Shown one piece after another: positions 1 through 64,000 of a stretch of DNA of 64,000 nucleotides. Position 1 is the stretch's first letter; every line of letters starts with the position of its first letter. Source of the DNA: Pseudomonadota bacterium (lineage in GTDB: Bacteria > Pseudomonadota > Gammaproteobacteria > Pseudomonadales > Moraxellaceae); contig JAJZHK010000003.1 of assembly GCA_021804565.1 (NCBI GenBank), positions 7,043 through 71,042 of the forward strand. The letters are read 5' to 3'. The notes below the pieces were generated by a model, which was not told the origin of the DNA, did no database searches, and saw only the letters and a program-made list of their open reading frames with translations. The translations under genes and the position numbers were made by a program.

Positions 1-604
1 CCTCGACCGCCTTTTTGATCTGACCGGCATGACCACGCTGCACCGGCGCGTACGAGCGCATCTTGACCTTTTGCGGATACTCGTAAGGAAACTTCTCACC
101 GGGATTGGTGCAGTCTTTGGGCACGTCGATGACCACCGGACCAGGACGCCCGGTACAGGCAATATAAAAAGCCTTCTTGATGATGCCCGGGATCTCCTCG
201 GCGCGTCGCACCTGGAAGCTGTGTTTGACGATAGGACGGGAGACACCGATCATGTCGGTTTCCTGGAAGGCATCTTCGCCGATCAGGTTGCTCGGCACCT
301 GCCCGGAGATGACCACCATGGGGATGGAGTCCATATAGGCCGTGGCGATCGCCGTCACGGTATTGGTCGCACCAGGCCCCGAGGTCACCAGCACCACCCC
401 GGGCTTGCCGGTAGAGCGGGCATAGCCATCGGCGGCATGACCCGCCGCCTGCTCATGGCGCACCAGAACATGACGCACCTTGGACTGTTTGAACAGTGCG
501 TCATAGATATGCAAGACCGCACCACCGGGATAGCCGAAGATGACCTCGACCCCTTCGTCCGCGAGTGCGCGAACGAGCATTTCTCCACCAGATAAGAGTT
601 CCAC
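1..604 (-). CDS. ilvI: Acetolactate synthase (AHAS) large subunit, N-terminal part; the C-terminus lies beyond the left window edge
   Basis: Absent from the ORF track because it runs off the edge. My minus-strand translation from GTG at 604 reads (M)[80 protein letters not shown]. This is the typical TPP-enzyme N-terminal domain of AHAS large subunits. The isozyme assignment (ilvI versus ilvB) is uncertain. Confidence 0.8.
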
Positions 605-1011
605 AGACTCACCCTCGCAAAGAGCTAGCGACCCCACACGGTATGGAATCGACACCAGGCACCTGTCCGCATAGTCTCGCCGGATGCGGCGACATCGTCT
701 TGCCACAGGCTTAATCGTGGCCTGACGATGTCCAGTTAAGGGTACGGAGCTTTACCTACCCTCGACGGACAAGCACCGACGACACAGATGACAGAAAGGG
801 TGGCTCTGTCAGGCTATGCCCTCGATGAAAACCGTCATTTTTTGCAAAAAAAGCCAGTCTTGTCAAGAGCAAAACCCCGCAGACACCAGGAAAGCATGCC
901 ACCCCCGGGGGCCGGCGACGCGGATTTACCATCACCGCGCCTATCGATCTTGGCAGCACCCGGAACCGACGCCCCCCTGCCGTCCTGCAGGCAGCGGCAA
1001 GAGCGGCCGGC

Positions 1012-2310
1012 TCACAGCAAAAGTCGGCGTATATCGGCCAGAAGATGCGCCAGATCGCGGACAAAATAGGCCGCTTGGGCGCCATCGATCACCCGGTGGT
1101 CGTAGCTGAGCGACAAAGGCAACATCAGCCGCGGCTGAAAACTCTGGCCATCCCATACCGGCTGCATCGATGACTTCGACACCCCCAGGATGGCGACCTG
1201 GGGCGCATCGACCACCGGCGTAAACGCGGTGCCACCGATACCCCCCAGCGAGGACACACTCATGCTGGCCGCACCGAAGTCTGCCGGCTTGAGCTTCTGC
1301 TCGCGCGCCGCCTGAGACAGGGCATCGAGTCCCCGGGCGATGTCCAGCACCCCCAGCCTGTCGACGTGACGCAGGACCGGCACGGTCAAGCCTTGCTCGG
1401 TATCGACCGCCACCGCGATATGCACATCACGCTTGAGCCAGATCCCCTCACCATCCAGGCGCCACTCGCTATTGAAACGAGGATACCGGCGCAGCATCAG
1501 TGTCAGGGCCCGCAACAGAAAAGGCAGGATCGTCAGCTTGACACCCTGAGCGGCGACCGCGTCCTTTTCCTGACGACGGAAACTGTCGAGCTCGGTGATA
1601 TCGGCCAACTCGAACTGCGTGACTGGGACCACCTGTGCGTGCACCTCTGCCAGATGCCGCGCTGCTATCTTCTGCAAACGGGTGTAAGGCAAAAACTCGA
1701 TCTCACCGGCCTGTCGCAGACGCCGCTCCTGATCGGCAGAGGACGCGGCGAGGTCGCCAGGCAGGGTGGCACTTTCACCCGTCGGGCGCAGGTGCGCTTT
1801 GACATAGCCTTTGAGGTCCTCCTTGAGAATACGCTCGTGCGGCCCCTGCCCCGACACTTGCGTCAAATCGATGCCCATCTCCCTCGCCAGACGGCGTACC
1901 GCCGGGCCGGCGTGCACCGGTGCCGCCTGGGCTTGCGCCGGCTCGGGCACAGGAGCAGGAGCAGGAGCAGGAGCAGGTGCAGGTGCAGGTGCAGGTGCAG
2001 GTGCAGGTGCAGGTGCAGGTGCAGGTGCAGGGGCAGGTGCAGGTGCAGGTGCAGGGGCCTCGGCGTGCGTCTCGCCACGGACCTCGACCCGCATCCATGG
2101 ATCGCCCTGGTGCACCGTAGCACCGGGCTTGATCAACCATTGCAGCAGGCGCCCGGTGACCGGGCTTTGCAGCTCCATGGTCGCCTTGGCCGACTCCAGA
2201 CTGGCCACCGGCTGATCGAACTGGATCTCCTGCCCTTCCGGCACCAGCAGTTCGAGCACCGTGGCCTCTTCAATACCCAAATCGGGAATAGACAGCGTTT
2301 GTTGAACCAT
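1012..2310 (-). CDS. aceF: Dihydrolipoamide acetyltransferase, E2 component of pyruvate dehydrogenase (one lipoyl domain, AP-rich linker, E3-binding domain, catalytic domain)
   Basis: ORF 1012..2508. The internal ATG at 2310 (MVQQTLSIPDLG..) lies 14 nt after the aceE stop and follows a GAGGAG RBS. Supporting motifs: lipoyl motif ESAKATMEL, peripheral subunit-binding motif GPAVRRLAREMGIDL, and the C-terminal catalytic motif SLSYDHRVIDGA. Confidence 0.9.
   Translation of the reverse strand: MVQQTLSIPDLGIEEATVLELLVPEGQEIQFDQPVASLESAKATMELQSPVTGRLLQWLIKPGATVHQGDPWMRVEVRGETHAEAPAPAPAPAPAPAPAPAPAPAPAPAPAPAPAPAPAPVPEPAQAQAAPVHAGPAVRRLAREMGIDLTQVSGQGPHERILKEDLKGYVKAHLRPTGESATLPGDLAASSADQERRLRQAGEIEFLPYTRLQKIAARHLAEVHAQVVPVTQFELADITELDSFRRQEKDAVAAQGVKLTILPFLLRALTLMLRRYPRFNSEWRLDGEGIWLKRDVHIAVAVDTEQGLTVPVLRHVDRLGVLDIARGLDALSQAAREQKLKPADFGAASMSVSSLGGIGGTAFTPVVDAPQVAILGVSKSSMQPVWDGQSFQPRLMLPLSLSYDHRVIDGAQAAYFVRDLAHLLADIRRLLL
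1951..2058. repeat. 18 tandem hexanucleotide units (AGGAGC x4, then AGGTGC with three AGGGGC variants) encoding (Ala-Pro)18 in the aceF linker
   Basis: Counted directly in the sequence. On the minus strand the units read GCTCCT/GCACCT/GCCCCT, each Ala-Pro. The alternative-frame ORFs in the track (EQEQ/VQVQ, GAGAGA, HLHLHL, CRCRCR) are artefacts of this repeat. Confidence 0.95.
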
Positions 2311-2323
2311 ACTGCTGCGCTCC

Positions 2324-4975
2324 TCAGGCCTCATGCGGATTGACGGCGTCGACATCGATACGAAATCTGCGCAAGGCATCTTCGACGACGCTATGACCCA
2401 GATCACCACGCTCAGCCATGGCGAACAAGGCGGCCACGACGATGTGCTCGTGATCGATCTCAAAGTGCCGGCGCAGGGCGGCTCGTGTATCGGATCGACC
2501 AAAACCATCCGTGCCCAGCACGTGGTAGACCTCAGGCACGTAAGCCCGGACCTGATCGGCGTGAATCTTCATGAAGTCCGAAACCGCCACCACCGCGCCT
2601 TTGTGCTGACGCAGCAGTTGGGTCATCCAGGGCACGCGGGGGACGTCGGTCGGATGCAGTCGCTTGTGCCGCTCGCAGGCCATGCCGTCACGACGCAACT
2701 CATTGAAGCTGGTGACACTGAACACCTGCGCTTCAACGGCATAGACCTCGCGCAGGATGTCGGCGGCCAACAAAGCTGCCGGCACCATGATGCCGGCAGC
2801 CAGGAGATTGACCCGTTTGCCTCCCCCCACCGCAGCCGGGCGGAGCAGATACATACCGCGCAGTATGCCTTCCTCGCTGCCTTCCGGCATGGCCGGCTGC
2901 ATGATGTTTTCATTCACCAGCGTGATGTAGTAGTAGATGTTTTCCTGTTGCTGGTACATGCGCTGCAAACCATCGCGAATGATCACCGCCAGCTCGTAGG
3001 CGTAGGCTGGATCGTAGGCACGGCAATTGGGAATCGTCGAAGCCAGTACGGGCGAGTGACCGTCCTGATGCTGCAGTCCTTCGCCATTGAGGGTGGTGCG
3101 TCCGCTCGTGGCACCCAGCAGAAAGCCCCGTGCCTGGATGTCTCCTGCCGCCCAGGCAAGATCGCCGACACGTTGAAAGCCGAACATCGAATAAAAAATA
3201 TAAAAGGGAACCAGGGGCAGCTGATGCACGCTGTAGGCGGTAGCTGCAGCGATCCAGGCGCTCATGGCGCCAGCTTCGTTGATCCCCTCCTCAAGAATCT
3301 GACCTTTGACATCCTCTCGGTAATACATGAGCTGGGACTTGTCCTCAGGCTCATAGAGCTGACCGACATTGGAGTAAATGCCGCGCTGACGGAACAGACC
3401 CTCCATCCCGAAGGTGCGCGCCTCATCGGGAACGATGGGGACGATGCGCTCGCCGAGCACCTCCTGCTTGAGCAGGAGGTTGAGCAGGCGAACAAAGGCC
3501 ATGGTGCTCGACAAGGGCCGCTCCGAGGCCTGCAGCAGCGGCTGCAGGCTGGCCAGCTCAGGGACCGGCAGCGTCGGGCCGGTGGTCTGGCGCTGCGGCA
3601 GGTAGCCACCCAAAGCCTGGCGCCGCTCACGCAGATAGCGCAGTTCGGGACTGTCCTCAGGGGGACGATAAAAAGGCAAACGCGCCAGCTCTTCGTCGCT
3701 GAAAGGCATGGCAAATCGATCACGAAATATCTTCAGCGAGTCGAGGTCAAGATGCTTGATCTGGTGCGTCTTGTTGACCGCTTCGCCATGGCCGGTGCCA
3801 TAGCCCTTGATGGTCTTGGCCAGAATCACGGTCGGACCGCCGCGATGCGCCATGGCCGCGGCGTAGGCTGCATAGACCTTCTGGGGATCGTGACCACCGC
3901 GCTTGAGATCATCGATCTCCGCATCACTCATGTCTTCGACCATGGCACGTAGAGGCGCGTACTTGCCAAAAAAGTGCTCACGGGTGTAGGCCCCGCCGTG
4001 CATGGCGTAAGCCTGATACTCGCCGTCGACACACTCCTGCATGCGGCGACGCAGATAACCCTCGTGGTCACGCGCCAGCAATCGATCCCAGGCGCCACCC
4101 CAAACCAGCTTGATCACGTTCCAGCCGGCACCACGAAAGACCGACTCCAGCTCCTGTATGATCTTGCCATTGCCTCGTACCGGACCATCCAGGCGCTGCA
4201 GATTGCAGTTCACCACAAAGATCAGGGGGTCGAGCCGTTCCCGACCGGCCAGGGACAAAGCCCCCAGCGACTCAGGCTCATCCATTTCCCCGTCACCCAG
4301 GAAAGCCCAGATCTTGCGCCCCTGATCGGGCAGCAGGCCGCGATTGATCAGATACTTGAGCACATGCGCCTGGTAGATGGCCATGATCGGACCCAAGCCC
4401 ATGGAGACCGTCGGAAACTGCCAGTAATCACGCATCAGCCAGGGGTGTGGATAGGAGGACAAGCCCTTGCCACCGACTTCCCGGCGAAAGTTTTCCAGCT
4501 GACGTTCGCTGATGCGGCCTTCCAGAAAGGATCGGGCATAGATGCCCGGCGCCGAATGCCCCTGCACATAGAGCAAATCACCGCCAAAGCTCGCGCTCGG
4601 CGCCCGAAAGAAGTGATGGAAGCCGATATCGTAGAGGGTGGCGCTGGAGGCGAAGGTGGCGATATGCCCGCCCAGCTCCTCGTCATCGGCATTGGCCCGC
4701 ATCACCATGGCCAGGGCATTCCAGCGTATCAGCGAGCGCAAGCGTCTTTCCATCCAGGGGTCGCCCTGCCTTGGCGCCTCGTCAGCGACAGCGATGGTGT
4801 TCAGATAAGGGGTGTTCAAGCCAGGAGGGTGCAGACCCTGGGCATAAGCCTGTTCGAGCAGGCGCGCCAGGATGAACTGGGCCCTTTCCCGCCCCTCTTG
4901 GGCGATCACCGAATCGAGCGCCGCCAACCACTCCCCGGTCTCGATAGGATCCTGATCCAGCGAATCTTCCTGCAT
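2324..4975 (-). CDS. aceE: Pyruvate dehydrogenase E1 component (homodimeric type)
   Basis: ORF 2324..5008. Its N-terminus MQEDSLDQDPIETGEWLAALDSVIAQEG parallels E. coli AceE (..DVDPIETRDWLQAIESVIREEG), so the ATG at 4975 is preferred. The TPP-binding region GDGEMDEPES is present. The protein is about 880 aa and the gene sits directly upstream of aceF. Confidence 0.92.
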   Translation of the reverse strand: MQEDSLDQDPIETGEWLAALDSVIAQEGRERAQFILARLLEQAYAQGLHPPGLNTPYLNTIAVADEAPRQGDPWMERRLRSLIRWNALAMVMRANADDEELGGHIATFASSATLYDIGFHHFFRAPSASFGGDLLYVQGHSAPGIYARSFLEGRISERQLENFRREVGGKGLSSYPHPWLMRDYWQFPTVSMGLGPIMAIYQAHVLKYLINRGLLPDQGRKIWAFLGDGEMDEPESLGALSLAGRERLDPLIFVVNCNLQRLDGPVRGNGKIIQELESVFRGAGWNVIKLVWGGAWDRLLARDHEGYLRRRMQECVDGEYQAYAMHGGAYTREHFFGKYAPLRAMVEDMSDAEIDDLKRGGHDPQKVYAAYAAAMAHRGGPTVILAKTIKGYGTGHGEAVNKTHQIKHLDLDSLKIFRDRFAMPFSDEELARLPFYRPPEDSPELRYLRERRQALGGYLPQRQTTGPTLPVPELASLQPLLQASERPLSSTMAFVRLLNLLLKQEVLGERIVPIVPDEARTFGMEGLFRQRGIYSNVGQLYEPEDKSQLMYYREDVKGQILEEGINEAGAMSAWIAAATAYSVHQLPLVPFYIFYSMFGFQRVGDLAWAAGDIQARGFLLGATSGRTTLNGEGLQHQDGHSPVLASTIPNCRAYDPAYAYELAVIIRDGLQRMYQQQENIYYYITLVNENIMQPAMPEGSEEGILRGMYLLRPAAVGGGKRVNLLAAGIMVPAALLAADILREVYAVEAQVFSVTSFNELRRDGMACERHKRLHPTDVPRVPWMTQLLRQHKGAVVAVSDFMKIHADQVRAYVPEVYHVLGTDGFGRSDTRAALRRHFEIDHEHIVVAALFAMAERGDLGHSVVEDALRRFRIDVDAVNPHEA

Positions 4976-5053
4976 CTTTACCGCCTCCTGACAGAACGCC
5001 ATCAGCATAGGGTAGATGCGGCCTGCCTCCTAGGCAAATGGGTGAAACTCACT

Positions 5054-5854
5054 TTATGATCGCGCCTTGGCTCGCACCTGAGCGCACAGTGAACCAAGAC
5101 CATCGAGCATGGTCGCGTCGGGCCGCTCCAGGGATGAAGTATCGGCATGCAGCCAGGGCAGCGTGCTCAGCGCCGGCGCCACCGACTGGTCTTCTGGCAC
5201 AATAACCGCCTGCAGGGGCTCCGTCAGCGTCCATTCGGACGAGACCTGCAACGCCGTACCATGCTCCCGGGGAGAACGCAGGCGCAGATGACAAAGCGCC
5301 AGGGCCTGGGCGACATAATGATCCGCCGCCAGCGTCATCAAAGGCTGCGGCCACACCTGAAAAAATACGTTCAGCCAAGCCAGTCCGCCGTACGCCTGCC
5401 GAAGGTGCAGCGCTTGCTGCTCAAAGTGCGCACGCAGACGCGCAGCGCGCAGCTCCTGACCGGCCAGGGCCCCCATGCGGCTGATGCTCGCGGCCACATC
5501 CTGCGGGCTGTGCGGGTCGAAGAAATAGAGGTTGAGATGCAGGCGCTGCAGGGTCTGCACCCGCCGTGGATCGATGCCACCGGTCCAGACCAAGACCTTG
5601 TCAGGGTGCAGGGCGAGCACCAGCTCGTCGCTCCACTGGGCTCCCCGCGCGATGTCAGGCACGCCAGGACAGGCCTTCTTGCCGCTCGGCTGCCCCACCT
5701 GAGCCAGCAGCAGATCACAGGCTCCGAGCTGATCGATGAGCAGGGTCAAAGCCGGCGCCAGACTCACCCAGCGCTGGCTGGTGCCAGGTCCCGCCAACGC
5801 CGACCCCGTCAGGCACAGGACGAGCAGGCTCGCGGCCCGCAACCCGCTGTTCAA
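5054..5854 (-). CDS. Periplasmic substrate-binding protein, BtuF/FecB-like (cobalamin or Fe-siderophore ABC family)
   Basis: ORF 5054..5953. It has a signal-peptide-like stretch LRAASLLVLCLTGSALA, followed by RWVSLAPALTLLIDQLGACDLLL and HPDKVLVWTGG, which are typical of class III periplasmic binding proteins. The start is uncertain. The TTG at 5854 overlaps the ampE stop (TTGA), whereas the ATG at 5953 would overlap ampE by about 100 nt. Confidence 0.55.
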   Translation of the reverse strand: MNSGLRAASLLVLCLTGSALAGPGTSQRWVSLAPALTLLIDQLGACDLLLAQVGQPSGKKACPGVPDIARGAQWSDELVLALHPDKVLVWTGGIDPRRVQTLQRLHLNLYFFDPHSPQDVAASISRMGALAGQELRAARLRAHFEQQALHLRQAYGGLAWLNVFFQVWPQPLMTLAADHYVAQALALCHLRLRSPREHGTALQVSSEWTLTEPLQAVIVPEDQSVAPALSTLPWLHADTSSLERPDATMLDGLGSLCAQVRAKARS

Positions 5855-6696
5855 AACAGCGGTGTATACAGGGTCAGCATGGCGAGCACGACGACCCAGA
5901 AAGTGCGGCAGCGATGAAACAGGGCCTGCAAACCCTGGATGCGCTCTTGCCATGGGGCACTGCCGGGGCCATCACCATCGCCCAGGGGGGGCCAGTGCAG
6001 GCTCTGCTCGACGAGGGCGGGCAGTAAAACATCGCTAGGCTCGAGGGTGCGCCAGGTCGTTTTGAGTGTATCGACACAAGCCAGAAAATCTCCCAGCAGG
6101 GCGATACTGACCATCAAACAGCGTCCCGGCAACCACTCGATCCAGAACAGCAGACGATCGAGCTCTGCCACCCAGGGCTGCTCCGGGTCGCTGCGCCGCG
6201 CCATGACCAGCAAGGCCACCGCAAGCATGCCCAAAGGGCCCAGCAAGACCCACCAGAACAAGGGACTCATGCGAAAGCGCAGGTGCCGGCGGCCAATCAG
6301 CAGGACCTGCTCCCGCAGGCGTGACTCATGCATCTCATGGGCCAGCAGCAGGCTGAGCTGGGCACCGTGGTCCGCGGCCACCGCCTCACCGGCGGCAGGC
6401 TCACCCGGCAACATGCGGGCCTCGGTGTGCGGGCCCAGAACGAGCAGGACCAGCAGGGCATTGAGTACAAAACTGGGCAGACCCCAGAGATGACCATGGA
6501 GAGCGTGCAAAAGCACCGCCAGCAGGAGCAGCGGCAGGAGCAGCCAGAGCAGAAGTCCCATCCAGGCACCCGCCGGCCAGCGGACACGGCGCACCGCACA
6601 CGCCGCCTGCAGGCACAGGTCGTCCACCAGGTCGAGGGCCGGCATCGGCGACCTCTCCTGCAGATAAAGAACCAGTAGCACCACCCACAGATTCAT
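5851..6696 (-). CDS. ampE: AmpE-like inner membrane protein
   Basis: 281 aa with multiple transmembrane segments. The N-terminus MNLWVVLLVLYLQER, the internal LRFRMSPLFWWVLLGP and the C-terminus VVVLAMLTLYTPLF align by eye with E. coli AmpE (MTLFTTLLVLIFERL.., INFRFYLAPLFWLIVGG, VVVVIIALLTIYGALV). No ampD gene lies upstream. Confidence 0.75.
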   Translation of the reverse strand: MNLWVVLLVLYLQERSPMPALDLVDDLCLQAACAVRRVRWPAGAWMGLLLWLLLPLLLLAVLLHALHGHLWGLPSFVLNALLVLLVLGPHTEARMLPGEPAAGEAVAADHGAQLSLLLAHEMHESRLREQVLLIGRRHLRFRMSPLFWWVLLGPLGMLAVALLVMARRSDPEQPWVAELDRLLFWIEWLPGRCLMVSIALLGDFLACVDTLKTTWRTLEPSDVLLPALVEQSLHWPPLGDGDGPGSAPWQERIQGLQALFHRCRTFWVVVLAMLTLYTPLF

Positions 6697-6728
6697 GACG
6701 CACCGCTCCCCTACGATCTACGCATTGC

Positions 6729-9700
6729 TTATACCGTATCGCCCCTGAGCTCGGAAAGTCTTTCCTCACCTCGCGACAGTAATTCATGCACCATACGCAG
6801 CAGCTGCTCGGGATCGATAGGCTTGCTCAGCAGGGCACAAGGCTCCGGCAAATTCTGCTGTCTTTGCAGCAAATCAGCCTGGGCACTGCACAGCAGGACC
6901 GGCAGATCCTCGCGCAAGGCGCGTAGACGCGCGACCAGTTCAAAACCGAGCAGCCCGGGCATCACCTGATCGGTGATCACCAGATCATAGGCCTGCGGCT
7001 GCTCCTGCAATGCCGCCAGGGCCATGACCGGATCGTGCAAGGTGTGCACACGATACGCGTGCAGGCTCAAGAGCTCGGCGAGCATATGCGCCACCGCAGG
7101 CTCATCCTCGACGATCAGGATGCTGGCGTTTTTGAAACCGCCGCGACCGGCGATAACGCTGCCGGCGTCGGGACTGAGCAACTGCACCTGTTGCTGCGGC
7201 GCGAAGATGACACGGAATTGGACGCCTTGCCCCAAACGGCTATCGAGCAGGATGTGCCCGCCAAACTCATGAACGATGCCATGGACCACCGACAGCCCCA
7301 TGCCACTCCCGCGTCCGACTTCCTTGGTGGTGAAGAAGGGATCAAAAATACGCAAGGCGATCGCCGGATCAATACCGGGCCCATTGTCGGCCACTTCGAT
7401 GACGACATGAGGTCCTTCGACGCGACCATGACAGGAAGCACAGTGTGCCGGGGCGACCTCAGCCTGCCGCAAAGCCACCAGGATCTCACCCGACTCCGCC
7501 AGGGCATCGCGGGCATTGAGCACCAAATTCATCAGCACCTGCTGCAACTGCACGGCATCGACCAGGATGGGCGGGGCTTCTTCGTCGATGTCCAGGCGCA
7601 GATGCAAGGACGAGGGCAAGGCCGGGCGCAGCATGCGCAAGGTCGACTGGATCAGCTCCTGCACAGGCTGTACGCGACCGGGTGAGCGCCCACCGCGGCT
7701 GAAGATGAGCATCTGTGCAATCAGTTCACGGGCACGCTCACCGGCGCTGCGTATCTGGCGCACATAACGCACCAAACGGTCTTCCGAGGCGTCGCCCAGT
7801 TGTCGCAAGGAGAGATCGGCATAGCCGAGGATACTGGTCAGTATATTGTTGAAATCATGTGCGATACCGCCGGTCAGATGGCCTATCGCCTCCATCTTCT
7901 GAGCCTGCTGCACGGCGCGCTGCAACTGCTCACGGTCGGCTTCGATGACCTCCAGCTCGGTAATATCCCGCACCATGACCATGATACGCTGCGCCTGATG
8001 CAGCGCATCCCTGACCAGCCACTGACGCACGCTCACGGCGACGACCGAGCCATCGCGACGCAAATAGGTCTCGCGATCGCTCTCACTGTAGCCTCGGCGC
8101 AGCAGCTGCTGACGCAAATGGGCGCCATGCGCCTGCGACGCCGGGCTCATCAGGCCCATATGATTCATGCCGCGCAGCTGTTCGGGCGAGTAGGCGACGA
8201 TATCCTGAAAGGCGCGGTTGGTCTCCTCGATACGGCCCTGGATATCGAGCACACAGATGCCATCGATACTGGAGTCAAACAAGGAGCGGTAACGCTGCTC
8301 CGACTGCAGGATAGCCTGTTCGGCCTGGCGCATGGCGGTCAGATCCTGCACCACCCCAACCCAGCGCAAAACCTGCCCTTGTGCATCGAGATCGGCATTG
8401 ACACTGCAGCGCATGAAGCGGCTATGGCCGCTGGCATCCGGCTTGAGACGAAAAGCCAGCGAGAATGGTGCGCAGGAAGCCTCACCTTCACGCAGCTGCT
8501 CTTCAACCAGGGCGCGATCTTGTGGATGGACCTCATCCAGCCAGCGATCTTTTTCGTCCAGGGTGGCGGCCTGTGCCCCACCCAACAAGGAACAAAACTC
8601 TTCCGAAGCCAGCCAGCTTCCCGCCTTCCTGTCCTCCACCCAAAAACCCAGGCCGGCGATACGCTGTGATTCAGCGAGCAGATTGCGATTTTGTTCGAGC
8701 TCTCTTTGCTGTCGACGACGCTCGGAAACATCGACGAGCAGGCAGCGTATCAGCACTTCGTGCTCACTGCGTGTCGCCACCGCACTGAGCAGCAGGCTGA
8801 TGCGCCGGCCATCGATGGTCATGTAGTCGAGTTCGACGTCTTTGACCGCGCCTTCGTTGCTGACCTGGGCGATCAGTGCCACCGTCGCCGCGTGGGACTC
8901 CGGCGCGGTCCATTCATACACCGAGTGCAGCACCAAACGATCCAGCTGCGTCAGGCCGAGAAACTCAAGAAAGGTCTGGTTGGCATCGCGGACCAGGCCA
9001 TTGCCATCGATGGCCAGGAAACCGGTATGCGTATCCGCCACCAGCTGGCGATAGATCTGCTCGCTTTCCTCGGCCAGCTTCTGCGAAGTGACATCGAGCA
9101 TCAGCCCTTCGATCAGGACCTGACCGTGGCTGATCAAAGCCCGTCCACGCTCTGAGATCCAGCGCAGCTCCGAAGCCGCACCTCGGATGCGATAGAGAAG
9201 TTCAAAACTGCTACCCTGGTTGATCGCCGCCTCCACCTGGGGGATGAGACTGGCCCGGTCTTCCGCGAGGATGAGATGTCCCAGCGAGAAAACGTCCCCA
9301 CGGGTAAAGCTGTCGGAGCGAAACCCGGTGATCTGCTGCGCTCCTTCACTGATAAAAGCCGGCTTCCAGTCATGGTGCAGATTGAACAGGCGATACTGGT
9401 CCGCCTCGACCAGCAGCCCCTGGCCGAGCTTGCAGGTATAGCTATAGAGTATGCCTGGCAAATTGCCGACCATGGTCGCCAGTTGCCGGTCACGCTCATT
9501 GAGTGCCGCCTCGGCTCGCCTTTGCTCGGTCACATCGAGGATGAGCTCCAGATAAAGCACGTGCCCATCCTCGCCGACCTCATGACGACGTAGCCAGGTG
9601 TTGCCCCAACGGACCTGACCCTGGGCGGTACGATAGACGCGCAGGGCTTGCAGGCTTTCCTGGCCGGCCGCCAGCCGCCGCAAATCGTCGAGCAACTGGC

Positions 9701-10787
9701 GCTCGCTCGGCTGATCGGAACGCTCCATGGCTGAACGCATCAGCAGTTGCTCGGCCGAGGCGGCAAAGAAGTTCTCGTACTCTCGATTGACCCGTAACAG
9801 TAGACCGTCATCACGCACCAAAGCCATCGCGGTCGGCGAGTTTTCAAAAATGGCACGAAAGTGCTTTTCATTGCGGGCCATGTCCCGTGTCATGCGATGC
9901 AGCTCGCTGACATCCATGCCGACGACGATCAGCTCACGCCGGGCATTATGGGGGTTGATGTAAAGACGGCTGTTCCAGGAGATCCAAAAACTGGCGCCGT
10001 GGGCACCAAGAATCTCCGTCTCTTTACGAAAGATGTCCGCATCGGCGCGCAAACCCAACCAGGACTGGTACCAGTCCTCCCTGTCCCGAGGCAGCAGACA
10101 ATGCTCGAGAAAGCTCATGCCCAGCGCCTCGGCACGCGTCAGACCAAAAACACGATCCGCCGCCTCGTTCCACTCCTGGACATGCAAGGTCTCGTCGAGC
10201 ACGATGATGCAGGTATCGGCCATGCTCACCAGGCGGCGATAACGCTCCTCGCTGACGCGCCAGAACTCGGTGAGTCGCCTTTGCGCTGTGACGTCACGTG
10301 ACACCCCGCCGACCAGGCGTCCGTCGTCGCGACTGAGCAGACGGTGAGCCTCGACGTGCACCCAGAACACATCCCCGGTATCCCACAACAAGCGGTGCTC
10401 GATATCCAGGGTCTGGCCCTGCAGCAGACCTTCCCAGGCCAAACGCACCTTGCTCACATCCTCAGGATGCAAACGACGCAGCAGACTCAGCGGTTGCGCC
10501 TGCAACTCGTCACGGCTCAGGCCGTAGATGCGCAGAACCGAGTCACTGACAAAGAGCAGCTTGCCCTGCTCGAGGTCATAGACCCAAAGCGCATCATTCA
10601 TCGAGCCCAGCAACTGGTCGAGCGGCTGCGGATGGCTGGCGATCAGGTGCAAAAGATTGTTGATCAGATCGCTGTGCCTGGGCACGCGGCGACCACTGAA
10701 CCAGGGTTGGGCGACCCAGACCATGAGGGCCCCAGCTCCGACCCCCAACAGCAATAGTGCCAGCGCCGCAAGCATCCAGTTCAACAT
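6729..10787 (-). CDS. Hybrid sensor histidine kinase with an N-terminal TM segment, multiple PAS/PAC domains, HisKA, HATPase_c and a C-terminal receiver
   Basis: 1352 aa with repeated PAS-like modules (..ERYRRLV.., ..EKHFRAIFENSPTAMAL.., ..EQRYRSLFDSSIDGICVLD..). Other motifs: H-box GGIAHDFNNILTSILGYADL, G-box GSGMGLSVVHGIV, and receiver ILIVEDEP..DLVITDQVMPG. Confidence 0.9.
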   Translation of the reverse strand: MLNWMLAALALLLLGVGAGALMVWVAQPWFSGRRVPRHSDLINNLLHLIASHPQPLDQLLGSMNDALWVYDLEQGKLLFVSDSVLRIYGLSRDELQAQPLSLLRRLHPEDVSKVRLAWEGLLQGQTLDIEHRLLWDTGDVFWVHVEAHRLLSRDDGRLVGGVSRDVTAQRRLTEFWRVSEERYRRLVSMADTCIIVLDETLHVQEWNEAADRVFGLTRAEALGMSFLEHCLLPRDREDWYQSWLGLRADADIFRKETEILGAHGASFWISWNSRLYINPHNARRELIVVGMDVSELHRMTRDMARNEKHFRAIFENSPTAMALVRDDGLLLRVNREYENFFAASAEQLLMRSAMERSDQPSERQLLDDLRRLAAGQESLQALRVYRTAQGQVRWGNTWLRRHEVGEDGHVLYLELILDVTEQRRAEAALNERDRQLATMVGNLPGILYSYTCKLGQGLLVEADQYRLFNLHHDWKPAFISEGAQQITGFRSDSFTRGDVFSLGHLILAEDRASLIPQVEAAINQGSSFELLYRIRGAASELRWISERGRALISHGQVLIEGLMLDVTSQKLAEESEQIYRQLVADTHTGFLAIDGNGLVRDANQTFLEFLGLTQLDRLVLHSVYEWTAPESHAATVALIAQVSNEGAVKDVELDYMTIDGRRISLLLSAVATRSEHEVLIRCLLVDVSERRRQQRELEQNRNLLAESQRIAGLGFWVEDRKAGSWLASEEFCSLLGGAQAATLDEKDRWLDEVHPQDRALVEEQLREGEASCAPFSLAFRLKPDASGHSRFMRCSVNADLDAQGQVLRWVGVVQDLTAMRQAEQAILQSEQRYRSLFDSSIDGICVLDIQGRIEETNRAFQDIVAYSPEQLRGMNHMGLMSPASQAHGAHLRQQLLRRGYSESDRETYLRRDGSVVAVSVRQWLVRDALHQAQRIMVMVRDITELEVIEADREQLQRAVQQAQKMEAIGHLTGGIAHDFNNILTSILGYADLSLRQLGDASEDRLVRYVRQIRSAGERARELIAQMLIFSRGGRSPGRVQPVQELIQSTLRMLRPALPSSLHLRLDIDEEAPPILVDAVQLQQVLMNLVLNARDALAESGEILVALRQAEVAPAHCASCHGRVEGPHVVIEVADNGPGIDPAIALRIFDPFFTTKEVGRGSGMGLSVVHGIVHEFGGHILLDSRLGQGVQFRVIFAPQQQVQLLSPDAGSVIAGRGGFKNASILIVEDEPAVAHMLAELLSLHAYRVHTLHDPVMALAALQEQPQAYDLVITDQVMPGLLGFELVARLRALREDLPVLLCSAQADLLQRQQNLPEPCALLSKPIDPEQLLRMVHELLSRGEERLSELRGDTV

Positions 10788-10962
10788 GTGCCATTCCCAG
10801 AGTAGGATCTGGCTACATTAACCCAGACGCATGGACTTGGCACAGAGCAAAAGCCGCCACCCGCAAGCCCGGTCGTCACGACGATGCAAAGCCAGGATTT
10901 GCACACAGGTCTTGGGCTAGAATCACGCAGCGCTGAAACGGCTACGGCGATCCATCAACCGG

Positions 10963-12294
10963 GTGAGCGATGCAGGTGTGCATCATGGGGGAGGCTTGAA
11001 GATATTTCTCGATGTCACTGAAACGGTCGCCAATGGTCTGCAAACGGGCATCCAGCGCACCGTGCGCCAGATCAGCCAGCACATCATCCCCCTGGCCGCA
11101 CAGCGGGGGATCGATGTCGTTCCTGTCGTCGCACACCAGGGGCGTTACTATGCCTGCACGGCGCTGCACAGGCTGTATCAGCCGCAGCGCCAGACCGGGG
11201 CCTCGACAGCGCCGGCCGCGGCTTTTAAAGCCTTCATCAAAAACCGGCTGCGCCGTTTCCCGCGACTGCTGGCGTGGGCGCAAGGCATCTATTTTTATGC
11301 GCGCCGGTCGAGACTTGACCCCGGCCAGCACGAGGCCATCCGCAGCGAGCCCGGTGACCGCCTGCTATTGCTGGACTCCTGTTGGGGTGGCGGCGGCAGC
11401 GATCGTGCCGCCCAGTACATGTTCGAACATGGCTGTGCCATCACCCTGGTGGTCTATGACATCATTCCCTTGACCCATCCTCAATACTATGACGCGACGC
11501 TGGTTCGGAACTTTCGCCAGACCCTGGAGAAGCTGCTGAACATCTCTTCCTCGGTTTTCGCCATATCGCAATTTGTCGCCGAGTCTCTGCGTCAGTGGAT
11601 ACACCAGGTGCAAGCGCCCCAGCCGGAGGGGGTCAGACTGGACTATTTTCATCTGGGTGGCGACTTCGACCAGCACAGCACGACACCCGAAGCCGCCTCG
11701 ACAGCCTGGCCGGCCGGCCTGTGGCAGGACGGCAGCCGGGTTTTTTTGATGCTTGGCACCATCGAACCTCGCAAGGGCCACGACTTTGTTCTGCACGAAT
11801 TTGAACGTCGCTGGGCAGAGGGCAGTCAAGACAAACTGCTCTGGATCGGCAAGGTCGGCTGGCAGGTCGAGGCCTTGATGCAGCAGGTTCACGCATCACG
11901 CCACTTACATCAACAGCTGTGGCCGATGCAGGGTCTGTCCGACGCGATGGTCAACGACGCCATCCATCGCTGCACCGCCATCATTTTTGCATCCCAGGTC
12001 GAAGGCTTTGGCTTGCCTCTGGTCGAGGCCCTGCAAAGAGGAACCCCGGTTCTCGCCCATGACATCCCGGTGTTCCGTGAAATCGCAGCCTCTGTTCCAG
12101 TTTACTTCCGTAGCGAAGAAGACGGCTCCTTGCAGCGGGCCTTGCAAGAGCTGGCCGAGCATGAAACGGAGGTTCGCGCACGAACCCGTGCCTTTCAATG
12201 GTTGACCTGGCGTGATGCCGCAGCCGTGCTGCTCGACAAAATGCTCGAGCAGCAGCCTGGGCAAGCGCCCAAGAGGCCGACACCGACCTCTTAG
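10963..12294 (+). CDS. Glycosyltransferase, GT-B fold (group 1 / GT4-like)
   Basis: The C-terminal signature ASQVEGFGLPLVEALQRGTPVLAHDIPVFREI is the E-x7-E type motif. The ORF-track start is GTG at 10963. A TTG at 10996 (M-KIFLDVT..) is an alternative start. Confidence 0.75.
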   Translation: MSDAGVHHGGGLKIFLDVTETVANGLQTGIQRTVRQISQHIIPLAAQRGIDVVPVVAHQGRYYACTALHRLYQPQRQTGASTAPAAAFKAFIKNRLRRFPRLLAWAQGIYFYARRSRLDPGQHEAIRSEPGDRLLLLDSCWGGGGSDRAAQYMFEHGCAITLVVYDIIPLTHPQYYDATLVRNFRQTLEKLLNISSSVFAISQFVAESLRQWIHQVQAPQPEGVRLDYFHLGGDFDQHSTTPEAASTAWPAGLWQDGSRVFLMLGTIEPRKGHDFVLHEFERRWAEGSQDKLLWIGKVGWQVEALMQQVHASRHLHQQLWPMQGLSDAMVNDAIHRCTAIIFASQVEGFGLPLVEALQRGTPVLAHDIPVFREIAASVPVYFRSEEDGSLQRALQELAEHETEVRARTRAFQWLTWRDAAAVLLDKMLEQQPGQAPKRPTPTS

Positions 12295-12306
12295 GCGAGA
12301 ACACAA

Positions 12307-14487
12307 CTACTCGAAGCGGGCGCCCTCACGGGCCATACGGCGCAAGAGCTCGGGAGGAGCAAACCTGTCCTGGCCATAGCGTTCGGCCAGCGTGTCAGCT
12401 CGCGCGACAAAGGCCGGCAGTCCGATATAGTTGATGTACTGCAACTGCCCGCCCGTCCATGGCGCCATGCCGATGCCAAAGATGGAGCCGATGTTGGCGT
12501 CGGCCACCGAGCGCAACACCCCCTCTTCGTAACAGCGCGCAGCCTCGATCGCCTGACGCATGAGCAAGCGCTCCTGCAGCTCGGCAAACGCCTCGGGACT
12601 GGGCTGGGCCAGATCAGCTCGCGCATAATGTTCGCGCAGGCCTGGCCACAGACGCTTGGGAGCACCCGCCGGGTAGTCGTAAAAACCCGCCCCTTCTTTC
12701 TTGCCTGGCCGACCGAAACGCTCGCACATGGCGTCGATCACCGCCTCGGCAGGATGATCCGGCATGGACCTGCCCTCCGCTGCAAAATCTGCGCGCGTCT
12801 GCGCACGCACCTTGCGCGTCAGCTCAAGATTCACCTCATCGAGCACCGCCAGCGGCCCAACCGGCATACCCGCCTGCAAGGCAGCCTGCTCGATACTCGC
12901 CGCGGGGTAGCCCTCGGCCAGCATGGCGACACCCTCGTAACAGTAGGTGGCAAACACCCGCGAGGTGAAAAACCCGCGACTGTCATTCACCACGATCGGC
13001 GTTTTGCGGATTTTGAGCACAAAATCGAAAGCAAAACCTAAGGTCTGCGCCGAGGTCTTGTCGCCACAGATGATCTCGACCAGCGGCATCTTGTCGACCG
13101 GTGAGAAGAAGTGCAGACCGATGAAGCGCTCAGGATCAACAAAAGCCTGGGCCAAACCGGTGATCGGCAGGGTTGAGGTGTTGGACGCCAGCACCAGATC
13201 GGGACGCGCGACGGCCGCGACGCGCTGGCTGACCTCCGCTTTGACCTGACGATGCTCAAAAACCGCCTCGATGACCAGGTCACAGTCAGCCAGCGCGGCG
13301 TAGTCGCTACCGGCATGGATACGCGCCAGCACCTGTGCCGCCTTGTCCGCCGTCATCCGGCCTCGCGACACCCTTTTATCGAGCAGCTTGCGGCTGTAGT
13401 CACGACCACGCTCGGCCAGTGCATCCTCGCTATCGAGCAAAACCACATCGATGCCGGCGACGGCGGCCACATAAGCGATGCCCTGCCCCATCATGCCGGC
13501 ACCGATCACCCCGAGCTTGCGGCATTCACGGGCCGGCGCCACGTCCTGCGACGGCCGTGAGCCGCCACCATTGATCTTTTGCAGATCAAAGAAAAAGGCC
13601 TTGATCATGTTCTTGGCGACAGGACCGGTCGCCAGCTGGGTGAAGTAACGCCCTTCGATCAGCAGCGCCCTGTCGAAGTCGACCTGAGCACCTTCCACCG
13701 CGGCCGCCATGATGGCAGCAGGCGCCGGATAATGGGCATGCGCCCCTTTGAGCTGCTTGCGCAAGTTGGCGGGGTAAGCCGGCAGATTCATCGCCAAGGC
13801 TGGCGTCGAGGGCGTTCCTCCCGGCATTTTGTAGCCTTGGCGATCCCAGGGCTGCTGGCTGCTGGGATGGGCCTCTATCCAGGCGCGTGCTGCCGCCAGC
13901 AGGGCCTCCGGGGTGTCAACCAAAGCATCGATCAAGCCCAATTCATGCGCTTTTTCCGCCTTCATGCGCTGGCCTTGCAAGAGCACGTTCATCAAGGCGT
14001 TTTGCAGCCCCAGCATACGCACCGTGCGGGTCACGCCACCACCGCCGGGCAGCAGGCCCAGGCTGACCTCCGGCAGACCAAATTCAGCCTTTGCTCCCCG
14101 CACAGCGATGCGATGATGCGCCGCCAAGGCGATTTCAAAACCGCCGCCCAAAGCGGTGCCGTTGAGACAGGCCACCACAGGCTTGCCGAGCGTCTCGAGG
14201 ACGCGCAGTTGCCGCTTGATTTCACTGACGCCGGCCTGAAACTCGGCAGCCTGCTCAGGCTGTGCCGCCTGCAGGAGGCGCAGGTCACCGCCGGCAAAGA
14301 AGGTTTTTTTGGCGGAGGTGATGATCACCCCGCGAATACGGGCTTGCTCAGCCTGCAGGCGCGCCACGGTGGCCGCCATGGACTGCACATAGAGTGCGTT
14401 CATGGTATTGGCCGACTGCTGCGGATCATCCAGGGTCAGGGTCACGATCTGCTGGGCGTCTTCTTCCCAATGTATACTCGTCGTCAT
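12307..14487 (-). CDS. Multifunctional fatty-acid oxidation alpha subunit (enoyl-CoA hydratase / 3-hydroxyacyl-CoA dehydrogenase), second FadB/FadJ-like copy
   Basis: ORF 12307..14622. The ATG at 14487 (MTTSIHWEEDAQQIVTLTLDD) lies 25 nt after the thiolase stop. Domains seen: crotonase fold (FFAGGDL, LNGTALGGGFEIALA) and NAD-binding GVIGAGMMGQGIA. Confidence 0.88.
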   Translation of the reverse strand: MTTSIHWEEDAQQIVTLTLDDPQQSANTMNALYVQSMAATVARLQAEQARIRGVIITSAKKTFFAGGDLRLLQAAQPEQAAEFQAGVSEIKRQLRVLETLGKPVVACLNGTALGGGFEIALAAHHRIAVRGAKAEFGLPEVSLGLLPGGGGVTRTVRMLGLQNALMNVLLQGQRMKAEKAHELGLIDALVDTPEALLAAARAWIEAHPSSQQPWDRQGYKMPGGTPSTPALAMNLPAYPANLRKQLKGAHAHYPAPAAIMAAAVEGAQVDFDRALLIEGRYFTQLATGPVAKNMIKAFFFDLQKINGGGSRPSQDVAPARECRKLGVIGAGMMGQGIAYVAAVAGIDVVLLDSEDALAERGRDYSRKLLDKRVSRGRMTADKAAQVLARIHAGSDYAALADCDLVIEAVFEHRQVKAEVSQRVAAVARPDLVLASNTSTLPITGLAQAFVDPERFIGLHFFSPVDKMPLVEIICGDKTSAQTLGFAFDFVLKIRKTPIVVNDSRGFFTSRVFATYCYEGVAMLAEGYPAASIEQAALQAGMPVGPLAVLDEVNLELTRKVRAQTRADFAAEGRSMPDHPAEAVIDAMCERFGRPGKKEGAGFYDYPAGAPKRLWPGLREHYARADLAQPSPEAFAELQERLLMRQAIEAARCYEEGVLRSVADANIGSIFGIGMAPWTGGQLQYINYIGLPAFVARADTLAERYGQDRFAPPELLRRMAREGARFE

Positions 14488-14512
14488 GTCGATAATCTCT
14501 CTATCTGGCCTA

Positions 14513-15727
14513 TTAGACGCGTTCGATGATGGTGGCAATACCCATGCCGCCGCCGACGCAGAGGGTGCATAAAGCCCGCTGCAGGCCACGTCTTTCCAGC
14601 TCATCGAGGGCAATCTGAACAATCATGCAACCGGTGGCGCCCAGGGGATGACCCATGGCGATGGCACCGCCGTTGACATTGACCCGATCGATATCGATGT
14701 TCATGTCGCGCACGAAACGCAGCGCGACCGCCGCAAAGGCCTCATTGATTTCCCATAGGTCGATATCCGAGGTCTGCAAGCCGGCCCGTGCCAAGGCCTT
14801 GCGGGCGGCTGGCGCCGGTCCGGTGAGCATGATCGTCGGATCGGCACCGGAAACGGCGGTGGCGATGATTTTGGCGCGCGGCTTCAAGCCCAGCTTCTGG
14901 GCTTGGGCGGCACTGCCGATCAGCAGAAGTGCAGCCCCATCGACGATACCGGATGAGTTGCCTGCGGTATGCACATGCTCGATAGACTCGACCCAGTGGT
15001 ACTTCTGCAGAGCCACCGCGTCGAAGCCTCCCATTTCACCCATCATGGCAAAGGAGGGCCCCAGACTGGCCAGGCCTTGCATCGTGGTATCGGGACGAAT
15101 GAACTCGTCCTCGACGAGAACGGGCAGACCATTGAGATCGCGCACGGGAACGATGCTGGGCTTGAAATACCCGGCGGCACGCGCCGCCGCCGCCTTTTGC
15201 TGCGAGCGCAAGGCAAAGGCATCGACATCGCTACGGCTGAAACCTTCCAGGGTGGCGATAAGATCGGCACCTATGCCCTGCGGCACAAAGCCGGTCTTGA
15301 GATTGGTCGCCGGGTCCATGGCCCAGGCTCCGCCGTCGGAGCCCATAGGAATGCGCGACATCGACTCGACCCCACCCACCACCACCAGGTCCTCGAATCC
15401 GGAGCGCACCTTCATGGCACCGATATTGACCGCTTCCAGCCCCGAGGCACAAAAACGGTTGAGCTGGACACCGGCGACGGTGTCGCTCCAGCCCGCGGCC
15501 AAAGCCGCTGTTTTGGCAATATCCGCACCCTGGTCACCGACCGGTGTTACACAGCCGAGAACGATATCATCGGTTTGCGTGCGTATCGCCTCGCCCTGCC
15601 GCTCACACAAGGCGTCGAGCAAGCCGACCACCAGGTCGACCGGCTTCACCGTGTGCAGACTGCCATCTTTTTTGCCCTTGCCGCGCGGTGTACGCACAGC
15701 ATCGTAAATGAAAGCTTCCGCGCTCAT
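14513..15727 (-). CDS. Acetyl-CoA C-acyltransferase (thiolase), partner of the FadB-like gene downstream
   Basis: 404 aa. Thiolase motifs: [25 protein letters not shown] (active-site Cys), NEAFAAV, and [17 protein letters not shown] with C-terminal CVGGGMG. Confidence 0.9.
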
Positions 15728-15840
15728 AGATCCTCCTCACCATTCATGGGCAAACGCCCTGTCGCTGACGATGCACTGCCCCAGCCGGAAGTGCAATGAC
15801 CGCGATGGTGAGAATGATTGACCGGGAACAACAGCGAAAA

Positions 15841-16716
15841 TCAGTCCTCCTGCAAGTCTTGGGCGTGCAGGATGAGCAGGTCGCAAGGCAGACGCTTTTC
15901 AAGCTGCTCGGCCGAGTTGCCGGTCAGGAAGGCGGTCAGGGAACGGCGTCCCACGGTGCCCATCAGCAAGCAGTCAACGGCTTGCTGGGCCTGCTGCTGG
16001 GTCAGCACCGCCTCGACCGAGCCTTGGCCACTGATCAGTTTTTCGGCAGCGATGCCATGCGCCTGCAGCAGTTCGATCATGCCGGCACGTAAAGTGCTGT
16101 GCATCTCCTCCTCCACATAGCCGACGGCATAGGTTTCACCCATCATTGGTGCCAGCTCGAGGGGGCTGGGCAGGGCACAGCTCACCCAGAACTCCCCCTG
16201 CCAGAGCTGCACTAGGCGCTGCGCCCAGCCGAGCAGGGCCTCGTTGAGCACCTGGTGCTCAGCGTCATCGGGCAAACAGCTCAGGGCGACACGAAAACGC
16301 TGGGGAAGGACATCCTGGTGCACCACGTACAGGGGGCAGGCCACTTGTCGCAACAACTTCTTCCAATAGGCCGCTTTGGGCGCCATCTCAGGGGAAATAA
16401 AGACCATATCAGGCTGCTGTCGCTCGATCTCGTGCTCGATGGCCTCGACCCAGGAATGGCCGCTGGCGACATGGGTCGTCGCCTCAAGCTGCAGCTTGGC
16501 CAAAAAATCGGCCAGCCAGTCCTCGCCCTCCATCTGCGAGCTGTGCTCGACACTGGCCAGCAAGCCGGGCCCCAGGTGCAGGCCCTCAGGGGGCTGCGCC
16601 GTCACCGGCATGAACACCGAGAGCTTGGCCCCGGCGCGTTGCGCCCAGCGCGCGGCGACACGTAACACCCTGGCCGCCGCTTCCGTATGATCGACCACCG
16701 CCAGCAGATGGTGCAT
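15841..16716 (-). CDS. Universal stress protein with tandem Usp domains (UspE-like)
   Basis: ORF 15841..16782. The ATG at 16716 (MHHLLAVVDHTE..) follows a GAGGAG RBS. It has two Usp-like halves and the C-terminal motif LMGTVGRRSLTAFLTGNSAEQL. Confidence 0.8.
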   Translation of the reverse strand: MHHLLAVVDHTEAAARVLRVAARWAQRAGAKLSVFMPVTAQPPEGLHLGPGLLASVEHSSQMEGEDWLADFLAKLQLEATTHVASGHSWVEAIEHEIERQQPDMVFISPEMAPKAAYWKKLLRQVACPLYVVHQDVLPQRFRVALSCLPDDAEHQVLNEALLGWAQRLVQLWQGEFWVSCALPSPLELAPMMGETYAVGYVEEEMHSTLRAGMIELLQAHGIAAEKLISGQGSVEAVLTQQQAQQAVDCLLMGTVGRRSLTAFLTGNSAEQLEKRLPCDLLILHAQDLQED

Positions 16717-16768
16717 AGCTACCTCCTCGTCTCTGTGCTCATATTCGGCGATAGGGCGGTTAAACCTG

Positions 16769-16782
16769 TTGATACAGGTCAA
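16769..16782. promoter_or_regulatory. FNR/Anr-type box TTGATacagGTCAA (9 of 10 matches to TTGAT-N4-ATCAA) between the divergent usp and hemN genes
   Basis: Read directly in the sequence. The box centre is about 59 nt from the usp ATG and about 78 nt from the proposed hemN GTG. An Fnr-family regulator gene lies about 1.5 kb downstream. Confidence 0.6.
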
Positions 16783-16853
16783 TCAGCTCGCCGCCATTAT
16801 CAATTACAATGCATCGACGGCCGACTTGGCACAAGCACCAGGGAGTGCAGGCA

Positions 16854-18233
16854 GTGAATACCGTCGAAATACCTGTATGGCTGCGCGGCGAAACGAACAC
16901 CGCCCCGCGTTACACATCATACCCGCCGGCACCACATTTCAGCTCGGCTTTCTCGGCGGAGGACTATGTTCAAGCCATAGAACGCAGCAATGCCAGCGGC
17001 TTGCCCCTGTCCTTATACGTCCACATTCCGTTCTGTCATTCGCTGTGCTACTACTGCGCATGCAACAAGATCGTCACCAAGGACAAGCAGGCCGGGCGTA
17101 CCTATCTCGACTATTTGCGCAAAGAGCTTGAACTGGTCGCCCCGCTTTACGACAAGCAACGCCAGGTCACCCAGCTGCACTGGGGCGGTGGCACCCCCAC
17201 CTACCTCAGCGACGCGGAAATGACCGAGCTGATGTACCAGCTGGCACACCATTTCAATCTGAGCCGTTCAGCGGACGCCGAGTTCTCCATCGAGATCGAC
17301 CCACGTACCGTCGACGACGGCGGCATGGCCCTGCTCCGCGGCCTGGGCTTCAACCGTGTCAGCCTGGGGGTCCAGGACTTCGATCCGGACGTCCAGAAAG
17401 CCGTCCACCGCATTCAGTCTGTGGAAAAAACCGCCGCGGTGGTGGACGCCGCGCGGCGCTATGGGTTTCGCTCGGTGAGCATCGACCTGATCTATGGACT
17501 GCCCCTGCAGACCGCGGCACGGTTTCGCCACACGCTGCGCGAAGTGCTGGCCATGGCCCCTGATCGTCTCTCCCTTTTTCACTACGCACACCTGCCGCAA
17601 CGTTTTTTTCCGCAAAATCGTATCCGCAGCGAAGATCTGCCGGCGCTCGAGGAAAAGCGCCTTTTGCTCGAAGAAACCCAGGCCGCCCTGCACGCCGCAG
17701 GTTACGAAGAAATCGGCATGGACCACTATGCGCGGCGTAGCGACGGTCTTTTCCAGGCCCGTGAAGAAGGTGAGCTGCGGCGTAATTTTCAGGGCTATTC
17801 GACCCAGGCCTCGACCGACCTGGTCGGTATCGGTGTGTCGAGCATAGGACAGGTTCATCACAGCTATGCGCAAAATCACAAGCTGCTGCCCGCTTACTAC
17901 GCCGCTCTTGACGAAGGTCGCCTGCCGATAGAGCGCGGCCTCATCCTCAACAGCGACGACCTGCTGCGGCGGGATGTCATCATGGACCTGCTCTGTCTGC
18001 TGCACCTCGATGTCGCCGCCATCGAGCATAAACACGGCATCGATTTTGGCCGCTACTTTCAGCAGGAACTGAGTCTTCTCGACCAGCTGCCCGGTCACTG
18101 GATAGAGCGCGACCACCGTCAGCTGCGCATACAGGGCGCCGGCAAACACTATATACGTTTCATCTGCCGCCTGTTTGATCGCTACTGGTCGGAACATCCC
18201 TCCCATAACAGCCAGTACTCACAAGTCCTCTAA
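16854..18233 (+). CDS. hemN: Oxygen-independent coproporphyrinogen III oxidase (radical SAM)
   Basis: Motifs: PRYTSYPPA.., radical-SAM motif HIPFCHSLCYYCACN, and GGGTPTYL. The ORF track begins at 16809, but the GTG at 16854 follows an AGGGAG RBS (8-nt spacer) and gives a 459-aa protein, typical of HemN. Confidence 0.9.
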   Translation: MNTVEIPVWLRGETNTAPRYTSYPPAPHFSSAFSAEDYVQAIERSNASGLPLSLYVHIPFCHSLCYYCACNKIVTKDKQAGRTYLDYLRKELELVAPLYDKQRQVTQLHWGGGTPTYLSDAEMTELMYQLAHHFNLSRSADAEFSIEIDPRTVDDGGMALLRGLGFNRVSLGVQDFDPDVQKAVHRIQSVEKTAAVVDAARRYGFRSVSIDLIYGLPLQTAARFRHTLREVLAMAPDRLSLFHYAHLPQRFFPQNRIRSEDLPALEEKRLLLEETQAALHAAGYEEIGMDHYARRSDGLFQAREEGELRRNFQGYSTQASTDLVGIGVSSIGQVHHSYAQNHKLLPAYYAALDEGRLPIERGLILNSDDLLRRDVIMDLLCLLHLDVAAIEHKHGIDFGRYFQQELSLLDQLPGHWIERDHRQLRIQGAGKHYIRFICRLFDRYWSEHPSHNSQYSQVL

Positions 18234-18240
18234 AAGAGGC

Positions 18241-18275
18241 GCTTGTCCGCCACTGAGCGGGCAAGCTTTCCTCTT
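18241..18275 (+). terminator. Rho-independent terminator after hemN
   Basis: Stem GCTTGTCCGC-cactga-GCGGGCAAGC (10 bp with one G-U pair), followed by the T-rich tract tttcctctt. It begins 8 nt after the hemN stop. Confidence 0.65.
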
Positions 18276-18327
18276 CTCGCAAGCTTGGGTATGATGAGCT
18301 GCGCACGCTCTATAACAGGATTTCGGT

Positions 18328-19104
18328 ATGGATGATCTCTCGCACCGGCCACTGAGCTTTCGCCATCAGGCCCATAGCCATTGTGTCGATTGCTCGCTCA
18401 GCCCCATCTGCCTGCCCGTGGCGATCGATGCCGAAGACCTGCATAAACTGGACGCGATCATCCAACGCTCCAGACCCTTGCATCGCGGCGATCATCTTTA
18501 TCGAGAAAACATGCCCTTCGAGGGTATCTATGCCGTGCGCTCCGGTGCTCTCAAGGTCTACACGACCACCGACTCGGGTGAAGAACAGGTCACAGGCTTC
18601 TATCTTCCCGGTGAAGTGGTGGGTATGGATGGCATCCATACCGACACCCACATGAGCTCCGCGGTGGCGCTGGAGACGACATCGGTGTGCGAAATTCCCT
18701 TTCTGCAACTGCAGGATTTGAGCCATGCCATCCCCAGCCTGCAGAGTCACTTTTTCAAACTGATGAGCAAGGAAATCCAGACCAATCAGCTGCTCATGCT
18801 GCTGCTCAGCAAAAAAACTGCTGAGTCGCGCATCGCTTCCTTGCTGCTCAGCCTGGCCGAGCGTTACAAGCGGCGACGTTTGTCGGAGTCCAGCTTCCGA
18901 CTGCCCATGTCACGCTCTGACATAGGCAATTACCTGGGTTTGGCGGTGGAAACCGTCAGCCGCATCTTCACGCGCTTTCAAACCCAAAATGTACTGCTGG
19001 TTGAAGGCAAGGAAATCACGGTTCTCGACAAGGACGCCCTCTGCCGTATCTCCATGGGCCATGAGGAAAGCTTGCCCCCACGTTGCAGTCAGCATGGCAC
19101 CTGA
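18328..19104 (+). CDS. anr: Fnr/Anr-family oxygen-sensing transcriptional regulator (Crp/Fnr superfamily)
   Basis: The N-terminal Cys cluster HCVDCSLSPIC plus SVCEI corresponds to the four FNR [4Fe-4S] ligand positions. It also has a cNMP-binding-like fold and the DNA-recognition helix VETVSRIF (E--SR motif, which reads TTGAT half-sites). Confidence 0.88.
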   Translation: MDDLSHRPLSFRHQAHSHCVDCSLSPICLPVAIDAEDLHKLDAIIQRSRPLHRGDHLYRENMPFEGIYAVRSGALKVYTTTDSGEEQVTGFYLPGEVVGMDGIHTDTHMSSAVALETTSVCEIPFLQLQDLSHAIPSLQSHFFKLMSKEIQTNQLLMLLLSKKTAESRIASLLLSLAERYKRRRLSESSFRLPMSRSDIGNYLGLAVETVSRIFTRFQTQNVLLVEGKEITVLDKDALCRISMGHEESLPPRCSQHGT

Positions 19105-19174
19105 GCTCCAATGGACTCGGCGCAAGCTTCTGTGCGCGTGAAGATCGCCATTAAAAAAAGAAGACCGCGGCCAC

Positions 19175-20584
19175 ATGGAAGTCGGCCCAGATCAGGACGC
19201 ATCTGGCATGTCATTATCGACCGACCCTAACGATTTCTCGCAAACCCCGCTCAAGCGCACACGGCAGCTCTCCTTCATGGTCGTCGCGATCGTCATGGCC
19301 TGGGGTGTCGCCTTAGGCTACTTTGATCATCGCCTGCTCCTGCTCCTCCCTGGCCTCTGCCTGTACCCCTGGGTGCTGCCTTGGCTGGAAGCGCACTGGT
19401 CCGCCGGCACCCCCGAACGACAGCACTCCCTGGAAGTCATCCTCGATGGCTGGGTGATGGGCGTGGCGATCGCGGCGATTCAGTTCAGCCTCGCCCTCAG
19501 CCTGTTCTTTGCCATCATGCTCAATGCCGCGGTCCTGCATCGTGCCGCCACCCAGGCCTGGGCCACCAGCATGGTCTTTTTGATCATCGGCGCATTGTCG
19601 GGCATGGCCATCTTCGGCGCCCATCTGCAGCTCGACAGCCCCTGGCCTCTCAGCCTCGGCGCCGGACTTGGCACCATCTGCTTCATCGGCCTCAACGCCT
19701 ACTACACGCGCAGCCAGTACCAGGCCTTTCTGCAGGCCCGCAACCAGCTCGTCGAGCAGCAGCAAGAAGCCATCCTGCTGTCGCGCAAGCTGGTCAAATA
19801 CCTCCCTCCTCAGGTCTGGGAGTCGATATTCTCTGGACGTCGCGACGTCAAGCTGCAGACCCACCGCAAAAAACTGACCATATTTTTCTCGGACATCAAG
19901 GACTTCACCGAGACCACCGACGAGATGTCGCCGGACGCTCTGACCGAAATGATCAACCACTACTTCGATCAGATGTCGCGCATCGCCCTCAGGTACGGTG
20001 GCACCATCGACAAGTTCATCGGTGATGCCATCCTCATCTTTTTTGGTGACCCCAAGTCCTTGGGAGCGCGTGAAGACGCCCTCGCCTGCGTGTCCATGGC
20101 GATCGACATGCGCAATATGATGAAAGTCCTGCGCCACCGCTGGCAGGCCCAGGGTATCCTCAAACCCCTGCATGTGCGCATGGGGATCACCACGGGGTTT
20201 TGCCATGTCGGCAATTTCGGCAGCGAGTCACGCATGGACTACACCCTCATCGGACGTGAAGCCAACCTCGCCTCACGCCTGCAGACAGCGGCGCAACCCG
20301 ATGAAATCCTCATTGCCCATGAGACCTACCTGCTCGTGCGCGAACGGATACTGTGCAAGGAAAAAGGCCTGATCACGGTCAAAGGCATCAGCCGGCCGGT
20401 ACAAGTATGGAGTGTCGTCGATTTTCGCCGCGACCTCGGCCTGCAGCCCAGCTTCATCGAGCACGAACTTGAGGGCTTCACCATGCACCTCGACATGAGC
20501 AAGCTGAAAAACTACGACAAGGACCGCATCGTTCAGGCCCTGGAAAGCACCGCCCGCAACTTGCGCGAGCGCAATATCCTATAA
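19175..20584 (+). CDS. Class III adenylate/guanylate cyclase with an N-terminal multi-TM (MASE2-like) sensor domain
   Basis: The N-terminal 190 aa or so are hydrophobic. The catalytic core reads KLTIFFSDIKDFTETTD..YGGTIDKFIGDAILIFFGDP..MGITTGFCHVGNFGS..DYTLIGREANLASRL. Confidence 0.85.
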   Translation: MEVGPDQDASGMSLSTDPNDFSQTPLKRTRQLSFMVVAIVMAWGVALGYFDHRLLLLLPGLCLYPWVLPWLEAHWSAGTPERQHSLEVILDGWVMGVAIAAIQFSLALSLFFAIMLNAAVLHRAATQAWATSMVFLIIGALSGMAIFGAHLQLDSPWPLSLGAGLGTICFIGLNAYYTRSQYQAFLQARNQLVEQQQEAILLSRKLVKYLPPQVWESIFSGRRDVKLQTHRKKLTIFFSDIKDFTETTDEMSPDALTEMINHYFDQMSRIALRYGGTIDKFIGDAILIFFGDPKSLGAREDALACVSMAIDMRNMMKVLRHRWQAQGILKPLHVRMGITTGFCHVGNFGSESRMDYTLIGREANLASRLQTAAQPDEILIAHETYLLVRERILCKEKGLITVKGISRPVQVWSVVDFRRDLGLQPSFIEHELEGFTMHLDMSKLKNYDKDRIVQALESTARNLRERNIL

Positions 20585-20950
20585 GCCGGCATCGACATGC
20601 GGCGCCCATTCCGGCACGTGCTTGATGCCCTCCTGAAACAGCTGCTGCATGGCTTGGGAGCGCCGGTTGTACTCAGCCTGCACCTGCAGGCCGTCCTCCA
20701 CCGCCTGGTAACGCCCTTGATTGAGCTGCCGGGCCAGGTGGGCCGCCTCGCGATGGAAGAAGGCATGCTCGATGACCAGCTGCTCATACCAGGGCTGCCC
20801 GGCGTACTGCCGGCCCGGCCCTTGCAGCCAGATCCCCAGGGCACAGAGATCGACGTTGGCGATGCGCTCCGCATCAAGCCGCCCACCCTGCATCATGGCG
20901 ACGATAAAATCGTGCCGCCAGTCCTGATGAAAACGCAGCATGTCGCGCAT
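20579..20950 (-). CDS. Stand-alone chemoreceptor zinc-binding (CZB) domain protein
   Basis: 123 aa. The pattern H-x..W-x.., then DLCALGIWL, then EHAFFHREAAH matches the His/Cys zinc-ligand pattern of CZB domains (C-x-LG-x-WL core). It starts 12 nt after the sqr stop on the same strand. Confidence 0.65.
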   Translation of the reverse strand: MRDMLRFHQDWRHDFIVAMMQGGRLDAERIANVDLCALGIWLQGPGRQYAGQPWYEQLVIEHAFFHREAAHLARQLNQGRYQAVEDGLQVQAEYNRRSQAMQQLFQEGIKHVPEWAPHVDAGL

Positions 20951-20961
20951 AAGAGCCTCGG

Positions 20962-22254
20962 TCAGCGTCCAGGCATGATTTTGTCTTGCAGGCGCTTGAA
21001 GCCTATCAGTTTCATCACATATTTCTCGTAGACCGGCTCCGAGTTGCCGTTTTTCATTTTACGGATGAAGTATTTTTCGAAGGCGATTTTCGCGTAGTGC
21101 ACCCAGCGCCCCGAGGCAAACCAGTTGGTATCACGCGGCGGAATCTGCGGGATGGCGGCAAACATGGCGCCGGTCCGGCCAAAATCGGCCAGACACAAGG
21201 CCTGCCAGGAGCCTTTGTGCGAAGGCTGCCGCCCAGCCAGCTCTTCGGCGATATTGTGCACGATGGCGGTGACCATCGACTCGATCATATAGCCGGTCTT
21301 GGGAACGCCGCAGGGGACCGGCGTAGGTCCGACCGGCGCAATGGCGATACAAACCCCTGCCGAGTAAATGGAAGGGTACGTCGGGCTGCGCTGAAACGCA
21401 TCGACGATGACAAAGCCCCGCGGATTACACAGGCCCGGTACCGCGGCGACGGCGTCGACACCCTTGAAAGCCGGCAGCATCATGCTGTGGCGAAACGGCA
21501 ACTCATGCGTCTTGATGACTTGCCCTTGCATATCGAGCTCTTCGACATGCATGACCCCCGCTTCGATACGCGTGGTGCGCGCATTGGTGATCCAGCGTAT
21601 GCCCTGTTCACGAAACTCGTGCTCCATGATGCCCTTGGAGTCACCGACCCCATCGAGCCCCAGATGACCTATATAAGGCTCAGGCGTCACATAGGTCAGG
21701 GGAACCTTGCTGCGCAATTTACGCCGGCGCAGTTCGGTGTCCAGGATCATGGCGTACTCATAGGCCGGCCCAAAGCAGCTGGCGCCCGGCAAAGCCCCGA
21801 CGATCACCGGGCCAGGATCGGCGCACAGGCGCTTGAAGTCCTCGTGGCAGGTCTCGGCATGGTCGATATTACAGATCGACTGGGTGTAGCCCTGCTCGGG
21901 CCCGGCCCCGGGCACGTCGCTAAAAGCCAGTTGCGGTCCGGTGGTGATGATCAGCCAGTCATAGACCAGCGTGCGCCCATCGACCAGGGTCAGACGCTTG
22001 CCCTGGGCGTCGATCTCCCTGACCGCCTGGTCGTAGAAATCGATCCCTTTGCTGGCCAGATGTGGCCGTATGGGAAAACAGATCTGCTCACGCTTGCGCC
22101 AGCCCACCGCCAGCCAGGGGTTCGAGGGCACAAACTGAAAATCAGGCGATGCGTTGATGACGCTGACACGATGCTCGGTCCCTAACAAGGCCTTGGCCTC
22201 ATAAGCCGCCGGCATTCCCCCCAGACCCGCCCCCACGATCACGATATGAGCCAT
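20962..22254 (-). CDS. sqr: Sulfide:quinone oxidoreductase, type I
   Basis: 430 aa. It aligns by eye along its whole length with Acidithiobacillus ferrooxidans SQR: MAHIVIVGAGLGGMPAAYE, FQFVPSNPWLAVGW, QSICNIDHAE, GASCFGPAYEYA, GLCNPRGFV, PKTGYMIESM, and WVHYAKIAFEKYFIRKMK. The three conserved Cys positions are present. Confidence 0.9.
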   Translation of the reverse strand: MAHIVIVGAGLGGMPAAYEAKALLGTEHRVSVINASPDFQFVPSNPWLAVGWRKREQICFPIRPHLASKGIDFYDQAVREIDAQGKRLTLVDGRTLVYDWLIITTGPQLAFSDVPGAGPEQGYTQSICNIDHAETCHEDFKRLCADPGPVIVGALPGASCFGPAYEYAMILDTELRRRKLRSKVPLTYVTPEPYIGHLGLDGVGDSKGIMEHEFREQGIRWITNARTTRIEAGVMHVEELDMQGQVIKTHELPFRHSMMLPAFKGVDAVAAVPGLCNPRGFVIVDAFQRSPTYPSIYSAGVCIAIAPVGPTPVPCGVPKTGYMIESMVTAIVHNIAEELAGRQPSHKGSWQALCLADFGRTGAMFAAIPQIPPRDTNWFASGRWVHYAKIAFEKYFIRKMKNGNSEPVYEKYVMKLIGFKRLQDKIMPGR

Positions 22255-22321
22255 CGAGCACTTCTCCTGGTGTCATCTTGGCTACAGTTTAGATCGCTTA
22301 TCCGAAAGTATTTTGACCCAG

Positions 22322-22351
22322 AATAAAAAAACCGCGACTTGTGGCCGCGGT
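22322..22351 (-). terminator. Rho-independent terminator after fadA
   Basis: The minus strand reads ACCGCG-gccacaagt-CGCGGT followed by TTTTTTTATT, about 85 nt downstream of the fadA stop. Confidence 0.65.
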
Positions 22352-22436
22352 GGTCCTTGTCGACCGGTGGCGGGTAACCCCCGGCTTGCTGACAAGATGA
22401 AGCTCTCTGAGGGGGCCAGGCCCCCTCCGGCATCGA

Positions 22437-25774
<3,338 letters not shown>

Positions 25775-25805
25775 TCAAGCGTCTCCCGCTGTCAGGAAGG
25801 GACAT

Positions 25806-25827
25806 GAAGATGACATTCATCATCTTC
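25806..25827. promoter_or_regulatory. Perfect inverted repeat GAAGATGA-N6-TCATCTTC upstream of fadB (candidate operator or 5'-UTR hairpin)
   Basis: Read directly in the sequence. The nearest arm is 32 nt upstream of the fadB ATG. No regulator is assigned. Confidence 0.35.
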
Positions 25828-25886
25828 GGCTAACGCCGGCCAAGCCGGCTATATCTTGCACAGACGTCCAAGTGTACTGGATCCAA

Positions 25887-25906
25887 AGTCCCCTCGGGGG
25901 CTTTTT
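25887..25906. terminator. GC-rich hairpin AGTCCCC-tcg-GGGGCT with a flanking T-run, downstream of the ADC-like gene
   Basis: 7-bp stem (one G-U pair). TTTTT follows on the plus strand and TTT on the minus strand. It lies about 95 nt after the minus-strand stop at 25999, so it probably insulates that cluster from fadBA. Confidence 0.4.
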
Positions 25907-25998
25907 GCTGACCGGGGAGTCTAGTGCCAGACCGCCGCCGGTTCAAGTCGAATTACCCGACCACCGGGAACTCGCTGAGAGTGGATCGGCAGGATCGA

Positions 25999-26754
25999 TC
26001 ACTGAACGTGATCCCCAGCCGGTAGACGTGCGCGCAAACCCTGCCCGTACTGCACGATAAAGGGACGGCGACCCGCCAGGCCAAGATCGTGCATATGCCG
26101 GCCGAGATCCTGCGTGGCCGTCCCCAGTTCCAGCCGCACATCGCCAGCTTGCGCCACGTGCATGGTGCCGCGCATGCGGATGGTCGTCCGCAGCAGCTGG
26201 CCCTGCTTGCAGGTATAGGTCAAGAGATTGGGGGCACTCCACGGCCAGGCTCTGCCGGCGCGGCCGCGCAGCGCGCAGAGGGCCTCGGCGCGATCAGCGG
26301 CGAGGACGGCACAGTCGATCTGCCCTGCCCGCAGCTGAACGTCGATAGGCGTCACCGTCTTGGGATAGCCCCACAAATCGCGACCGGCGTGCAAGGCCAC
26401 CTCGGTGGTCACCGGCAGGTCGAGAACATACATGCCTGGATACAGAGAAAGATGTGGATAAAAGGGCGCATGCTTGCGATAGGACGACACCGGTCGGGCG
26501 CCTATGGCCAGCCCCATTTCCTGGTAAGGCCCCACCGAAGAGTCGATATAATGAAAAAAGGCCACCGTCACCAAAGCCCGACCTGGCGCCAGCAAAACCG
26601 GCTCCAGAGCATCGGGCAGGTGGTGGGCGGCGCGATCTGCATCGACCAGAAAGCAGGCAAAAATCGCCGTGCTGTTGTAGTACAGGATAGGCAGGCCGAT
26701 CGCCCCCGCCTGCGTCGCATGCAACTCTTGACTGACTTCCAAAAACGCGCTCAT
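25999..26754 (-). CDS. Acetoacetate decarboxylase (ADC)-like family protein
   Basis: 251 aa. The overall pattern (AIFACFLVD.., ALVTVAFFHY.., PYQEMGLAI, YVLDLPVTTEVALHAGRDLWGYPK) resembles ADC-fold proteins. This call rests on my recollection of the family pattern only. Confidence 0.4.
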   Translation of the reverse strand: MSAFLEVSQELHATQAGAIGLPILYYNSTAIFACFLVDADRAAHHLPDALEPVLLAPGRALVTVAFFHYIDSSVGPYQEMGLAIGARPVSSYRKHAPFYPHLSLYPGMYVLDLPVTTEVALHAGRDLWGYPKTVTPIDVQLRAGQIDCAVLAADRAEALCALRGRAGRAWPWSAPNLLTYTCKQGQLLRTTIRMRGTMHVAQAGDVRLELGTATQDLGRHMHDLGLAGRRPFIVQYGQGLRARLPAGDHVQ

Positions 26755-26796
26755 AGACCTCTCCTTGCCACGCCAATCCCGCCAAAGTGCGGACTC

Positions 26797-28188
26797 TCAA
26801 ACACTGATCGTCAAATCGCCGCCACACCCTTGCTGCGAGCCCGCCAACGGCATATCTTCGATCAGAGCCAGACGATTGATCTGGTTGGTCCCTTCAAAGA
26901 TGCGCGTCAGGCGTAGGTCGCGCAGCACCTGCTCCATGCCCTGATGTTTGGCCATGCCATGCTCGGCGAGAATCGCCAGGCCCATGCTGCACACCGCCTG
27001 GGCCCGATCGGTGATATGGAACTTGCTCAGGCTCGACTCCCCCTGGCGGGCCTGAAAGCTGCCTTGCGCCTGCTGCCAGAGCAGAGCGCGCATGGCGCGA
27101 GTCTCGGCGATCATCTGCGCCACCTGCAGCTGGTATTCCTGATAGGCCAGCAAAGGACGACCGCCGAGACGCTGTTCGCGGGCATGCGCCATGGCCAGCT
27201 CACAGGCGTGACGTGCGAAACCGACCGCCATGGCGGCGACCGGGTAGCGTGAGGCATTGAGCGTTGCGCGGTTCAGCGCCCAGCCCTGACGGAGGCCACC
27301 GACGATATCGCAGCTCGGCACAAAAGCCTCATTGAAGGCCAGTTCAGCGGCGCTGCTGGCGCGCATGCCCATCTTCAGTTCGGTGCGTAAAGCGGCCAGT
27401 CCAGGATTGCCGGCGTCGACGACGAAACAGGTCCAGGACTCAAAGCCCTCGCCCTCCAAAGCAGCAAAAACGGCGATCTTGCGCGCCACATCACCGCCGC
27501 TGATGAAGCATTTGCGGCCATTGAGCCGGTAACCACCGCGCACCGGCCGGGCGAGCACGCGCGGCGTGTTGTGGGCGGCTCCATGACCGTCCTCGGCATC
27601 GCTGCCCGCGCCAGGCTCGGTGATGGCATAGGCAAAAAGATGCGGCTGACCGGCCAGAAAATCACGCGTCATGGGCCGAAAAAATCGCTGCATCGCGCCC
27701 AGGTCACCGCTCAGGGCGATCGGGGCGAGCCCCAGTTGATGGGCGCTGAGCAGCAACATCTGGCCTCCACAGACGCGGGCCAGCTCCTCAACCTGGATGG
27801 CAAAACGCAGGTGGGTCGGGTAACGCATCTCCAACCAGTTCGCCGTCCCCCAAGGGGCCGGCAACATCCCGGTCATCCATCCATCGCGACCGGCCTGCAC
27901 CAGCAGCTCACGCGCCGGCGCCGCCAGATGCCCCGGTTCCGTGTGCGCCGCATCGAGGTCCTGCACCCGTGGCCGCAGGTGTTGCTCGGCAAAGGTGCGC
28001 GCCCGCCGGCGCAGACGCGCCAGCGGCGCCGGCAGTCTTTGCGTATCCATCTCCCAAAAATCGGCGGCCTCATAGCTCACCAGCAGACGCCCCAGTCGAC
28101 GCAGTTCCTGCATGCGCAGCAGGGGATCGAGTCCATGTCCCGGCGACCGTAAAGCGGCGCGATCCGTCTGATCGTTCGCATTCAACAT
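26797..28188 (-). CDS. Acyl-CoA dehydrogenase (catalytically complete subunit)
   Basis: ORF 26797..28347. The ATG at 28188 (MLNANDQ..) overlaps the upstream gene's stop by 7 nt (ATGTTGA). ACAD motifs: YAITEPGAGSD, FISGG, and the C-terminal RLTRIFEGTNQINRL carrying the catalytic Glu. Confidence 0.85.
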   Translation of the reverse strand: MLNANDQTDRAALRSPGHGLDPLLRMQELRRLGRLLVSYEAADFWEMDTQRLPAPLARLRRRARTFAEQHLRPRVQDLDAAHTEPGHLAAPARELLVQAGRDGWMTGMLPAPWGTANWLEMRYPTHLRFAIQVEELARVCGGQMLLLSAHQLGLAPIALSGDLGAMQRFFRPMTRDFLAGQPHLFAYAITEPGAGSDAEDGHGAAHNTPRVLARPVRGGYRLNGRKCFISGGDVARKIAVFAALEGEGFESWTCFVVDAGNPGLAALRTELKMGMRASSAAELAFNEAFVPSCDIVGGLRQGWALNRATLNASRYPVAAMAVGFARHACELAMAHAREQRLGGRPLLAYQEYQLQVAQMIAETRAMRALLWQQAQGSFQARQGESSLSKFHITDRAQAVCSMGLAILAEHGMAKHQGMEQVLRDLRLTRIFEGTNQINRLALIEDMPLAGSQQGCGGDLTISV

Positions 28189-29282
28189 AGGGCGTTCCCC
28201 CATTGCGCGGCGAGCATCTGCATATCGAGAGGGCTGCCGCTTTGAAAAACCAGTTGATGGATGTCGCGAAAGCGTTTTTCCATGCCGACATCGCGCATAT
28301 AACCACTGCCCCCGAGCACCTGTAAGGCGGCATCGACGCCGGCACACTGGCGCTCCTGCAAGCCGCAGCGCCGTGACAGCAGTCGGCCCATGCCGGCTTC
28401 GTCCAAGCTGGCGTGAGCAAGCAGCTCATCGCTCTCGACGATGGCACTGCGCGCTTCCTGCAGCAGGATCTGCACGGCGGCGTGCCCGGCGATGATCTGC
28501 CCGCCCTGATAACGCAGACCGGCGTAGCCGGTCGCCTGCTCCAGCGCCGCACGCAAGATGCCACGACCGATAGCCAGCAGGCCCAACCACTCGCTCTGCC
28601 AGAGCTGGCGACTGAATGCGCGCATCGCCTCTGCATCGGCCGAGCCGAGCATATCGCCTTGATCGGGGCGCACCCAGACCAGCCTCAACTCGTCCAAACC
28701 ATGCTGCCCTCCGGCCCAAAGCGGCGATGGCACGGCATACCAGCCTAGCTGTCCTGCGCTGAAGACGGGGCTCAGGATGAGGGCCTGTGGGGCATGGCTG
28801 AGATAAAGACGGCGGCCTTGCGCCTGCCAGACGTCTTCGAGGAGGCGGGTATCCAAAGAGCGGCCCTGCCACCACGCCGCCAGATCACCGCGACCCAGAC
28901 CATGCCGGCCATGCAAGCCCAGACTGAGGTCCAGGCCCTGGGTCAGGGCCAAAGTCTCGGCACCCAGGTTGATGCACAGTTGCTGGGCCAGGGCGATGTG
29001 ATGGGCGGCGTAGGCCAGCGCGGCATTGGTCTCGGCGAGCAGGCTGAGCAGATCCAGGGTGCCCTGCAAGCTGTCAGGATCCTTACTGTCCTGCCATAGC
29101 GCATACCCCGAGGACAGACTCAGGTCGAGGATGCCGATATCGACCAGGCTCTGCAGAGCAGCCTGCCAAGCCTCGACACTACAGGGGGTCTGCGCCTGAG
29201 CAAACGGGTGAGCGGCCAGATCAGCGCACAAGCGGCGCACGCTCGCTTCGATCAGCCGAGCTTCCTCACGACTCCATGACAT
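28182..29282 (-). CDS. Acyl-CoA dehydrogenase-like protein lacking the canonical catalytic Glu
   Basis: 366 aa. The C-terminal ACAD-like segment is LQVLGGSGYMRDVGMEKRFRDIHQLVFQSGSPLDMQ. The position equivalent to the (Y/F)EGT catalytic Glu reads FQSG. Confidence 0.65.
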   Translation of the reverse strand: MSWSREEARLIEASVRRLCADLAAHPFAQAQTPCSVEAWQAALQSLVDIGILDLSLSSGYALWQDSKDPDSLQGTLDLLSLLAETNAALAYAAHHIALAQQLCINLGAETLALTQGLDLSLGLHGRHGLGRGDLAAWWQGRSLDTRLLEDVWQAQGRRLYLSHAPQALILSPVFSAGQLGWYAVPSPLWAGGQHGLDELRLVWVRPDQGDMLGSADAEAMRAFSRQLWQSEWLGLLAIGRGILRAALEQATGYAGLRYQGGQIIAGHAAVQILLQEARSAIVESDELLAHASLDEAGMGRLLSRRCGLQERQCAGVDAALQVLGGSGYMRDVGMEKRFRDIHQLVFQSGSPLDMQMLAAQWGNALC

Positions 29283-29421
29283 AGTGGCCTTTATCCCTAG
29301 CGGTTTTGCCTCATGCTATGCTCAGCCGGCGCTGATGATGATGTCAGCGCCGGCCATTTTACTGACTGATGCGGCCAATTTTGCTGCACTGACGCTCAGG
29401 GGGCCGACAAGGAGCGAGCTT

Positions 29422-30456
29422 ATGTCCGATATGCACCGAAGGGTGTCGACCATGTCCATTGTGCCACTCCTGCTCTGCGCCCGCGAAGAAGGTATCGACG
29501 TCCATGAGCTTTTGGCGGGCAGCGCGCTGAGCGAGGAATTTTTGCGTGACCCGCACCAAACCCTGAGCTTCACCCAGGAACTGGGCATCGTGCGCCGCTA
29601 CCTCGCACTGACCGACGACGAGCAGCCGGCACTACGCTGCAGTGCTTTTTATCATTACAACAGCTTTGGTGTCCTCGGCGCCGCGCTGGTCAGCCATGCG
29701 TCGATGCTCGAGGCCTGTCATTTCCTGGTGCGCTACGTCGACCTGACCTTCACCCCATTTCACGTCGTGCTGCAAGAAGACGGCGAAGCCATCGAAGCCC
29801 GCTACATCGATCGCACCGACCTCGAGGACTGCCGCGAATTTTACCTCTTGCGTGACCTGGCCTTCATTCGCAACCTCTGCTGCGAGGCGGATCCCGAGCA
29901 CTGGTCCAGTCTGGTCGAAGCCATGGATATCGACATGGAGGAGCCTGCCGGGGCGGCGACCCTGCGCGACTATTTTCAATGGCCTTTGCGTTTTGGCCAG
30001 GAAGAGACACGCATCCAGGCGCGGCGAACGGCGCTGAACCGGCCCTTGCGGCTGGCCAATCCGGCCACCTTGAGCATGCTCCAGCGTCACTGTGACGAGC
30101 TTCTCGAACTGCGCCGCCATCACAGCTGGCGCCTGCGTGTCGAAGCCCTGCTGATCCAGCATCCCGCCTGTGCCGATCTGAGCCAGGTCGCCGCACAACT
30201 GTGCTGCAGCGAACGCACCCTGCGTCGCCATCTGCAACAGGAAGGCTGCACCTTTCAGGACATCGTCAACGATATGCTGCAGCAAAGAGCAACACACTAC
30301 CTGCGTCACTCGCGCTGGCCCATCGAGACCATTGCCTCCCGCCTGGGCTACAGCGAAACCGCCGCCTTTGCGCACGCCTTCAAGCGCTGGACCGGCATCA
30401 CCCCCCGCCAGTTTCGGCAAAGCACGCAGACGACACCGGCTCAAGACAAGAGCTGA
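29422..30456 (+). CDS. AraC-family transcriptional regulator (N-terminal AraC-binding-like domain, C-terminal HTH)
   Basis: ORF track 29284..30456. The ATG at 29422 follows an AAGGAG RBS. The C-terminal segments SERTLRRHLQQEGCTFQDIV and IASRLGYSETAAFAHAFKRWTGITPRQFR are typical AraC HTH. The gene is divergent from the ACAD cluster. Confidence 0.85.
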   Translation: MSDMHRRVSTMSIVPLLLCAREEGIDVHELLAGSALSEEFLRDPHQTLSFTQELGIVRRYLALTDDEQPALRCSAFYHYNSFGVLGAALVSHASMLEACHFLVRYVDLTFTPFHVVLQEDGEAIEARYIDRTDLEDCREFYLLRDLAFIRNLCCEADPEHWSSLVEAMDIDMEEPAGAATLRDYFQWPLRFGQEETRIQARRTALNRPLRLANPATLSMLQRHCDELLELRRHHSWRLRVEALLIQHPACADLSQVAAQLCCSERTLRRHLQQEGCTFQDIVNDMLQQRATHYLRHSRWPIETIASRLGYSETAAFAHAFKRWTGITPRQFRQSTQTTPAQDKS

Positions 30457-31331
30457 GTACGCAAAAAGTTTACTTGCGCCTGGATGACACTTTCGAACAA
30501 AGGCGCCACATAGGGATCAAAATGACCACCCGGCACGGTCATCACCTGCGCCCGCGGCGTTTTCTTCGCCGCGGCATAGGCGGCTTTGGCTGGGGTCACC
30601 CTATCGTTTTCGGCGACAAGGTAAAGGACCGGGGCCTGAATCGCCGACACCCGGCGTATCGGTCGGTATCTGGGCAAGTGCAGGACGATACGGGCAGCGA
30701 CCTCATTGCGCCAGTCGACACCCTGCGCCAGACGCCGGTAACCCGGCTCGGCGTCCGCCGACGTGAGCGCTGCCAGCGCGCCCGGCTGACCGACGACCGC
30801 GATCATCCGCGGTGACCTGCCGAGCAGGGCCCGCCCGCTATCGAGCAGGCCGGCCCAAGCCAGCCGCGCTGCTTGCAAGGGACGCCCCAGCTGAGCCCGA
30901 CCATCGACGAAAGGCACTTGCGCGATGACCGCCTTGATGTCGGCGCGTTGGGCCGCCAGCGTCAGCACATGCCCCCCGGAAAAGGAGGTTCCCCACAAGG
31001 CCAGCCTTTGACGGTCCAGGGCCGGCTGGGTGGCGACAAAGTCGAGCGCCGCCGACCAGTCCTGCAGCTGCTTGTCGATGTCCAGCCACTGCCGCGGCAG
31101 ACCGGCGCTGGCACCGAAGTGCCGATAATCGAAGATCAGCGCTGCAATACCAGCCTGACTAAATCGTTCGGCATACGCCGGCAAGCGGGCCTCCAGGGTG
31201 CCGGCGAATCCATGCGCCATCAGCACAAGCGGATGTGGGCCTGGGCGAGTCGGCAAGTACAGCCTGCCGGCACACATTTCACCTTGTGACTCAAAACGAA
31301 CCGGCTCGGTCACCCAGAGCGTCTCGGTCAT
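30441..31331 (-). CDS. Alpha/beta hydrolase
   Basis: ORF 30441..31448. Preferred start is the ATG at 31331 (MTETLWVTEPVRFES..). Motifs: LVLMAHGFAGT and the nucleophile elbow LWGTSFSGGH. Its 3' end overlaps the convergent AraC gene by 16 nt. Confidence 0.8.
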   Translation of the reverse strand: MTETLWVTEPVRFESQGEMCAGRLYLPTRPGPHPLVLMAHGFAGTLEARLPAYAERFSQAGIAALIFDYRHFGASAGLPRQWLDIDKQLQDWSAALDFVATQPALDRQRLALWGTSFSGGHVLTLAAQRADIKAVIAQVPFVDGRAQLGRPLQAARLAWAGLLDSGRALLGRSPRMIAVVGQPGALAALTSADAEPGYRRLAQGVDWRNEVAARIVLHLPRYRPIRRVSAIQAPVLYLVAENDRVTPAKAAYAAAKKTPRAQVMTVPGGHFDPYVAPLFESVIQAQVNFLRTQLLS

Positions 31332-31516
31332 GTCTATGACTCCATCCTGGCAAGACCGGCCCATTGTCCTCTGAGTGCTGCGCAAATACCAGCCCGTTGA
31401 GGCGCTGCTTCCCCCGCGGCGGTGGCTCTGGCCAAGCCCGACGACCATGCTATACTCGAAATTGGCACAAGTTTCGCAAGCAAATTGCCTGCCCTAGGCA
31501 GGCATCGAGGCTATCG

Positions 31517-33004
31517 ATGATGAAACAGTCGCTGAGCCTGCAGATCGGCCAGCACCTGACCATGACCCCACAATTGCAGCAGGCGATACGCTTGCTGCAG
31601 CTTTCCACCCTGGAACTCGAGCAGGAAATCCGCGAAAGCCTCGACAGCAATCCGCTCCTTGAGTTGCAAGAAGATGACGGTGGCGCCGGCAAAAACTCAG
31701 GCGCTGACGAAGACCCGGCGGCGCTGACGACAGCCGTCGCCGGCGACCTGCCCATGGACATGGATGCGCAATCGAGCATCCCGGAAGAATTGCCCGTCGA
31801 CACCGCCTGGGATGACGTCTTCAGTGGCACCTCCACCACCGGGCTGGGCAGTGGCGGTAGCGACAGCGATGACGACTTTTCGCTGGAAACTCGGCACGCC
31901 AGCAGCAGCACCTTGCAGGATGACCTGCTCTGGCAGCTCAACCTGACCCCGTTCAGCGATCTTGACCGCACCCTGGCCCTGGCGGTCATCGACGCCATCG
32001 ACGAGCGCGGCTATCTGAGCGCTGACATCGACGAATTACGCAGCGCGGTCCAGGCACTTTTTCCTGAAACGACGATCGATGACGAGGAGATCCTCGCCGT
32101 CATCCATCGCATCCAGCAGTTCGACCCACCCGGCATCGCCGCGCGTGACCTGCGCGAGTGTCTGCTCATCCAGCTGCGTCAACTGCCCACCAGCACGCCC
32201 TGGCGCCAGCAAGCCCTGCTGCTGGTCAGTGAACACCTCGCCCTGCTCGGCCTGCACGACTACGCCAATCTGCAAAAACGCATGAAAGTCGATGAAGAAG
32301 GCCTGCGTCGCATCATCAGCCTCATACAGAGCCTCAACCCCTCCCCCGGGACGCGCAGCCAGGACGACAGCGACACCGACTACATCATCCCTGACGTCAT
32401 CCTGCGCAAGAGCGCCCAAGGCTGGCGTGTTGAACTCAATCCCGAACACATGCCGCGCCTGCGCATCAACCATGACTACGCCTCTTTGATCCGGCGCGCC
32501 GACTCCAGCGCCGACAACACCTATCTCAAAAATCACTTGCAGGAAGCACGCTGGTTCATCAAAAGCCTGCAAAGCCGCAATGAAACCATACTCAAAGTCG
32601 CCACCTGCATCGTCAAGCACCAGCTGCGCTTTCTCGATGAAGGGCCGGAAGCGATGAAACCGCTGGTGTTACGCGATGTCGCCGAAGAGGTGGGGATGCA
32701 TGAGTCGACGATTTCCCGCGTCACCCATCAGAAGTACATGCTCACACCCCGTGGCATTTTCGAGCTCAAGTACTTTTTTTCCAGCCATGTAGCGACCGCC
32801 GGTGGCGGAGAGTGCTCGAGCACCGCCATACGCGCCATGATCCGCAAGCTGGTGGCCCAGGAAGACACCCGCAAGCCGCTCAGCGACAACAAAATTGCCG
32901 ATCTGCTCGAAGCACAAGGCATCCAGGTGGCTCGCCGCACCATCGCAAAATACCGGGAATCCCTCAATATTGCGCCCTCGAATGAGAGAAAGCGGCTGCT
33001 GTAG
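31517..33004 (+). CDS. rpoN: RNA polymerase sigma-54 factor
   Basis: (M)[37 protein letters not shown] matches the RpoN N-terminus. The C-terminal HTH is [16 protein letters not shown] and the RpoN box is [10 protein letters not shown]. The upstream part of the track ORF (31364..) is not homologous. Confidence 0.93.
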
Positions 33005-33099
33005 TGTGCTACATTGAGAACAGATATCGTAAGCTCCAGGTGGCAGGTCGGGGCTTACACCAGGGGCCTGCAGCCCCACAACCTGAAGAGGAAAGGCCT

Positions 33100-33387
33100 A
33101 TGCAAATGACCATCAGCGGACACCATGTCGAACTTACCCAGGCCCTCAAGGACTATGTTGGCGAAAAGCTTGGCCGTATCGAGCGTCACTTCGACCAGAT
33201 CACCAGCCTGCAAGTCATCCTCAGCGTCGACAAGCTGATCCAGAAAGCTGAAGCGACGGTGCGTGCGGCCGGCGCCGAGATCTTCGCCATCGCCGAGTCG
33301 GAAGATATGTACGCGGCGATCGACGAATTGACCGACAAACTTGACCGACAGATCAAACGTCACAAGGAAAAATTGCAACGCCACTGA
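33100..33387 (+). CDS. hpf: Ribosome hibernation promoting factor (short HPF/YhbH type)
   Basis: 95 aa. MQMTISGHHVELTQALKDYVGEKLGRIERHF.. is typical of the sigma-54 modulation protein family. A GAGGAAAGG RBS precedes the ATG at 33100. Confidence 0.88.
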   Translation: MQMTISGHHVELTQALKDYVGEKLGRIERHFDQITSLQVILSVDKLIQKAEATVRAAGAEIFAIAESEDMYAAIDELTDKLDRQIKRHKEKLQRH

Positions 33388-33450
33388 AACGGATCCAGGA
33401 TGGGCGATGATGTCCATCCTCTCCATCCACCATCGAGATCCAGGGGCGCC

Positions 33451-34332
33451 ATGAAACTCGTCGTCGTCAGCGGAAGATCAGGATCTGGCAAAACGTCAGC
33501 CCTGCATGTCCTCGAGGACATGGGCTACTACTGCGTCGACAATCTCCCGGTCACCTTGCTGCCCGCTTTGACCCGGAGTCTGAACCAGGCGCCCCAGGCT
33601 CAACAACAAAATGTCGCGGTCGGCATAGACGCCCGCAACCGCGCCGAGGACCTCGAGCATGTCGAGGCTATCCTCAAGGAAGTCCGGCAACAGGGGGTGC
33701 GTGTCGAGGTCTTCTACCTCGACGCCAGCGATGAGGTGCTCATACAGCGCTTCCACTCGACGCGCCGCAAGCACCCGTTGAGCAATGCCTCGCAGTCCCT
33801 GAAAGAGTCGATGCTGCTGGAGCGCAGGTTGCTGGATCGTATGAGCAGCCAGGCGACGATGCGTATCGACACCAGCGACTTCAATATTCATGAGCTGCGG
33901 GAAGAGTTCAAACGCCGTGTCGACGCCGGACGCGACAGCTCGGTGGTTTTGCTGGTGGAGTCCTTTGCCTACAAAAATGGCGTCCCCTCGGACGCCGACT
34001 TTGTCTTTGATGTCCGCTGTCTGCCCAATCCGCATTGGCAAAACAATTTGCGCGAACAGACCGGACTGGACGCCGGCGTCATCGAGTTTCTTGAAGCACA
34101 GACGGTGGTCAGCAGTTTTCTGAGCGACACTTTCGACTTTTTGCAGCGCTGGCTGCCGCGCTTCAATGAAGGCGATCGCAGCTACCTGACCATCGCTTTT
34201 GGTTGCACCGGTGGACAGCACCGCTCGGTCTATATGGCGGAGCAAATTGCCTTGCGCCTGCGCCAATTCGGCCTGACCCAGGTCCAGGTCAGGCATCGTG
34301 AGCTGTCTGCCCGTATCGAGACCCTCTCATGA
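33451..34332 (+). CDS. rapZ: RNase adapter protein RapZ (YhbJ, P-loop)
   Basis: MKLVVVSGRSGSGKTSALHVLEDMGYYCVDNLP.. and the C-terminal AFGCTGGQHRSV. Preferred start is the ATG at 33451 inside track ORF 33400..34332. Confidence 0.9.
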   Translation: MKLVVVSGRSGSGKTSALHVLEDMGYYCVDNLPVTLLPALTRSLNQAPQAQQQNVAVGIDARNRAEDLEHVEAILKEVRQQGVRVEVFYLDASDEVLIQRFHSTRRKHPLSNASQSLKESMLLERRLLDRMSSQATMRIDTSDFNIHELREEFKRRVDAGRDSSVVLLVESFAYKNGVPSDADFVFDVRCLPNPHWQNNLREQTGLDAGVIEFLEAQTVVSSFLSDTFDFLQRWLPRFNEGDRSYLTIAFGCTGGQHRSVYMAEQIALRLRQFGLTQVQVRHRELSARIETLS

Positions 34333-34598
34333 CCGAGATAGAACTGACCATCATCAACAAACTAGGCCTGCATGCCCGCGCCGCATCGAAGCTGGTCAGC
34401 GTCTGCAGTCGTTTTGAATCACGCGTCGAGATAGGCCATGGCGGGCGTTACATCGACGCCAAAAGCATCATGGCGCTATTGCTCTCGGCGATCAGTTGTG
34501 GCACCGCCATCAAGCTGCGTGCCGATGGCAGGGATGAGCAGGAAGCACTCGATGCCGTGCGCCTGCTGATCGCTCAACGTTTTGAGGAAGCGGAATAA
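34329..34598 (+). CDS. ptsO: HPr-like phosphocarrier NPr of the nitrogen PTS
   Basis: 89 aa, with NKLGLHARAASKLV (active-site His region). Its start overlaps the rapZ stop (ATGA). Confidence 0.88.
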   Translation: MTEIELTIINKLGLHARAASKLVSVCSRFESRVEIGHGGRYIDAKSIMALLLSAISCGTAIKLRADGRDEQEALDAVRLLIAQRFEEAE

Positions 34599-35120
34599 TT
34601 GAATTTTTCTCACCGACACCCGCAGGATGACGCTCCCGACGAGCTCGATCGCATCAGCAAAAGCCAGCGCAAACGCGATATGGACAGACTGCAAACCTTG
34701 GGCGAGCATCTGCTGCGACTGAAACCTGCCGTACAGGCGACCCTGCCGATCAGCGACAGCCTCCGCCAGGCGCTCAGCGATGATGCCCGTATCAAAGGCG
34801 GTGAGGCCAAACGGCGCCACCGCCAGTATCTGGGCAAGCTGATGCGCCAGATCGACGAGAGCGAACTGCTCGACGCCCTGGAAGCCCTCAAACCCAACCC
34901 GGGCCGGGACACCCTGATCAACAATTGTCTGGACCGTCTGCTCCATGAAGGCGAGCGCGCCGTGCAGGAGCTGATTCAGCGCCTGCCCATGCTCGACCGC
35001 TACTACCTGCGCCTGCTCATACGCATGGCTGAACAGGAACAGGAGCGCAGCGGTGACGACAGCGAAGGACGCGAACGCATACGCCTCTACCTGCGGGAGC
35101 TGTTCATCCTCAAGGGCTGA
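34599..35120 (+). CDS. yjgA: Ribosome-associated protein YjgA/DarP (DUF615)
   Basis: SKSQRKRDMDRLQTLGEHLL..RRHRQYLGKLMRQ..RIRLYLRELF parallels E. coli YjgA (SKSEIKRDAEELKRLG..RRRQLQLIGKMLRQ..IFQYLRELA). The only in-frame start upstream of the conserved region is the TTG at 34599. Confidence 0.8.
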   Translation: MNFSHRHPQDDAPDELDRISKSQRKRDMDRLQTLGEHLLRLKPAVQATLPISDSLRQALSDDARIKGGEAKRRHRQYLGKLMRQIDESELLDALEALKPNPGRDTLINNCLDRLLHEGERAVQELIQRLPMLDRYYLRLLIRMAEQEQERSGDDSEGRERIRLYLRELFILKG

Positions 35121-35585
35121 TCAGGCCAGGGGGGCCATGAAGTCGGTCAGTCGCTCCGAGGTCTTGCGCAAATTCATACTGAGCAGCGAGGCCACCCCTT
35201 TGAGGATCTTGATCCCTATCTCCGGGTGCATCTTGAGGACCATATCGAAGCCCTTGCGGGTCAGCACGACCAGGGCGGTTGCACTGCGGGCACGCACCGA
35301 CGCTGAACGGTTCAGCCTGTCGATCAAGGACATCTCGCCCAAAGAGCTGCCTTTTCCCAAACTGGCGATGACCACCACCTGCCCCTGCTGGTTCTGTTTG
35401 AGCACCTCGAGCACGCCACTGGCCACAAAGCACACAAAATCGCCTTTATCACCCTCCTTAAAGACGTAGTCACCGGTGGCAACTCTGTTGAAAAACATAA
35501 ACTTTTCCAGGGTTACCCGCTCCACTTCATCGAGTTCTGCAAAAATAGGAACATCGACCAGATAATCCGAAATACGAAATGCCAT
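35121..35585 (-). CDS. Stand-alone cyclic nucleotide-binding domain protein
   Basis: 154 aa. IFAELDEVERVTLEKFM..GDYVFKEGDKGDFVCFVASGVLEV..LGKGSSLGEMSLID..RSASVRA fits the cNMP-binding fold. Confidence 0.8.
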   Translation of the reverse strand: MAFRISDYLVDVPIFAELDEVERVTLEKFMFFNRVATGDYVFKEGDKGDFVCFVASGVLEVLKQNQQGQVVVIASLGKGSSLGEMSLIDRLNRSASVRARSATALVVLTRKGFDMVLKMHPEIGIKILKGVASLLSMNLRKTSERLTDFMAPLA

Positions 35586-35691
35586 AACAGGCTCGCTGAG
35601 TACAACCGATGTCTACCATCCTAGCACCCACAGACCAGCTCGCCGCTCTTATCAGCCCATTTTGTGAAGTTTTCGACATGCCGGAAAGTCG

Positions 35692-36510
35692 CTAAAGACG
35701 CCGCTGCTGCGCCATGGGCATCGCGCGGCGACGCGCATCCACCGCGTCCAGATCGATCGCCATGACGTGCAGGCCCACCTGCTCGGCAGCGTCGAGCACC
35801 ACCTCGCCCCAGGGATCGACGATCAGACTGTGCCCATAGGTTTGACGCTCGCGGTCATGCCAGCCGGCCTGGGCGGGCGCCAGGACAAACACCTGACTTT
35901 CTATGGCACGCGCGCGCAGGAGCACATGCCAATGCGCCTCCCCCGTCCGCTGGGTGAAGGCAGCCGGCACCGCGATCAGGCGCACATCGGCACGCGCCAA
36001 CTGGCTGTAGAGCTCCGCAAAGCGCAGGTCGTAGCAGACCGACAGGCCCAGACGCCCCCATGGGGTCTCGGCCACCACCGGGCGCTCACCGGCCTCGATA
36101 CGATCGGACTCACGATAGGCACCGACGGCATCGACCACATCGACGTCAAAAAGGTGCATCTTGTCGTAGCGAGCCTGGATCTGGCCCTCGCTATCGATCA
36201 GAAAACTGGCTGCACGCACCCGACCGGCGGCACAAGCCTGGCCATCCGGTCGCGTCGGCCACGGCAGGGTCCCCGCCAGCAGCCACAGACCGTAACGATG
36301 CGCCCAGGTCTGCAAGCTGTGTAAAAATTCCGGGGCCTGCTGGGCCCAGGCGAGCACGCCGGTAGCGCCCATGGCCATGGCATTTTCTGGCAGACAGAGC
36401 AGATCGACGCCGCGCCGGGCCGCTTCCTGCATGCCTTTTTCAATAGCCACCAGGTTGCTGGCCACCTGATCGGTACTGCACATCTGTAACAAACCCACCC
36501 GACAATGCAT
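35692..36510 (-). CDS. Carbon-nitrogen hydrolase (nitrilase superfamily) amidase
   Basis: 272 aa. Motifs: VGLLQM.., LLCLPENA (catalytic Glu), HLFD, and LGLSVCYDLRFAELY (catalytic Cys). Confidence 0.85.
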   Translation of the reverse strand: MHCRVGLLQMCSTDQVASNLVAIEKGMQEAARRGVDLLCLPENAMAMGATGVLAWAQQAPEFLHSLQTWAHRYGLWLLAGTLPWPTRPDGQACAAGRVRAASFLIDSEGQIQARYDKMHLFDVDVVDAVGAYRESDRIEAGERPVVAETPWGRLGLSVCYDLRFAELYSQLARADVRLIAVPAAFTQRTGEAHWHVLLRARAIESQVFVLAPAQAGWHDRERQTYGHSLIVDPWGEVVLDAAEQVGLHVMAIDLDAVDARRRAMPMAQQRRL

Positions 36511-36883
36511 GTCCTGCCTCCTCGTCCGCAGACGATACCCGTCGCACCCGATCGAGAATCAGGCTTCGAGCATCTCCTGCACCATCATAGTCGCTCCAAA
36601 GCGAGCGGACGAGAGCGAGACCCAGCTGCGCGGCGGCCACCAGTGCGGCTGTCGACAAGCCGGCCGAGCGCGCCACCACCGACAGCTGTATCAGGTTCGG
36701 CTGCAGCGAGACCGGCATACTGAACAAAGCCGCCTTGATGATCGACAGGCGTACGTCGCTGATTCTCGCAAGATCGCGGCTCAATTGCAGATCTCTGGCC
36801 AGGCACCCGGTCACCACGATGACCGGCTCCCTATCGATGAGGGCCTGTTGCAAAGCCTGCACCTTGCTGACCTGAAGGCTCAT
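36440..36883 (-). CDS. Hypothetical protein; its 3' end overlaps the C-N hydrolase start by 71 nt
   Basis: 147-aa ORF with no motif I recognise. It is the only sizeable ORF filling the 36511-36883 gap and lies on the same strand as the downstream hydrolase. Confidence 0.35.
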   Translation of the reverse strand: MSLQVSKVQALQQALIDREPVIVVTGCLARDLQLSRDLARISDVRLSIIKAALFSMPVSLQPNLIQLSVVARSAGLSTAALVAAAQLGLALVRSLWSDYDGAGDARSLILDRVRRVSSADEEAGHALSGGFVTDVQYRSGGQQPGGY

Positions 36884-37026
36884 GACATGTCTCCTGTAAC
36901 GTGAACATCGCTGTTCTGTCCGATACTAGATCGCCACGGCGATAGATCGTGTCGCGGTCACGCCCGCTTGAGCCCTGGGGGTCGCTGGCGTTACCCTAAG
37001 CCATCGCTCACTTTTGAGAACATCAA

Positions 37027-37671
37027 ATGCCAGCTTCTTCTGCCGTTGGGCGCCCCGCCAGTATCACGCGTGACGAGATCATGAGCGCCGCCTTGAGCCT
37101 GCTCGGCCCCAACCGCAGCATGTCCAGTCTCAGCCTGCGCGAAATTGCCCGTGCCACGGGGATGGCACCGAACAGTTTTTACCGTCATTTCCGTGACATC
37201 GAGGAGCTGTCGATCGCCCTCATCGACCTTGCCGCACGCTCTTTGCAGCAGATCATCCGCGAAGCCCGGGAGCGTGCCCAACAACGACATGGCAGCGTTG
37301 TTGCCAGCTCTATCGAAGCTTTTATGCAGCAGCTGCATGAAGATGCGCGATTTTTACACCTGCTGTTGCGTGAGAGCCATCTCGGCTCTGCCGCCTACAA
37401 GCAGGCCATCGAGCAAGCCCTCGTGCAATTTGAACAGGAGCTGTGCAGCGACCTGATCCGTCTCGCCCACCACAATGAGCGGCCTTTGTACGCACCCGAC
37501 CTGACCGCGCGGGCGATCACCCGTCTGGTCTTTGCCATCGGGGCCTCTGCGATCGATCGTCCGCATCGTGAGCATGCGCGTATCGCTGAAGAACTCTGTG
37601 CCATGGTGCGCATGCTGCTGCTCGGCAGCCAGCAGATGGCGCACCTGTCGTCAGCAGCTTCGACGGTCTGA
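37027..37671 (+). CDS. fabR: TetR-family repressor of unsaturated fatty-acid synthesis, FabR-like
   Basis: [67 protein letters not shown] closely parallels E. coli FabR ([66 protein letters not shown]). Confidence 0.8.
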   Translation: [214 protein letters not shown]

Positions 37672-37813
37672 GCCCTGCAAGCGCGCAAAAAAATGCCCGC
37701 AAGAGCGGGCGAGGAAGAGACCAAACATGAGACGCAGACAAGGGCATCGCAGATGCAGCCAGTATGTGCGTCATCGTGGCTGATGACCAGCCCCTGAAGC
37801 CAACTTCGTGGTA

Positions 37814-39484
37814 TCAATCATGTAACACAGCCGGCTCGCTGCCAAGATGGCCCGCGATGGGCGCGCGGGTCAAGTGCCGCGGCCAGCGCATGATGAAGGC
37901 CGCTCCGCCCAGATCGGCACTGACGCCGACACTGATGCTGCCTTCATGCCAATGCGCAATTTTCTCGACGATGGACAAGCCCAGACCGTAGCCCCCCGAA
38001 GAGCGGGTACGGCTGTCATCGAGGCGGGCAAAGGGCTCAAAGATGCGCTGACGCTCACTTTCCGGGATGCCGGGACCATCGTCCTCGACGCTCAGCCAGC
38101 AGTTGAGTTCATCCTGGCCGCAGCTGAGGCGGATGTGATGGCGAGCGTAGCGGACCGCATTGCCCACCAAATTTTGCACCACCCGATGAATATAACGCTC
38201 TTCCGCCCAGACCGGCTCCATCACCGGCGCCGCGACGCTGATCTCCACCGCCACCCGCAAAGCGGTCGTCTCGGCGCGTACCCGCTGCAGTAGATCGGGC
38301 AAGCTGAAAGTCGCCAAACGCAGGTGTGGCAGGCCCTCCTCGAGACGCGCGTAGGTCAGGATTTCATCGATCAGCTGATTGAGTTCCTCGATATCTGCGT
38401 CTATCTCCCGCAGCTGATGCTGTCTGTCCTCATGCTGATCGGCCTCGGCCAGTATCTCGACACCAAAGCGTATGCGCGCCACCGGGGTGCGCAACTCGTG
38501 CGAAACCGCCCGCATCATCTCTTTTTGCGCCAGGATCAGGCGCTGGATATGGTCGGCCATGCCATTGAAGACAAAGGCCAGCTGACCGATCTCATCACCG
38601 GAGCGTACCTGCGCGCGCGCCCCCAGGTCGCCTGCGCGCATGCGCCGCAAGACCAGTTCAAGCTGCTTGATGCGACGCTCCAGGGGCCGCACCAGCAGGT
38701 AGGCACACAAGGTGATCGCCGCCAGAGCGATCAGCGATGAGATGACCATCAAACGCATGGGCATCCAGGTGAACAGATAGAGCGGCCCGAGCTCGATGAG
38801 CTTCTGGCTTTCCGGCAAAGGCGCGATGATACGTACCGAAGAGCTGTTCGGTGTGTTGCCCTGCTTGAGGACCAGAACCACTTCCTTGTTGGCGATGCGG
38901 GCCTTCTGCTCGCCATCGAGGCCCAGGGAGCGGGCGTCGACCAGTCTGACCTGATAAGCGAAATAGGGCTTGAGCGCCAATAGATGCGCCTGGCGCTGGG
39001 CGAGAGGAACCGACTGCAGCTCATCGATGAGCAGGGCGGCCAAGGCTTTGGCCTGCTGCTCGGAGACTTTGCTCATACGGGTGTGGATGTAGGCGTCGGC
39101 CTCACCGGGGATACGTGCGTAGATGTCCGCCTGCGATGCCGAGGGGTCCAGGCGCACCACCGCGTTACCGGCACGCAGATCGCGCCTTTCCAGCCAGGTG
39201 AAGCCCTGGCGCCGGCCAGGCACGACATCGAAGGGGGCCTCCATCATCTGCCCGACCCCTTGCAGCCAGGACGCCCGCTCGGCCCCGGCATGACGGGCGG
39301 TGCCCAGGGCGATCAGACGAAACATGCCGCTCGCCATATGCTCACGATAGCGGGCGGCACGCCACTCATTGATGCCCTGCAAGCTCCACCAGGTGACCAG
39401 TGCCACCACCGTGATGCACAACAACAAGCTGCCATAGAGCTTGAGGAAAAGGCTGACCCGACGCCGCGCTTGCTGCTCATTCAT
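37814..39484 (-). CDS. Sensor histidine kinase (two TM segments, periplasmic domain, HAMP, HisKA, HATPase_c)
   Basis: 556 aa. Motifs: H-box AVSHELRTPVARIRF, N-box QNLVGNAVRYA, and G-box DDGPGIP..GGYGLGLSIV. It starts 3 nt after the response-regulator stop. Confidence 0.9.
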   Translation of the reverse strand: MNEQQARRRVSLFLKLYGSLLLCITVVALVTWWSLQGINEWRAARYREHMASGMFRLIALGTARHAGAERASWLQGVGQMMEAPFDVVPGRRQGFTWLERRDLRAGNAVVRLDPSASQADIYARIPGEADAYIHTRMSKVSEQQAKALAALLIDELQSVPLAQRQAHLLALKPYFAYQVRLVDARSLGLDGEQKARIANKEVVLVLKQGNTPNSSSVRIIAPLPESQKLIELGPLYLFTWMPMRLMVISSLIALAAITLCAYLLVRPLERRIKQLELVLRRMRAGDLGARAQVRSGDEIGQLAFVFNGMADHIQRLILAQKEMMRAVSHELRTPVARIRFGVEILAEADQHEDRQHQLREIDADIEELNQLIDEILTYARLEEGLPHLRLATFSLPDLLQRVRAETTALRVAVEISVAAPVMEPVWAEERYIHRVVQNLVGNAVRYARHHIRLSCGQDELNCWLSVEDDGPGIPESERQRIFEPFARLDDSRTRSSGGYGLGLSIVEKIAHWHEGSISVGVSADLGGAAFIMRWPRHLTRAPIAGHLGSEPAVLHD

Positions 39485-39487
39485 GGG

Positions 39488-40204
39488 TTATTGAGCGGAC
39501 TCTCGCACAAACAGGTAACCCTTGCTGCGCACCGTCTTGATACGCCGGGGATTATCGGGGTCATCGCCGATTTTGGGGCGAATACGGCTGATACGCACGT
39601 CGATCGAGCGATCCTGACCGTCGTATTCGATGCCGCGCAAGCTGGCGAAGATGTCTTCACGCGACAGGATGGTGCCGGCATGCGAAGCGAGCAGCCAGAG
39701 CAGGTCGTACTCGGCACTGGTGAAGTCGACCAGTTCGCCGGCCAGGCTCACCGAGCGGGCGCCGTTGTCGATCACCAGCTCGCCGAACTCCAACCTTTGC
39801 TGCTGCTCTTCCTCGCCGCCCTCGATGCGACGCAGCAAGGCGCGCACACGCGCCAGGAGCACCCTCGGCTGCACCGGCTTGGCGACATAGTCGTCGGCCC
39901 CCATCTCGAGGCCGAGCACCTGGTCCATATCATCGCTGCGCGCGGTCAGCATGAGGATGGGCTGCATGAAGTGCTGACTGCGCAGCTCTCTGCAGATCGA
40001 CAGCCCATCGACACCCGGCAACATGACGTCGAGCACCACCAGATCCGGCTGCTCTTGCAAGATACGACGCACCGCCTGAGCACCATCGCCTTCCACACTC
40101 ACCTGAAAGCCATTGCGCTGCATATAATCCTGGGTCAGCGCGGCCAGGCGCTGGTCGTCCTCAACGATCAGAATGCGTTGTCCGCGAAGATCTTTGTCGA
40201 CCAT
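39488..40204 (-). CDS. OmpR/PhoB-family response regulator
   Basis: ORF 39488..40324. The ATG at 40204 follows an AGGAGAG RBS. The receiver reads RILIVEDDQRL..DLVVLDVMLPGVDG, and the winged helix reads RSIDVRISRIRPKI..IKTVRSKGYLF. Confidence 0.9.
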   Translation of the reverse strand: MVDKDLRGQRILIVEDDQRLAALTQDYMQRNGFQVSVEGDGAQAVRRILQEQPDLVVLDVMLPGVDGLSICRELRSQHFMQPILMLTARSDDMDQVLGLEMGADDYVAKPVQPRVLLARVRALLRRIEGGEEEQQQRLEFGELVIDNGARSVSLAGELVDFTSAEYDLLWLLASHAGTILSREDIFASLRGIEYDGQDRSIDVRISRIRPKIGDDPDNPRRIKTVRSKGYLFVRESAQ

Positions 40205-40316
40205 GAACCACTCTCCTAGAACGCTCTTGTACGGCGATGATAGTGCAAGCCAGGGCCTACACACAGGGAAAATTACAATCTGCCTACAAGCCAGAGCTGT
40301 CGCCTCTTGCCCGAAG

Positions 40317-40359
40317 TTATCCACAACTTATCCTCAAGCATACCCCAGATTTATCCTCT
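40317..40359 (+). promoter_or_regulatory. Cluster of three DnaA-box-like 9-mers upstream of nrdA: TTATCCACA (40317-40325, perfect consensus), TTATCCTCA (40328-40336), TTATCCTCT (40351-40359)
   Basis: Read directly in the sequence. All three have the same orientation and lie 165-210 nt upstream of the nrdA ATG, in the divergent intergenic region. Confidence 0.55.
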
Positions 40360-40524
40360 TGCAATTCTGGACCAAGCCTCTTATCTTGTAGTTCAAACAA
40401 CATACACCTACCATATATTGGGCCTTGAGCCGCTCGCGAGCTGATTCTGCCGGCCAGAAAAGCTGTCGAAAAATCAAGTGCCCAGGAACTTTGTACACGG
40501 CCCATCACATAGGGATAGATCCAT

Positions 40525-43377
40525 ATGCAAACGGACACCATCAGCCCCAAGACAACAACCCCGGCCTCGCTCAGCACGCCTGCAGGCGATGATTTGTGGG
40601 CCACGGCTCCTGGCGTTCTGCGCGTCATCAAGCGCAATGGCACCGTCGTCGCCTACGATGAAGGCAAAATTGCGCTCGCCATCACCAAGGCCTTCCTGGC
40701 CGTCGAAGGCGGCCTGGCGGCGGCCTCCAGCCGCATCCACGAGCAGGTGCAGCAACTCAGTCAGCTGGTGACGGCCACCTTCGAACGGCGTCTGGCCGGT
40801 GGCGGCAGCATCCACATTGAAGACATTCAAGATCAGGTCGAGCTCGCCCTGATGCGCTCCGGCGAGCACAAGGTGGCACGCGCCTATGTGATCTATCGCG
40901 ATGAGCGCAGCCGCGCCCGTCAGCACGAGGAGGTCAAGGTCCACCCCAGCCTGCACATGACCGACCGCAATGGACAGCGCCGTCCACTTGATCTCGGCCG
41001 CCTGGAAGCGCTCGTGCAAAGCGCAGTCGCCGGCCTCGAAGAGGTCTCGGCGCAAGCCATCCTCGAAGACACGCAACGCAATCTCTATGATGGTGTCACC
41101 GAGTCCGACATCAACAACGCCCTGGTGATGAGCGCGCGCGTCCTCATCGAACAAGAACCCAATTACACCTATGTCACCGCACGCCTGCTGCTCGACCAGC
41201 TGCGTAGCGAGTCGCTCAGCTTTCTCGGTGTCGCCGAACACGCCAGCGCCGAAGAGATGAAAAGCTTCTATCCACGAGCCCTCGCCGCCTTCATCGCACG
41301 GGGCATAGAGCTCGAGCTGCTCAGCCCTGAGCTGGCCAAGTTTGACCTGCAGCGCCTGGGCGCCGCCCTGCGTCCGGAGCGCGACCTGCAGTTCACCTAC
41401 CTCGGCCTGCAGACGCTTTACGACCGGTACTTTATCCATACCGACGACATCCGCATCGAACTGCCGCAGATCTTCTTCATGCGTATCGCCATGGGCCTGT
41501 CGATACAGGAGAAGGACAAGGAAGCGCGGGCCATCGAGTTCTACCATCTGCTCTCCAGCTTTGATTACATGGCCTCGACGCCGACCCTGTTCAATGCCGG
41601 CACCTTGCGCCCGCAGCTGTCGAGCTGCTATCTGACCACGGTCAAAGATGACCTCGACGGCATCTTTGCGGCCATCCATGACAATGCCATGCTCTCCAAG
41701 TGGGCGGGCGGACTGGGCAATGACTGGACGCCGGTACGCGCCCTGGGCTCCTACATCAAAGGCACCAACGGCAAAAGCCAGGGCGTCGTGCCCTTCCTCA
41801 AGGTCGCCAATGACACCGCCGTTGCGGTCAACCAGGGGGGCAAGCGCAAAGGGGCCGTCTGCGCCTATCTGGAAACCTGGCACCTCGATATCGAAGAATT
41901 TGTCGAGCTGCGCAAAAACACCGGTGATGATCGCCGCCGCACCCATGACATGAACACCGCCAACTGGATTCCCGATCTGTTCATGAAGCGTGTCGTCGAC
42001 GACGGTGAATGGACGCTGTTCTCGCCCAACGACGTGCCCGATCTGCATGACCTCTATGGCCGTGCCTTCGAGCAACGCTACATCGCTTACGAGGAGGCCA
42101 CCCGCCAGGGTCAGATCAAGCTGTTCAAGCGCCTGCGCGCCCAGGATCTCTGGCGCAAGATGCTGAGCATGCTGTTCGAGACCGGTCACCCCTGGATGAC
42201 CTTCAAGGATCCCTGCAATCTGCGCTCACCGCAGCAGCATGTCGGGGTCGTGCACTCCTCCAACCTGTGCACGGAGATCACCCTCAATACCAGTGCCGAT
42301 GAAATCGCCGTCTGCAACCTGGGCTCGATCAATCTGGTTCAGCATATCGGACCGCACGGACTCGATCTGGACAAGCTCAAGGCGACGGTGCAGACCGCCG
42401 TGCGCATGCTCGACAATGTCATTGACATCAACTACTACGCCGTCCCGGCGGCACGCCGCTCCAACCTCAAGCACCGCCCGGTGGGCCTCGGCATCATGGG
42501 CTTTCAGGATGCGCTCTACGCCCAGGGCATCGCCTATGGCAGTGAGGCAGCGGTCGAGTTTGCCGATCGCTCGATGGAAGCGGTGGCCTACTACGCCATC
42601 GATGCCTCCTGCAGCCTGGCGGCCGAACGTGGCAGCTACTCCACCTACGAAGGCTCGCTGTGGAGCCGCGGCATCCTGCCCCTGGACTCCCTGAACATCC
42701 TCGAAGAGCAGCGCGGCCGTGACTATATCAAGGTGGATCGCAGCCAGAGCATGGACTGGAACCAGCTGCGCACCCGTGTCGTGACGACCGGCATGCGCAA
42801 CTCCAATGTCATGGCCATCGCGCCGACGGCGACGATCTCCAATATCTGTGGCGTGTCGCAGTCCATCGAGCCGACTTACCAGAACCTTTACGTCAAGTCG
42901 AACCTGTCGGGTGAGTTCACCGTGGTCAATCCCTACCTGGTCCGCGAGCTGAAAGCACGCAAGCTCTGGGATAATGTGATGGTCAACGACCTCAAGTACT
43001 TTGACGGCTCGGTGCAGCAGATCGACCGCATTCCCGCGGAGCTCAAGTCGCTCTTCTCGACCGCCTTTGAGGTGGAGCCGCGCTGGCTGATCGAGAGTGC
43101 CTCGCGCCGCCAGAAGTGGCTCGACCAGGCCCAGTCGCTCAACCTCTACATCGCCGGGGCCTCAGGCAAGAAGCTCGATATCACCTATCGCATGGCCTGG
43201 TACCAGGGTCTCAAAACGACCTACTACCTGCGCTCGCTGGCAGCGACCATGACCGAGAAATCGACCTTGAGCGACGGTGCTCTCAATGCCGTCAAATCGT
43301 CGTCCGATCTTCTCGAGGCGGCGCCTTTGCCTAAGGCCTGCAGTATCGACAATCCCGATTGTGAGGCCTGCCAGTAA
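40525..43377 (+). CDS. nrdA: Ribonucleoside-diphosphate reductase class Ia, alpha subunit (long form with an N-terminal ATP-cone region)
   Basis: 950 aa. ATP-cone VIKRNGTVVAYDEGKI.. and HIEDIQDQVELALM. Catalytic motifs: FNAGT, LSSCYL, NLCTEI, PTATIS, and the C-terminal CxxC (NPDCEACQ). Confidence 0.93.
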   Translation: MQTDTISPKTTTPASLSTPAGDDLWATAPGVLRVIKRNGTVVAYDEGKIALAITKAFLAVEGGLAAASSRIHEQVQQLSQLVTATFERRLAGGGSIHIEDIQDQVELALMRSGEHKVARAYVIYRDERSRARQHEEVKVHPSLHMTDRNGQRRPLDLGRLEALVQSAVAGLEEVSAQAILEDTQRNLYDGVTESDINNALVMSARVLIEQEPNYTYVTARLLLDQLRSESLSFLGVAEHASAEEMKSFYPRALAAFIARGIELELLSPELAKFDLQRLGAALRPERDLQFTYLGLQTLYDRYFIHTDDIRIELPQIFFMRIAMGLSIQEKDKEARAIEFYHLLSSFDYMASTPTLFNAGTLRPQLSSCYLTTVKDDLDGIFAAIHDNAMLSKWAGGLGNDWTPVRALGSYIKGTNGKSQGVVPFLKVANDTAVAVNQGGKRKGAVCAYLETWHLDIEEFVELRKNTGDDRRRTHDMNTANWIPDLFMKRVVDDGEWTLFSPNDVPDLHDLYGRAFEQRYIAYEEATRQGQIKLFKRLRAQDLWRKMLSMLFETGHPWMTFKDPCNLRSPQQHVGVVHSSNLCTEITLNTSADEIAVCNLGSINLVQHIGPHGLDLDKLKATVQTAVRMLDNVIDINYYAVPAARRSNLKHRPVGLGIMGFQDALYAQGIAYGSEAAVEFADRSMEAVAYYAIDASCSLAAERGSYSTYEGSLWSRGILPLDSLNILEEQRGRDYIKVDRSQSMDWNQLRTRVVTTGMRNSNVMAIAPTATISNICGVSQSIEPTYQNLYVKSNLSGEFTVVNPYLVRELKARKLWDNVMVNDLKYFDGSVQQIDRIPAELKSLFSTAFEVEPRWLIESASRRQKWLDQAQSLNLYIAGASGKKLDITYRMAWYQGLKTTYYLRSLAATMTEKSTLSDGALNAVKSSSDLLEAAPLPKACSIDNPDCEACQ

Positions 43378-43415
43378 GGCGGGCTTCACTTCATGCTATG
43401 CTGATGAGGATGTAG

Positions 43416-44672
43416 ATGATGTTTTCCTGGGAAGATTACCATGCAGAAGAAGGGGCTACGCCCACACCTGCGACAAAAGCGGCTGCTGCAACGAAACCGC
43501 TTGCGCCGGCATTTAGCGAGACACCGGCACCAGCAGTGGTTCTATCTGGAGCGCCAGCAGTTGCGCCTGCCTCTGCTAGCCCCCATCCAGTGGTACTCGC
43601 CGGCGCCCTCGACAGTCTGATCGCCCCCGGCCTGGACCCCCTGGAGATGGGCGCTGCCCGTGTCCAGGTGGACGACAAGCGCATGATCAATTGCCGTGCT
43701 GACCTCAATCAGCTGGTCCCCTTCAAGTACGACTGGGCCTGGCAGAAGTATCTGGATGGCTGTGCCAACCACTGGATGCCGCAAGAGATCAATATGGCCA
43801 AGGATGTTCAGCTCTGGCGCAGTGCCGAGGGCCTGAGCGAAGATGAGCGTCGTATCGTCATGCGCTCTTTGGGCTACTTCTCGACCGCTGACTCGCTGGT
43901 GGCCAACAATCTGGTGCTGGCCATCTATCGCCATATCACCAATCCCGAATGCCGGCAGTACCTGCTGCGCCAGGCCTTCGAAGAAGCCATCCATACCCAC
44001 GCCTACCAGTACTGCGTTGAGTCTTTGGGCATGGATGAAGGTGAAGTCTTCAACATGTACCGTGAGGTTCCTGCGGTGGCCAATAAAGCGGCCTGGAGCC
44101 TCAAACACACCCACGCGCTGTCCAATCCTCTTTTTCAAACCGGAACGCCGGAGGCCGACCAGGAGTTGCTGCGCAATCTGATTGGCTTCTATGCGGTCAC
44201 CGAAGGCATCTTCTTCTACTGCGGCTTCACCCAGATCCTCTCCATGGGACGTCGCAACAAGATGAGTGGTGTGTCGGAGCAGTTCCAGTACATCTTGCGT
44301 GATGAATCCATGCATCTGAACTTCGGCATCGACGTCATCAATCAGATCAAGCTTGAGAACCCGCACCTGTGGAACCGCGAGTTCCAGGCGGAGGTCCGCA
44401 CCATGATCCTCGAAGGCACCGATCTGGAGATTGCCTATGCACGCGACACCATGCCGCGCGGTGTTCTCGGGATGAGTGCGGCGATGATGGAAGAGTACCT
44501 GCAGTTCATCGCCAACCGCCGCCTGGCCCAGCTTGGACTGAGCGAGCACTTCCCCGGGGTTAAAAACCCTTTCCCCTGGATGAGCGAGATCATGGATCTG
44601 CGCAAGGAGAAGAACTTCTTCGAAACCCGTGTCACCGAGTATCAAACCGGTGGCGCCCTGAGCTGGAGCTGA
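43416..44672 (+). CDS. nrdB: Ribonucleoside-diphosphate reductase class Ia, beta subunit (with an Ala/Pro-rich N-terminal extension)
   Basis: 418 aa. Di-iron/tyrosyl motifs: [44 protein letters not shown], and the C-terminal acidic tail. Confidence 0.92.
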
Positions 44673-44698
44673 GCCGCTCCCGACCCAGAGGTGCAGGT

Positions 44699-44717
44699 GC
44701 GGCCCCGACGGGGCCGC
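44699..44717. terminator. GC hairpin GCGGCCCC-gac-GGGGCCGC between the convergent nrdB and sbcC genes
   Basis: Perfect 8-bp stem in the 59-nt gap between the two stops. There is no U-tract on either strand, so the terminator function is tentative. Confidence 0.35.
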
Positions 44718-44731
44718 GCCCGGAGGGCTGG

Positions 44732-47700
44732 TCAAGGCTGGACCGAGACGCTGGAGACCCCCAGTCCGATCACCTCGACACGAATCTGGGTGGGGATGCG
44801 TTCTTTCATCGCCTCGACATGGCTGATGACGCCTATGGATTTACCGGTCGCATTGATGCCGTCCAAAGCATTGAGGGCCAGTTCAAGACTGTCGGCATCC
44901 AAAGTCCCAAAACCTTCATCCAGGAAAAGCGAGTCTATCGACGTTCTCTGGCTGACCAGGTCGGAGAGCGCCAGCGCCAGGGCGAGACTGACCAGAAAGC
45001 TTTCGCCACCCGACAAGGTACGGGTATCGCGGGTGATATCCGCCTGCCAGGTGTCGGCAATTTCCAGTTCCAACTCGCCGCTTGATTTGCGCTGCAGCAG
45101 ATAGCGGCCATGCAGTTGCACCAGATGCCGGTTCGCCAGATGCATCAGGTGGTCCAAGGTCAGCCCTTGGGCGAATTTGCGGAATTTGTCGCCCTCTTTG
45201 GAGCCGATCAGGCCATTGAGCCGCTGCCAGATATCGACATCCGCCGCTTGCCCGGCAATCTGCTCAAACAGGGCAGCCTGCTTGTCCCGGCGCTGTGCGT
45301 CATCGCCTAACAGCGCCATTTGCGCACCCTGTTCGGCGGAGAGCTTCTGTCGCTGTTCATCCTGCGCGCTGATACGCGCTTCGAGTTCGGCCAGGCTCAG
45401 CGGCGTCAGTGCCTGTTCTTGCCACTGACGCTGCGCCGCGGCTGCGGTTTGCCGTACAGCTTGGCTGCGCTCGAGTTCTTGCTGCAGCTGTTGGCGCAGG
45501 GCGAGCAACTGCTGGCGGGTTTCAGCGGGTAACAGGGCCTGCGTGAAGGCCGCCAGGTCAGCAAAAGGACTTTGTGCCCATGCCGCGAGCCAAACGCTGT
45601 GGGCGCTTTCGCACTGTAGCTGCTGGGCTTGTCCATCGACGACCAATTGCGCTTCCTGGCCCTGCAAGGTGGCGATCTGTGTCGCCAGCTGCTCAACTTG
45701 CGCGCTGCACAGCTCAAGCGCGGCCTGACTGGCGGTGATGGGGCCATCATGCGATGCTGCGGGTTCATCCCGCAGGCCCCAGCGTTTTTGCCAGACCCGT
45801 TTCTGGCTGACCGCCTGCTCGCTGCGCTGCTGCTGTTTTTGCAAGTTGCTGCTTTGTTGCTGCTGGGCCTGCTGCTGCGCCTGCCAACTTTGCCAGTCTT
45901 GCTGACGATCTTCCAGCCAGCGGCTCATGTCCCCGGCGGGCACAAAACCTGCGTCGGCCATGGCGGCAGCGAGCGCCTTCACGGCCTGCTGCCGGGCCGC
46001 GGTATCTCTGGCTATTTGCAGGTCCAGCTCGCGGATACGCTGGGCGGCCAGATCATGGCTTTGCTGCAGTAGCGCCCCTTGCGCATCGGCAGCTTGCCGC
46101 TGTGCCGCGTGCGCCGCTTCGCTTTCGCGGGCGCTCACAAGGGCCTGCTGCGCCGTCTCGGCCTGCACCAGCGCGGCTTTTAGCGTCGCTTCCTGCCTGA
46201 CCCTGTCGTCCAACCCTTGCCTGAGCACATCGGGCTCTTGCCAGGCGCTGGCCGCCAGCCCCAGGGCCGGCGCCACGGCATCCCAGCCGGCCTGGAGCTC
46301 TTGCTGGGTACGCAGCTGCCCGGCGAGCGTCTGCCGGTCCTGCGCCAGTCGGCCGCTCAGTTGACCGACCTGGCCTTGAATCGCCTGGCCCAGCTCCAAG
46401 GCCTGCTGCAGAGCCTGGACTTTCTCCTGCAGGGCCAGCTCCGTGGCCGATACATCGATCTGCTGATAGTGATGAATGCCAGGGTGGTCGGACGAGCCGC
46501 ACAGCGGGCACGCCTCGCCAGGCTGCAAGCCTGCGCGGAGGGCCTCCAGGCTCTGTATGCGCAGCTCCTGCTGGAGCAGCTTGCGCTTATCGTCGACCTG
46601 CTCTTGCCGCTGACGGTAGGCTTGGCGCGCAGCCTCCAGCGCGCCCTGATGCTCGGTGAGCTGCTGCTGGACTGCCGCCATATGCAGATCCTGTTCGCTG
46701 CATTGCCTGCGGTTCCGCTGCAAGGGCTCGGCCAGAGCGCTGAGGCGCTGCCAGGCCAGGAGCTGCTCCTGGGTGCGCTGCCAGCTCTCACGCAAGGCCG
46801 GCAGGGTCCTGCCTTGCAAGCGCTGCTCGAGCTGTTGCTCTGCGTCGGCGACGAGCTTCTGGCTCTCTGCATGGCGCGCCTGCGCCTGCCGCTGGATCTG
46901 GCGTTGATCAGCCATCCGCGTCACCGTCTCGGCTTGCGCCTCGGCCTGCTTCTGCCGCTGCACCTCGAGGTCCAGGATCGCCTGGCGGGCTTGCTCTAGC
47001 TGCCGATGTTCGAGCTGCCAGCCGCCCAGCTTCTCACCCAAAACGGCAAAGTGGGCGTGCCTGATCTGCCAGGCTTCCAGCTGTTCAAGGTGCCCCTTTT
47101 GCTCTTGCCACAGCTGTTGCTCGCGCTCGGCCAGGCCTTCGGCCAGTGTTTTGGCCTGCCAGCAGGCGCTGAGCTCTTGCTGGCGTGCGGCAGCCAGCGC
47201 TGCCCGCACCCTGTTCAGGTTGGTGTGGGTGTGCTGCAAACGCTGGTCGGCGTCCCTCCAGGCTTCAAAAATCGGGCGTATGGCTTCAGCAGGCTCGCTG
47301 AGCTCCAGCTGTTGCAGCTGGGGCTGTGCCGCCTGCAAGGCGCCGATGGCGGCGTCTTCTGCCTGCTTGGCGCTGAGCAGCGCTTGTTCGGCCAGAGCCT
47401 GCTGCTGACGCCATAGGCGTAGCTCCTGAAGCTGTCCGAGCTCGTCGTGCAGGACGGCCAGGCGCTGCGCCAATTCAGCGATCTGCGCCTGCATCGACAG
47501 GCGCTTTTCTTCAGGCAGCAGCTCGACACCATCGGCTTTCGCCTGCAGCTGATCGAGCGCGTTCTTCGCGTCGCGTGCCTGTTCAAACACGCACTGCGAA
47601 ATCTGCCCGTAGATGTCGGTGCCGGTCAGCTCCTCAAGCAGCTCTGCGCGCTCATTGGCACTGGCATTCAGGAAGGCCGCAAAGCCGCCCTGGGCCAGCA

Positions 47701-48151
47701 TCATCGACTTGGTGAAGCGGCCAAAATCGAGGCCGGTGATGGTCTCGATACGCTTGAGCTTGTCGCTGCTGTGGCTGCTCAGGATCGTGCCCTGGCCATC
47801 GGCCAGCTCGACCTTAGGAGGCTGCAGGGCCCCGTCGGCTTTATCACGGGCACGCCGCTGACTCCAGAATGCGCGATAAATCTGGCCCTTCACCTCAAAC
47901 TCCACCTCGGCCAGGCAGTCGGCTGTATGCCGGCTCATGATCTCGTTGGCCGTGGCAGAAATCGATTTGAGGCGGGGTGTTTCGTGGTACAGCGCCAGAC
48001 AGATGGCGTCCAGCAAGGTGGTCTTGCCGGCCCCCGTCGGCCCGGTGATGGCAAACAGCCCATTGTCCCTGAAGGGGGCTTGTCTGAAATCGATCTTCCA
48101 CTCACCCTTGAGTGAGTTGAGATTTTTAAGGCGCAGGGTGAGGATCTTCAT
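44732..48151 (-). CDS. sbcC: Exonuclease SbcCD, ATPase subunit (SMC-like, coiled-coil with zinc hook)
   Basis: ORF 44732..48211. The ATG at 48151 (MKILTLRLKNLNSLKGEW..) overlaps the sbcD stop (ATGA). Motifs: Walker A GPTGAGKTTLLDAI, zinc hook CPLCGS, signature LSGGESFLVSLALALALS, and Walker B LFLDEGFGTLD. Confidence 0.92.
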   Translation of the reverse strand: MKILTLRLKNLNSLKGEWKIDFRQAPFRDNGLFAITGPTGAGKTTLLDAICLALYHETPRLKSISATANEIMSRHTADCLAEVEFEVKGQIYRAFWSQRRARDKADGALQPPKVELADGQGTILSSHSSDKLKRIETITGLDFGRFTKSMMLAQGGFAAFLNASANERAELLEELTGTDIYGQISQCVFEQARDAKNALDQLQAKADGVELLPEEKRLSMQAQIAELAQRLAVLHDELGQLQELRLWRQQQALAEQALLSAKQAEDAAIGALQAAQPQLQQLELSEPAEAIRPIFEAWRDADQRLQHTHTNLNRVRAALAAARQQELSACWQAKTLAEGLAEREQQLWQEQKGHLEQLEAWQIRHAHFAVLGEKLGGWQLEHRQLEQARQAILDLEVQRQKQAEAQAETVTRMADQRQIQRQAQARHAESQKLVADAEQQLEQRLQGRTLPALRESWQRTQEQLLAWQRLSALAEPLQRNRRQCSEQDLHMAAVQQQLTEHQGALEAARQAYRQRQEQVDDKRKLLQQELRIQSLEALRAGLQPGEACPLCGSSDHPGIHHYQQIDVSATELALQEKVQALQQALELGQAIQGQVGQLSGRLAQDRQTLAGQLRTQQELQAGWDAVAPALGLAASAWQEPDVLRQGLDDRVRQEATLKAALVQAETAQQALVSARESEAAHAAQRQAADAQGALLQQSHDLAAQRIRELDLQIARDTAARQQAVKALAAAMADAGFVPAGDMSRWLEDRQQDWQSWQAQQQAQQQQSSNLQKQQQRSEQAVSQKRVWQKRWGLRDEPAASHDGPITASQAALELCSAQVEQLATQIATLQGQEAQLVVDGQAQQLQCESAHSVWLAAWAQSPFADLAAFTQALLPAETRQQLLALRQQLQQELERSQAVRQTAAAAQRQWQEQALTPLSLAELEARISAQDEQRQKLSAEQGAQMALLGDDAQRRDKQAALFEQIAGQAADVDIWQRLNGLIGSKEGDKFRKFAQGLTLDHLMHLANRHLVQLHGRYLLQRKSSGELELEIADTWQADITRDTRTLSGGESFLVSLALALALSDLVSQRTSIDSLFLDEGFGTLDADSLELALNALDGINATGKSIGVISHVEAMKERIPTQIRVEVIGLGVSSVSVQP

Positions 48152-49377
48152 GGCTTCGACGCCTGCAACTGCGCGAGGATGTCGAGGTAGCGTATCCGCA
48201 ACGGCGCGCACAGATCGTCCTCCAAGGCTTCCTGCTCCAGTCGCTTGTTGAACACCTCGAGGGGGCTCAGTTCATCCAGTGTCACCTTGAGAGTCGCAGG
48301 CAGGGTCGCTGCACGATCAGCGCGCTGCCGCCGCAAACGCAGCACCTCCACCGGCAAGCCGGCCGTCATCGCCTCGATACGCGCTTGCAAATCGCTCAGG
48401 TAGTCATCGCTTTGTACCTGCACATCCAACCATACCGGTCGTTCGCCACCACCGCGCTGAGCCGCCTCGCGGATCTGCAGGGCCAAGGACGGCAAATCCC
48501 CCTGTACCGAGACCAAAGCCTGAAAACACGGTACCGCCAAGGGTGAAACGGCCACCAGGCCGCTGTCGTCGAGGTCGACCAGAAGCACCTCCTGCTGACG
48601 GTTCGCCTCATCAAAACTCAAGGGGATAGGCGAACCGCTGTAGCGGATATGCGCTTGCCCTCCGACCTTTTGCGGCTTATGGATATGCCCGAGCGCGATA
48701 TAGTCCGCCGCCGGAAAGGCAGCGCTTGGAAAGGCCTGCAAGGCCCCTACATAGATCTCCCGCACCGACTCACTGGCACTGGCACCCACCGTCGTCAGAT
48801 GACCGGTCGCGACGATAGGCAAGGATAGACCGAGGCGCTCTCTTTCCTGGCAGGCCCGCTGATACACCTGTTCATAGTGTTGAGCGATGGCCTCTTGCAG
48901 GCCCAACTGCTTTTCTTCGGCGCTCTGTCCGGCCCGGCTTTGCTGAACATCACGTGGACGGATATAAGGGATGGCGCAGAGGATGGCAGCGGCTGTTCCA
49001 TCACGCTGCCTGAGCACCAGCACCTGCTGCTCGATGCGCTCAGCCACGGCAGGAATGACGGTGGTGCCCAAACAAGACAGCAACTGTCGGCTTTCGCTCA
49101 GGGTCGCCACCGAGTCGTGGTTGCCGCCCAGGACCCACAGTGAAACGCCTATGGATCGCAAACCTAAAACCAGGTGGTTGTAAAGCTCACGCGCATAACT
49201 GGGCGGTGAGCCTGTGTCGAAGATGTCGCCGGCGATCAGAACGGCATCGACCTGCTGCACCTGAACCTGCTCGATCAGCCAGTCGATGAGCGCTTGATGC
49301 TCATCCTGACGGGTCTTGCCCATAAAATGCTGACCCAGATGCCAGTCAGAGGTGTGAAGGATACGCACAGGCGACAT
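48148..49377 (-). CDS. sbcD: Exonuclease SbcCD, nuclease subunit
   Basis: 409 aa. Calcineurin-like phosphoesterase motifs: ILHTSDWHLG, IAGDIFD, GNHD, and TGHL. Confidence 0.92.
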   Translation of the reverse strand: MSPVRILHTSDWHLGQHFMGKTRQDEHQALIDWLIEQVQVQQVDAVLIAGDIFDTGSPPSYARELYNHLVLGLRSIGVSLWVLGGNHDSVATLSESRQLLSCLGTTVIPAVAERIEQQVLVLRQRDGTAAAILCAIPYIRPRDVQQSRAGQSAEEKQLGLQEAIAQHYEQVYQRACQERERLGLSLPIVATGHLTTVGASASESVREIYVGALQAFPSAAFPAADYIALGHIHKPQKVGGQAHIRYSGSPIPLSFDEANRQQEVLLVDLDDSGLVAVSPLAVPCFQALVSVQGDLPSLALQIREAAQRGGGERPVWLDVQVQSDDYLSDLQARIEAMTAGLPVEVLRLRRQRADRAATLPATLKVTLDELSPLEVFNKRLEQEALEDDLCAPLRIRYLDILAQLQASKP

Positions 49378-49525
49378 ACTCGAACTTATAGGCAGGGAGC
49401 GGGCATCTTAAAAGACCCGCCTCACTTAATCAAAGCAGGGTCATACGATGTGCTCGGGGAGCAGCATCCACGCTGCTGACAGCTCCAAGTCGATCCAGCA
49501 ACGTGGATCGGCACTTGCCGCGAGC

Positions 49526-49915
49526 CTAGAACAGCCAGGACTTGGGATCTTCTACAGCCTGGGACTTATCCAGAGACTTCATGCCCTTGATGCATCGGAC
49601 CGAGAGCCAGACTACCCACAGCAGCCATATAAAGTAGCCGATCAAGACGATGGACAAAAGCACGATAAAGGGAAAAAATATAAGCCCTATCCAGAAGGTG
49701 CGGATCTGAAACTCGAAATGTGTCTGCAGCCAGTCCGGACTATCGGATTTGTGCACATAGGCGAGCACCACACCGACAATTCCGGCCACACCGGTAACAA
49801 TCCCCAAAAGATAAAGAATATACACCAACTTGGCCTTGGCTGCGCTGCCGCTTTTGTCCTCACGACTCACCACATCAGCATCTTGTGAAAATGAATTATT
49901 CATAAAAATATCCAA
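49526..49915 (-). CDS. Small integral membrane protein (three or four TM segments; DUF4870-like by pattern)
   Basis: 129 aa with hydrophobic helices (LVYILYLLGIVTGVAGIVGVVLAYV, TFWIGLIFFPFIVLLSIVLIGYFIWLLWVVWL). Its G+C content is intermediate between the core and the island. The family name is from memory only. Confidence 0.55.
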   Translation of the reverse strand: MDIFMNNSFSQDADVVSREDKSGSAAKAKLVYILYLLGIVTGVAGIVGVVLAYVHKSDSPDWLQTHFEFQIRTFWIGLIFFPFIVLLSIVLIGYFIWLLWVVWLSVRCIKGMKSLDKSQAVEDPKSWLF

Positions 49916-50229
49916 AATAAATCTATCTATAAAAAACCGTATGACAATAGCAGCCCCATCATCTCGGCAGCCGACTGATACCTCTCGTCATGGCCCACCT
50001 GCGCTTCTGTAAAACATGTCTTCCTCATACCTCTCCCTGGGATTCAGGGAGCTATCTTCTCAAGTTATTCATAGCCCGAAAAGTCCAGAGCAGGTCGGCA
50101 TCTCCTGCACCAGTATCATCGACACCGCGTCGTCCAGTTTTGGATCTCTTCTTCCTGTGCCGGCCTCATCAGCATGGCCTCAACGCATCATACCCAAGCA
50201 GAAAATTACCAGATCAGCATTAAAAATAA

Positions 50230-52620
50230 CTAAGTCAGAATAGAAACAAATTCGCCAAGAACTCTTAAATTTTTTGCTTGATCTTCTGTTAGTGCCATGA
50301 CCTTATATCCAAGCGCACTGGTTTTCGGACGCAACACAATATTCGAGGAATAGAAGTTATAATCTTCGGCATTAACCTGCTCTCTATGATACTCCCTCAC
50401 CGCATAATGCCCGCCTTGTTCAACATCGATAATATCTCGATATTGTACCAGCACAATCTTCCCTTCGCATGATTCTCCAGAGCCAGATTTAAAAAGGCAC
50501 CATGAACCATTGGGAATACGTTTATTCATGGATTCGCCAAGAACTTGCGCAACAAAATACCCCTCGGCCATGCGGATATGACCTGGCAATTCTACCCAAT
50601 CAAAATCACCCGTCGCCAAGTATTCACTGAAGTCAGCCGTGGTTATTCTCAGATCATAAACAGGAACAGCATTGTCAAAGGGCCGTACATCTTGCCTGGG
50701 TAAAATACGCAGATTTAAATCAGGATACCTCTCTTGCAGAGTCATTTCATGAGATTTTTGGGTCTGCGCAAGCAGTTTCGAAAAATACGCATTGGTCTCC
50801 TGGTCTGTGCAAAAAATATAGCAACCTTTTTGTCCTCGCGTCATGAGTGCTCGATAGGTATTTTTAATAATTTCATCAATGACTACGGCGCTTTCTTCAG
50901 GATTTTCTTTCAACATCTTTTTGTAACCCTTGATGGTTTTATCTCGGCCATCGCGACTGCCCGCATCAGTCACAACCTGACCATGGCGAACGACCAGATC
51001 AGGACCAATAATGACGCCAACATAATCCACCTCCAGTCCTTGGCAGGTATGAATGCAGCCAATTTCACGCACTGACTCCGGCGAGATGATCCAGAGGCTC
51101 CCATCAGTTGATAGATTCCATTGCGCCTCAAAGCCATGCTCAGGAATTCTGATATCCATTGCATATCTGTCTTTCTTGCTTACCCACTTCCAGCAATATC
51201 CAGCTACCAGTCGAGCTTTATTGTTGATGGCATTTTTTCTGAATATTTCCTCCCGCAATTTAACCGGAGAATCGAATACCCTGAAATCATAATCAATGTT
51301 CTCTAGCGTCGAGTTGGCCGTCTCACGTATCTGTAGCGCGGCATCCAGCCATGCCAGGTAGCCATCAGAGCCATTACAGCGAAACTGCGATCTTAACTCC
51401 ATGCGATGAAGATTAGCATCCAGTTTATTAGACCAAAATTGAATTTCATCAAGAGAACCGACATCATTTAAAGTGACACGCTGCCTTTCATCAAGAAAAA
51501 AAACAGCAAGCTTTGATGCATTGATAATTTCTTTGATCTGGTTTTCACCATAATTGCCGTACAACCCTGACTTCTCATTGAGTCTGTGTGCCTCATCTAC
51601 AATAAGTGCATCAAAAAAGTCAGGAACCGTACCGATATAAGAGCCAGAGCCCTTGAACATATTATTTATTTTTGTTTTAGCCAGCGTTCCGGTCAGCTTT
51701 GCAGCAAATACTGCACGTGGTGCAGCATTCTTGGAAACATACTGTGTGGTCATTTCTCGCCTGGTCAGCTCAACCAACAAGTTGATGGCTACTACAGATT
51801 TTCCTGTACCCGGACCACCTTCGACAATCAAAACTTGTTTTCGACCTTTCTGCGCCTTATGCGCCAGATCAATAGCCGTCTCGTAAACCAGTTTCTGATC
51901 ATCGATCATCAGGAACTCCTGTTGACCGCTCAGCATAGCAGTAAGGCTATCAGCCAGCCCTTTGGAGGGTTTTATTCGGCCATGCTCGATACGGTACATG
52001 ATATTGTCGCTATCACCGTACTTGACATGTTTCTTAAGAAATTTAGACAGCTTTCTAGCATCTGAGGAAATAAAAACAGGCGCCTTACTGGTGTGCGCAG
52101 CATAGAAAGGATCATTAACCGCAGAGTCCACAGAAAGATTGTGCAGGTAGGCACAGGGCATGAGCCTTATGTCTTCATGACGGACTGTTTCATTATAATC
52201 TTCTATCAGGGCTGCATAAGTCCAGGCCTGATATGAAGGATGACTTGTTTCCCTTTCAGAACCAGCTAAAAAGGTGAGCACAACGCCATCCTTATGAGTT
52301 CTTTTTACTTCACTCCATTGCTTGAGTTCGATAATAATAGCGGTATCATGCCTGCTTTCATCCTTACCTGTCAGGATAAAATCGATGCGCTTGCTGGTTA
52401 GTGGCAAAACGTACTCAATAGAAACACCAGAGTCTTCAGGAATATCGGGATCAACCAGCACCTTAAACATGTACTGCATGGAGTTTTTCCATGAAAGCAC
52501 TTCATTTTTAGATGGGCGCTTGAATAATTTCCTTTCAAACTCAGAGAGAATGATGCTTTCTATGGCATTCATGCCGACATCTTCAATAAACTTTCCCTTG
52601 CTACCACTGTATACCAGCAT
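50230..52620 (-). CDS. Fusion protein: PD-(D/E)xK nuclease-like N-terminus + DUF2075/Schlafen-type P-loop ATPase (SF1 helicase-like) + C-terminal S24 LexA/UmuD-like domain
   Basis: Track ORF 50230..52626 starts at a TTG; the ATG at 52620 (MLVYSGSKGKFIEDV) lies 2 nt after the upstream stop. The N-terminus reads RIDFILTG..AIIIELKQW (D..E-x-K). ATPase motifs: Walker A VEGGPGTGKSVVAINLL, Walker B ALIVDEAHRL, AGYCWKW, and IHTCQGLEVDYVGVIIG. The last 148 aa align by eye to the LexA C-terminal domain (VPVYDLRITTADF / YFVAQVLGESMNKRIPNGSWCLF / GKIVLVQ / YAVREY / IVLRP / LRVLGEFVSIL). Confidence 0.85.
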   Translation of the reverse strand: MLVYSGSKGKFIEDVGMNAIESIILSEFERKLFKRPSKNEVLSWKNSMQYMFKVLVDPDIPEDSGVSIEYVLPLTSKRIDFILTGKDESRHDTAIIIELKQWSEVKRTHKDGVVLTFLAGSERETSHPSYQAWTYAALIEDYNETVRHEDIRLMPCAYLHNLSVDSAVNDPFYAAHTSKAPVFISSDARKLSKFLKKHVKYGDSDNIMYRIEHGRIKPSKGLADSLTAMLSGQQEFLMIDDQKLVYETAIDLAHKAQKGRKQVLIVEGGPGTGKSVVAINLLVELTRREMTTQYVSKNAAPRAVFAAKLTGTLAKTKINNMFKGSGSYIGTVPDFFDALIVDEAHRLNEKSGLYGNYGENQIKEIINASKLAVFFLDERQRVTLNDVGSLDEIQFWSNKLDANLHRMELRSQFRCNGSDGYLAWLDAALQIRETANSTLENIDYDFRVFDSPVKLREEIFRKNAINNKARLVAGYCWKWVSKKDRYAMDIRIPEHGFEAQWNLSTDGSLWIISPESVREIGCIHTCQGLEVDYVGVIIGPDLVVRHGQVVTDAGSRDGRDKTIKGYKKMLKENPEESAVVIDEIIKNTYRALMTRGQKGCYIFCTDQETNAYFSKLLAQTQKSHEMTLQERYPDLNLRILPRQDVRPFDNAVPVYDLRITTADFSEYLATGDFDWVELPGHIRMAEGYFVAQVLGESMNKRIPNGSWCLFKSGSGESCEGKIVLVQYRDIIDVEQGGHYAVREYHREQVNAEDYNFYSSNIVLRPKTSALGYKVMALTEDQAKNLRVLGEFVSILT

Positions 52621-52622
52621 AA

Positions 52623-52970
52623 TCAATATTCCGTGTATTTTTTTGAGCTGCCCCTTACCTTGTCTTCTGGGTATTTAGACTCATTTATTTTAATTTTTCT
52701 TGTCGCTGCCTCGAGCAGGTCAACATCCATCTGATCTGCCAGGCGCAGCAAATAAAGAAAAACATCTGCCATTTCCTCTACCGCAGCCTTACGTTGCTCC
52801 TGCGTCAGATGCCTTGACTGCTCCTCAGTGAGCCACTGAAATACCTCCAGCAGTTCGCCTGCTTCACCCGCCAAAGCCATAGACAAGTTTTTCGGGGAAT
52901 GAAATTGGCCCCAATCACGTGCCAGTGCGAATTTTCGAAGATTTTCTTTGATTTCATTGAGACAGTTCAT
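52623..52970 (-). CDS. MazG-like all-alpha nucleoside triphosphate pyrophosphohydrolase, DCTPP1 (dCTP pyrophosphatase)-like
   Basis: 115 aa. FALARDWGQFHSPKNLSMALAGEAGELLEVFQW..EEMADVFLYLLRLADQMDVDL..NESKYP..RGSSKKYTEY aligns by eye with human DCTPP1 (ERDWEQFHQPRNLLLALVGEVGELAELFQW..EELSDVLIYLVALAARCRVDL..NRRRYP..RSSSRKYTEL). The metal-binding E-x2-E and E-x2-D motifs are present. Confidence 0.85.
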   Translation of the reverse strand: MNCLNEIKENLRKFALARDWGQFHSPKNLSMALAGEAGELLEVFQWLTEEQSRHLTQEQRKAAVEEMADVFLYLLRLADQMDVDLLEAATRKIKINESKYPEDKVRGSSKKYTEY

Positions 52971-53343
52971 TGATTATGTCCATATCGCAGCAGATCATTC
53001 TTGTGCGGATGGAGTGTCTGGCCCTGCAACAAACCGCCAAACTCACAACCCACCCATGCCCAAGCTTCCCTTCATCACCCAATCCATATTTGCACACTTA
53101 ATCTATCAGCAAAAGTCATGCTGCAATCGCTGCAGAACATTTCCGGCAGAAAGCAGTTCTCATCAAGCGGTCATAGACACCCTGCAGAAGATGACTCTCG
53201 TCTTCTTGCGCTTAATATCGGCGTCAATCCATGAGCATACCATGATCCATAGATCTTCATAGCATCTCATACCCAGCATTGAGCAAGTCATGTCATAAAT
53301 AGCATGCCTGCATTTCGGATGAAAAGAGCACCCCTAAGCTAGC

Positions 53344-54060
53344 TCAGAGGCTATGCAGGGTGTCTGACCACCATAGCGCACACATTGCGATTTGGTGTGT
53401 GCGCTGACCCTTGTCTGATAAGCAGAGCGATCCATGCTCCAAGAGGCGCAGGAGTTCCATGAACACCTTGCCATTCAGTTTGCCTTCATGCACCATAAGT
53501 CGCTGCAAACCCTGAGCACTGATAGCAGACAACATCAAGCCCTCCGCTGGTGTCATTGCCACCGGAGTATTGTACGGTTGCCCCGGAACTCCATGCATAA
53601 CACGCAGAGCCCATGCCAGCTGCTCTGCCGTCTCGTTCTGCCAGACGCTCACCAGCTGAGCATCCCGTGGACCAACGCTATACGGCGACTTTTGAACCAT
53701 AGCCCCCATGATATGTATCAGCCGGCTGAGGAATGCGAGGGGGGTCAACTGCTTGCCAAATTTCATTGCGAGCTCTCTGCCGCCGCCCTGCTGACTTCAT
53801 CACCTAATTAAACTGTGTGGCACGAAGGACCCATCCTTCCGCATCTGTGCTAGCCCGCATATTCCTCTTCATTGCCCTTGGAGAGATACCCAGATAGAAA
53901 TACGCCTGCTCAGCCTCCTGAAGCAAAGGCTACCAACCACGTGGTGAGTGACCCGGCCTTTTTTATAATACCCGGTGACCGCATCAAGCGATCGGGCATC
54001 GAGATACCTGATGAAGCGTGTACTTTTGTAATCTGAACTGTGCAGATAGTGCTGAATCAT
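53344..54060 (-). pseudogene. Frame-disrupted remnant of a DDE (rve-like, IS3/IS481-type) transposase
   Basis: Two short minus-strand ORFs lie in different frames. ORF 53869..54060 contains LDAVTGYYKKGRV..FRRLSRRISIWVS, resembling the D-x-T-Y..D-x-x-SR-x-I-x-W region of rve integrase cores. ORF 53344..53766 begins with a ..LTPLAFLSRLIHIMGAMVQKS.. segment, resembling the region following HSD-x-G-x-QY. This is by-eye similarity only. Confidence 0.35.
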
Positions 54061-54884
54061 TACAGAGCACCATCATACCTGACATGCCTAATGCCAATTT
54101 TGTGGTTTTACTTTGTAAGACCCTAGTACGCACACTGTCTCAAAAGCGCCTCTGCGCTCAATAGCTACGGCATTGAAAGAGATTTTTGATGGGCTATTGG
54201 CTTTCCCGCCGGAAACCAGGGCCTTGGCCATGCCAAGAATAGGCACACCAACAAGTGCAATGGACACGGAAGGATGAGCTCCAAGCCATGCACTTAGAAC
54301 CTAGCTTATTGTGACAATCACAGACACAGCTGCTCCGGCATACCGACCGTGCTTGGTAATGTGATGGATTTCCAGGACAGTAAGAATGTTTGATTCAAAC
54401 ACACTCTCTTCAGAGGCTAAGCGGTGGGCTTGCTCTTGCTCTGTCATACGGAAAATGTGCTCAGCACCATCAGGAATTATTTGCCCAAATCCAGCCTAGG
54501 CCTCTGCAGGAGGCAATGGTCCTGACCAATTATGGGGTCTTGTGGGGGACTTACTTGCCGGCGTTGAGCCGGCTCTTCGCGCGCGATGACACGACGAAAA
54601 TCTCCCCCTACCCGCTCCCAGAGAGCTGCTCATGGCATTTCTGTCGCTACGAGCGACCGAGGATAACTCTATCGTATTGGCAACTGGTGGACTGGAGAAC
54701 AGCAGACCAGGAGCGACTACCCCCTGCCAGCAGGCTGCCCAGTAAGCGCGATTTTTTCCATGAAAAAATCCCATCCTGCCCGCTCTAGTGACATTAATCC
54801 CAAAAGGTACAAGCGCCACGAATAATGAATTGCTCATTGGGCAAGGCGCCAAAGACTTTTTATGGAGCGCTTAGAAAGAACAAA

Positions 54885-54975
54885 TGGCGGAGAGGGTGGG
54901 ATTTGAACCCACGGTAGGGGAAACCCCTACTTCGGATTTCGAGTCCGACCCGTTCAGCCGCTCCGGCACCTCTCC
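54885..54975 (-). tRNA. tRNA-Ser (anticodon CGA)
   Basis: The reverse complement is GGAGAGGTGCCGGAGCGGCTGAACGGGTCGGACTCGAAATCCGAAGTAGGGGTTTCCCCTACCGTGGGTTCAAATCCCACCCTCTCCGCCA. It folds into a cloverleaf with a 7-bp acceptor stem, anticodon loop CT-CGA-AA, a long variable arm (class II), T-loop GGTTCAAATCC, and an encoded CCA. Confidence 0.93.
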
Positions 54976-55022
54976 GCAAGGGCGCCAAAGATACCTGCTT
55001 CAGCGCCCGCTGACAAGTCATT

Positions 55023-55217
55023 TCACAGAGGAACGTCGTCGACCGTATCAGCTGCGGTCTGGATCGCCTTGTTGGCCGTATTACCAGCCACGGGGATGAT
55101 AGAAACCACCGCCCCGACCAGACGCATGGGCACGGTCACCAGCTTGGTCAGGAAGCAACCGCTGAGGCTGCTCGCCAGCAACCCCACGATCACCGCTCGG
55201 GTGGCCCACTGCACCAT
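55023..55217 (-). CDS. Small putative lipoprotein
   Basis: ORF 55023..55247. The internal start MVQWATRAVIVGLLASSLSGC gives a signal peptide with the lipobox LSGC. No functional motif was recognised. Confidence 0.4.
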   Translation of the reverse strand: MVQWATRAVIVGLLASSLSGCFLTKLVTVPMRLVGAVVSIIPVAGNTANKAIQTAADTVDDVPL

Positions 55218-55292
55218 CGTACGTTGACGCTGACTCGTAACATGCATCTTCTTCTCTCCCTGTATGAACGCTGTTGTCTGGCTTAGTCTAGC

Positions 55293-56012
55293 TCAGGCTC
55301 CATCAAACTGGATACCCAGTCGTGCGCCGACCTCTTCATAAGCCTCCACCACCCCACCGAGTCCCTGGCGGAACCTGTCCTTGTCGAGCTTCTTGCGGGT
55401 TTCTTTATCCCATAGACGGCAGCCATCCGGAGAGAACTCATCGCCGAGCAGAATCTCACCGTGATGCACACCAAACTCAAGTTTGAAATCGACCAGGAGC
55501 ATGCCTCCAGCCACGAACAGTTCGCGCAGCACCGCGTTGACCTGCATCGACAGCTCGCGCATACGGTCCAGTTGTGCCTGGGTGGCCCAGCCGAACGACA
55601 GGGCGTGCGATTCATTGATCATCGGATCGCCGAGGCCGTCGTTCTTCAGAAAAAGCTCATAGGTCGGCGGCGTCAAGGCCAGACCTTCCTCGATGCCCAG
55701 GCGCTTGCACAGCGAGCCTGCGGCGAAATTACGCACCACGCATTCGACCGGGATCATCTGCAGGCGCTTGACCAGGGCCTCGGTCGGGCCGAGCTGACGC
55801 ACAAAATGACTGGCGATACCCGCCGCTGCCAGCTTGCCCATGATGAAGCTGTTGAAGGTGTTGTTGACCCGGCCTTTACGCTCGAGCTGCTCAAGCTTTT
55901 GCCCATTGAAGGCCGAGGTGTCATCGCGGTACTCCATCACCAGCAAGTCTGCGTCCGTGGTCGCATAGACCGACTTGGCCTTACCTTTATAGAGCAACTG
56001 CTGCTTTTCCAT
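55293..56012 (-). CDS. purC: Phosphoribosylaminoimidazole-succinocarboxamide (SAICAR) synthase
   Basis: [37 protein letters not shown].. parallels E. coli PurC ([37 protein letters not shown]). The ATG at 56012 has a GAGAG RBS 6 nt upstream. Confidence 0.92.
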
Positions 56013-56024
56013 GATCATCTCTCT

Positions 56025-56639
56025 TTATGGGGTCGTCGCCGGCCAGGCTTTCTGGATACGCTGCAGAAGCGCTCGACTGAGCTCGGCGTCAGCGGGTGTC
56101 TCGTCATCATTCTGCAAGGCCAGCTGCCAGTTATCGACGCTGCGCGACAGGCGCATCTGGACATTCTCGGCGCCCTTGGCCGCCTTGGCGATGTGCAGAT
56201 AGATCAAGGCCAGCGACCTGTCCTTGTCCTTCACCGGCAGGTGCGCCCGCTCGGCAACCTGATTGAGCTGATCCCAGGTCAGATCGAAACCGGCACCGCC
56301 AATATAGAGCACCGGAAAGCCGTTGCCGTCTCGCCCCAAACTCAATTGCCAGTGCACGACCGCGCCCGGCACCTGGGTGGGGCCCTGGTCCGCGGCAGCA
56401 AGCACCAAAGGCTGCGGCGGCGGCAGCTCGTCCTTGCCGTGATGGACCTGGGTCTGCGCATGCGGCGACAGATCCGGCACCGGGAAAAGCTCCTGCGCTG
56501 GCCGCATCGTCAAGCCTGCCGGCGCCACCGGAGCGGGCGTCGACTTGGCCTGCAAGAACGCCGAATTCCGGTGAAAAAGGTAACAGCCGGCCAGCTGTGT
56601 CAGAACGAACACGAGAACCAGGGAAAGGCTCAGTCTCAC
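56025..56639 (-). CDS. Lipoprotein in the dapA-bamC-purC position (short BamC/NlpB-like candidate)
   Basis: 204 aa. The GTG start overlaps the dapA stop (GTGA). It has a signal peptide with the lipobox LAGC. The assignment rests mainly on the conserved gene order dapA-bamC-purC known from E. coli; the protein is shorter than E. coli BamC. Confidence 0.5.
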   Translation of the reverse strand: MRLSLSLVLVFVLTQLAGCYLFHRNSAFLQAKSTPAPVAPAGLTMRPAQELFPVPDLSPHAQTQVHHGKDELPPPQPLVLAAADQGPTQVPGAVVHWQLSLGRDGNGFPVLYIGGAGFDLTWDQLNQVAERAHLPVKDKDRSLALIYLHIAKAAKGAENVQMRLSRSVDNWQLALQNDDETPADAELSRALLQRIQKAWPATTP

Positions 56640-57511
56640 AATAGACCTGCCTGCTCGAGGGCGGCGCGTACGATGGGTTCTGACTCAGGCGTCATCCAGG
56701 TCAGCGGCATACGTATGCCGGTGTCGATACGACCCATGGCGTGCAAGGCCCACTTGACGGGAATGGGGCTGGACTCGATGAACAGGTCACGATGCAAGGC
56801 ACGCAACGGCGCATCGATACGCAGGACTTCGGCCTCGTCACCTTCCATCGCGGCATTGCACAAAGCCGACATCGCCGCTGGCGCGACATTCGCCGTCACC
56901 GAGATATTGCCACGTGCACCACGCAGCATGAGCTCGCCCGCTGTGGCATCGTCGCCCGAGTAGACGGCGATACGCCCCTTGAGCCCATGCATAAGCTCAA
57001 CGCCGCGCGCCAGCTGTCCGGTCGCATCCTTGATGCCAACGATACCGGGGACATCGGCAAGACGCCAGACCGTGGCATTGTGCAGGTCGACCCCGGTGCG
57101 CCCTGGCACGTTGTAGAGTATCTGCGGAATATTCACCTGCTCGGCGATGGTGCGATGATGGCGATAAAGACCTTCCTGGGTCGGCCGATTGTAGTACGGC
57201 GTCACCACCAGGCAGGCGTCGACGCCGAGCTGCGCCGCCGCCGCGGTCAGTTCCACGGCTTCTCGCGTCGAGTTGGCGCCGGTCCCTGCGATCACCTTGA
57301 TCCGGCCTGCCGCCACCCGCACCACCTCAGCGATGACACCGAGATGCTCTTCGACGTCCAGCGTCGCCGACTCGCCTGTCGTACCTACCGCGACGATGCC
57401 GTGTGTCCCCGACTGCACATGCCACTCGACCAGCCCCGCCAAGGCAGCTTCATCAACAGCCCCATCAGGGCGCATGGGAGTGACCATGGCCACCAGACTG
57501 CCCACTATCAT
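56636..57511 (-). CDS. dapA: 4-hydroxy-tetrahydrodipicolinate synthase
   Basis: MIVGSLVAMVTPMRPDGAVDEAALAGLVEWHVQSGTHGIVAVGTTGESATL parallels E. coli DapA (MFTGSIVAIVTPMDEKGNV..VSVGTTGESATL), with YNVPGRTG. The ATG at 57511 lies within track ORF 56636..57541. Confidence 0.92.
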   Translation of the reverse strand: MIVGSLVAMVTPMRPDGAVDEAALAGLVEWHVQSGTHGIVAVGTTGESATLDVEEHLGVIAEVVRVAAGRIKVIAGTGANSTREAVELTAAAAQLGVDACLVVTPYYNRPTQEGLYRHHRTIAEQVNIPQILYNVPGRTGVDLHNATVWRLADVPGIVGIKDATGQLARGVELMHGLKGRIAVYSGDDATAGELMLRGARGNISVTANVAPAAMSALCNAAMEGDEAEVLRIDAPLRALHRDLFIESSPIPVKWALHAMGRIDTGIRMPLTWMTPESEPIVRAALEQAGLL

Positions 57512-57638
57512 CAGAACGTCTCCACCCCTTAAAGGCGACATCTTACCGCCCGCCTGCGCTCAGGTGCAAATCGCAAATGCGCACGCAGGGCCTGGAGAAC
57601 ACGATACAATGAAAAAGACCCGCGTAAGGAGTTCTATC

Positions 57639-59861
57639 ATGCCTGCGTCCACCCATCTGGCCCTCGCCGGTCTGCACTGTGCCAGTTGTGTCCAGCGTGT
57701 CAAAAATGCGCTCGAGGCGGTCCCCGGTGTCCAGGCGGCACAGGTCAATCTGGCCGACCGCAGCGCTGAAGTGCGGGGACAGGCCGATGACGAGCAACTG
57801 CTCGCAGCCGTGCGCGCCACGGGCTTTCAGGCCTGGATCATCCATGATGCCCAAGAGGCGCTCGACACCCAGGAACGCGTCGCACGTCAGGAGTATCGGC
57901 AAAAGCTCTGGCGCACCAGCCTGGGTCTGCTCTTTGGCATGGTGCTGATGTTCAATATGCATCACCTGGCCGGCTTGTCTGCGCTGCGCCGCCCGGATCA
58001 GCGCGAGCTCCTGGCCTGGGCCCTGGCCTGCGCCGCTGTCATGCTGGCCAGCGGCTGGCACTTTTTTATAGGCGCCTGGTCCTCCTTGCGGCAAAAAAGC
58101 GCTAGCATGGACACCTTGATCGTCCTCGGCACCCTCGCTGCCTGGGGCTACTCCCTGTTCGTCATCACCCTGCCCGAGCATCTGCCCGTCGATGCGCGCC
58201 ATGTCTACTTTGAGGCTGCTGTGATGATCATCGCCCTGGTCAACCTGGGCAGCCTGCTGGAGACCCGCGCTCGCCGTAATGCGCAGAGCGCCATCCGGGA
58301 ACTGATCGCCCTGCAGCCCAACACGGCCACCTTGCTGACACCGGAGGGACCGCGCACCGTCAGCATCAAGGATCTCCGCCCGGGAGATCGTCTGCTGCTG
58401 CGGCCCGGCGAGCGTATCGCCGTCGATGGCACCCTGGTTCAGGGTGAACTGCGCGTCGACGAGTCCATGCTCAGCGGCGAGTACCAGCCCATACTCAAGC
58501 AAGTCGGCAGTCATCTCCACGCCGGCAGCCAGGGCATGAGCGGCAGTGCCGAGCTGGAGGTCACCCATATCGGCGAGGAGACCTCGCTGGCCGAGATCAT
58601 CCGCCGCGTGCGCGAAGCACAGAACGCCCGCCCTCCGATCGCCAACCTGGTCGATCGTATCGCCGGCGCCTTCGTCCCGGCGGTGATCATACTCGCCCTG
58701 CTGACACTCAGTATCTGGCTGTTCGTCGGCCCCAGCCCGCGCCTCACCCATGCGCTGGTCGCCATGGTTTCGGTGCTCATCATCGCCTGTCCCTGCGCCC
58801 TGGGCCTGGCCGTTCCGATGTCCATCATGATGGCCTCCAGCCTGGCTTCGCGCCATGGCGTCCTCATCCGCGACGGTGCCGCCTTGCAAATGGCCAGCCG
58901 GATGAGCACGGTCATTTTTGACAAAACGGGCACCCTGACCCTGGGGCAGGGATCGCTCACCCACATCGAGGCTTTCGGCACCTGGCAGCCGCAGTCCCTG
59001 CTACCTTGGGCGGCCAGCGCGGAATTTGCCTCGGAGCATGTCTTTGCGCGCGCTATCGTCCAGCACTTTGCCGCCACCGACCTGCTGCGTCCACCCTGCG
59101 ATCACTTTGAGTCTTTTCCAGGTGCCGGTGTGCGCGGCCAGGTGGAAGGCCATGACATCCTGCTCGGCACCCCGGCGCTGCTGCAGGCCCAAGGCGTCGA
59201 TACGCAGGCGGCGCAAGACCATCTCGGTCGCTGGGGACGTGAGGGGATCAGCCCGGTGCTGATGGCTGTCGACCGCGAACTCGCTGGCATCTTCGGCATC
59301 AGCGACACCCTGCGCCCGGAGGCGCGCGTCGCCCTGGGACGTCTGCGTCAGATCGGCCTACGCACCTGTCTGCTCAGCGGTGATAGCGCCGAACACGCTG
59401 CCCGCATCGCCGAAGAACTTGGTATCGACACCTACTGGGGCGGCATGACCCCGGCCGACAAGCTGCGCATCATCCATCAGGAGCAGGTACGCGGCGAGAT
59501 CGTCGGCATGGTCGGCGACGGCATCAACGACGCCCCGGCCCTGGCCGCCGCCGATGTCGGCTTCGCCATAGGCCAGGGCACCGATGTGGCGATGGCCGCC
59601 AGCGGCATCACCTTGACCGGCAGCGACCTGAAGAAGATCTTCATCGCCATACGCCTGTCACGCGCCACCTTGCGCAATATCCACCAGAACCTGTGGGCGG
59701 CTTTCATCTACAACCTGATCGCCATCCCGGTGGCGGCTGGCGCCCTCTACCCCTGGACGCACTGGCAGCTCAACCCCATGATCGGCGCTGCGGCGATGGC
59801 CGCCTCGTCGCTCACCGTGGTGCTCAACGCCAGTCGCTTGCGCTGGCTGCGTATCGACTGA
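57639..59861 (+). CDS. copA: Copper-translocating P1B-type ATPase with one N-terminal heavy-metal-associated domain
   Basis: Track ORF 57273..59861. The ATG at 57639 follows an AGGAG RBS (8-nt spacer). Motifs: HMA motif GLHCASCVQRV, TGE region, CPC motif IACPCALGLA, DKTGTLT, and GDGINDAPALAAA. Confidence 0.9.
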   Translation: MPASTHLALAGLHCASCVQRVKNALEAVPGVQAAQVNLADRSAEVRGQADDEQLLAAVRATGFQAWIIHDAQEALDTQERVARQEYRQKLWRTSLGLLFGMVLMFNMHHLAGLSALRRPDQRELLAWALACAAVMLASGWHFFIGAWSSLRQKSASMDTLIVLGTLAAWGYSLFVITLPEHLPVDARHVYFEAAVMIIALVNLGSLLETRARRNAQSAIRELIALQPNTATLLTPEGPRTVSIKDLRPGDRLLLRPGERIAVDGTLVQGELRVDESMLSGEYQPILKQVGSHLHAGSQGMSGSAELEVTHIGEETSLAEIIRRVREAQNARPPIANLVDRIAGAFVPAVIILALLTLSIWLFVGPSPRLTHALVAMVSVLIIACPCALGLAVPMSIMMASSLASRHGVLIRDGAALQMASRMSTVIFDKTGTLTLGQGSLTHIEAFGTWQPQSLLPWAASAEFASEHVFARAIVQHFAATDLLRPPCDHFESFPGAGVRGQVEGHDILLGTPALLQAQGVDTQAAQDHLGRWGREGISPVLMAVDRELAGIFGISDTLRPEARVALGRLRQIGLRTCLLSGDSAEHAARIAEELGIDTYWGGMTPADKLRIIHQEQVRGEIVGMVGDGINDAPALAAADVGFAIGQGTDVAMAASGITLTGSDLKKIFIAIRLSRATLRNIHQNLWAAFIYNLIAIPVAAGALYPWTHWQLNPMIGAAAMAASSLTVVLNASRLRWLRID

Positions 59862-60296
59862 TCAGCGGCTCGCCGGCGCCGTCGTCGCGGACATGCCGCG
59901 CAACTCTGGCGGCTGGTACTTCTCGTCATGCTTGGCCAGCACCTGATCGGCCTGGATCTCGCCGTGCTCCAGGCGACCACTGGCGATGATGCCCTGCCCC
60001 TCACGAAACAGATCCGGCAGGATGCCGGTGTAAACCACCGGCACCTGGTGTTTGAAGTCGGTGATCATGAAGTGCACGGTCAAAGACTGCGTGCTGCGCT
60101 GCAAAGAGCCTTTGACCACCATGCCCCCCGCGCGCAAGCGCACCCCCTCGGGAGCTTCGCCGGCCACCAGCTGGCTTGGCGTATAAAACAGATTGATATT
60201 CTGGCGCAAGGCATAGGTGGTCAAACCCACCGACAGCCCGACGGCGACGACGATACCCAATAGAATGAACAAGCGTTTGCGACGTTGTGGTTTCAT
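59862..60296 (-). CDS. ccmE: Cytochrome c-type biogenesis heme chaperone CcmE
   Basis: The internal ATG at 60296 gives [45 protein letters not shown], which includes the heme-binding His in the HDEKY motif. Its start overlaps the ccmD stop. Confidence 0.9.
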
Positions 60297-60472
60297 AGCC
60301 CCCCCTGCGTGCGACGATGGCGTTGTGCCTGCTCTTGCAGCCACAAACGGTACTGACGGCGAGGCAGTACGATATTCCATAACGCGATGATCAGAAAAAT
60401 GCCGTAGGCGCTCCAGACGTAGAAGCCGTGATGCCCCATGGAAAGAAAATCATGCCAGTTTTTAAAGGCCAC
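60293..60472 (-). CDS. ccmD: Heme exporter protein CcmD
   Basis: The GTG at 60472 gives (M)[28 protein letters not shown].., paralleling E. coli CcmD (..AFASWNEFFAMGGYAFFVWLAVV..). It is 59 aa with a single TM segment. Confidence 0.8.
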
Positions 60473-61244
60473 GGGCCTGCACCTCCGCTTGAACGATTTC
60501 ACGCACCCAGGATGCTTTGGCTTCATGCCAGAGGATCTTTTGACGGGTACGCAGGATCAGCAATACCGCAAAAAAGGCGTAAAACCCGCCCAGACACACC
60601 AGCAAAGGCAGGTACATCGACGCCGGCATCTTGGGTTGGCTTCCCAGGCTGAAGGTCGAAGCCTGATGCAGGGTGTTCCACCACACGACCGAGTAGTGAA
60701 TGATGGGCAAGTTGACGATCCCGACAATGCTGAGCAAGGCCGGGGCACGTCCAGCCTGGGCGCTGCCGGCGTAAGCCTGCTGCAGAGCGATCACCCCCCA
60801 GTATAAAAACAGGAGGATGAGCATGGAGGTCAGGCGAGCATCCCAGACCCAATAGGTGCCCCAGGTCGGCTTACCCCACAGCGAGCCGGTCACCAGGCTG
60901 AGCAGGGTGAACCAGGCGCCGATGGGCGCCAGTGCCTCGGCCACCCACTCGGCGGTCTTCACCCGCCAGACCAGGACGATCAGCCCCGCGGCCGCCAGGA
61001 TTACGTAGCCGCCCATGGCGATGGCGGCCGCTGGCACATGGATGAAGATGATGCGATAGCTGTCACCCTGCTGGTAGTCAGGGGGTGCAAAAGCCAGACC
61101 CCACACCAGGCCGACACCCAGGCCAAGTCCGGCGAGCACGCTCAGCCAGGGCAGGAACAGGCCGCTGATATGATAAAAGTGCTTGGGGCTGACCGTTTTC
61201 AGAAAACCCTGCCAGAGTCGGTTGCATAGAAGCATACGTTTCAT
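60462..61244 (-). CDS. ccmC: Heme exporter protein CcmC
   Basis: 260 aa, polytopic. It carries the WGTYWVWDARLT tryptophan-rich (WWD-type) motif and the conserved IFIHVPAA. Confidence 0.9.
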   Translation of the reverse strand: MKRMLLCNRLWQGFLKTVSPKHFYHISGLFLPWLSVLAGLGLGVGLVWGLAFAPPDYQQGDSYRIIFIHVPAAAIAMGGYVILAAAGLIVLVWRVKTAEWVAEALAPIGAWFTLLSLVTGSLWGKPTWGTYWVWDARLTSMLILLFLYWGVIALQQAYAGSAQAGRAPALLSIVGIVNLPIIHYSVVWWNTLHQASTFSLGSQPKMPASMYLPLLVCLGGFYAFFAVLLILRTRQKILWHEAKASWVREIVQAEVQARGL

Positions 61245-61250
61245 TTCCCC

Positions 61251-61919
61251 TCAGTGAGCCAGGGCGAGGCGCAAAGCACCGATGATCGCCCATGGTAATA
61301 AAGTCAGCGCCAGGACCAGCATGGCGGCGAGCAGGGCGAGAAAGCCATTGACCGCCAGGCCACTGGCAGCCGCCTGAACCGCCGCTGTGGCAAAAATCAG
61401 CACCGGGATCATCAGCGGCAGGCTGATCAAAGGCAAGAGCACGCCATTGCGCCGCAAAGCCACGGTCAAGGCGGCCGCCAAAGCAGCCAGCAGACCCAGG
61501 GTCGGCGTCCCCAGCAGCAGGCTCAGCACCAGAACCGCCGGGGCGGCGCCTTGCATGTCGAGCATGATCGCCGCCAGGGGACTCAGCAGTGCGAGCACAA
61601 AGCCCCCGGAAAGCCAGTGCGCCAGGACCTTGCCCATCACGACACCCCAGGCGGAAGCCGGGGCCAGCAGCATCTGCTCGAGACTGCCATCTTCAAAATC
61701 CTGACGAAACAGGCTGTCCATGGACAAGAGCACCGCCAGGACCGCCGCCACCCACACCACGCCGGGGGCAATTTGTCGCAGCAAGCTGGGTTCCGGACTG
61801 ACCCCGAGGGGGAAAAGCACGATGACCATCAGAAAAAACACCAGGGGATTGAGCCAGTCGCCGCCCGAACGCAAGGTCAGACTCAAGTCACGCCGCAGTA
61901 CCGCCCAAAGCGCACTCAT
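61251..61919 (-). CDS. ccmB: Heme exporter permease CcmB
   Basis: 222-aa hydrophobic protein located between ccmA and ccmC, with FFLMVIVLFPLGV.. and LLGTPTLGLL typical of CcmB. Confidence 0.88.
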   Translation of the reverse strand: MSALWAVLRRDLSLTLRSGGDWLNPLVFFLMVIVLFPLGVSPEPSLLRQIAPGVVWVAAVLAVLLSMDSLFRQDFEDGSLEQMLLAPASAWGVVMGKVLAHWLSGGFVLALLSPLAAIMLDMQGAAPAVLVLSLLLGTPTLGLLAALAAALTVALRRNGVLLPLISLPLMIPVLIFATAAVQAAASGLAVNGFLALLAAMLVLALTLLPWAIIGALRLALAH

Positions 61920-62551
61920 GCCGCATCCCCGGGCCGGTACGGCGTCAGGTCCAGTTCAGCCAGCCCGGCACGCTCGGGCATGGCATGGTGGGTGGTAAAC
62001 AAGACCATGCCTCCGGCCGCAGCGTGTCCGGCCATACGTTCTTCCAGCGCCGCGACGCCCTGGCGATCGATCGCTGTGAACGGTTCATCGAGTATCCACA
62101 AAAGACTGTCCTCCAGGCGCAAGCGCGCCAGAGCCACACGGCGCTTCTGACCTGCCGACAAACGGATCAGGGGCGAATAGGCCTCCCCCGCCAGACCGAC
62201 TTCCTCGAGCGCCGCCTGCAGCTGCGCACGGCTGCGCTTCAAGCCGCGCAAAGCGAGCAAAAACTCGAGATTTTCCAGTGCACTGAGCGCCGCCTTCAAA
62301 CCCGGCGCGTGGCCGACATAGGTCAGCGCGGCGGCGTAAGGCTCACGGCGCACCGCGATATCCTCACCGGCCCACAAAACACGCCCCTGCTCACAAGGCA
62401 AGAGCCCCGCCACGGCGGCCAGCAAACTGGTCTTGCCGGCGCCATTGGCGCCGATCACCTGCAGCATCTGCCCCGGACACAGGTGCAGATCGAGCCCGAC
62501 CAGCAGGCACTCCTCCCCTCGACGCACCGCCACATTGTCCAGAATCAGCAT
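61916..62551 (-). CDS. ccmA: Cytochrome c biogenesis ABC ATPase CcmA
   Basis: The ATG at 62551 follows a GAGGGAG RBS. Motifs: Walker A GANGAGKTSLL, signature LSAGQKRRVALA, and Walker B LWILDEPFTAID. Its stop overlaps the ccmB start. Confidence 0.9.
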   Translation of the reverse strand: MLILDNVAVRRGEECLLVGLDLHLCPGQMLQVIGANGAGKTSLLAAVAGLLPCEQGRVLWAGEDIAVRREPYAAALTYVGHAPGLKAALSALENLEFLLALRGLKRSRAQLQAALEEVGLAGEAYSPLIRLSAGQKRRVALARLRLEDSLLWILDEPFTAIDRQGVAALEERMAGHAAAGGMVLFTTHHAMPERAGLAELDLTPYRPGDAA

Positions 62552-62684
62552 GTCTCCCTCTCTGCGCGCAGTATACCGGTAGCCTAACAAATTCGGCATA
62601 TCCGGTCTTGACCTCAGACAATTTAACCTGAGGAAAGAATCGGCTAGGCTAGAGGCCCAACTTCCCAGCGCGCAAGGATGAGTC

Positions 62685-64000
62685 ATGCCCACGGTCAACG
62701 CTATCGACATCTCGCTGCAGCATGTTCTCGAACGGACCGGACCGCATGTGGTGCTCGGCATCCCCCTGGGCATAGGCAAACCCAATGTCTGGGTCAACGC
62801 CCTCTACCGCTGGATCGCTGACCGGCCGGGCCACAGCTTGCGCATCATCACCGCGCTCAGCCTGCAAAAGCCGCAGGCCCACTCGGACCTCGAGGCGCGC
62901 TTTCTCAAACCTTTCGCTGAACGCGTCTTCGCCGACTACCCCGACCTGGACTACGCCCACGACCTGCAGGCTGGGACCTTGCCTGGCAATGTCGAGGTCT
63001 GCGAGTTCTTCTTCAAGACTGCCGACTATCTGCACAATCCCTTGGCGCAACAGAACTACATCTGCAGCAACTACACCCATGTCGCGCGTGACATGATGAA
63101 CTTTGGGGTCAACGTGCTGGCACAAGAGATCGCCGTACGTGAAGAGCCGGGAAAGCGCCGCTACAGCCTGTCCTGCAACCCTGACGTATCGCTCGACCTG
63201 CATGATCTCCTGGTCGAGCATGATCTGCGCACCCGGGTGCTGCTGGTGGGGGTCATCAACCGGCAGCTACCCTTCATGCTCAATGACGCCGAGGTCGATG
63301 AGCAGCTCTTTGACATGATCGTCGACGACCCCAAGGCCTGTCACACCCTCTTCGCCCCCCCCAATATGAAGGTCAGCCTGGCCGACTACAGCATCGGCCT
63401 CTATGCCAGCACCCTGATTGCCGACGGCGGCACCTTGCAGATCGGCATCGGCTCGCTGGGCGACGCCATCGCCCAGTCGCTGATTTTGCGAGAACGCCAC
63501 AACCTGAGCTACAAGGCGATGATCGCCGACCTGCCAGCCGCCAGTTTGCCCCTGCACCCGCAGACGGAGCCTTTCACACAAGGGCTCTATGGCTGCAGCG
63601 AGATGTTCGTCAACGGTTTTTTACGCCTTTATCAGGCCGGGATCTTAAAGCGCCGGGTCTATCCGGATCTGGCCCTGCAGACCCTGCTCAATGCCGGCAA
63701 AATCCAGGACACACTGCGCGCCTCGGTCTGGACGACCTTGCGGGACGAGCAGATCCTGCCACGCCATCTCGACCCCGAGCACCTGAGCTGGCTACAAAAA
63801 TTTGGCCTCCTCGACAGTGCCTTCCTGCTCGACCGGGAGCATCTGCGCCTGGGCCGCCTGACCCTGCCCAATGACCTTGACGACGCCCATACCTTGCAGG
63901 CGCTGGGCCAGCACGTCGAAGGACGCCAGCTGCGTGGCGGATTTTTCATGCACGGTGGCTTTTTCATCGGCCCCCGCGACTTCTACCAGGCCTTGCGCGA
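62685..64000 (+). CDS. Acetyl-CoA hydrolase/transferase-family protein, 5' part (continues beyond the right window edge)
   Basis: Not in the ORF track because no stop falls inside the window. My translation from the ATG at 62685 (AAGGA RBS) reads MPTVNAIDISLQHVLERTGPHVVLGIPLGIGKPN..LFAPPNMKVSLADYSIGLYASTLIADGGTLQIGIGSLGDAIAQSL..GGFFMHGGFFIGP. The GTLQ-x-GIG-x-(L/I) pattern is typical of this family. The frame stays open for about 438 codons. Confidence 0.7.
   Translation, partial: MPTVNAIDISLQHVLERTGPHVVLGIPLGIGKPNVWVNALYRWIADRPGHSLRIITALSLQKPQAHSDLEARFLKPFAERVFADYPDLDYAHDLQAGTLPGNVEVCEFFFKTADYLHNPLAQQNYICSNYTHVARDMMNFGVNVLAQEIAVREEPGKRRYSLSCNPDVSLDLHDLLVEHDLRTRVLLVGVINRQLPFMLNDAEVDEQLFDMIVDDPKACHTLFAPPNMKVSLADYSIGLYASTLIADGGTLQIGIGSLGDAIAQSLILRERHNLSYKAMIADLPAASLPLHPQTEPFTQGLYGCSEMFVNGFLRLYQAGILKRRVYPDLALQTLLNAGKIQDTLRASVWTTLRDEQILPRHLDPEHLSWLQKFGLLDSAFLLDREHLRLGRLTLPNDLDDAHTLQALGQHVEGRQLRGGFFMHGGFFIGPRDFYQALR

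Follow-up and report, generated by a model that had tools for sequence, protein, structure and literature searches.

A candidate two-gene defence module pairing a DCTPP1-type MazG-like gene with a nuclease-like, Schlafen-type helicase that carries a LexA-like domain

Two neighbouring genes of a Moraxellaceae bacterium (contig JAJZHK010000003.1), coding for a MazG-like pyrophosphatase and for a large protein with a nuclease-like N-terminus, a helicase core and a LexA-like S24 domain, constitute an operon-like pair conserved in bacteria and in archaea alike. As judged from sequence and distribution, the pair would be a horizontally mobile two-gene module, most likely defending against phages or other mobile DNA, a view to which we give somewhat more belief than doubt; that it represents an undescribed variant of the Nhi-type nuclease-helicase defence is a credible reading. 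The window, i.e. the whole stretch of 64,000 nucleotides that was analysed, carries the following features of interest:

52623-52970, minus strand: gene 1, MazG-like, DCTPP1-type all-alpha NTP pyrophosphatase, 115 aa (Pfam, PDB and PHROG matches)
50230-52620, minus strand: gene 2, nuclease-like N-terminus, DUF2075/SLFN helicase and S24-like domain, 796 aa from the ATG (stop codon at 50230-50232)
51871-52620, minus strand: N-terminal domain of gene 2 (residues 1-250) with a PD-(D/E)xK-like motif (conservation and weak Pfam matches)
52381-52383, 52327-52329 and 52321-52323, minus strand: D80, E98 and K100, motif residues of the N-terminal domain together with E40 and E69
50803-51840, minus strand: DUF2075/Schlafen group-3 SF1 helicase core (residues 261-606; PF09848, E 5.9e-103)
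51796-51819, minus strand: Walker A (GPGTGKS) of the helicase core, whose Walker B is VDEAHRL
50233-50670, minus strand: C-terminal S24 (LexA/UmuD-like) domain (residues 651-796; PF00717), degenerate
50635-50643, minus strand: residues 660-662, Thr-Thr-Ala at the A-(A/C)-G self-cleavage site of the family, aligned to LexA VAAGEP
50530-50532, minus strand: Ser697 of GESM, the S24 nucleophile position, retained and aligned to LexA GMSM
50395-50397, minus strand: Arg742 (codon AGG), where S24 domains have the general-base Lys
54885-54975, minus strand: tRNA-Ser(CGA) (ARAGORN), at the border of the low-GC islet (about 49.95-54.88 kb) in which the module lies

The sequence-only reading from which this work started had described two minus-strand genes lying 2 nt apart in a low-GC island, and the coordinates in the ORF list, the junction (TGAttATG) and the GC profile (0.43-0.45 over 50-53 kb, vs about 0.61 elsewhere) agree with that description. 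The alternative TTG start that it considered for gene 2 (at 52626, giving a 4-nt overlap) has to be given up, since the homologues all begin with M[IL]VYS, which fixes the start at the ATG at 52620. Neither an integrase nor a flanking direct repeat of the tRNA end was found at the islet borders, and the small ORFs at 53.0-54.9 kb, all short, gave no family matches. In a promoter and terminator scan, promoter-like sites were no more numerous than expected from shuffling, and no convincing promoter was seen.

The proposal that gene 1 is a homologue of DCTPP1 (RS21-C6) is borne out by three types of search. Gene 1 scores 54.9 bits against the Pfam family PF12643 (MazG-like, cut-off 27), which it shares with DCTPP1; phmmer against the PDB retrieves the mouse and human enzymes (2a3q, 6sqw, 7mu5) with E 1e-23 to 1e-20; and PHROG 3301 (pyrophosphatase) is matched with E 2e-18. 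The whole of gene 1 is aligned with DCTPP1, including both acidic motifs (GEAGELLE and EEMADV) and the SSKKYTE tail, and the metal-binding acids E36, E39, E66 and D69, which are invariant in 26 partner genes, fall on the same residues of DCTPP1 (E-x2-E … E-x2-D). Gene 1 differs in being a bare 115-aa core, and no fixed pairing with a helicase-nuclease has been described for DCTPP1. Any preference of gene 1 for modified dCTP would be an extrapolation from the mammalian enzyme, while the analogy with the dCTP deaminase and dGTPase of pool-depleting defence is functional only, both being unrelated to gene 1.

Gene 2, which has full-length homologues in many phyla at 47-83% identity, had been read as a fusion of three modules. 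The helicase is firmly established, PF09848 being matched with 345 bits over profile positions 1-354 of 354, and the S24 domain holds for the family, scoring below the Pfam cut-off in this copy. Both the Walker A (GPGTGKS) and the DEAH motif are invariant among the homologues, and the best Foldseek match of the AF2 model is human SLFN11 (7zep, E 3.5e-9), followed by the SF1B helicases Dna2, RecD2 and Dda; a whole-protein profile found no match at E 0.01 among PDB sequences. As regards the N-terminus, none of 77 homologues departs from D80 and E98-x-K100, the order of secondary structure elements in the full-length model is alpha-beta-beta-beta-alpha-beta, and the weak Pfam matches are mainly to PD-(D/E)xK families (NERD in 8 of 27 members, as well as Endonuc_Holl, MTES_1575 and UL24), all of which suggests a putative nuclease of the PD-(D/E)xK type. 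A model of this domain alone, built from a shallow alignment, reached a pLDDT of 50.5 and gave no meaningful Foldseek match.

The S24 domain is genuine at the family level, and in most relatives it appears intact and of the LexA type. PF00717 is matched by each of the 27 members sampled (best E 8e-12), and LexA was the only match when an S24 profile was searched against the PDB. As in LexA, UmuD and lambda CI, the family has the A-(A/C)-G site, the Ser of G-x-S-M and the Lys of T-V/I-K, in canonical order and spacing, and its alternation between Ala and Cys mirrors the Ala-Gly site of LexA and the Cys-Gly site of UmuD. The difference from these proteins is that the domain is fused here to the C-terminus of an enzyme and not to a DNA-binding domain. 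Among 71 members, position 660 is Ala in 70 and position 661 is Ala in 62 and Cys in 8, Gly662 is found in at least 90%, Ser occupies the nucleophile position in all 71, and the general base is Lys in 70. This description of the cleavage site, Ser and Lys across the family is new, as is the finding that the window copy alone is altered: it is the sole exception at 660 and 661, deviates also at 662 (Thr-Thr-Ala), carries the only Arg at the general-base position and, again unlike LexA, UmuD and lambda CI, scores under the Pfam gathering cut-off of 23.3 bits (19.1 with the whole protein, 22.9 with the domain alone). Furthermore, 9 of its 28 conserved S24 columns are changed; in the other members the median number of such changes is 0 and none has more than 4. 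The degeneration is confined to the S24 domain, since the conserved columns of the N-terminal and helicase regions are changed at only 0/72 and 3/128 positions, respectively (Fisher p = 3e-7). Because of the Thr-Thr-Ala at the site and the replacement of Lys by Arg, the window copy is probably incapable of self-cleavage, and the RecA-triggered gate put forward in the sequence-only reading does not apply to it. The domain is an accessory one: homologues without S24 keep the MazG-like partner, and their existence implies that the core can stand alone.

The question whether a MazG-like gene is the conserved neighbour of gene 2 has a positive answer. Of 80 homologous loci, which come from Gamma- and Betaproteobacteria, Verrucomicrobia, Bacteroidota, Nitrospira and further groups, 62 have it directly adjacent and in the same orientation. 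The MazG-like gene usually lies upstream, with intergenic distances of -4 to 61 nt and frequent 4-nt overlaps; in one clade, the Halomonas group, it is found downstream and adjacency is kept. The pair is also maintained when the identity of the large protein falls to 26-35%, and it is present on an archaeal plasmid and in viral-contig records. Among 185,579 species genomes scanned there are at least 586 confirmed loci. No third conserved gene was found beside the pair in the loci examined. The linkage is one-sided: the large gene usually comes with a MazG-like gene, and the relatives of gene 1 are mostly unlinked: of those closest to it in metagenomes, about three quarters have no DUF2075 neighbour. 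The MazG-like subfamily is thus not confined to this system, and no residue distinguishing linked from unlinked copies was found. The use of the MazG-like gene as a diagnostic marker was rejected, its close relatives being mostly unlinked.

The flanks of the pair differ between genomes and its distribution is patchy. In these variable islands the pair is seen beside known defence genes: elsewhere, individual adjoining genes match AbiEi/AbiEii, type IV restriction enzymes, SoFic, PbeA and PADLOC candidates. Homologues also occur on plasmids. A phage origin was considered and rejected, the search of IMG/VR having given only 3 relatives, all distant, and phage records only 4 matches, none of them with an S24 domain. 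It had been supposed that the pair belongs to no named system, and this stands: the PADLOC models assigned it to none, and a literature search on DUF2075 or Schlafen proteins with MazG, dCTP pyrophosphatase or S24 in defence found no description of it. The PADLOC matches of gene 2 (PDC-S41, E 1.8e-15; Nhi, 1.5e-9; AbiO, 1.8e-8) are partial and weak and so do not place the pair in any validated system.

The closest relative in architecture is Nhi (SERP2475) of Staphylococcus epidermidis, together with the 'Nhi-like' protein of Millman et al. 2022, in which, as apparently in gene 2, a PD-(D/E)xK-type nuclease motif is followed by a DUF2075 (PF09848) SF1 helicase. Nhi is a single-gene nuclease-helicase that degrades replication intermediates (bioRxiv 10.1101/776245), and both it and the present pair are found on islands and plasmids close to other defences. 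The PADLOC Nhi model, however, matches only residues 253-416 of the helicase core, with 35 bits, no similarity is detectable between the N-terminal domains, and the C-terminus of Nhi is poorly conserved and glyoxalase-like (10.1101/776245), whereas the gene 2 family usually has a C-terminal S24 domain as well as a MazG-like partner. PDC-S41, with AbiO the best match among the defence models, is an unvalidated single-gene candidate; it covers residues 24-312 (the N-terminal domain and Walker A) with 54 bits, over profile positions 21-288 of 657 only, and leaves the S24 region outside the match. AbiO matches the helicase core, partially and with a low score, and neither PDC-S41 nor AbiO is known to be defined with a MazG-like partner. 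With SLFN11 and the other group-3 Schlafens gene 2 shares the helicase family PF09848, and there is a conceptual parallel in the tie between a Schlafen-type helicase and the sensing of ssDNA or replication stress; the Schlafen (AlbA_2) RNase domain is absent from gene 2, its place being taken by the PD-(D/E)xK-like N-terminus. The bacterial Schlafen defence papers deal with the RNase domain and not with the DUF2075-type helicase. Moreover, DUF2075 NTPases have been noted beside modification-dependent restriction enzymes (PMC6765204).

If the module is a defence, gene 2 would be the effector and, by analogy with Nhi, would load on foreign replication intermediates and degrade them. Its co-translated partner, presumably constitutively active, would break down dCTP-type nucleotides by hydrolysis, 5-modified dCTPs being the most plausible substrates, with either of two effects: phages with modified cytosine may be denied their precursor, or, once the nuclease has done its work, modified nucleotides may be kept out of host DNA. 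Most of the family would in addition cleave itself at A-(A/C)-G, RecA-ssDNA being the presumed stimulus, and the helicase-nuclease, thereby separated from the S24 domain, would be turned either on or off. In the window copy this switch would be disabled, the motifs of the nuclease-like, helicase and MazG-like parts being intact, and the module probably works without cleavage. Of the defence module first envisaged, the conserved pair and the island context are upheld and the S24 gate is lost in this copy. Counting against defence as the explanation, a small pyrophosphatase that is not regulated makes an odd effector for pool depletion, about 14 informative loci have no MazG-like gene, and the presence of this gene, whose relatives are mostly found alone in housekeeping contexts, may reflect a general house-cleaning need and not an immune function. 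The most elaborate version, a widespread two-gene immune system of bacteria and archaea combining a Schlafen-helicase/PD-(D/E)xK nuclease, LexA-like autoproteolytic licensing or stand-down by the RecA-ssDNA filaments that arise as phages replicate, and DCTPP1-type destruction of the modified dCTP precursors of the phage, is doubtful as a whole; it would join attack at the nucleotide level with attack at the DNA level and would be a prokaryotic counterpart of the sensing of ssDNA and replication stress by SLFN11.

Should the defence reading be true, the pair would be a new system with at least 586 loci among 185,579 species genomes, and it would introduce a new regulatory principle, an S24 autoprotease placed inside an immune effector instead of a repressor. 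A Schlafen-type helicase would be tied to ssDNA sensing in prokaryotes as in humans, and DCTPP1-type enzymes would have a role in conflicts with viruses; a role against those with modified cytosine would also place DCTPP1 in an evolutionary setting open to test. The window copy, as a predicted natural non-cleavable variant, and the S24-less homologues would provide ready-made genetic controls for the role of the switch.

Among the alternatives, a role in SOS repair or genome maintenance, in which the helicase-nuclease is coupled to RecA-ssDNA through its S24 domain, damaged or stalled forks of the host are processed and the MazG-like enzyme clears oxidised or modified dCTP from the dNTP pool during repair, is improbable, even if several observations are in keeping with it. 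S24 domains are classically linked to the SOS response and that of this family has every catalytic feature; DCTPP1-type enzymes are house-cleaning enzymes, and the close MazG-like relatives stand mostly alone, in housekeeping contexts; and the top structural match, SLFN11, acts in the response to replication stress. The genes sbcCD adjoin the islet in the window, which also fits repair, but this adjacency was absent from the other loci examined. The patchy distribution, the low-GC islet at a tRNA and the changing flanks argue against such a role, as do neighbours including AbiE, type IV restriction enzymes and SoFic, and the copies on plasmids and in viral-contig records. Moreover, the S24 domain is dispensable in several lineages, and no LexA box (CTGT-N8-ACAG, up to 1 mismatch) was found near the operon, matches throughout the window being fewer than expected by chance.

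A selfish toxin-antidote or addiction module, in which the helicase-nuclease is a toxin requiring a nucleotide whose level the MazG-like enzyme holds down, and the pair stabilises its own island or plasmid, any effect on phages being incidental, is quite improbable. The tight, often translational coupling of a small enzyme with a large and potentially toxic nuclease would suit it, as would the location of the pair on plasmids and islands, in some loci beside other toxin-antitoxin pairs, and the toxicity of one Nhi homologue on expression (10.1101/776245). The roughly 14 informative loci in which the large gene is found without a MazG-like gene would, on the other hand, be unexpected for an essential antidote, the literature search found no precedent for MazG-type antidotes to helicase-nucleases, and defence and addiction are in any case not mutually exclusive.

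Finally, that the module is in this genome a decaying remnant without current function, for which the loss of the S24 cleavage site and catalytic Lys (with its 9/28 changed columns), an islet with no integrase or att repeats and only unmatched short ORFs, and the want of a convincing promoter might be taken to speak, is highly improbable, given that both ORFs are intact, that the catalytic motifs of the MazG-like, nuclease-like and helicase parts are all kept with the few deviations counted above, that naturally S24-less homologues show a core able to stand alone, and that the identical protein is present, in the same context, on 3 further metagenomic contigs.

The two adjacent minus-strand genes described in the sequence-only reading are borne out by the open reading frames, by their junction and by the GC profile, with a GC content of 43-45% across the stretch carrying the pair versus about 61% for the remaining window. 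The genes, the domains of the larger protein and the borders of the low-GC islet are as follows.

44732-49377, minus strand: sbcC (1159 aa, SMC-like) and sbcD (409 aa), host-like, one border of the islet
50230-52620, minus strand: gene 2, DUF2075-S24 fusion, ORF of 796 aa
Residues 1-250 of gene 2, minus strand: N-terminal domain with a PD-(D/E)xK-like motif
Residues 261-606 of gene 2, minus strand: DUF2075/SLFN group-3 helicase core, matched by PF09848 over its full length (E 6e-103)
Residues 651-796 of gene 2, minus strand: S24-like C-terminal domain (PF00717 in the family)
52623-52970, minus strand: gene 1, MazG-like, ORF of 115 aa
54885-54975, minus strand: tRNA-Ser(CGA), the other border of the islet

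Only 2 nt separate the stop codon of gene 1 from the ATG of gene 2 (junction TGAttATG). Since all gene 2 homologues begin with M[IL]VYS, this ATG, and not the upstream TTG, is taken as the start; of the two spacings first proposed, the 2-nt gap is retained, whereas the alternative 4-nt overlap is discarded.

Gene 1 matches the Pfam MazG-like family PF12643 with 54.9 bits (cut-off 27) and, in a direct sequence search, the structures of mouse and human dCTP pyrophosphatase 1 with E values from 1e-23 to 1e-20, the alignment with DCTPP1 covering residues 4-114 and taking in the two acidic motifs as well as the GSSKKYTE tail at the C-terminus. Furthermore, the metal-binding acids E36, E39, E66 and D69 are invariant in 26 partner genes from other genomes, as are W20, F23, H24, W46, K92, N96, Y100, P101, K111 and Y112. 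The alignment with DCTPP1, initially made by eye, is thus correct, and the substrate of the enzyme would presumably be of the dCTP type.

The linkage of both genes was followed in a genome scan including one genome per species, in which at least 586 loci were confirmed and 80 fetched. The MazG-like gene directly adjoins the large gene on the same strand in 62 of the 80, and about 14 of the 18 loci without it have an informative flank, so that linkage amounts to roughly 80%. When the MazG-like gene lies upstream, the spacing ranges from -4 to 61 nt, with frequent 4-nt overlaps; the Halomonas group has the opposite order, with the MazG-like gene about 90-110 nt downstream. The preservation of adjacency despite the inverted order is a classic sign of functional coupling. 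Moreover, the pair recurs where identity of the large protein falls to 26-35%, and also in Archaea, on plasmid 1 of Halalkalicoccus jeotgali. No third conserved gene was found beside the pair across the loci compared.

The reverse test, carried out on the 80 closest metagenomic MazG-like loci, gave a DUF2075 neighbour in about 21, while at least 40 had room on both sides and no such neighbour. The neighbours of the unlinked genes are heterogeneous and largely housekeeping (argH, ArsR-type regulators, RlmJ, AsmA). In phylogenetic terms, the MazG-like sequences cluster by linkage, the separation not being clean: nearest neighbours share the same linkage state in 104 of 131 cases, a number expected to be 68 and no higher than 90 in any of 1000 permutations. 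Co-occurrence, suggested earlier as a check on the pair, thus holds from the large gene to its partner and mostly fails from the partner to the large gene; with strong forward and weak reverse linkage, it is therefore the large gene that nearly always brings the MazG-like gene, and not vice versa. The MazG-like subfamily is a general enzyme which has been recruited to the module, and is not system-specific.

Several individual loci depart from the common arrangement. On the Halalkalicoccus jeotgali plasmid (NC_014298.1, 2648-6051), a gene of the endonuclease/exonuclease/phosphatase family directly follows the pair on the same strand, and may be a lineage-specific third component. On a plasmid of Hymenobacter canadensis (NZ_CP114769.1, 3001-6987), genes for a DNA methyltransferase and a DUF4747 protein precede two tandem S24-less DUF2075 paralogues, which share 56% and 35% identity with the window protein; this locus showed no MazG-like gene. 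In Polaromonas sp., two MazG-like genes occur within 7 kb (5594-5938 and 12807-13139), one adjoining the DUF2075-S24 gene and the second 4.4 kb downstream. Finally, in three metagenome contigs without DUF2075 (L092, L093 and L157) a conserved protein of about 704 aa, with no assigned family, is encoded directly downstream of the MazG-like gene, and may take the place of the DUF2075 protein as large partner of the MazG-like enzyme.

As regards gene 2, the DUF2075 helicase proposed from its Walker motifs is well established, Walker A and DEAH motifs being invariant in the homologue alignment. The AlphaFold model of the protein is of moderate quality (pLDDT 67), and its top likeness is human SLFN11, followed by the SF1B helicases Dna2, RecD2, Dda and Upf1. 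The N-terminal domain has no Pfam match in the window copy, and when modelled alone it gave a model too poor for fold search. Across 77 homologues there is little or no variation at E40, E69, D80 and E98-L-K100-Q-W, and in the model these residues are borne by an alpha-beta-beta-beta-alpha-beta core in the order seen in PD-(D/E)xK nucleases. The weak Pfam matches given by 27 homologous N-terminal domains are most often to NERD, a PD-(D/E)xK family (8/27); Endonuc_Holl, MTES_1575, Herpes_UL24 and DUF2726 are among the other, scattered ones. The PADLOC candidate PDC-S41 also matches in this region, over residues 24-312. From motif, model and these matches together, this domain is probably a PD-(D/E)xK nuclease.

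The S24 domain is genuine in the family, all 27 sampled homologues matching PF00717, whereas the self-cleavage implied for the window copy is not upheld. A profile built from the sampled S24 domains found LexA structures as its sole PDB matches, the family AAG aligning with LexA VAAGEP and GESM with LexA GMSM. Of the 71 homologues that bear the S24 domain, 70 have Ala at position 660, 62 have Ala and 8 have Cys at 661, all have Ser at 697 and 70 have Lys at 742; Gly is the family residue at 662. Exactly this choice of Ala or Cys before Gly distinguishes the cleavage site of LexA from that of UmuD. Microbulbifer, Cellvibrio and Halomonas are among the genera with an intact S24 domain. The textbook GHSMEP is present in Bacteroidota members and in a 33%-identical relative. 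The window protein, with Thr-Thr-Ala at 660-662 and Arg742, is the sole exception at 660, 661 and 742; it departs at 9 of 28 strongly conserved S24 columns (other members: median 0, maximum 4), whereas none of the 72 conserved N-terminal columns and 3 of the 128 in the helicase have changed (Fisher p = 3e-7). It is thus only the switch that has degenerated: an S24 domain that is canonical in the family is probably disabled and non-cleavable in the window copy, and the presumed catalytic parts of gene 2 remain under constraint.

Six of the 77 homologues stop just before the S24 domain, four of them keeping the MazG-like partner, which is also kept by S24-less relatives in archaeal plasmid, viral-contig and phage records. 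Because these homologues keep the partner and the S24 domain alone has degenerated in the window, the comparisons point to S24 as a regulatory add-on of long standing, widely retained yet dispensable, and suggest a core activity independent of cleavage; since that activity seemingly needs no cleavage, a modulatory or safety role would be favoured over an obligatory activation step.

By architecture, the closest validated system is Nhi, a PD-(D/E)xK nuclease joined to a DUF2075 helicase, which breaks down the replication intermediates of phages (10.1101/776245); the "Nhi-like" protein of Millman et al. is built likewise. The PADLOC models of Nhi and AbiO match the helicase core alone of the window protein, and its best match, over residues 24-312, is PDC-S41, a candidate that is itself unvalidated and is matched in part only. 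The recent papers on bacterial Schlafen defence deal with the RNase domain of Schlafens, a domain that the window protein lacks. In the literature searched, no paper links MazG, dCTP pyrophosphatase or S24 to helicases of the DUF2075 or Schlafen type, in agreement with the sequence-only reading, which knew of no described system with this pair and domain fusion. DUF2075 NTPases are on record as neighbours of modification-dependent restriction enzymes (PMC6765204), which accords loosely with a partner that might act on modified cytosine nucleotides. The module is best classed as a putative nuclease-helicase defence of the Nhi type in which the partner and the built-in switch are both new; its core architecture is already known as defensive, and the partner enzyme is not specific to it.

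Among 121 flanking proteins from 38 loci, matches to PADLOC models include AbiEi/AbiEii, type IV methyl-directed restriction enzymes, SoFic, PbeA and several candidate systems, which represents occurrence and not enrichment over background. The reading somewhat favoured is an anti-phage or anti-MGE module in which the nuclease-helicase would be the effector and the DCTPP1-type enzyme would work on nucleotides of the dCTP type, probably with a 5-modification; self-cleavage by S24 would couple the effector to RecA-ssDNA in most relatives, a coupling presumably lost in the window. The interpretation first offered is supported in part, with the correction that the S24 domain of the window copy is probably non-cleavable. 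That the pair is a module of SOS or genome maintenance is considered unlikely; no LexA box was found near the operon, and the sbcCD neighbourhood appears coincidental, since it is not common to other loci examined. Homologues are carried by plasmids of Bacteria and Archaea and are rare in viral collections (three distant IMG/VR matches and four phage-record matches, none with S24). A toxin-antidote addiction pair is considered slightly less likely still. Least probable is a functionless remnant, a reading which would concern the window genome only. With a pair so deeply conserved and a fusion to S24, the module is a good experimental target.

The remainder of the islet (52971-54884, about 1.9 kb, 51-52% GC) contains short ORFs only, without family matches; no integrase, att-like repeat of the tRNA-Ser end or recognisable gene was found in it, and this stretch resembles what erosion would leave of an integrated element. 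Three metagenomic contigs encode an identical gene 2 protein with the same neighbours. They keep a 140-aa ORF (53344-53766, minus strand) located in the islet upstream of the MazG-like gene and followed by a terminator-like hairpin (53351-53330), which has no match in Pfam, NCBIfam, PADLOC or PHROG and is absent beside the pair in other genomes. They also share a small membrane protein of 129 aa that matches DUF4870 weakly; its gene (49526-49915, minus strand) separates sbcD from the module.

Follow-up and report, generated by a model that had tools for sequence, protein, structure and literature searches.

Self-cleavage of S24 domains is the textbook route from the RecA-ssDNA damage signal to a response, both in repressors and in UmuD, and to our knowledge it has not been described for immune enzymes. 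The window (the whole stretch of 64,000 nucleotides analysed here) encodes a Nhi-like nuclease-helicase with a C-terminal S24 tail, a probable anti-phage DNA-cutting helicase, which raises the question of whether this tail cleaves itself and what cleavage would do to the enzyme. Literature searches pairing DUF2075 with MazG, DUF2075 with S24 and S24 with anti-phage found, in the library searched, no paper on such a tail in a nuclease-helicase or a restriction enzyme. The explanation considered likely here is that self-cleavage has been dismantled in the window lineage and the tail has been kept as a pseudo-protease, while the fold, the motor, the nuclease-like domain and the partner gene of this Nhi-like enzyme remain under selection.

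Architecture and fold of the fusion protein

The features of the locus are listed in Table 1. The stop codon of the fusion gene occupies positions 50230-50232 of the minus strand. An alternative in-frame TTG start lies upstream at 52626 and would give a protein of 798 aa; the database protein (P0001) begins at the ATG, as in the 796-aa reading. The N-terminal domain has an AlphaFold2 model with a pLDDT of 89.4, no match in Pfam and no significant fold match in the PDB, where the best hit was EndoMS/NucS (E=0.06, TM 0.22). Its assignment as a nuclease is putative and is based on the conserved motif. The helicase domain matches the complete PF09848 profile (positions 1-354, E=5.9e-103) with 1 of its 125 near-invariant columns altered, and both Walker A (GPGTGKS) and Walker B (DEAH) are intact in the translation.

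Table 1. Features of the fusion gene and its surroundings (positions in the window)
Feature	Position	Strand	Remarks
Fusion protein gene, 796 aa	50233..52620	minus	ORF; nuclease-like N-terminus, DUF2075/SLFN-g3 SF1 helicase and S24 tail
N-terminal domain, residues 1-250	51871..52620	minus	putative PD-(D/E)xK-type nuclease; invariant D80 ... E98-L-K100 motif
DUF2075 / Schlafen-group-3 helicase domain	50803..51840	minus	residues 263-608 of the 798-aa frame
S24 (LexA/CI/UmuD-fold) tail, residues 651-796	50233..50670	minus	predicted catalytically dead; purifying selection persists
Degenerate cleavage site T-T-A (acc acg gct), in R-I-T-T-A-D-F	50635..50643	minus	A-A-G in the family; aligns to LexA A83-A84-G85, cut before G85
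Retained nucleophile Ser (tcc) of the invariant G-E-S-M-N	50530..50532	minus	equivalent to LexA S119
E-S-C (gaa tca tgc)	50467..50475	minus	replaces the near-invariant G-S-R of the family GGSRxGK loop (G716E, R718C)
A-V-R (gcg gtg agg), within Y-A-V-R-E-Y	50395..50403	minus	T-V-K in the family; equivalent to LexA T154-V155-K156
MazG-like (all-alpha NTP pyrophosphohydrolase) partner gene, 115 aa	52623..52970	minus	PF12643, E=1.1e-14
tRNA-Ser(CGA)	54885..54975	minus	far edge of the low-GC island carrying the MazG-like and fusion genes

Nhi-like proteins combine an N-terminal nuclease-type domain and a DUF2075 helicase in one polypeptide (10.1101/2022.05.11.491447). The window protein, a putative defence protein, shares the DUF2075 helicase and, putatively, the nuclease-type N-terminus with Nhi of Staphylococcus epidermidis and with the Nhi-like proteins of Millman et al. 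2022, but by their descriptions neither carries an S24 tail or a MazG-like partner. PADLOC returned partial matches to PDC-S41 (E=1.5e-15, residues 26-314), Nhi (1.5e-9) and lactococcal AbiO (1.8e-8), which covered only positions 21-288 of 657, 198-331 of 470 and 175-329 of 468 of the respective profiles.

By sequence alone the window tail scores 22.8 bits against PF00717, under the gathering cut-off of 23.3 bits, and all 21 aligned tail sequences scanned (window copy included) matched this profile with E-values no higher than 0.01, the lowest being 2.5e-10. A search of the single tail sequence against PDB sequences gave nothing relevant, and a profile of 21 tail sequences reached LexA at E=0.01 only. 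After these sequence-only searches fell short, the fold was settled by fold comparison and hhalign. The 13 best Foldseek matches in the PDB to the AlphaFold2 model of the tail (pLDDT 72.6) are lambda CI, LexA and UmuD (probability 1.00, best E=1.2e-4), which bears out structurally the LexA likeness proposed in the initial annotation. On this model the fold of the tail is that of the S24 C-terminal domains of LexA, lambda CI and UmuD (MEROPS S24, PF00717). In those proteins the module sits on a repressor or a polymerase subunit, whereas here it forms the tail of a 796-aa enzyme. The tail family resembles LexA position for position at the (V/I)-A-A-G site, G-x-S-M and T-x-K, but has conserved blocks of its own that LexA lacks (RIPNGSWCLF, GGSRxGK and Y-x-S-E-K).

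Catalytic positions in the window copy and its relatives

Alignment of the family profile with E. coli LexA by hhalign places T-T-A on A83-A84-G85, the Ser on S119 and A-V-R on T154-V155-K156. This agrees with the by-eye alignment of the initial annotation, and the GESM Ser (50530-50532), the YAVREY Arg (50395-50397) and RITTADF at the cleavage strand were all confirmed at these positions on the minus strand. The Arg codon agg occupies the position of the general-base Lys, so that this Lys and its partner Thr of T-x-K are both missing from the window copy. With the site, the Lys and the Thr replaced, the window copy fails the catalytic definition of S24. The GESMN...RIPNGSWCLF block is kept whole, and no replacement Ala/Cys-Gly pair specific to the window copy was found.

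The cleaved bond of LexA is A84-G85 and its catalytic residues form a Ser-Lys dyad (PMC9926225), and LexA with Gly changed to Asp at the cleavage site serves as an uncleavable form (PMC11787620). From this established chemistry, namely the Ser119/Lys156 dyad, the A84-G85 bond and the Gly-to-Asp mutants, the tail of the window protein is predicted to have lost self-cleavage. Known uncleavable LexA mutants include S119A, K156A and G85D (G91D in P. aeruginosa), and the window protein is naturally altered at corresponding kinds of position, namely P1', the general base and the Thr beside it. The LexA mutants are point changes made to a repressor in the laboratory, whereas the window protein carries eleven natural substitutions in an enzyme tail and keeps its Ser. 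The retained Ser and the GESMN...RIPNGSWCLF block could mean residual or trans activity instead of a purely structural role.

In an alignment of 118 tails, 117 are canonical, with an (I/V)AAG site, GESMN and T-V-K. The A-A-G columns hold these residues in 116, 117 and 116 sequences and the Thr and Lys columns of T-x-K in 116 and 117, and the window copy alone has T-T-A at the former and Arg at the Lys column. Because Lys and Ala-Ala-Gly are conserved at these columns, the DUF2075-S24 family is, as judged from its residues, a canonical self-cleaver and the window copy a derived, lineage-specific exception. The Microbulbifer spongiae protein P0008 is one of the canonical relatives. The initial annotation had, in its title, ascribed the loss of Lys and Ala-Gly to the DUF2075 fusion's S24 module in general terms and had asked whether Lys-to-Arg is conserved in the clade; the alignment contradicts the former and answers the latter in the negative. 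Two other tails with a clear Lys-to-Arg change (P0179 and P0210) have lost the Ser as well, which suggests that such a change generally marks an inactive tail. The site reads Ala-Thr, Ala-Ser or Cys-Gly in some relatives of the tail subtype.

The altered positions of the window copy are concentrated in the tail, where 11 of 46 near-invariant columns have changed; the N-terminal domain and the helicase domain together have 3 such changes in 208 columns (odds ratio 21, p=5.6e-7). Along the lineage branch, conserved columns take 11 of the 29 substitutions in the tail, the share in all other lineages being 5.6% (p=4.5e-7). In residues 1-650 they take 3 of 65, whereas an unconstrained sequence would be expected to show 32% (p=7e-8). 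These conserved-column changes are radical in the window lineage, whereas those of other lineages are V/I/L or R/K swaps. A long branch leads to the fusion protein as a whole, each of its domains having more unique changes than in its relatives, and relative-rate tests by domain revealed no tail-specific rate increase (Fisher not significant in 6 of 7 comparisons); the signal is which positions changed, not how many. All of the changes fall on this single branch, and only rates indicate how they are ordered with respect to changes in other parts of the protein.

Continued selection and genomic context

The dN/dS of the tail (0.15-0.17) equals that of a control pair (0.15) and that of residues 1-650 is 0.06-0.08, these figures being approximate as dS is near saturation (1.0-1.3). 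Every compared gene has 796 codons and no indels separate them. Given a dN/dS of about 0.15, the absence of indels and the full length, the tail appears to be a retained pseudo-protease and not a product of decay. This supports the initial suggestion of a non-cleaving module retained in a non-catalytic role, as the Ala-Gly, the Lys and the Thr are gone.

A decaying pseudogene or an assembly artefact, with the odd residues as noise, could be suspected from the source genome being a 91-contig draft and from the long branch with its surplus of unique changes in every domain. An identical protein in the same context is present in three separate metagenome assemblies, which rules out an artefact, and the open frame of 796 codons, the intact Walker A, Walker B and D..ELK motifs and a dN/dS of 0.06-0.17 across the protein argue against a pseudogene; both readings are rejected as scarcely credible. 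It is very improbable, though less so, that the tail still cleaves itself or acts in trans, using the Ser with Arg or another base at a non-canonical site. The strict conservation of the Ser and the surrounding GESMN, the purifying selection on the tail and the Ala-Thr, Ala-Ser or Cys-Gly sites of some relatives are compatible with such activity, and LexA with Arg at the Lys156 position retains residual autodigestion at very high pH. Against it, three independent requirements have gone together (the P1/P1' Ala-Gly, the Lys and the Thr), the window copy has no alternative pair of a small residue and Gly of its own, and the Ser was not spared in the two other Lys-to-Arg tails. The different base or cleavage site offered in the initial annotation finds no support here, the lost residues being those conserved across LexA, CI and UmuD.

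The MazG-like gene is directly upstream of the fusion gene on the same strand in 9 of 9 loci examined, and in the window its stop lies 2 nt ahead of the fusion gene ATG. The partner sequences are conserved and that of the window is intact. The GC content is reduced to 0.42-0.47 over 49.75-53.25 kb from about 0.60 in the flanks. The fusion gene is sporadic among relatives (1 of 60), and a search of 2 genomes of the same genus and 34 others of the same family did not find it; its neighbours in other genomes include restriction, Abi and TA-type genes. There is no SOS box (CTGT-N8-ACAG, at most one mismatch) upstream of the operon and matches in the window are fewer than expected by chance, so there is no sign of LexA control over its transcription.

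The same tail subtype is also fused to XhoI, RE_endonuc, MmeI/Eco57I-type, type I HsdR, SNF2 and DUF3427 enzymes. It comprises 1122 clusters at 50% identity, and the fusion family has at least 388 members. The phage collection contains no example of the subtype and one plasmid record alone does, a 1.8-Mb Halomonas replicon; an origin of the window copy from a prophage repressor was set aside on these grounds.

Direction of the predicted switch

In nearly all relatives the tail holds a full self-cleavage kit, comprising the (I/V)-A-A-G site with its Ala-Gly bond, the GESMN Ser and the T-V-K Lys, and cleavage would yield an enzyme of 661 residues and a tail of 135 residues, or fragments of about 74 and 15 kDa. 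The proposed course in the window lineage is a change of A-A-G to T-T-A and of T-V-K to A-V-R together with six further near-invariant positions, which would leave a permanently tail-bearing, uncleavable variant whose tail may be kept as a pseudo-protease that serves dimerisation, docking or autoregulation. A naturally uncleavable copy with a selected motor and nuclease-like domain provides the first comparative evidence on the purpose of cleavage. As selection on the enzyme appears to have continued well beyond the loss of cleavage, the copy suggests that cleavage is a regulatory step, dispensable for the core function, and not an obligatory activation.

The switch disabled in the window lineage was probably an off-switch triggered by SOS/RecA*, a direction that is drawn only from comparative logic and is favoured by the presence of the same tail subtype on constitutive restriction enzymes (XhoI, RE_endonuc, MmeI/Eco57I-type and type I HsdR). 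Cleavage in this direction would leave an enzyme ending in ...I-A-A, similar to the ...V-A-A ClpXP degron of LexA(1-84). In LexA-like proteins, autocleavage exposes ClpXP degrons that lie beside the site of the cut (PMC5742171). The opposite direction, in which RecA* formed during infection removes an autoinhibitory tail and releases an active and possibly toxic nuclease-helicase, would make the window copy an effector locked off, kept for another reason or being lost. This is unlikely, though it has a precedent in UmuD, which is activated by the same self-cleavage chemistry, and phage replication does produce ssDNA and RecA*. The conservation of the tail with an intact site in 117 of 118 relatives would also fit, and disarming of a toxic effector after transfer to a new host is plausible for a gene in a low-GC island that was not found in the relatives searched. 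A locked-off effector should decay, yet residues 1-650 show the strong constraint described above and the MazG partner is intact; moreover, the same tail is found on ordinary restriction endonucleases that have no need of infection-triggered activation.

A broader form of the off-switch reading can be offered tentatively and is itself rather doubtful, namely that the LexA-type tail is a portable SOS off-switch for DNA-targeting immune enzymes. RecA* filaments would stimulate self-cleavage, a ClpXP-type degron ending in ...(I/V)-A-A would be exposed and the enzyme would be destroyed, amounting to a built-in restriction alleviation to which the window enzyme, with a tail kept for structural reasons, would be immune. 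In DNA-damage-induced restriction alleviation ClpXP degrades the HsdR subunit of EcoKI, by a mechanism that needs no self-cleaving domain. The outcome is the same in concept, as DNA-targeting immunity is shut down upon damage to the cell's own DNA, and some type I HsdR proteins bear the same tail subtype. From these domain fusions and the predicted ...I-A-A end we infer a link between the tail and restriction alleviation. Were the off-switch reading true, the SOS response would be tied directly to the control of restriction and anti-phage nucleases.

The 11 changed and 35 retained conserved residues of the tail provide a separation-of-function map for the design of mutants in a tractable relative; if the portable switch is real, the former would mark residues serving only cleavage or its stimulation and the latter a second, non-catalytic function of the tail. 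The host genome also encodes RecA, a canonical LexA (VAAG, GDSMK, VTVK) and a UmuD-like protein (IAAG, GCSME, YTLK).

Cleavage motifs of the S24 tail

The DUF2075 fusion protein of the window (P0001) combines a nuclease-like N-terminal domain, a DUF2075/Schlafen-group-3 helicase at residues 263–608 (Pfam PF09848, E=5.9e-103) and a C-terminal LexA/CI/UmuD-like S24 tail. Specific to the window is a dismantled cleavage apparatus, a pseudo-protease tail, on an otherwise intact and selected enzyme. The tail scores 22.8 bits against Pfam Peptidase_S24, just below the cut-off of 23.3 bits, and PF00717 is matched by all 21 aligned tails scanned, that of the window included (E <= 0.01; best E 2.5e-10). 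Foldseek comparison of the AlphaFold2 tail model (pLDDT 72.6) with the PDB returned lambda CI, LexA and UmuD as the 13 best matches, each with probability 1.00, and the tail therefore has a true S24 fold. In an hhalign comparison with E. coli LexA (sequence from the K-12 record), a profile built from 21 diverse tails placed T-T-A of the window sequence R-I-T-T-A-D-F on A83-A84-G85, the Ser of GESM on S119 and A-V-R of Y-A-V-R-E-Y on T154-V155-K156; the lambda CI alignment agrees likewise around the CI A-G site. This result and the S24 fold bear out the by-eye LexA alignment of these Ser, Arg and T-T-A positions in the initial annotation. The tail model (window 50233–50703) has pLDDT below 50 in two stretches, model residues 23–32, directly after the degenerate cleavage site, and 92–98, in the loop preceding the A-V-R strand; these may mean that the cleavage-site region is mobile, as it is in LexA, or only that the alignment signal is weak.

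Features of the fusion gene and its neighbours in the window
Feature	Coordinates	Strand	Remarks
Small predicted membrane protein	49526–49915	minus	129 aa
ORF carrying the tail in its last 148 codons	50230..52626	minus	
Fusion gene, database form P0001	50233..52620	minus	796 residues, ATG start at 52620
S24 tail	50233..50670	minus	residues 651–796
Arg codon of Y-A-V-R-E-Y	50395–50397	minus	
Ser codon of GESM	50530–50532	minus	
T-T-A of R-I-T-T-A-D-F	50635–50643	minus	
MazG-like gene	52623..52970	minus	115 aa, PF12643; stop 2 nt before the fusion gene's ATG
ORF without Pfam match	53344..53766	minus	140 aa

A search with the tail region gave 388 homologues, and nearly all of the 120 listed are about 796 aa in length and have a common architecture. 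The consensus of 118 aligned tails reads ...VPVYDLK(I/V)AAGDFS...GESMN...GGSRxGK...Y-T-V-K-x-Y-x-S-E-K, with Ala-Ala-Gly in 116–117, Ser in all 118, Thr in 116 and Lys in 117. The only T-T-A and the only Arg belong to the window protein, so the Lys-to-Arg change is not conserved across the clade. The nearest whole-genome relative (76% identical, from another family within the order) carries KVAAGDFS, GESMN and YTVKEYHSEK. The suggestion that the S24 module is non-cleaving is thus supported for the window copy but not for the DUF2075-fusion family, which has a canonical site, Ser and Lys.

Selection and distribution of substitutions

The window protein as a whole lies on a long branch. Decay or artefact is rejected on the strength of 796 open codons with zero indels relative to three relatives (P0003, P0002 and Microbulbifer spongiae P0008), of the dN/dS values, and of three separate ENA metagenome assemblies in which an identical protein lies among the same neighbours. 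The dN/dS is 0.06–0.08 for residues 1–650 and 0.15–0.17 for the tail, matching the 0.15 found between two canonical relatives, though these values are approximate because dS is near saturation. The branch is about one synonymous substitution per site long, enough for nearly every fully released position to have changed; 35 of 46 conserved tail positions, GESMN and RIPNGSWCLF among them, are unchanged, and selection therefore still acts on the fold and on some function of the tail.

In 108 full-length relatives, 256 columns reach 93% conservation or more, and the window protein differs at 14 of them. Eleven departures fall in the 46 conserved tail columns, compared with three in the 208 that belong to the N-terminal and helicase domains, giving an odds ratio of 21 (p=5.6e-7). 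The eleven (A660T, A661T, G662A, Q668L, G716E, R718C, H727Y, T740A, K742R, S746R, K748Q) fall into three clusters, one on the cleavage-site strand, one covering the 'GGSR' loop and a nearby His, and one on the Lys-bearing strand. Departures at the same columns in other lineages are conservative V/I/L or R/K swaps. When branch-specific substitutions were counted against the two nearest relatives, 3 of 65 in residues 1–650 were at conserved columns, where absence of constraint predicts 32% (p=7e-8); for the tail the count was 11 of 29, against 31.5% predicted in the same way (p=0.43) and 5.6% in the other lineages pooled (p=4.5e-7). A particular subset of tail positions was either freed from constraint or pushed to change.

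Cleavage capacity and the proposed switch

In LexA a Ser119-Lys156 dyad cuts the A84-G85 bond, and structural studies prevent the cut with K156A (PMC9926225); S119A is incapable of self-cleavage (PMC4980697), and a Gly-to-Asp replacement at the bond serves as the standard uncleavable LexA (PMC11787620). Missing from the window protein are the Gly and P1 Ala of the site as well as the Lys and its neighbouring Thr. LexA K156R reportedly still digests itself, but slowly and at very high pH; as the window tail has lost the site too, self-cleavage by it is unlikely. The host genome encodes RecA, a canonical LexA (IGQVAAGLP, GDSMK, VTVKYL) and a UmuD-like protein (AIAAGFP, GCSME, YTLKTL) adjoining a UmuC-like gene, so the SOS co-protease machinery is present. 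To judge from these motifs, the ability to respond by cleavage has been lost in the window tail only. The umuD-like gene (146 aa, with canonical A-G site and Ser/Lys) is directly followed by the umuC-like Y-family polymerase gene on contig 81 of the host genome (1444–3147).

Of 150 representative tails of the subtype, drawn from a library of 1.84 billion proteins, 140 have the Lys and three have Arg in its place. K-to-R in this subtype suggests inactivation, since the Ser is also lost in two of the three. P0179 (871 aa, Helicase_C) combines Arg with Ser-to-Ala and has no A-G site, P0210 combines Arg with Ser-to-Ala, and P0213 (1277 aa, SNF2) has Arg and retains A-A-G and Ser. Dead tails seem, on these sequences, to arise repeatedly on different enzymes.

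The tail is also a module portable between proteins: phmmer with its 157 residues matched 1122 clusters (50% identity, E <= 0.001) of proteins of 103 to 1490 residues, in which it is almost always C-terminal; one type I HsdR (P0255) has it at the N-terminus. Pfam partners in 109 scanned proteins include DUF2075 helicases (22 of 109), DUF3427 helicases, GIY-YIG, SNF2, the MrfA Zn-binding domain and nSTAND3, and the restriction partners are XhoI, RE_endonuc, an MmeI/Eco57I-type enzyme and type I HsdR subunits. Helix-turn-helix families are each matched by only two of the 109. The fusions to XhoI, RE_endonuc, the MmeI/Eco57I-type enzyme, type I HsdR, the DUF3427 and SNF2 helicases and the MrfA Zn-binding domain are seen in P0188, P0171, P0207, P0255, P0173, P0155, P0213 and P0145.

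Self-cleavage in the family would part the enzyme (1–661) from the tail (662–796) and leave the enzyme with a new C-terminus, ...L-K-(I/V)-A-A; the LexA fragment ends in ...V-A-A. A passage in PMC5742171, citing Neher et al. 2003, places ClpXP degrons of LexA-like proteins next to the cleavage site, active only after autocleavage. There is about an even chance that cleavage in the family switches the enzyme off in response to DNA damage, as an inbuilt form of restriction alleviation. This is favoured over an activating cut, a possible but rather doubtful reading, because the tail also occurs on ordinary restriction enzymes, which do not depend on infection to become active, and because the enzyme of the window lineage has stayed under purifying selection long after the loss of cleavage. 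Whether cleavage silences or activates the enzyme, the window protein would be a naturally occurring uncleavable form that has kept its tail for some non-catalytic function.

The two-gene module and its surroundings

PADLOC gave partial matches of the window protein to candidate PDC-S41, Nhi and AbiO, and the nuclease-plus-DUF2075 organisation has been termed Nhi-like by Millman et al. (10.1101/2022.05.11.491447). The N-terminal domain is modelled confidently (pLDDT 89.4), has an invariant D...E-L-K motif and is predicted to be a nuclease; its model has no significant fold match in the PDB. The MazG-like gene lies directly upstream of the fusion gene in all nine loci examined, one of which is a variant with GIY-YIG as the N-terminal domain, and the pair makes up an uncharacterised two-gene module of Nhi-like type. 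In other genomes the nearby genes encode, among others, Mrr-type and HNH nucleases, an AAA_13 ATPase, NERD, Fic, PIN and transposases. The fusion gene is present in one of 60 relatives searched; the two genomes of the same genus and the 34 others of the same family gave no match.

Both genes lie in a stretch of 42–47% G+C flanked by sbcCD and tRNA-Ser(CGA); the rest of the genome has about 60%. The region of about 1.9 kb from the MazG-like gene to the tRNA (52971–54884) contains no integrase, and its sole sizeable ORF, of 140 aa, is likewise predicted on each of the three metagenome contigs. The small predicted membrane protein, encoded between sbcD and the fusion gene, has intermediate GC and a weak DUF4870/MamF_MmsF match, and it occupies the identical position in the three metagenome contigs.
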